DNA of 20,000 nt, from the IMG/VR virus record IMGVR_UViG_3300035670_000155; one strand, written 5' to 3'. Shown here in pieces: positions 1 through 20,000 of the stretch. Below the pieces are notes generated by a model. That model was given only the letters and a program-made list of their open reading frames with translations, did not search any database and had not been told where the DNA came from. Position numbers and translations under genes: made by a program. The stretch's first letter is position 1; every line of letters begins with the position of its first letter. Origin of the DNA: an uncultured virus (IMG/VR IMGVR_UViG_3300035670_000155). Taxonomy: Duplodnaviria > Heunggongvirae > Uroviricota > Caudoviricetes.

Positions 1-526
1 GATGAGCCTTTTCGTTTGCAGCAATCAATAAATTTTGGAAACGATGGTCAGTGGAGAGAAAAAATTCCCGAACGTTCCATCTGGCAGGAAAAATGTCGAA
101 ACGAAGTTTAACGATAGTATCGTGCTCAATATTATTTTCCTTTTCCCATTGAAGCATTGCTTCGTAGCTGCGCTGCATTGAATAGAGTTGCATGCCAATG
201 TGCTTCTTCGCTGCTTGCTTGTCCAAGAGAAATGCTCTTTCGGGAAGCTGTAAAAAGGCCTCTTGCTCTTCTTCGTCCTCAAAGAAATAATTGCGAAACG
301 GCAATGCCGCTATCATGCCCTCTTTGTCTTCTAACGGGCTTTTCACATAGGAGCCTTCAATGCGTCGATTGCCCTTCATCTCAGCATGACAATCAACAGT
401 CCATGAATGGAAGAAGCAATTAACAACAGCTCCTCCGTCTTCCAGCTCTTTTATCATTTCTCTCCATCGTCCCACATGCTTAAAGAAAGAACGCCTATGA
501 CCAGAGAAGAGAAGAGCGATGTACAC
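1..526 (-). CDS. Putative glycosyltransferase-like protein, partial (runs off the left edge; absent from the ORF track)
   Basis: Manual translation from GTG at 526 is open to position 1: MYIALLFSGHRR...VNCFFHSW...MQLYSMQRSYEAMLQWEKENNIEHDTIVKLRFD. This matches the IALxxSGxxR / FxHxW / QxYS / DxVxxxRFD pattern of GT-like proteins in viral glycosylation islands. A -10 box (TAGACT, minus strand) lies at 555-560. Confidence 0.7.
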   Translation of the reverse strand, partial: MYIALLFSGHRRSFFKHVGRWREMIKELEDGGAVVNCFFHSWTVDCHAEMKGNRRIEGSYVKSPLEDKEGMIAALPFRNYFFEDEEEQEAFLQLPERAFLLDKQAAKKHIGMQLYSMQRSYEAMLQWEKENNIEHDTIVKLRFDIFPARWNVREFFLSTDHRFQNLLIAANEKAH

Positions 527-552
527 GGCCAAAAATGAAAATTTTCTTTTGC

Positions 553-594
553 GTAGTCTATTTTACCGTTTGTATTTTATTTTTCTAGTAGCCT
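553..594 (+). promoter_or_regulatory. NtcA-activated-type promoter, GTA-N8-TAC-N22-TAN3T
   Basis: GTA(553-555)-GTCTATTT-TAC(564-566), then exactly 22 nt, then TAGCCT (589-594), in an AT-rich divergent intergenic region upstream of ATG 617. Confidence 0.55.
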
Positions 595-616
595 AAGAAA
601 TCATAGCCATCAAGCC

Positions 617-805
617 ATGTTTGATGATTTGCCAATGCCTTTTATGGTGGGCAGCATTAAGGTGTGGCCAGCTCATAGCCGGCCTGGCTTTAGCTGGTTC
701 ATTGCTCACGAAGGACGGCCCTATTATTTTCGCTCTCGCAACGAGGCTGTGCTGTTTGCAAAGGATGCTCAAAGCGGAAGTGATTCTGAAGGCTTGTGTG
801 ATTGA
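617..805 (+). CDS. Hypothetical protein (62 aa)
   Basis: ATG ORF with protein-like composition that fills the gap between the promoter at 589-594 and nrdA. Confidence 0.7.
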   Translation: MFDDLPMPFMVGSIKVWPAHSRPGFSWFIAHEGRPYYFRSRNEAVLFAKDAQSGSDSEGLCD

Positions 806-849
806 CTGAGGGCAAAGGTTTTTGCGCTAGTCTGCTTTGGTTGGTCGTT

Positions 850-869
850 GGCCCGCTAGGCGGGCTTTT
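850..869 (+). terminator. GC-rich hairpin plus U-tract upstream of nrdA
   Basis: GGCCCGC-TAG-GCGGGCT followed by TTT. Confidence 0.5.
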
Positions 870-877
870 GTTGTCTT

Positions 878-2326
878 ATGAAGCTCAAGGAACAGGCGAA
901 GTGTGAAAAGATTGCTCGCACCGGTCGTGTGCAAAGCTGGCTTGACGAAGCAGACGGAAGACTGCCCGTAAGCTGCACGGTCTTCGTCGTGGATGATTCA
1001 ATGGAGGGGGAAAATGGCATTGAAGCATCGTGGCGTTTTGTTTCTCATGGCCTGCGCAATGGTGCAGGCGTAGCAGTGCATTTGTCTGAGCTGCGTGGCA
1101 AAGGCGATGAAAATGGAAAAGGCCTTGTTGCAAGTGGTCCCATTAGCTTCGGCAAAATTTATTCCACGCTCAATGAAATTCTTCGCAGAGGCGGACGCTA
1201 TAAAAATGGGGCCGTAGTGCTTCATCTTGACTATTCGCATCCTGACATTCTTGATTTCATCAAAGCTTCTCGTCAAGAGCTTCCATGGGTGAAGAGGTGT
1301 GTGAATGTGGATGAACAGTTTATTGAGAACTCTTCTCAAGAGCTTATTGATGAGCTGCTAAAAGGCATTGCTTCTGGCGACATCTGGCTTAACAAAATTC
1401 GGTACGATCAAGAAGGAAAGCGCATCCGTGCCAATGTCTGCCTTGAAGTTTATCTTCCTCACCGTGGCACTTGCCTTCTTCAGCACGTCAACATGGGTGC
1501 TTGCGACATCGACGAAGTAGAAGCGGCTTTTGTCGAGGGCATGGAGCAATTGTGCGAGCTTCATGGCGGCACGGGCGTTGGCGATACGGGCGAATATCTC
1601 CCTCCTTCTGTTGACAAGCAAGTGGGCCTTGGCATGCTTGGTCTTGCCAACTTCCTTTCCCTCCATGGCATTTCTTACGAAGACTTCGGGAAGGCCCTGG
1701 AAGCCCTGAACGATGATGACCCCCATCCATGGTGCCACTATTGGGGCGAGAAGCCTGCTGGCAGGGCTGCAGCAGCCATTCGTAATGGCATTGAGGCAGC
1801 GGCAAAGATTGCTCGTGAAGCTGGCATGCATCGTGCTTTCTGCATTGCTCCCACAGCATCTTGCTCTTATCGCTATATCGATAAGAAAGGCTTTACAACT
1901 GCCCCTGAAATTGCCCCTCCCATTGGACGGCTTGTTGATAGGGACTCTGGCACTTTTGGCGTGGAAAGTTTTGACTATGGGGAAGTGGAAATTGCGGAAC
2001 AAGTTGGCTGGAGCACTTACGTTCTTGTCGTGAATGAACTCGTGCGTTTGTATCAAGCCACTGGCCTTTTTCACGGTTACTCCATGAACACATGGGGAGA
2101 TCTGGTTACTTACGATCGAGAGTTCCTTCAAGATTGGCTAGACTCTCCTCAGACAAGCATGTACTATTCCTTGCAAGTCATGTCTGACATGCAAAGAAAG
2201 GACGATGCTTACGCCGCTCTTGATGACGACTTCAAGAGCATATTTGGACTCGAAGATAGCGAGCCTTCTGGAGAGGTTGTTACTTGCAGTTTGGATGCAG
2301 GCTTCTGCTCTAGCTGCGCTGAATAA
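878..2326 (+). CDS. nrdA: Ribonucleotide reductase alpha subunit, compact cyanophage-type class I, no ATP cone
   Basis: SCTVF (catalytic Cys), ANVCLEV (N-x-C-x-E), TCLLQHVN, IAPTASCS, YYSLQ tyrosine pair and C-terminal CSSCAE. 482 aa, followed by a ferritin-like beta subunit. Confidence 0.95.
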   Translation: MKLKEQAKCEKIARTGRVQSWLDEADGRLPVSCTVFVVDDSMEGENGIEASWRFVSHGLRNGAGVAVHLSELRGKGDENGKGLVASGPISFGKIYSTLNEILRRGGRYKNGAVVLHLDYSHPDILDFIKASRQELPWVKRCVNVDEQFIENSSQELIDELLKGIASGDIWLNKIRYDQEGKRIRANVCLEVYLPHRGTCLLQHVNMGACDIDEVEAAFVEGMEQLCELHGGTGVGDTGEYLPPSVDKQVGLGMLGLANFLSLHGISYEDFGKALEALNDDDPHPWCHYWGEKPAGRAAAAIRNGIEAAAKIAREAGMHRAFCIAPTASCSYRYIDKKGFTTAPEIAPPIGRLVDRDSGTFGVESFDYGEVEIAEQVGWSTYVLVVNELVRLYQATGLFHGYSMNTWGDLVTYDREFLQDWLDSPQTSMYYSLQVMSDMQRKDDAYAALDDDFKSIFGLEDSEPSGEVVTCSLDAGFCSSCAE

Positions 2327-2348
2327 TTCTCTCTCCATAGTTCTTTAC

Positions 2349-2373
2349 AAAGGGGGAGTTTCTTCCCCTTTTT
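2349..2373 (+). terminator. Hairpin with A-tract and U-tract between nrdA and nrdB
   Basis: AAAGGGGGAG-TTT-CTTCCCCTTTTT. Confidence 0.55.
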
Positions 2374-2399
2374 CATTCTTTTCCATCGCTTTCCTAAAT

Positions 2400-3134
2400 A
2401 TGATCGCCTCCCAGCAGAGTCCCTATTTGAATGTCCTTGCCAAAAAGCGTGCATGGACGCCTGTGCAAGTGGCAAAAGGACAGGTGACAGAGGGCGCTGA
2501 AAGCACTTTGCTTAAGGCTTTGGCATTGCGCCACCTTGAAATTCCCGTAAAGGAGCTTCTCGAGGAGGGTATGAAACGCGAACTACCCTCCACCCCTGGC
2601 CTTATTGAGACTCTTCGCTCTAACCAGGACGATGAGGACCGCCACTTGGAGGCTTTGAACTACGTGGCCGACGCCCACGGTACTGACGCAAAGTCAGAGC
2701 GTGAAGTGATGAGCATTTTGAAAGCTTGGAACGAGCACCCTGCTCATCCCATTCTCAAGGCAGGCATTATGGAACGCTCTGTTTTTTTCGTGGCGCTTCC
2801 GTTTTTCAGACAGACGGGTGACGTGGGCATGCGCACTGTCTCGCAAGATATTTCGAGAGATGAAAGGGTTCATACCGTGGTCAATGCCATGGTGAGCAAG
2901 GAACTAGGGGAAAAGGAAAGCCAAAGTCTTGACAAACTTCGCGCCGCCACTGTTGCTTGGCTTTTTGATGATCTCGGCGCCTCGTCCAATCAATGGCTGA
3001 ACAAAGATTTTTGGCTGCGTCAATCTCGCTCTTTATTTTGGACTGGCAAGGCTCCCGAAATGGCCGCAACTCGCAGCAGCCGATGCCCTGCTTTTTTCGA
3101 AAGCCCCAACACTTCACTGCCTATGTATTCTTAG
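2400..3134 (+). CDS. nrdB: Ribonucleotide reductase beta subunit (short ferritin-like), likely start ATG 2400
   Basis: Di-metal ligands in RHLE, DEDRH, IMERS and RDERVH. Adjacent to nrdA. The ORF-track extension to 2205 overlaps nrdA and the hairpin. Confidence 0.9.
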   Translation: MIASQQSPYLNVLAKKRAWTPVQVAKGQVTEGAESTLLKALALRHLEIPVKELLEEGMKRELPSTPGLIETLRSNQDDEDRHLEALNYVADAHGTDAKSEREVMSILKAWNEHPAHPILKAGIMERSVFFVALPFFRQTGDVGMRTVSQDISRDERVHTVVNAMVSKELGEKESQSLDKLRAATVAWLFDDLGASSNQWLNKDFWLRQSRSLFWTGKAPEMAATRSSRCPAFFESPNTSLPMYS

Positions 3135-3163
3135 AGACCACTTGCAATCTTCCAGCTTATCCA

Positions 3164-3199
3164 TGCTAAACTGGCGGGGTTCTTGTTCTCCGCCTTTTT
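3164..3199 (+). promoter_or_regulatory. Extended -10 promoter abutting a terminator-like hairpin
   Basis: TG-C-TAAACT (3164-3172), then GGCGGGG-N8-CTCCGCC-TTTTT (3173-3199), then ATG 3201. Confidence 0.55.
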
Positions 3200-3200
3200 C

Positions 3201-3893
3201 ATGGAAGAAATTTGGAAACCCATTCCTGGTTACGAAACCCATTACGCAGCTTCAAGTCTTGGACGTATCAAAAGTGTTCAACGCGTTGTCAAGGATACTA
3301 AGAACGGCAAAGAGCGCACTCGCGTGTTCAAAGAGAAAATCCTTCGGTTTAATATCAGCAAGAGCCATGGGCGAATGTCTGTGATGCTGTCTAAAAATGG
3401 AGAACTGAAAAGAATTCTTGTGGATCGCCTTGTGTGCCTTGCTTTCCATGGACTTCCTCCAGAAGGGAAGGAAAACGTTTTGCACTACGACGACGTTCAC
3501 ACCAACAATGTGCCAGAAAACCTTAGATGGGGCAGTCTCAAGGAAAATGCCGCCGACATGAAACGTAATCTTGGGTATTGGCCCGCGTACATTGACGGCA
3601 GATCCAAGCGTCCACGCAAAAAAATTGGCGACCCACTGCTCAACGAAGCCCAGGTCAGGGTGTTGTTGCGACTTCCCAAAGACATGCGGCATTTGCGTGG
3701 CTTGCGCACTCAATTGGCTGAAGCATGGGGCGTAAAGCCTTCTACTATCAGCAGTGCTAAATACGGGGGCAAAGGATGGGATGAATTGACCACGGAGCCG
3801 CTTTGGGACATGGCGGAGCGCCTCAATGGCGAACTCCTTGGGCGTGACAAGCCCAAGCGCAACACTAGCCTGCCTTCTTACGGCCGCGCCTAG
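3201..3893 (+). CDS. Free-standing NUMOD4-HNH homing endonuclease
   Basis: EIWKPIPGYE..Y..SSLGRIKS (NUMOD4); RLVCLAF...VLHYDD...NN..ENLRWG..KEN (HNH); C-terminal HTH-like LAEAWGVKPSTIS. Confidence 0.9.
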   Translation: MEEIWKPIPGYETHYAASSLGRIKSVQRVVKDTKNGKERTRVFKEKILRFNISKSHGRMSVMLSKNGELKRILVDRLVCLAFHGLPPEGKENVLHYDDVHTNNVPENLRWGSLKENAADMKRNLGYWPAYIDGRSKRPRKKIGDPLLNEAQVRVLLRLPKDMRHLRGLRTQLAEAWGVKPSTISSAKYGGKGWDELTTEPLWDMAERLNGELLGRDKPKRNTSLPSYGRA

Positions 3894-3947
3894 TGCTATA
3901 GTTACTTGACGGTCTGAACTTGGCACTTGCCTTGGGAGGACCGTTCT

Positions 3948-4016
3948 TGCTCTTTAGTGTTGGATACACGTTGGGCCGATAGCCCAGAATGCCGGGTTCG
4001 ATTCCTGGAGGAGCCC
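3948..4016 (+). tRNA. Non-canonical tRNA-Ile(GAT)-like gene
   Basis: Acceptor GCTCTT/AGGAGC, T8A9, D arm GTGT-TGGAT-ACAC, anticodon arm TTGGG-CCGATAG-CCCAG, T arm CCGGG-TTCGATT-CCTGG. Deviations: T1:C72 mismatch, C33, 5-nt D loop, no CCA. Extended -10 TG-C-TATAGT at 3894-3902 and a U-tract downstream. Confidence 0.7.
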
Positions 4017-4055
4017 TTTTTCTTTTGCTACACTAAAAGCCCCGCTTTTTCTGCA

Positions 4056-4256
4056 TTGGCTCGATTTCGCATCAGGCAGCGACCCTCTTGTGTTCGTCCG
4101 TGGGAACCAGTCTTTGACGTGGAAGAGCGCGTGTTGTGGTGGTGGGAGAGCCGTGGCACATCCTTTTTGAGGTTTGACGCCGCCTTGAAGCACCTAGAAG
4201 ATCTTGATAGTGCGCCTCCAAACGTAGAACGTAAGGTTGTTTACGAAAAGCATTGA
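4056..4256 (+). CDS. Hypothetical protein (about 66 aa, TTG start)
   Basis: 3' part of track ORF 3927..4256 (ARFRIRQRPS...VLWWWESRG). Preceded by TG-C-TACACT (4026-4034). Its stop abuts the next gene. Confidence 0.6.
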   Translation: MARFRIRQRPSCVRPWEPVFDVEERVLWWWESRGTSFLRFDAALKHLEDLDSAPPNVERKVVYEKH

Positions 4257-4261
4257 TCATC

Positions 4262-4822
4262 ATGAGCGCCTTTGTCACATCAGACTTGCATCTTGGCCAT
4301 TCCAAGATCCTGGAATTTGACGCGCCAGATGGATCCCGAATGCGCCCATTTTCTTCCATCGAAGAGATGCACGAACAAATTCAAGAACGTTGGAATAAAA
4401 AAGTTCATCAGAAGGATAATGTGTATGTGCTTGGCGATGTAGCGTTTTCCAAGACTGCCCTAAGGTTTTTGGAGGGCTTCAATGGGAGGAAAGTGCTAAT
4501 TGCTGGCAATCATGATCGTCTTCCCGCCAAGCTCTATCTTCAATATTTTGACGATATTCGCGGAGCTTATTTCCACCATGGGGATAGCACCATGCTTGGA
4601 GGTTTAGTCTTCACGCACATTCCCATCCACCCCAAAGGACTCGTCGGACACTATCGAGGCAATGTTCACGGCCATCTCCATTGCCATCTTGTACACACAG
4701 AAGATGGGCAAGTGGATAGGCGCTATTTCAACGCATGCTTGGAGAGAAATAACTTTGAGCCAGTAGCATTAGAAGATATTAAGGCTTATTTCAAAGCCAA
4801 TGGACGAACGTCGGACGTTTAA
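4262..4822 (+). CDS. Calcineurin-like metallophosphoesterase
   Basis: SDLHLGH, LGDVA, GNHD, THIP and HGHLH motifs. Confidence 0.92.
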   Translation: MSAFVTSDLHLGHSKILEFDAPDGSRMRPFSSIEEMHEQIQERWNKKVHQKDNVYVLGDVAFSKTALRFLEGFNGRKVLIAGNHDRLPAKLYLQYFDDIRGAYFHHGDSTMLGGLVFTHIPIHPKGLVGHYRGNVHGHLHCHLVHTEDGQVDRRYFNACLERNNFEPVALEDIKAYFKANGRTSDV

Positions 4823-5000
4823 CACGCCAGTTCGCTCGCGCTGGAACGCGCCCATTCATAATTGCCTGAAAGCCATTGACAACCACATGGAGCTTTACTT
4901 CCTCCATCGTGATCCTTGGCACCTTGAAAAAGCAGCAGCGCTTAGGGCATATTTGCGCGAATTAAAAACGTACATTCACAAGCAAGAGGAAAATAGTTAA
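4800..5000 (+). CDS. Conserved cyanophage-type hypothetical protein
   Basis: NTPVR..WNAPIHN.LKAIDNH...YF...D.WHLEKA..LR.Y pattern recalled from cyanophage hypothetical proteins. Overlaps the upstream stop. Confidence 0.75.
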   Translation: MDERRTFNTPVRSRWNAPIHNCLKAIDNHMELYFLHRDPWHLEKAAALRAYLRELKTYIHKQEENS

Positions 5001-5027
5001 CAATTTCTTAATCCATAAAGTAAGCGG

Positions 5028-5061
5028 TGTAACAATTGCTACAAAGCTTGCGAGATAGCTT
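5028..5061 (+). promoter_or_regulatory. NtcA box in repressing position over the promoter of the DUF4278-like gene
   Basis: TGTA-ACAATTGC-TACA (5028-5043) fits the extended consensus. The -10 TAGCTT (5056-5061) lies only 13 nt after TAC. Confidence 0.65.
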
Positions 5062-5083
5062 GAATGAAAGCGCATGGCCTTCC

Positions 5084-5242
5084 ATGACTCGCCTTGTCTA
5101 TCGTGGTCTTCCTTATTTCATGGAAGAGGAGCACGAAGCCTTTTCTGCATGGTGGCAACTTCTTCATCTGCCTTCTCGCTGGCTTGTCTATCGCGGACAA
5201 AAATACCGCCCCTGTCAAGTTGACAAAGGCGGCTGGATGTAG
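5084..5242 (+). CDS. DUF4278-like small protein with two LVYRGxxY motifs (52 aa)
   Basis: MTRLVYRGLPY...WLVYRGQKYRPC. LxYRGxxY is the hallmark of cyanobacterial DUF4278. Start ATG 5084. Confidence 0.75.
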   Translation: MTRLVYRGLPYFMEEEHEAFSAWWQLLHLPSRWLVYRGQKYRPCQVDKGGWM

Positions 5243-5245
5243 CCT

Positions 5246-5347
5246 TCAGGCCACACAAGGGCGGTAGCCGTAGACTGAAGCCAACTGCGCCTGATGAAGC
5301 CTTGCGGCCTTCAGGAGCTGCAGCTTCACAAGCATGAGCTTGTTCAC
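5246..5347 (-). CDS. 33-aa riboswitch-controlled peptide (not in ORF track)
   Basis: GGAGG-N7-GTG; MNKLMLVKLQLLKAARLHQAQLASVYGYRPCVA*. Resembles cyanophage peptides of the MNxLxxIKxQxxKAxxLHxAQ type. Confidence 0.75.
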   Translation of the reverse strand: MNKLMLVKLQLLKAARLHQAQLASVYGYRPCVA

Positions 5348-5366
5348 GACCGTTCCTCCATGGTCC

Positions 5367-5416
5367 CCATCCCCCGTTTCCTGGATGGCTTGCATGCACC
5401 CTTTGCAGGGCAAACG
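5367..5416 (-). ncRNA. Glutamine-II (Downstream-peptide)-like riboswitch
   Basis: Minus strand CGTTT-G-CCCT-GCAA-AGGG-TGCA-TGCAAG-CCATCC-AG-G-AAACG-GG-GGATGG gives P1 CGTTT/AAACG, P2 CCCT/AGGG and pseudoknot CCATCC/GGATGG. It begins just after the extended -10 TG-A-TACACT (5424-5432) and lies directly upstream of a peptide ORF. Confidence 0.7.
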
Positions 5417-5437
5417 TATCTTCAGTGTATCAAACCA

Positions 5438-5650
5438 TGCCTCACGCTGGAATCAAACCAGCTTTCATCATCAGAAGAGGCGAGAGGCAGAATGTTTCCG
5501 CATCAGGAAACAAACAGGGTGCGGCCCTGACATTCTGCCAAGTGTCCCAAGTGCTTCAACTCACTTAAGACGGTGAACGGAATCCACGATGGTGCCAGCA
5601 TTGACGAGGATACTGGCAAGCCGTTGGCCAACGGGCTCCTGCAGGAAGCT
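5438..5650 (-). ncRNA. Candidate structured non-coding RNA
   Basis: Stretch with no convincing ORF, carrying serial hairpins and two three-way junctions. G-U pairs favour the minus strand. Extended -10 TG-T-TAAGCT at 5656-5664. Confidence 0.5.
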
Positions 5651-5658
5651 TTGCAAGC

Positions 5659-5787
5659 TTAACAGAGAAAGCTCCAGTAGACGGCGGCTCCCTCTAGGAA
5701 CAAACGCTTATTGGTGAAGCGAGCTTCGCGAAACGGCACTCTAATTTCATGCCTTTGCCCATGGAGGCTATAGCACAAACAAACCAT
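5659..5787 (-). CDS. Hypothetical protein (42 aa, not in ORF track)
   Basis: MVCLCYSLHGQRHEIRVPFREARFTNKRLFLEGAAVYWSFLC*; the ATG lies 3 nt after the stop of the upstream gene. Confidence 0.6.
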   Translation of the reverse strand: MVCLCYSLHGQRHEIRVPFREARFTNKRLFLEGAAVYWSFLC

Positions 5788-5790
5788 TTC

Positions 5791-6006
5791 TCAAACGTCG
5801 TATTCTTTACACCCTTGATGGCCAAAGCGATTTTCGCAGGCATCGTTCCAATGCTCGCGATAATCGTCCATAAAATGCTCAAACGCAGCCTTTGCAAGGC
5901 GCAGCTCTTCGCTCATAGGGCCGAAGCTCTTGCCAGCTTCTTCTACGGCTTCTGCAGCCTTCATGGCCCAGGCAAGGGCTTCTTCTGCAGTGAAGGACGA
6001 GGCCAT
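5791..6006 (-). CDS. Divergent CP12-like small acidic protein (71 aa)
   Basis: C-terminus C-x8-C-KEYDV matches the CP12 C-x8-C-xxYD/E tail. Size and helical acidic N-terminus are similar. No AWDxVEE motif. -10 TAGACT at 6029-6034. Confidence 0.5.
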   Translation of the reverse strand: MASSFTAEEALAWAMKAAEAVEEAGKSFGPMSEELRLAKAAFEHFMDDYREHWNDACENRFGHQGCKEYDV

Positions 6007-6031
6007 GGCAAGGAAGGGGAATGTGTTTAGT

Positions 6032-6208
6032 CTATCCTTCCAAGTTTTTCATTGCTTTAAGCACTCGCTCGGCTTCATGCAATTTTGGCAAGAGCGTTGG
6101 TTTGTAAGCGTGTTCGGCGGCTAGAAGCTGAAGCGCCGTTTGCCTGTCCGCTTCTAGCAGGGCCAGGAGAAAAGATAGTTCCTTGCTAGAAAGTTCAACG
6201 CCAATCAT
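6032..6208 (-). CDS. Hypothetical protein (58 aa, not in ORF track)
   Basis: MIGVELSSKELSFLLALLEADRQTALQLLAAEHAYKPTLLPKLHEAERVLKAMKNLEG*; fills the gap downstream of terL. -10 TAGAAT at 6245-6250. Confidence 0.65.
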   Translation of the reverse strand: MIGVELSSKELSFLLALLEADRQTALQLLAAEHAYKPTLLPKLHEAERVLKAMKNLEG

Positions 6209-6257
6209 TTTTCAGAAAAAGTGAAATTTCAACATTTGCTGAAAATTCTAAGCACAA

Positions 6258-7640
6258 TCATCGGACAAGACTATTCAGCCAGTCAATGTCATTCTCTTTT
6301 GAAGCTTCAAGAATAGCTGCTGCAAGTGCAAACGCATAGTCGTCCACTCCCACTTCTTTTCCTCCAGTGACCGCCCACTGACCACTTGCTCTGTAAATAA
6401 CGCTCAAATTTTTAAGCTGAGTAATTGCTTTTTGATGAGGATAAAGTTCAATTAGGCCAGCATTAAAAAGCTCTTTCATCTTGCTGAAAGCTTTCATTTT
6501 TGTGCTGACCGACCAAGCTAGCTCTGCAATAGGGAAATCCTTGGAAAGATTTTGGATGATAAAGCTGCTATTGAACTGGTCGAGAACAATGCTCTGAAAC
6601 TCATAAATGCGATGGTGCTCCTTGATCCACTCTTCTACTTTTGCCATATTCACTTCTTTTTTGCCACCAATTTCAAAGTCGGGCTCGAAGGCGTGAAACT
6701 TGTCCACCACTAGCCTTTCGCCCTCATAGTGAACAATACAAGCGGTGTAATCATCTCGTCCCACGCCACCTCGGGCGGGGTCCAAAGAAAGTACATAGGT
6801 GCCAGTAAATTCTTTTTCAGGGAACAATACTCCTCGCTTTTTATTTATGGCAGCTTCAACAATTTCAGTGGCCAATAATGCTGAATTGTTCTTGGCAAAT
6901 TGAGCCCCGTACTCCACCCAAAATTTATCAGGATCACGCTTTAGCTCGGCATCAAGGAATGCACATCCCCATGGCAAATTGACATTCACCTCCCAAGTTG
7001 GGAGATTTACTGCCTGCATAAAGGGAAACTCTCCAGATTTTGCTTCGCAATAGTGCTGATAAAACAGGCCATCAGTGAGCCATGGAGAAGACAGCTCAAG
7101 AATGCGACCATGCTGGCCAAACTGAGCGATGGACGGTGACAGGGCGTCATAAATGGCTTTTGCGCCACGGTTAGCGTCGCCTTCAATAGCGAAGGAAAGC
7201 TCGTCCATAATGAGCATGACCACGGCTTTACCACGGGAGGCCCTGGCCGATGCAGGAATAGCCTGGAACACGCAATTGTTGCTTGTTTCAATTTCAGTGG
7301 CAGTTTCTCTCGTGATTTCATCCACGAGAGGGCTGTCCATGAGCAACTGGCGAATGTTGTTCAAGGCAAGTTTTGCCTGGCTTTGATCGTTGGCGATGGT
7401 AAGGATGTACCATTTTTCAGTTTTGCGCACGCGCCTTCTGTATTGATCCTCCAAGACAAAGCAGGCGTAAAGAGCCGCAATGGCCGCCATAAGCGTTTTG
7501 CCGCAGCGTCGCCCAAGCGCCCATACGGCGTGAGTTTTATTGCCACCGAAGTAGCCGTCGAGAATGCGCTTTTGCTCAGGCCAAAGCTCCAGTTTTAATA
7601 CGTGCTTGGCAAAATCGCTGCACTTGAGAGAGCTGCTCAT
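6258..7640 (-). CDS. terL: Terminase large subunit
   Basis: LWPEQ (Q motif), GRRCGKT (Walker A), MLIMDE (Walker B), LSSP (motif III), and nuclease acidic residues in LSLDPA, VLDQF and DDYAFA. Confidence 0.95.
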   Translation of the reverse strand: MSSSLKCSDFAKHVLKLELWPEQKRILDGYFGGNKTHAVWALGRRCGKTLMAAIAALYACFVLEDQYRRRVRKTEKWYILTIANDQSQAKLALNNIRQLLMDSPLVDEITRETATEIETSNNCVFQAIPASARASRGKAVVMLIMDELSFAIEGDANRGAKAIYDALSPSIAQFGQHGRILELSSPWLTDGLFYQHYCEAKSGEFPFMQAVNLPTWEVNVNLPWGCAFLDAELKRDPDKFWVEYGAQFAKNNSALLATEIVEAAINKKRGVLFPEKEFTGTYVLSLDPARGGVGRDDYTACIVHYEGERLVVDKFHAFEPDFEIGGKKEVNMAKVEEWIKEHHRIYEFQSIVLDQFNSSFIIQNLSKDFPIAELAWSVSTKMKAFSKMKELFNAGLIELYPHQKAITQLKNLSVIYRASGQWAVTGGKEVGVDDYAFALAAAILEASKENDIDWLNSLVR

Positions 7641-8122
7641 TTCAAGGTGGACATTGGTCGCAAATGTTCTTTAGGCATGAAATAAGCTGGCCTGCCTCGC
7701 GCAGGATCAGCCCAGAATCTCTCCTCCATCGCCTCTTTCCCGTAGCACCAGCCATGGAGCAGCGTCTTTTGGTTTTCAATGGTCACAAGTACAAATTTTT
7801 TCTCGGGGTTTTCGTTCTTTTGTACAATCAAGTCGTACTGGTGCTTGCTTCTTGTCTTCACATCAATGCCGGGCAAATCGTCTGAACCACGCTTGGCTTC
7901 GCTTTCCTTGTAAAGCTCATGCTTAAGCCCAAGGTGCGAGGCTACGGCCATCTCGCCCGCAGCGCCGAGCAAATGAATGGACAGGGCTTGATCGCCACGA
8001 GCCGCGCCCTTATTCCGTCCGCGAAGTCCTTTTGCTTCGTTCACTGACTGTCGCCGTTGTCCTTCCTCCATCGCTTGCTTCCGTTCTTCTTCGGAGAAGA
8101 CAAATTCAATGGGAGTGGGCAT
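7637..8122 (-). CDS. Putative PD-(D/E)XK-fold nuclease-like protein, coupled to terL (likely start ATG 8122)
   Basis: GAAGEMAVA...SDD..IDVKT spacing; ATGA overlap with the terL start; -10 TATGAT (minus) at 8144-8149. Confidence 0.6.
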   Translation of the reverse strand: MPTPIEFVFSEEERKQAMEEGQRRQSVNEAKGLRGRNKGAARGDQALSIHLLGAAGEMAVASHLGLKHELYKESEAKRGSDDLPGIDVKTRSKHQYDLIVQKNENPEKKFVLVTIENQKTLLHGWCYGKEAMEERFWADPARGRPAYFMPKEHLRPMSTLK

Positions 8123-8187
8123 AACTAACAAAACATCGCTGTCATCATAGCCACGTTTAGAATGGAAGCAAGCCAATAGTGTGAACA

Positions 8188-10260
8188 ATGTCGGAAGAAG
8201 CAGTTGACCTAGGACATGCCACTGCAGACGGACTGCGTAATGACGGCCTTGCCAACGCCCTCACTGGCATGGGCATTTCCGGCAGAGATAAAAGTTTGGC
8301 CACGCAAGCGCAGCCCATCATTTTTCTTGCGCAAGAAGAACTAGAAGCTCTTTATGGCGAATGGTTGCCCCGTCGCATTGTTGATATTTATGCAGAGCAA
8401 GCCACAAGAAGGGGCTTCAAGGTGTTGTTTGGCGGAGAAGGAGCGGCGGCAGAAGAAGTGGTGGGTGTCGAGCAGGTGATTGAAGATTTGTATATTCTTG
8501 AAAACTTCATGCTCGCCTCTAAGAATTCCAGGCTCTATGGAGGAGCCGTAATTCTTCTTTACATTGACGACGGCAGGCCGGCGGATCAACCAGTTGACAA
8601 AAGCCGCATCTATTCCGTGGAAGGCATGGAAGTGCTGGATCGCTGGCAAATTGCACCAGTGATCAACGAAGAGAATTTGTACGACTATTCCAAGGCAACT
8701 TATTATCAAATTATTTCTGGCGATCTTATTCGGCAGCCGCAACTCACTTACGTCCATAAAGACAGGATTTTGCGTTTTGATGGCGAGTGGCTTCCCTACC
8801 GCATTAGGCAAAGAAATTATGGGTGGGGAATGAGCAGTTTACAAACTGTCTACGAAAGTTTTAAGCACTATTGGACCGGCCTAAACAGTGCTGCCACTTT
8901 ATTGAGCGAGTTTGATATTTTTGTTCACAAGATTCGCGGGCTTGCTCAAATGCTTGCAGCGGGAAAAGAAAAAGACGTGAGAGATCGCCTTGTCCTCAAC
9001 GACATGAGCAAGAGCGTTTATCGCGGCTATGCAATTGACGCAGAGAAAGAGGAGCTTGCTTTTATCAGCCGGAACTTTGGTGGAGTTGGTGAAATTCTGG
9101 AAAAAATGCGTGTTGATATTATTGGTGCTTCAAAAATTCCTCACACAGTGCTGTTTGGGGAAAGTCCTAGCGGCCTTGGTTCCACTGGGCGAAGCGAAGA
9201 GCGAGATTTTGCCAAGACACTGGCTGATTACCAACAGTCCACTTTCCATCGCCCCCTTAAAAAGCTGATGACTTACATCATGCTTAGCAAGACTGGGCCG
9301 ACGAATGGGCGAGTGCCGGAATCGTGGCGCATCAAGTTTAACGATTTGTTCGAATTGAATGAAAGAGAGAAGGCCGACGTGAGGGCTCGTGTGGCGGCCG
9401 TGGACGGGCGTTACATACAGCTCGGGGTACTGAGCCCCAAAGAGGTGGCTGACGCCCGCTATGGAGGCTCTGAGTGGTCGATGGAGCTTACTCTCGATCC
9501 GTCTGTGGTGCGCGAGCTTCCTACTCAGGGAGGGGGTGGTTCCACTCAGAAGGGGAGTGGATTGGCCGTGCCTCCTGGCGGACGCGATCCCATGAACGAA
9601 GAGAACGGCACCTTGCCAATGGATGGAAGCAGGGAAGTAGAGGACGCCGCAGGATTGTTCTTGCCTCGTGACCTCGAAAAAGTGCGGGGCGATGTGCAGT
9701 TCAAAGACAAAGACCTGCATCAGCAAGCAATTGCCGCCGCCAAGTCAAAATTCAAGGTGTGGCCCAGTGCTTATGCCAGCGCCTACATGGTGCAGAAGTA
9801 CAAAGAACTCTATAAGAAAAAGCACGGTGGCGGCAGTGGCTTCAAGGGGGACGATGGCGACGTGAATCATGACGATCTTGATAAATGGTTTAAGGAAGAA
9901 TGGGTGAGGATTGGCGCTAACGGAGAAATTCTTGGTGAATGTGGAGGGCGCGAAGAGAAAGAAGGAAAGCCAAAGTGCTTGCCCAAGGCAAAAGCTCAGG
10001 CCATGAGCAAAGAGGAGCGACAGACAATTGTGGCCCGCAAGCGCAAGTCCGACCCCAATCCAGAACGAAAGGGGCCGGCGAAAATGGTCAGCAGCAAAGT
10101 GGATGCGATTGAGCCCGTGCAAGTGGAAGGGCTAATGCTTGGAGGCATTGACGAGGCTGCTTTTATTAGCGAGGCGGATGTTGACGCAGCACTGCAGCAA
10201 TGGAAGGAAGAGGCTCCCGAAAAATTCAAGGACCTACTAGAAGCTGATGATGCTGAATAA
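8188..10260 (+). CDS. Portal protein (DUF1073-type) with C-terminal extension
   Basis: LANALTGMG..RDK, LYG.WL.RRIVD, SRLYGGAVI, HKDRILRF, WGMS.LQ, IPHTVLFGESPSGL.STG. About 250 aa follow the portal core. Confidence 0.92.
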   Translation: MSEEAVDLGHATADGLRNDGLANALTGMGISGRDKSLATQAQPIIFLAQEELEALYGEWLPRRIVDIYAEQATRRGFKVLFGGEGAAAEEVVGVEQVIEDLYILENFMLASKNSRLYGGAVILLYIDDGRPADQPVDKSRIYSVEGMEVLDRWQIAPVINEENLYDYSKATYYQIISGDLIRQPQLTYVHKDRILRFDGEWLPYRIRQRNYGWGMSSLQTVYESFKHYWTGLNSAATLLSEFDIFVHKIRGLAQMLAAGKEKDVRDRLVLNDMSKSVYRGYAIDAEKEELAFISRNFGGVGEILEKMRVDIIGASKIPHTVLFGESPSGLGSTGRSEERDFAKTLADYQQSTFHRPLKKLMTYIMLSKTGPTNGRVPESWRIKFNDLFELNEREKADVRARVAAVDGRYIQLGVLSPKEVADARYGGSEWSMELTLDPSVVRELPTQGGGGSTQKGSGLAVPPGGRDPMNEENGTLPMDGSREVEDAAGLFLPRDLEKVRGDVQFKDKDLHQQAIAAAKSKFKVWPSAYASAYMVQKYKELYKKKHGGGSGFKGDDGDVNHDDLDKWFKEEWVRIGANGEILGECGGREEKEGKPKCLPKAKAQAMSKEERQTIVARKRKSDPNPERKGPAKMVSSKVDAIEPVQVEGLMLGGIDEAAFISEADVDAALQQWKEEAPEKFKDLLEADDAE

Positions 10261-10927
10261 TATCGGAAGCTTCAGTGAAATTATCCTGTCCAACAGGATG
10301 GACGCTGAATGGTCTTATGACCAGAACAGCGGTCGTTATCGCGACGAAAAAGGCCGTTTTTTAAGCCGGGAGGCAGTGGAAAGGCTTGTAGACAAGCGTA
10401 TTGATAAACTGGACGCAAGCCTGCGGCGCTTTACGCGCATGTTGATCGATGGATCCATCACGCTTGATCAGTGGCAGGGGAGTGTCCGCGAATCGCTTAA
10501 GGCTGCTCATATTCAGGCAGCAATTGTGGGCCATGGTGGCCGAGCCGGCATGGGCAGTGCGGAATACGGCCGCATCGGTCAGCGCCTTCGCGAAGAATAT
10601 GCTTATCTCCAACGTTTTGTTTCCGACTTGCTTAGCAATCGCCTTTCTGCTCCCATGGCTCTGGCTCGCATTGGCTTATATGCTCAAAGCGTTCGCGGAT
10701 CTTACTGGCAGGGTGCCGAACTTCGGCAGCAGCGACAAGGATATAGTCTCATGCGACGCATTTTGGACAGCCAGGCCCAGCATTGCGAAGACTGTCTTCG
10801 ATACGCAGGACAAGGAATAGTTTCCATTGGCACGCTTCCGCTGCCCGGCCAGCGTTGCGAATGCGGGGCAAGGTGCCGCTGTAGTGTTCGTTATTACAGA
10901 CAGCAAGCGCCAACAGTGCCTGTATAG
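10247..10927 (+). CDS. Head morphogenesis / minor head protein (MuF-like)
   Basis: Directly follows the portal. C-terminal HCEDC...LP.PG..CECGARCRC resembles the Cys-rich MuF end. Confidence 0.7.
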   Translation: MMLNNIGSFSEIILSNRMDAEWSYDQNSGRYRDEKGRFLSREAVERLVDKRIDKLDASLRRFTRMLIDGSITLDQWQGSVRESLKAAHIQAAIVGHGGRAGMGSAEYGRIGQRLREEYAYLQRFVSDLLSNRLSAPMALARIGLYAQSVRGSYWQGAELRQQRQGYSLMRRILDSQAQHCEDCLRYAGQGIVSIGTLPLPGQRCECGARCRCSVRYYRQQAPTVPV

Positions 10928-10948
10928 TGGCATTATTGCGTCTTTGCC

Positions 10949-11698
10949 ATGAAGGTTCTCGTTGGCAGCACTGGACTGGTCGGCTCTGCGCTGCAAGAGC
11001 AAACCAGCTTCGACCGCACCTATTCGTCTAAAGACTTTCATCAAATCACGAGCGAAAACTGGCCAATAGACCATTTAGTCCTTTGCTGTCTGCCCGCTTC
11101 TAAGTGGAAGGTCAATCAAGATCCGCTAGCTGACTTGCAAAATATCTTTTCCATTGTTGATATTTTGTCAAGCATTTGCGCTGATCACGTGACGCTTGTT
11201 TCGACAATCGATGTGTATGGGCCCGAGTGTGCGTTTATGGATGAAACCGTGACGCCCACGCTGAAAAAGCCAAGCTATGGTTCAAACCGCTTGCTGTTTG
11301 AAGGGCTTGTGAAGGAAAGACTTTGGTGCAACTCCTTGCAAATTGTCCGACTTCCCGCTCTTTACCATCGACTTATCAAGAAGAACATTTTGTTCGATTT
11401 GATCAATGATCATGAAGTGGAAAAAATTAATGCCAATAGTTGTTATCAGTGGTATCCGCTGAACAATCTCTGGCGCGATTTGCGCAAGTGCCCCGCTCAC
11501 GGCATTGCCAATTTATTCCCCGCCCCCATTGAAACTGAAACGCTTATAGACAAATTCTTTCCTTCCGTAAAGAAAACGATGGGAGAGAGAATTGAATACA
11601 ATCACTTTACAATGCATACAAGCAGCGCTTATTGGCCGCCAGGGCGCAAGGACAATCTCACGCTGATTGGAGAATTCATCAATGAAGCTCGGGGTTAG
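10949..11698 (+). CDS. NAD(P)-binding extended-SDR-like sugar epimerase/reductase
   Basis: VLVGSTGLVG (GxxGxxG), VSTIDVY, YGSNR (YxxxR variant), IVRLPALY. Confidence 0.8.
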   Translation: MKVLVGSTGLVGSALQEQTSFDRTYSSKDFHQITSENWPIDHLVLCCLPASKWKVNQDPLADLQNIFSIVDILSSICADHVTLVSTIDVYGPECAFMDETVTPTLKKPSYGSNRLLFEGLVKERLWCNSLQIVRLPALYHRLIKKNILFDLINDHEVEKINANSCYQWYPLNNLWRDLRKCPAHGIANLFPAPIETETLIDKFFPSVKKTMGERIEYNHFTMHTSSAYWPPGRKDNLTLIGEFINEARG

Positions 11699-12425
11699 CG
11701 CTATTGGCTGGGAAGCCGAGGATCACGCGGATATTGTTTTGCATTTGCCTGATGGCATTGAGCTTCTGGAAGCGGTGCCCTTCAAGAGGCATAGCCATTT
11801 CTCTGGCTACTTGCAGAAATATTCGGCGCAATCATTATTCTATGGAATGGACATTGAAGCTTTCTGGGACGAGGCTAGTCTTCGGAAGTGCCTTGCGCTG
11901 TTGATCAAGCAAGCCAAAGCCTTGGGATGGAAGCGCATGATTCTCGGCAGCCCTGGACTAAGACAAGGCGATTGCCGTTATCTAATGGATGGACTTGCCG
12001 CTTGTCACCAAGAGTTAGAAGAGGCCGAATGCACCGTTTGCATTGAACCAGTGGCGAAGCAGTATGGCGGAAACTATTTCTTCACAGTTGAAGAGATTGT
12101 TCGGAGCTTGGTCGAATATTCGCTGCCTCGCGTGCAAACGATGATCGACACAAATAGCGCCTGGCTTGAAGACCAACTGCCAGAAGAAGTGTTGATACAG
12201 TATTTCCCCTACATCGCCCACGTGCATGTAAGCGATGAAAAAATTGGTCCAATCACGGAGCAAATTAAGCACGAACGATTTGCGGATGCACTGCGCGGAA
12301 CTGGCTATTCTGGCGGTGTTGTCAGGGAAATGTTAAAAGCTAAAAACCATCCAGAGGAATATCATTACTTCGCCCACCTTTACAGGCCAGACAGCACTTC
12401 TCGGGCTTTGGCTTCTATCAAATAG
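11682..12425 (+). CDS. Sugar-phosphate isomerase/epimerase (xylose-isomerase-like TIM barrel)
   Basis: LGVSAIGW, ILGSP, CIEP, MIDT, HVHVS and VVRE metal-ligand pattern. ATG 11682 overlaps the upstream stop. Confidence 0.82.
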   Translation: MKLGVSAIGWEAEDHADIVLHLPDGIELLEAVPFKRHSHFSGYLQKYSAQSLFYGMDIEAFWDEASLRKCLALLIKQAKALGWKRMILGSPGLRQGDCRYLMDGLAACHQELEEAECTVCIEPVAKQYGGNYFFTVEEIVRSLVEYSLPRVQTMIDTNSAWLEDQLPEEVLIQYFPYIAHVHVSDEKIGPITEQIKHERFADALRGTGYSGGVVREMLKAKNHPEEYHYFAHLYRPDSTSRALASIK

Positions 12426-13351
12426 ATGCCTTGAATTTTGCCAGTAAAGCACGAAAGCACATTGTCATTTTGCTTGAACAGAGGGGCCCTGTAGGCGCTT
12501 GCATTGGAGCGCTTGCTCTTCGTCGAATACACCGTTTTTGAGAATGAAAGGTGGCCTGAAAAGCCTGGCCAGTAAAGGCGAGCGTGAAGCTCTGCCTGGC
12601 TCCTTGCCTTGCCGTCGTCCTCGACATCCTCTGGGACAATGGGCATGACAGACGAATGGATGACGCTATGCACCACATGGCTCAAGGAAATGGTGCCGCC
12701 GTGGAAAGGGTAGATAGAAAAGAGAGGGCCGTCAATATAAGTGAGCGCCCCGAACGGGAGCGGCTTTGCAATGTCATAAATGAACATTGCCACCGCTTCG
12801 AAATATTCATTGGCGCGAGGGCGCAGCAGCGTATTGTTTGTGCAATCAATGATTAGTGAGTGGTCTCGCTGCAAGGCCGGTAATTGCGCCTTGCTAATGC
12901 GTTCGCGGCGTAGCACAGGGGACAATTGCCGCAGCATAAATTCTTTAGTTTTCAAGGGGCAAATATATCGTTCTTGTGTGCGCCAAACCATTTCAGTGTC
13001 ACGCAGGAACGGAGCTTCCATCCTCTCGTGGTGCCATGATAATGGAGGGAAAATGGTTTCCACTGTCTTCGCATCCAGTAAACTTTCTTCGCTTGGCACG
13101 GCATAGAGATTGTTCTCCACTGCTTCCGTTAGAAAGCCGTAGTCACGCATGAAGGCATCAAAGGTGTTTTGACATAGTTCTCTAGTGGCATGGTTTCGGG
13201 CATAGTGATAGCCCATGTGAAGGCGGTTTTGATTTAGGAGTGACGCGCCCTCAAATGGAGACGGATCGAAAAGCACCACTTCATGATCACTGCTCAGACT
13301 TAAGGCCAAATGACACCCCACCCATCCTGCTCCGATGATCGCCACCTTCAT
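12380..13351 (-). CDS. FAD-dependent oxidoreductase (DAO-like)
   Basis: IIGAGWVG, GASLLNQNRLHMGYHY, IIDCT, DGPLFSIYP, TGKI. Confidence 0.85.
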   Translation of the reverse strand: MKVAIIGAGWVGCHLALSLSSDHEVVLFDPSPFEGASLLNQNRLHMGYHYARNHATRELCQNTFDAFMRDYGFLTEAVENNLYAVPSEESLLDAKTVETIFPPLSWHHERMEAPFLRDTEMVWRTQERYICPLKTKEFMLRQLSPVLRRERISKAQLPALQRDHSLIIDCTNNTLLRPRANEYFEAVAMFIYDIAKPLPFGALTYIDGPLFSIYPFHGGTISLSHVVHSVIHSSVMPIVPEDVEDDGKARSQAELHARLYWPGFSGHLSFSKTVYSTKSKRSNASAYRAPLFKQNDNVLSCFTGKIQGIYLIEAKAREVLSGL

Positions 13352-13420
13352 TGCCGCACCGCCTTAGCCTTTGTCACAGTCTAAAAGCGTCCCTAAGATG
13401 AGGCCAGTCTCAAGATTTTC

Positions 13421-14644
13421 GTGGCAACCATTCTGTATTGTGGCGACGTTGGCGTTCAGACGGGCTTTGGACGAGTGGCCGAATATCTCATTCCAGCACT
13501 AGCGAAAGAGCATGAAGTGCATGCGCTGTCCGTCAATTGGCACGGCGACCCCAACGAGATGCAGCAATACTGTCGGATGTATCCAGCCATGGCTCATGGC
13601 TCCGACCCATTCGGCTCTCATCGCATTGGCGAGCTAGTGCAAATTATCAAGCCTGATTTGGTTTTTGTGGTGAATGATATTTGGGTGGCGATTGGCTTGA
13701 TGGATAAGATCGAGCCGTTCAAGGAGGGCATTGGCTTCAAGACAGTCATTTACACCCCCATCGACTCTTACGGCCTGTTTCCCGAACTGCTGCCTGCCAT
13801 TGAAAAGTGGGACACGCTCATCACCTACACGCAGTTTGCCAAAAAGGAAGTGGAGAAGATTGGCTATGACAAGCACATTTACACAGTGGGACACGGCACC
13901 AATTTTGACCATTTCTTCCCCATTGATAAGCAGCGATGCCGCAAGGAGCTTGGGGTGCCAGAAGACGTGTTTATTGTCTTCAATGGCAACCGCAACCAGC
14001 CGCGCAAGCGCATTGATTTGACCATCAAAGGCTTTGTCAAGTTTGCCAAAGACAAGCCCGACGCTCGACTTTGGCTCAACATGGGCAGCAAAGATATGGG
14101 CTGGGAGCTGATTCCACTGTTCAAGCGTGTGGCGCGGGACGAAGGCTATGACGCTGCTGGAAAGCTCATTCTTACGAGTCCGCAATTCTCCACCCACAAT
14201 TGCCTTCCCATTGAACAATTGAACAAGGTATACAACGCTTGTGACGTGGGCGTCAACACTTGCATTGGCGAGGGATGGGGCCTGGTCAATACTGAGCACG
14301 CCGCCACTGGCGTGGCGCAAGTGGTGCCTGATCACACCAGCTTGAAAGAAATTTTCGATGGAGTGAAGCGAATTGCCGTTGAAAGTTGGGAAACCGACAG
14401 GAATTACGGCCTTGAACGCGGGCAGCCATCACCTGATAATCTGGCCAGTATCCTCGACTATTACTACCACAACCGCGAAGAGCTGCAAATGGCTGGGGAA
14501 TGGTGTCATGAGCGCATTCATCAGGAGTCCTTCACCTGGCCCTTCGTGCAAAAGCAAATGCTAAGCATTGTGAAGAAAACGCTAGAACAAAAGGAAGCTC
14601 CTGTAGAGTTCAAAGGTTTTGGCACTCCCGCTCGCATCGCTTGA
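13421..14644 (+). CDS. GT-B fold glycosyltransferase (GT4-like)
   Basis: TGFGRVA, NRNQPRKRID, EGWGLVNTE (E-x7-E). GTG start, with -10 TAAGAT at 13394-13399. Confidence 0.9.
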   Translation: MATILYCGDVGVQTGFGRVAEYLIPALAKEHEVHALSVNWHGDPNEMQQYCRMYPAMAHGSDPFGSHRIGELVQIIKPDLVFVVNDIWVAIGLMDKIEPFKEGIGFKTVIYTPIDSYGLFPELLPAIEKWDTLITYTQFAKKEVEKIGYDKHIYTVGHGTNFDHFFPIDKQRCRKELGVPEDVFIVFNGNRNQPRKRIDLTIKGFVKFAKDKPDARLWLNMGSKDMGWELIPLFKRVARDEGYDAAGKLILTSPQFSTHNCLPIEQLNKVYNACDVGVNTCIGEGWGLVNTEHAATGVAQVVPDHTSLKEIFDGVKRIAVESWETDRNYGLERGQPSPDNLASILDYYYHNREELQMAGEWCHERIHQESFTWPFVQKQMLSIVKKTLEQKEAPVEFKGFGTPARIA

Positions 14645-14646
14645 CC

Positions 14647-15357
14647 ATGGAAATCTCGCAAATCTTTCTGAGCGACGTAAGCGATGAGCTTTCGCCGTTT
14701 CTCCAACATGCCACGGGCACTGTTAAAACTGCGTTTCCTAGCGCGAACCACACCGTCTACAACAAAGAAAGCCTGAGACAATTTATTGCCGACAATTACG
14801 GCACGGAAGTGCTTTGGGCTTATGACACGCTCAAGCCCTATTCGTACAAAGCCGATTTGGGTCGATTTTGCTTGCTGAACAAGCTGGGCGGATGGTATTT
14901 TGACATTGCCATCAGGGTGGTCAATCCAGTGGAGATTGGGCCACGAATTAAGATGCTGGCTTTTCGTGACATTCAACGGTTTAGCTTCACCTCTTGGGCC
15001 TGTGCTACGACGGTTCTTTATTCGCAGCCCAACAATCCTGCATTGGTCACTGCCATTGGGCTGATTGTCAAAAATTGCCACGAGCAATACTATGGCATCA
15101 CCCCATTGTGTCCCACTGGCCCCACGCTCTTGGGAGAGGCACTTGCAATTAACAAGGGACAGTCGGACTTTGTCTATGGCGACTATCTTGAGCTGACCCC
15201 CACGCACGAGCAAAAGAATAGGGCATTTGTTCTTCCCGATGGAACGATCATGGCCTGGAGTAAGCCTTCTGGCGGTGGTGACTTAACGGGAGTAGGGGCT
15301 AAAGGAGTGAATAATTACAACGAACTTTGGGCCGCTCGCAATGTCTACGCAGGCTAA
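14647..15357 (+). CDS. GT32/Och1-like sugar-binding glycosyltransferase
   Basis: KADLGRFCLL..LGGWYFD and TGPTLL motifs. The DxD motif reads DIA. Confidence 0.8.
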   Translation: MEISQIFLSDVSDELSPFLQHATGTVKTAFPSANHTVYNKESLRQFIADNYGTEVLWAYDTLKPYSYKADLGRFCLLNKLGGWYFDIAIRVVNPVEIGPRIKMLAFRDIQRFSFTSWACATTVLYSQPNNPALVTAIGLIVKNCHEQYYGITPLCPTGPTLLGEALAINKGQSDFVYGDYLELTPTHEQKNRAFVLPDGTIMAWSKPSGGGDLTGVGAKGVNNYNELWAARNVYAG

Positions 15358-16066
15358 AAACCACCATCTTTATGTGATGTGTCATGGCGATAATTTGCCT
15401 CGCTATGACACACTTGCAACGATGCATCGAATGCGATTAGGAGCTGAAAAGTTGAGCGTTTATGATCAAATTGACTTGGCGCATAGTGGATGGATTCTTG
15501 ATAATCAAGGGCGCAGTATTTCCGAACTGAATAAATGGTGGTCTGAACTGACTGGCATTTACTGGATTGTCAATAATTCGCCTTATGATTTCATTGGCAA
15601 TGCTCAATACAGGCGTAAATGGAGAGACGATGGCTTGGAGCCGTCATCGCCGTCTGTGCTGTATATTCCAGAACCAGAGTATTTTCACTGTTCAGTGGCC
15701 GAACAATACGCAGGCGGGCATAAAGGAATGGATGGAATTGATCAAGCGCTGGCCGCTGCAGACAGAGGAGAGCTGCCTCTCTCGAGGGAAAATCTAGAAG
15801 CCGCCTTTGAGCAAAAGGTTTTTTATGGTCACATCATGGCTCGCGGCCCTCATCAGCTTTACTGTCAATTTATGCAAACGCTTCTTGATTGCATGTGGCC
15901 GATATGGGACGATGGGAAAGAGAAAATTATGCAAATTGAAGGCTATAACTGCCGCTACATTTCTTTCTTGGCCGAGCGCATCATGACAGCCCTCGTTCTC
16001 CATCGAGACAAAGTGTGGCATGGCATGACCATTGAAACTGCTCCCATTCAGTTCTTCGGCCCCTAA
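15341..16066 (+). CDS. DUF4422-like glycosyltransferase
   Basis: DN.G.SISELN.WWSELTGIYW, FIG.AQYRR, R...FLAERI. Confidence 0.78.
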   Translation: MSTQAKNHHLYVMCHGDNLPRYDTLATMHRMRLGAEKLSVYDQIDLAHSGWILDNQGRSISELNKWWSELTGIYWIVNNSPYDFIGNAQYRRKWRDDGLEPSSPSVLYIPEPEYFHCSVAEQYAGGHKGMDGIDQALAAADRGELPLSRENLEAAFEQKVFYGHIMARGPHQLYCQFMQTLLDCMWPIWDDGKEKIMQIEGYNCRYISFLAERIMTALVLHRDKVWHGMTIETAPIQFFGP

Positions 16067-16086
16067 ACTAAAAGAAAACCATTGCC

Positions 16087-16650
16087 ATGACAGCGAAAGA
16101 AAAGCAAGCCAAAGTGGCTTTTGTCATGCGCGAATTCCAAGCTGGCAAGCTGAAAAGCAGCAGCGGCGAAACAGTGAAAAGCGCTCAACGGGCTCTCGCA
16201 ATTGCCCTGGCCGAAGCTGGCCTGTCTCGCAAGCCTAAAAAGGACATGGGCGACGAATACTATATGGCCTTCATGAAGGAGCTGGCTACAGAAAAAGAGG
16301 ACAAAGAAGACGCCGAATCATTTTCCCCTCCATCGTCTGTTCGAGCCGCAGCGCGTCGTGGTCTTGAGCTTCGTAAAAAGCATGGCAAAGGTGGTTTGAC
16401 CACGCAAGAAGCCGGCAAGCAAGGCATTGGTAGCGGCGTGGCAAGGGCTACGAGCCTGGCCAATGGAGAAGCAGTGAGCTATGAAACCATTAAGCGAATG
16501 GCGGCGTTTTTTTCGCGGCACGAAAAGAACTTTGCTGGAGGAGAGGACGATGCTGGTTTTATTTCAATGTTGCTTTGGGGCGGAGCTGCGGGCAGGGCGT
16601 GGGCCAATCGCATTATTAAGATGGTGGAAAGCCGCAAAAGGGACCAATGA
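16087..16650 (+). CDS. DUF6496-like domain fused to a second phage head-associated domain
   Basis: KVAFVMREFQAGKLKSSSG..VKS...ALAIALAEA (DUF6496-like), then PP..VRAAARRGL...GVARA..LANG...TIKRM..FFSRH...LWGG.AGRAWA. Confidence 0.75.
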   Translation: MTAKEKQAKVAFVMREFQAGKLKSSSGETVKSAQRALAIALAEAGLSRKPKKDMGDEYYMAFMKELATEKEDKEDAESFSPPSSVRAAARRGLELRKKHGKGGLTTQEAGKQGIGSGVARATSLANGEAVSYETIKRMAAFFSRHEKNFAGGEDDAGFISMLLWGGAAGRAWANRIIKMVESRKRDQ

Positions 16651-16958
16651 GCGAATATGTGCGCGTGATTGAAGAGGAAGAAGAAGACGGCATTGGCATT
16701 TTGAAGGCTCTGGCCATTCTTTCGGCCCATGAGCATCGCAGCACTTCGCATTGGCGCTTGGTCGAAAGGCAACATTTCAAGAATGGTCGCCTTGACGAAA
16801 CGCATATTTTTGTGGAAAGTTTCTACGAAAAGCCGGACGAACATTTTGAGCCAGTGAAAATGCTCACTTTTGAGGCCGAGGCAATTGCGAAAGCTTACGT
16901 CATGGAGGGAGTGGAAGAGCAAATTCGCTCCATTCAGGATGAAGACGAGGACGATTGA
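16647..16958 (+). CDS. Hypothetical acidic protein
   Basis: ATGA overlap with the upstream gene; 103 aa. Confidence 0.7.
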   Translation: MSEYVRVIEEEEEDGIGILKALAILSAHEHRSTSHWRLVERQHFKNGRLDETHIFVESFYEKPDEHFEPVKMLTFEAEAIAKAYVMEGVEEQIRSIQDEDEDD

Positions 16959-17209
16959 GCATATACAAAGTAATTTGGCATGCCGAGCAGCGACAAAATA
17001 GAAATGTTGTACAAGCCGCTTAGCACTCTAATTTGAGCGCAATCAGGAGAAAGAATGCCTTGTTCCATGCGGGAATAAGAGCTTTGGCTGATATTAAGCT
17101 CGCGAGCAACGTCGCACTGTTTTAGCCCTGAATTAAGACGAGCTTCTTTGATCCTTGCAGCTATGAGCGCTTTTGCAGCTCTATAGCTCATGCTTGGCAC
17201 CTCAAACAT
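16934..17209 (-). CDS. XRE/Cro-family HTH transcriptional regulator (start uncertain)
   Basis: RIKEARLNSGLKQCDVARELNISQSSYSRMEQG..SP; -10 TATGCT (minus) at 17238-17243. Confidence 0.85.
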   Translation of the reverse strand: MFEVPSMSYRAAKALIAARIKEARLNSGLKQCDVARELNISQSSYSRMEQGILSPDCAQIRVLSGLYNISILSLLGMPNYFVYAQSSSSSS

Positions 17210-17270
17210 CGCTCTATTCAGCGTTGAATACGGTTGCAGCATAACGCAATGCTTTTGCTAATGTTAATAC

Positions 17271-18464
17271 ATGAGCGAAACTTCTTTTCGTTACGATGTC
17301 GCGCCCATAGAAAAGTACGAGCTAACCCCTGAAGGTTATCTTCGCACTTGGGCTACTATTGCTCGCACTGGCGTACAAATGTACACCGATGCGGGCGGTG
17401 GAGTGCGGCGTGAATATCGTCCCGAAGAAGAAGTGGGCTCGCCAGAAAGCCTCGCTTCGTTTGCGGGCAAGGCTGTAACTTTTGAGCATCCTCCCGCTCT
17501 GCTTGATAGCGCCAACACGAAAGACTATCAAATTGGTTTTTCGGGCACTGAAGTGGTTTACGACAACGGCTTTGTCCGTGCAGTCATGACCATTACAGAC
17601 AAGGACGCAATTGAGCGGATCATGCGGGGTGATGCAAAAGAAGTGAGTGCTGGTTACAGGGTGCAATTTGACCCGACGCCTGGCATTGCGGACAATGGTG
17701 AACATTACGACGGCATCCAGCGGATGATCGACGGCAATCACATTGCAGTTGTTCGCAGGGGCAGGGCAGGCCCGCAGGTGAAGCTTCATCTAGATCGCCT
17801 AGATGCCGCCGACCCATCTTTACTATCTCCCATTGAGGAACCATCTATGACTGCAAAGGTCAATTTTGATGGCGCCGAGTTCGAGGTGAGCGAGAGCGTT
17901 GCTCTGGCGATCACCAAAGAGCGCGAAGATGCCAAAATGTCCTACGAGGACATGAAGAAAAAATACGATGCCATGATGTCCGAGGCTTCCAAAATGAAGG
18001 AAGAAATGGACGCCATGAGCAAAGAAATGAAGGGCAAGTGCGATGCTGCCGAAGGTCGCGCCGATGCTCTCGAGCAAGAGCTTGAAGCTGCACGTGCCGA
18101 GCTTGACTCCGCCAAGGAAATCAATCTCGACTCGCTGGTCGAAGAGCGCGTTGCGCTGATCGACAAAGCTCGCACCACTCTGGACAGTGAGTTTGATTTC
18201 TCTGGCAAGAGTGCCCGTGAAGTCATGGAGGCTGCCATTAAAGCAGTCCGTGGCGATGCTTTTGATCTGTCGGAGCGTTCCGACGATTACGTGCAAGCCA
18301 TGTTCGACACCCTGGCTGAACTGCCTCGGACTGATTCGGCCGCCACTGACGAGCTGCGCAAAGCCGTTGCTTCCATCGCCTCCCCCGCTTCTGCTCCTGC
18401 TTCCTATATGGAGCGCCTGCAGAATGCTTGGAAGGCTCCTCTTTCCATCTCCAAGGAGCGCTGA
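17271..18464 (+). CDS. DUF2213 prohead protease/scaffold
   Basis: TPEGYL, ARTGVQ.Y, VTFEHP, EVSAGY, NHIAVV..GRAG, followed by a coiled-coil acidic C-terminal half. Confidence 0.9.
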   Translation: MSETSFRYDVAPIEKYELTPEGYLRTWATIARTGVQMYTDAGGGVRREYRPEEEVGSPESLASFAGKAVTFEHPPALLDSANTKDYQIGFSGTEVVYDNGFVRAVMTITDKDAIERIMRGDAKEVSAGYRVQFDPTPGIADNGEHYDGIQRMIDGNHIAVVRRGRAGPQVKLHLDRLDAADPSLLSPIEEPSMTAKVNFDGAEFEVSESVALAITKEREDAKMSYEDMKKKYDAMMSEASKMKEEMDAMSKEMKGKCDAAEGRADALEQELEAARAELDSAKEINLDSLVEERVALIDKARTTLDSEFDFSGKSAREVMEAAIKAVRGDAFDLSERSDDYVQAMFDTLAELPRTDSAATDELRKAVASIASPASAPASYMERLQNAWKAPLSISKER

Positions 18465-18467
18465 TCC

Positions 18468-19028
18468 ATGGCCGTTACTTTCACCCCTTCGGGCACGGCT
18501 GCTGCAGGTGGTGTTCAGCAGAGCTACGCTCTTGAGCTGACCGCCCTCCTGGAAGGCCAACTGTCCGACATTCGCGACAACACCATTGGCACCTACGTCA
18601 ACGAGACGGATGCTGTCATTGCTTTCGGCAATGTCGTTGCTTATGCCAGCGGCGGCACCGTTGCTAATTCTGCTAAGACTCTCGGCGACACGGGCGAAAC
18701 CGTTGTTGGCCTGAACGTTCTCACCTACGTGGACGAGACCGCTCTTGACTCCAATAGCCGTCCCGGCGTGAAGAATGAACAAGTGCTGAACGTTGCTAAT
18801 GAAGGCGCTGTTGCTGTGTATGTTCACGGCGATGTCACCCCCGCCACTGCAGTGCGCGTCATTCACACTGCCACTGGCGTCAAGTATGCAGGTCAGTTCA
18901 CTGGCGAAGCCATTGCGAACAAGTCTGCTCTCTTGTCGAATGCCCGTTATCTCACCTCTGTCACCGGCTCCGGCCTGGCGATTGTTGAGCTGAACGGTCC
19001 TTCGTTCACTCTCACCGCTGACACCTGA
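18468..19028 (+). CDS. Head decoration/cement protein
   Basis: Lies between DUF2213 and the MCP. Rich in Ala/Gly/Thr/Val; IAFG..V and G.VAV motifs; strong codon bias. Confidence 0.75.
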   Translation: MAVTFTPSGTAAAGGVQQSYALELTALLEGQLSDIRDNTIGTYVNETDAVIAFGNVVAYASGGTVANSAKTLGDTGETVVGLNVLTYVDETALDSNSRPGVKNEQVLNVANEGAVAVYVHGDVTPATAVRVIHTATGVKYAGQFTGEAIANKSALLSNARYLTSVTGSGLAIVELNGPSFTLTADT

Positions 19029-19042
19029 TAGGAGGCCCTCCA

Positions 19043-19948
19043 ATGTCTGATTTTCGCATGGATGAAGCGGGTCTGTTTCTTGAGCGTCAGCTTGAGTACA
19101 TTCGCCCGCAAGTGTTTGAAGTCACCTACGCCGACATCAAATACCCCACCATTTTGCCTGTGACCAGCGAAGCTGGCCCTGGCGCACAAACCTTCACCTA
19201 CCGCATCATGGATGCCACGGGTGAGTTCCGTCTGATTGCTGACGCCGCTGACGATCTGCCTCGTGCTGACATCAGCCAAACCGAGAAGAGCATCAACATC
19301 CGCTCTTTCGGCGGTAGCTTTGGCTACACCGTTCAGGAACTGCGCGCCGCCCAAATGGCGAACATCGCTCTTGAGCAGCGCCGTGCTAATGCCGTTCGTC
19401 GTGCTTACGAAGAGAAGGTTGAAGCAGTGGCAATGTTCGGTGAGTCCTCGGTGGGCCTGGCCGGCTTCTTCAACAATTCGACGGTTGATCTCGTCATCGC
19501 TGACAAGTGGTTCACTGATAGTGGCACCACTGCTCAAGACATGCTCGAGCTGCTGAACTATGGCGTGACTGCCATCATCAGCGCCTCGAAAATGAAGGAA
19601 GAGCCTGACACCATCCTCATGGCTTATGAGGACTACAACAAGGTGAGCACCACCCGCAATAGCGATTCTTCGGACGTGACCGTCCTGGAATACTTCCTGC
19701 GCACCAATCCCTACATCCGCAACGTCGAGCCCATTAACCAGCTCGCCGCTGCTAATAGCTCGATCGGCAAGAACCGCATGGTCGTCTACAAGCGCGACCC
19801 CGGCAAGGTGCAACTGCACATCCCTCAGCCCCTCGAGCTGTTCCCGCCCCAGCAGCGCGGTCTGGAATTCATCGTTCCCGCCCATGCTCGCGTTGGTGGC
19901 GTGGCTCTCTACTATCCCAAGAGCGTCATTTACGTGCAGGATAACTGA
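19043..19948 (+). CDS. Major capsid protein (DUF2184-like, HK97 fold)
   Basis: FLERQLEYI, ADDLPRAD, FGYTVQEL.AA, RMVVY..DP, GGV..YYP; SD GGAGG upstream. Confidence 0.92.
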   Translation: MSDFRMDEAGLFLERQLEYIRPQVFEVTYADIKYPTILPVTSEAGPGAQTFTYRIMDATGEFRLIADAADDLPRADISQTEKSINIRSFGGSFGYTVQELRAAQMANIALEQRRANAVRRAYEEKVEAVAMFGESSVGLAGFFNNSTVDLVIADKWFTDSGTTAQDMLELLNYGVTAIISASKMKEEPDTILMAYEDYNKVSTTRNSDSSDVTVLEYFLRTNPYIRNVEPINQLAAANSSIGKNRMVVYKRDPGKVQLHIPQPLELFPPQQRGLEFIVPAHARVGGVALYYPKSVIYVQDN

Positions 19949-20000
19949 GCGTAATTGGGGCGTTAAGCTTGAAAGCAGTTCCTTTGAACACTATGTTGAT

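Follow-up and report, generated by a model that had tools for sequence, protein, structure and literature searches.

Positions 5484-5649 of the window, by which we mean the whole stretch of 20,000 nucleotides of viral DNA that was analysed, encode on the minus strand a conserved, structured, non-coding RNA of about 166 nucleotides. The RNA matches no catalogued Rfam family. It is one of three elements into which the interval 5438-5664 of the minus strand was resolved, the other two being a promoter motif and a reduced tRNA.

Results

A new structured RNA on the minus strand

The small RNA consists of four hairpins, H1 to H4, and a three-way junction. Its covariance model, R1, matched the window at 5484-5649 with 121.3 bits (E 9.1e-34, model positions 1-172) and gave matches in 67 of 100 sources, every one of them on the strand that carries TerL. 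Across 47 distinct rows, 98.2% of 1682 pair cells were paired compared with 84.0% in shuffles, and 29 of 38 pairs were changed on both sides compared with 16.8 in shuffles, although the alignment behind these counts was fitted to the model structure and so favours it. The covariation score was 0.434 against 0.185 in shuffles, with none of 500 shuffles reaching the observed value, and slid controls gave scores of 0.09 or less. The same compensations were found in a raw helix table built without the model. The length of the RNA ranges from 149 to 230 nt, and three viral genomes, each 95-100% complete, have a single copy apiece. A second model match in one complete genome, at 19.8 bits, had mismatched helices and no nearby tRNA and was set aside as a chance match.

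G-U pairs account for 85 of the 1682 pair cells, three of them in the modelled helices of the window row, and because of these G-U cells the paired share would drop from 98.2% of cells on the minus strand to 93.1% on its complement. No reading frame is conserved, as relatives differ in the frame through which the H3 block runs and between them use all three. A search of the 4227 models of Rfam 15 gave no family at gathering level over 5438-5664 and, at E values up to 10 over 4800-6300, the only match falling inside 5438-5664 was snoRNA sR20 with 14.3 bits against 44. An earlier sequence-only reading of this DNA had argued from the G-U pairs for the minus strand, had seen no convincing open reading frame, had not recognised the family and had looked to covariation as a check, and the results bear it out on each of these points. 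Its suggestion that folding should exceed that of shuffled sequence fared less well. The minus-strand single-sequence fold, at -81 kcal/mol, was weakly better than chance (z -2.17, 5 of 200 shuffles equally good) but the plus strand was as good or better (z -2.61). Single-sequence folding was consequently dropped as evidence, and the proof that the structure goes beyond chance is comparative.

No match was found by blastn against 50,697 phage records and no description of the RNA was found in literature on cyanophage, cyanosiphovirus, S-CBS4, the glutamine riboswitch, tRNA or phage structured RNAs. The part of the S-LBS1 paper available to us (PMC6157547) mentions no such element. Six sample identifiers were unmatched in the portion covered of the supplements to PMC10690425, which catalogues 10,006 candidate structured RNAs of viruses, and the motif may therefore be listed there unnamed.

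Helices and conserved loops

Hairpin H1 (5635-5649; GCUUC-CUGCA-GGAGC, with strands 5649-5645 and 5639-5635) is probably the 5'-terminal element of the small RNA. It was paired in 100% of cells across the 47 distinct rows. Its changes are one-sided only, U-G to U-A and C-G to U-G, and this lack of double-sided changes counts against the explanation preferred below. H1 occurs in seven sequence variants, two of which are perfect palindromes; the variant seen most often needs a U-G wobble to pair, and the H1 loop changes from UGCA to GGCC. Hairpin H2 (5621-5634; CCGUU-GGCC-AACGG) is a perfect palindrome, is also paired in 100% of cells and shows double-sided changes in four of its five pairs. Nine variants of it occur, and in each of the 47 rows the palindrome is perfect and takes in the loop, which is GGCC or GCGC, the change from one to the other being a double substitution on the unchanged stem CCGUU..AACGG. 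Palindromic H2 hairpins with GCGC were also seen in the relatives L055 and L058.

Hairpin H3 (5593-5618) has the form UGCCAGUAU-CCUCGUCA-AUGCUGGCA, with strands at 5618-5610 and 5601-5593 and a near-invariant loop. All six modelled pairs show double-sided changes and 97.8% of cells are paired. At 5577-5585 lies the unpaired-looking motif GGAUUCCGU, which is near-invariant in alignments A1-A4 while the pairings around it vary from lineage to lineage. Hairpin H4 (5544-5571) is formed by GUCUUAAGUG (5571-5562) and CACUUGGGAC (5553-5544) around AGUUGAAG, with four of five modelled pairs changed on both sides. About 15 different H4 stems occur. The loop motif (R)UUGAAG is conserved, and a loop of the UGAAG/GGAAG type is also present in L055 and L058, which are distant relatives, and in Synechococcus siphovirus S-CBS4.

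The three-way junction (5486-5539), which is established by covariation, has a closing stem P1 and two hairpins, PA and PB. P1 is GGCAGAAUG(U)/(A)CAUUCUGCC at 5539-5530 and 5495-5486, modelled as 5539-5531 and 5494-5486, and all seven of its pairs are changed on both sides. PA (5529-5515; CAGGG-CCGCA-CCCUG) and PB (5510-5495; UUUCC-UGAUGC-GGAAA) each show double-sided changes in four of five pairs. The junction strands are short, at 0-2, 4-5 and 0-3 nt, and not conserved (UUGAU/UUUGU/UUAAU; AAA/UAA or none; 0-2 nt); conservation sits in the loops. The PA loop CCGCA shows no variation across the 47 distinct rows. Its CGCA is complementary to the UGCG of the PB loop, where the sequence-only reading had suggested a possible kissing or switch pairing, and substitutions at the U of UGCG go uncompensated. 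The hammerhead core (CUGANGA, GAAA and a UH site) is absent from the junction strands, with no Rfam match either, and the CUGAUGA of the window at 5474-5468 belongs to the non-conserved linker of the minihelix described below.

Several other pairings were tried and rejected. A MAFFT and RNAalifold structure for 34 sequences joined the region of the H1 loop to the 3' half of P1, and was rejected because this pairing is broken in 8 of the 34 while the local P1 is compensated. A pseudoknot between the H3 loop and GGGAU was dropped, the mean longest complementary run in 42 sequences being 4.3 where shuffled linkers gave 3.8 and reversed ones 3.9, as was pairing of the H3 and H4 loops (UCAA/UUGA), where loop changes are uncompensated. 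Across the window, complementarity to the invariant loops was limited to scattered 7-9-mers at chance level and gave no target.

Most of the complementary segments that the sequence-only reading had listed are present on the minus strand, at the positions it gave them. Their assembly into a single RNA of about 215 nt containing a pair of three-way junctions has to be revised, as the RNA itself measures about 166 nt and the remainder, the minihelix, is missing in 34 of 44 distinct variants. The proposed TTCAC/GTGAG stem (5577-5573 / 5564-5560) competes with H4, which covaries in relatives, and the supposed tandem CACTTGG is merely the H4 3' strand plus linker.

The promoter motif

Upstream of H1, at 5656-5664, is the motif TGTTAAGCT (TG-n-TAAGCT), in which TG stands one base upstream of TAnnnT as in an extended -10 promoter of the sigma-70 type. 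All 38 distinct upstream sequences have TGnTAnnnT at a constant spacing of 6 nt from the first G of H1, and these sequences span at least five different contexts, non-coding spacers included (rows read by eye). The TG-T-TAAGCT noted in the sequence-only reading thus behaves as a conserved extended -10 promoter motif. A generic sigma-70 -35/-10 scan of 5100-5900 returned zero promoters, so that the case for a promoter is one of conservation alone.

The TAA at 5661-5659 within the motif doubles as the stop codon of a conserved 42-aa ORF on the minus strand (5659-5787). Conservation of the peptide, accompanied by synonymous changes, extends to many relatives as well as to S-CBS4. The ORF is missing upstream of the small RNA in 16 of 44 distinct elements (alignment rows read by eye), and in L010-L014 and L070 a spacer separates the promoter motif from its stop codon.

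The tRNA-derived minihelix and the downstream unit

Immediately after the junction, at 5438-5481 of the minus strand, is an acceptor stem, GCCUC/GAGGC (5481-5477 / 5443-5439), closed within 44 nt, and a T arm, GCUGG-UUUGAUU-CCAGC (5462-5446), whose 7-nt loop is of the UUCRANN type. A 14-nt linker joins the acceptor 5' strand to the T stem and the discriminator is A5438. There is neither a D arm nor an anticodon arm, so that the element falls short of a complete cloverleaf, and ARAGORN called no tRNA at 5438-5481; the only tRNA it found in the window is a tRNA-Ile at 3949-4016. Among 44 distinct elements the position after the junction is taken by a full tRNA-Leu(UAA) in 14, by a minihelix in 10 and by nothing in 20, and the tRNA beside the small RNA is on the same strand. 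All nine distinct minihelices retain five of five acceptor and five of five T-stem pairs. Compensatory changes are seen in the acceptor stem, from GCCUC/GAGGC to GUCUC/GAGAC and GCCCC/GGGGC, and in the T stem, from GCUGG/CCAGC to GCCGG/CCGGC, GCAGG/CCUGC and GCUGA/UCAGC. Judged by these changes and by its complete pairing the minihelix is under selection, and the full tRNA in relatives indicates that 5438-5481 is a tRNA cut down to acceptor and T arm, derived from a bona fide phage tRNA-Leu gene. This is what had been taken for a second junction with a T-arm-like arm; the small TTC/GAA hairpin that had been placed in it is missing in one of four minihelix lineages (L108). No tmRNA, one-piece or permuted, was found by ARAGORN in the window or in 41 scanned loci.

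The downstream neighbour, transcribed in the same direction, is a Glutamine-II riboswitch aptamer (Rfam RF01704; 5366-5419). It scored 34.1 bits, the gathering threshold being 33, and no other Rfam family reached gathering level in the window. A 33-aa ORF under its control (5246-5347, minus strand) has a GTG start with GGAGG 5 nt upstream and matches phrog_545 (E 6.2e-7). The unit ends at an intrinsic terminator on the same strand (5205-5233), a 13-pair stem followed by ATTTTTG, and a comparable hairpin and T-run occur 3' of the tRNA in L039 and L041.

Source virus and relatives

The small RNA gene is about 600 nt downstream of terL. The TerL of the window is 62% identical to that of S-CBS4, and the virus is a relative of S-CBS4, an S-CBS4-like cyanosiphovirus. 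This TerL matches PHROG terminase families and, with a score short of the Pfam cut-off, a terminase RNaseH-like nuclease domain. S-CBS4 has the same three-way junction 5 nt before a tRNA, which is tRNA-Thr(UGU) and not tRNA-Leu, and a Glutamine-II copy (44.9 bits) in the same arrangement as in the window. Relatives of the S-CBS4 type combine the junction with an H4-like hairpin, and those of the L055/L058 type have H1, H2 and H4 but no junction.

A scan of genome contigs for H1-H2 gave five matches, none on a contig longer than about 13 kb and three with the full RNA. The contigs are assigned to unrelated taxa, four being MAGs and one a Dolichospermum assembly, and as they are taken to be phage and not host genes they give no clue to the host. 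In L078 a 31-nt stretch is identical though the remainder has diverged, and assembly contigs from other samples end within this shared stretch. Among 20 sequencing runs listed for the stretch none is recorded as RNA; assembly of four runs yielded DNA contigs alone, and the one run that might be RNA yielded nothing.

Discussion

The explanation which we prefer, and hold to be reasonably probable, is a stand-alone phage small RNA equipped with a tRNA or minihelix as processing signal and acting in trans. A host-type extended -10 promoter at 5664-5656 would direct transcription from about G5649 and the product would be the RNA of about 166 nt comprising H1-H4 and the three-way junction. The tRNA or minihelix 3-6 nt past the junction has probably been retained as a processing signal; an acceptor/T-arm minihelix suffices as a substrate for bacterial RNase P. 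Cleavage by RNase P on the 5' side of the minihelix would set the 3' end of the small RNA, and the 3' tRNA-processing enzyme would free the downstream mRNA with the Glutamine-II riboswitch, so that tRNA-processing enzymes probably release the small RNA. The released molecule would most likely act in trans as a stable RNA, binding a protein or RNA partner via its invariant single-stranded motifs, which are CCUCGUCA in the H3 loop, GGAUUCCGU, UUGAAG in the H4 loop, and CCGCA and UGCG in the loops of the junction. No partner protein was found. In the 20 of 44 variants with no tRNA-like element, formation of the 3' end must differ, which weakens the claim that processing of the tRNA type is essential.

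In S-CBS4, and in 24 of the 44 distinct variants, a tRNA or tRNA-like element lies 3-6 nt downstream, and this would also suit a cis-acting leader of the tRNA/riboswitch-peptide transcript, serving in 5'-end protection, in the timing of tRNA folding or processing or in the control of read-through. 5'-terminal hairpins commonly stabilise RNA, a role which H1 would fit, and the two tandem hairpins just past the start are placed much as the put elements are in phage HK022. Such a leader is nevertheless unlikely, given that 20 of 44 variants have only a convergent gene downstream, that the RNA is better conserved than whatever follows it (tRNA-Leu, tRNA-Thr, a minihelix or nothing) and that the junction has no conserved residues of the kind seen in ligand riboswitches, conservation being in the loops. 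Still less is to be said for a gene coding for a small protein, or for read-through of the 42-aa ORF, to which we attach next to no probability. The window frame does stay open for 52 codons past the TAA, in frame with the upstream ORF, and in 41 of the 44 distinct elements one or more of the six frames is open for 80% or more of the element. However, the open frame differs in strand and frame among relatives, three of the 44 have none, the same conserved block reads SSSMLA, SILVNAG or QYPRQCW, element lengths fall in all three residues modulo 3 (12, 18 and 14 elements) and substitutions track base pairing and not codon position.

The palindromes invite two other explanations. In one the RNA associates with itself, as a homodimer or oligomer through H1/H2 or as a packaging-linked RNA like that of phi29, since all nine H2 variants in 47 of 47 rows keep perfect palindromes including the four 'loop' bases, even through the double substitution of GGCC by GCGC and in L055 and L058, while the H1 loop goes from UGCA to GGCC and the gene lies close to terL. 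A self-assembling dimer or ring, released by the minihelix near the packaging genes, would be a miniature relative in kind of ROOL and GOLLD, which form RNA-only multimers according to the part available of a preprint (bioRxiv 10.1101/2024.12.08.627333). The Rfam models of pRNA, ROOL and GOLLD gave no match, however, and loops of four bases are too short for classical kissing. Moreover, quasi-palindrome correction, a hairpin-templated form of mutation, can maintain perfect palindromes in the absence of selection. The TerL of the window is an ordinary terminase with a nuclease domain, and we know of no phage outside the phi29 group that needs a packaging RNA. Self-association in general is thus quite improbable in our view, and the dimer or ring equally so. 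In the other explanation H1 and H2, which are perfect or near-perfect inverted repeats with no spacer, bind dimeric DNA-binding proteins at the level of DNA as an operator, packaging or replication site, and both the 31-nt identity in the otherwise diverged L078 and the ending of contigs from other samples within the shared stretch would be in keeping with this. Yet H2 varies freely at four of five stem positions while staying paired, as is typical of RNA stems, the commonest form of H1 needs a U-G wobble that would be a mismatch in DNA, and H3, H4 and the junction are left unexplained. A DNA site is accordingly very unlikely.

Taken as a small RNA, the element is a well-delimited cyanophage candidate, for which we offer seven helices as supported by covariation (H1 by one-sided changes only), a promoter motif, conserved loops and one copy per genome. 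Cyanophages shape picocyanobacterial populations and, to our knowledge, almost no small RNAs encoded by them have been reported. The shrunken yet compensating tRNA provides a natural test case for tRNA-like 'punctuation' in a phage, between a small RNA and a riboswitch-controlled mRNA, and the always-palindromic hairpins pose a testable question on self-association of RNA. Bench study is possible, since the cultured relative S-CBS4, grown on Synechococcus CB0101, has the junction together with a tRNA and the riboswitch.

Comparison with known systems

No Rfam match to phi29-type pRNA was obtained, and the TerL of the window has its nuclease-domain match, albeit below the Pfam cut-off. As far as the part available of one report goes (PMC9004378), the marine phages Melnitz and Mosig and a Prochlorococcus phage, also marine, have a two-piece tmRNA and a glutamine riboswitch, and share with the window the succession of an acceptor/T-arm element and a glutamine riboswitch in an aquatic phage. 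The window differs from what is described there in that ARAGORN found no tmRNA, the acceptor is closed locally and not permuted, no tag frame was seen and the riboswitch is of the Glutamine-II type.

The junction resembles the 'tuning fork' of purine riboswitches in having a closing stem and two side-by-side hairpins whose loops could touch. In the window, in contrast, the junction strands are short and not conserved, conservation is found in the loops and not in a ligand pocket, and there is no Rfam riboswitch match.

GOLLD and ROOL are RNAs of phages or prophages that often adjoin tRNA genes. Like the window RNA they are phage-borne, ornate, supported by covariation and adjacent to tRNA, but they are 500-800 nt long as against 149-230 nt here, and no Rfam match to them appeared at E up to 10. 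That the window RNA may multimerise as well is a suspicion raised by its palindromic loops.

In MALAT1/mascRNA, in the tRNA-miRNA units of MHV68 and in mitochondrial tRNA punctuation, RNase P and RNase Z set the ends of RNAs, tRNA-like elements such as that of MALAT1/mascRNA acting as 3'-end processing signals. As in the window, a tRNA-shaped element stands directly after or between functional RNAs. The known signals are eukaryotic, viral-eukaryotic or organellar, whereas that of the window belongs to a phage and is predicted from sequence.

'Species 1' and 'species 2' of the T4 tRNA cluster are stable structured non-coding RNAs of roughly 120-140 nt which are co-transcribed with tRNAs and freed by the tRNA-processing machinery. 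They are, like the window RNA, phage-encoded, structured and non-coding, a likeness of kind for which no similarity of sequence or structure is claimed. T4 is a myovirus of enterobacteria, whereas the window has a single RNA with its own promoter motif beside one tRNA or its remnant.

Genomic setting and relatives of the small RNA

The genes for the large terminase (TerL, 6258-7640, minus strand) and the portal protein (8188-10260) are found in the window together with those for a head protease, a major head protein, ribonucleotide reductase and an HNH endonuclease. Among cultured phages the closest relative is Synechococcus phage S-CBS4. This siphovirus infects Synechococcus sp. CB0101, and its TerL is 62% identical across 99% of the protein; window 5200-5900 is 100% identical to a stretch in one viral record. 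Three small minus-strand ORFs lie between terL and the small RNA, of 42 aa (5659-5787), 71 aa (5791-6006, C-terminus ...CKEYDV) and 58 aa (6032-6208). Their peptides are conserved among relatives and have no Pfam or PHROG matches. The 42-aa product is basic with the C-terminus ...EGAAVYWSFLC, and its ORF stops immediately upstream of the small RNA; on our reading of the alignment rows it is absent there in 16 of 44 variants.

On the opposite strand a 68-nt tRNA-Ile(GAU) is present at 3949-4016 (+), a place taken in relatives by tRNA-Ile or tRNA-Met. The ribonucleotide reductase region (878-3893, +) looks unusual. Its 482-aa ORF matches the Pfam large-subunit barrel at residues 31-132 only, matches a second PHROG over 175-451 and runs into the beginning of the beta-subunit ORF (2205-3134), after which comes an HNH/NUMOD4 endonuclease gene (3183-3893).

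A TerL search of viral contigs found 284 stretches, from which 80 loci were kept, and nhmmer with window 5720-5420 as the query gave matches in 47 of 81 loci. Pattern scans of viral contigs for further relatives gave 39 stretches with the pattern of hairpin H3 and 44 with that of the three-way junction. Elements cut from the first hairpin through the end of the junction amounted to 44 distinct sequences of 149-230 nt. No family in Rfam 15 matched the small-RNA stretch, the sole gathering-level match in the window being a Glutamine-II riboswitch, and a permissive Rfam search of 4800-6300 added rows at chance level only.

Secondary structure and covariation

The sequence-only reading had proposed one ncRNA of about 215 nt at 5438-5664, and nearly all of the complementary segments it listed were found on the minus strand where it had placed them. 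Folding of this stretch gave -81 kcal/mol (z -2.17, 5 of 200 shuffles as good), weakly better than chance, and the plus strand gave z -2.61, so that neither structure nor strand is proven by the single sequence.

Comparison of relatives was more informative. When helices were read model-free, with conserved loops as anchors in the raw sequences, seven were found to change by compensation. Hairpin H2 has nine variants (e.g. CCGUU/AACGG, CCAGU/ACUGG, CCAUC/GAUGG, CCACUAG/CUAGUGG) and the H3 stem occurs as CCAGUAU/AUGCUGG, CCAACAU/AUGUUGG, GAAGGUAU/AUGCCUUC and GUCAGUAU/AUGCUGAC, while H4 shows about 15 differing stems beneath a conserved (R)UUGAAG loop. The stem closing the junction, P1, varies likewise (e.g. 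GGCAGAAUG/CAUUCUGCC, GACAGAAC/GUUCUGUC, GUAGAG/CUCUAC, GCAGGG/CCCUGC, GCAAGG/CCUUGC), and the junction hairpins PA and PB are also among the compensating helices. Changes in H1 are one-sided only.

A covariance model, R1, in which 38 pairs were placed by hand on ten seed sequences, gave 67 matches in 100 sources, every one on the same strand as the terminase; in the window it matches 5484-5649 (minus) at 121.3 bits (E 9.1e-34, the model's E-values being rough). Over 47 distinct rows, in an alignment fitted to R1, standard pairs filled 98.2% of 1682 cells against 84.0% in shuffles, and both-sided change was seen in 29 of 38 pairs against 16.8. The covariation score was 0.434 against 0.185 in shuffles, none of 500 reaching the observed value, and it fell to 0.09 or less when the 3' partners were shifted 1-3 columns. 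The structured RNA is therefore conserved. G-U pairs occupy 85 cells and the complementary strand would pair in just 93.1%; the minus strand is thus favoured, in agreement with the strand of the adjoining tRNA.

The TTCAC/GTGAG stem of the sequence-only reading gives way to the covarying H4. RNAalifold, run on an unrefined MAFFT alignment, proposed that the P1 3' strand pairs with the H1 loop; this was rejected, as the pairing is broken in 8 of 34 sequences, whereas the local P1 is compensated. A possible pseudoknot of the H3 loop with GGGAU did not rise above shuffles.

The absence of a convincing ORF was borne out. Some frame is open over at least 80% of the length in 41 of 44 elements, but strand and frame differ among them; the same conserved block translates as SSSMLA, SILVNAG or QYPRQCW in different relatives, and element lengths occupy all three mod-3 classes.

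Flanking signals

The TG-T-TAAGCT noted ahead of the structure recurs in the form TG-n-TAnnnT in 38 of 38 distinct upstream sequences, always with 6 nt between it and the first G of H1. It is kept where it shares bases with the stop codon that ends the 42-aa ORF, where a different ORF precedes it and where it stands in a non-coding spacer (loci L010-L014 and L070). TG-n-TAnnnT is the extended -10 promoter signature, and from its conservation we infer a putative promoter for the small RNA, from which transcription would start at about G5649. A generic -35/-10 promoter scan found none.

The supposed second junction is instead a minihelix, a tRNA reduced to acceptor stem and T arm; in relatives a complete tRNA-Leu(UAA) starts 3-6 nt past the junction. 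Among the 44 distinct elements the 3' neighbour is tRNA-Leu(UAA) in 14, a minihelix in 10 (including the window, 5481-5438) and neither in 20. The minihelices measure 40-44 nt, and all nine distinct ones are fully paired (5/5 + 5/5) with compensatory differences in both stems, indicating a remnant kept by selection though decoding has been lost. In S-CBS4 (NC_016766) the same three-way junction (L165:5656-5706, loops GCCGCAC and CUAUCGCG) lies 5 nt upstream of a tRNA-Thr(UGU) (L165:5712-5783; Rfam tRNA 64.8 bits, also called by ARAGORN), and thus the constant feature is a tRNA-shaped element and not tRNA-Leu in particular. The junction and the tRNA-Thr sit in a 500-nt gap for which the record's feature table gives only CDS. 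The smallest substrate classically described for RNase P is an acceptor/T-arm minihelix, and from this we infer that the tRNA or minihelix probably serves as a cutting signal, freeing the small RNA from downstream sequence.

In the window and 11 other variants a riboswitch-controlled small ORF comes next. The Glutamine-II riboswitch (5366-5419, minus; 34.1 bits, threshold 33) precedes a 33-aa ORF with a GTG start at 5347 and GGAGG ahead of it, matching phrog_545 (function not known); this unit (5246-5419, minus) ends at a strong 13-pair terminator (5233-5205, minus). In S-CBS4 the tRNA-Thr is followed by a Glutamine-II riboswitch (44.9 bits) and then a 39-aa ORF, a unit which is present yet unannotated in the RefSeq stretch (riboswitch L165:5798-5854; gp007).

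Limits of the family and palindromic hairpins

Each of three viral genomes (95-100% complete) has one copy, and in one complete, more distant genome no copy was detectable with R1. Shorter relatives occur before tRNA-Leu(UAA) in two more distant phages with TerL about 66% identical (L055:5690-5860 and L058:5690-5860). These have the -10 hexamer TATGCT, H1 (GCUUUCGCGAAGC), a palindromic H2 with a compensatory change (ACGCUGCGCAGCGU / ACGUUGCGCAACGU) and an H4-like hairpin with loop AUUGAAGCC; the three-way junction is absent and R1 gives no match. S-CBS4 has the junction and a hairpin resembling H4 but lacks H1-H3. Since different parts are kept, the RNA is modular and fast-evolving. Scanning prokaryotic genomes, one per species, for H1-H2 gave five matches, four in MAGs and one in a Dolichospermum assembly, all on contigs of at most about 13 kb assigned to unrelated taxa and three with the full RNA; in our view these are phage contigs.

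H2 is a perfect palindrome, its four loop bases included, in nine of nine variants and 47 of 47 rows. The loop is GGCC or GCGC, and the switch occurs on an otherwise identical stem, needing two simultaneous changes; the H1 loop likewise changes from UGCA to GGCC. Either the "loop" bases pair in some molecular form, as an intermolecular duplex or as DNA, or hairpin-templated mutation may keep the repeats perfect. The perfect or near-perfect palindromes of H1/H2 (5621-5649, minus) match sites of the restriction type (CTGCAG and TGGCCA), and AAGCTT is close by. Contigs from three other metagenome runs start or stop inside the roughly 30 nt of 5624-5653, which fits a sequence identical word for word across otherwise diverged phage strains.

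Discussion

The best explanation, and in our judgement a reasonably probable one, is a stand-alone phage small RNA acting in trans, probably released by tRNA-type processing. We consider a purely cis-acting leader unlikely given that the RNA has its own promoter motif, persists in 20 of 44 variants that have no gene downstream, is conserved mainly in its loops and less in its junction strands, and is single-copy in each genome. A self-associating RNA, for which the palindromes of H1 and H2 might provide the contact, seems less probable again, and explanations at the level of DNA or of coding retain little weight. Sites complementary to the RNA loops were at chance level within the window; the RNA could be assigned to no known family, nor did a partner gene or target come to light.

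No description of the small RNA was found in searches of the literature, in Rfam or in the part covered of a catalogue that lists 10,006 viral candidates without naming them. It is a phage-encoded structured small RNA adjoining a tRNA, and its closest counterparts in mode of action would be the stable RNAs from the T4 tRNA cluster and the tRNA-adjacent phage RNAs GOLLD and ROOL. The minihelix would most resemble the tRNA-like processing signals of the mascRNA type. PMC9004378 reports, for three aquatic phages including Melnitz, a "two-piece tmRNA" called by ARAGORN in which a glutamine riboswitch forms the 3' part. The window differs from that account in that ARAGORN found no tmRNA features in it; however, a tRNA-like element adjoins a glutamine riboswitch in both and the arrangements may be related, which suggests that those tmRNA annotations merit re-examination.
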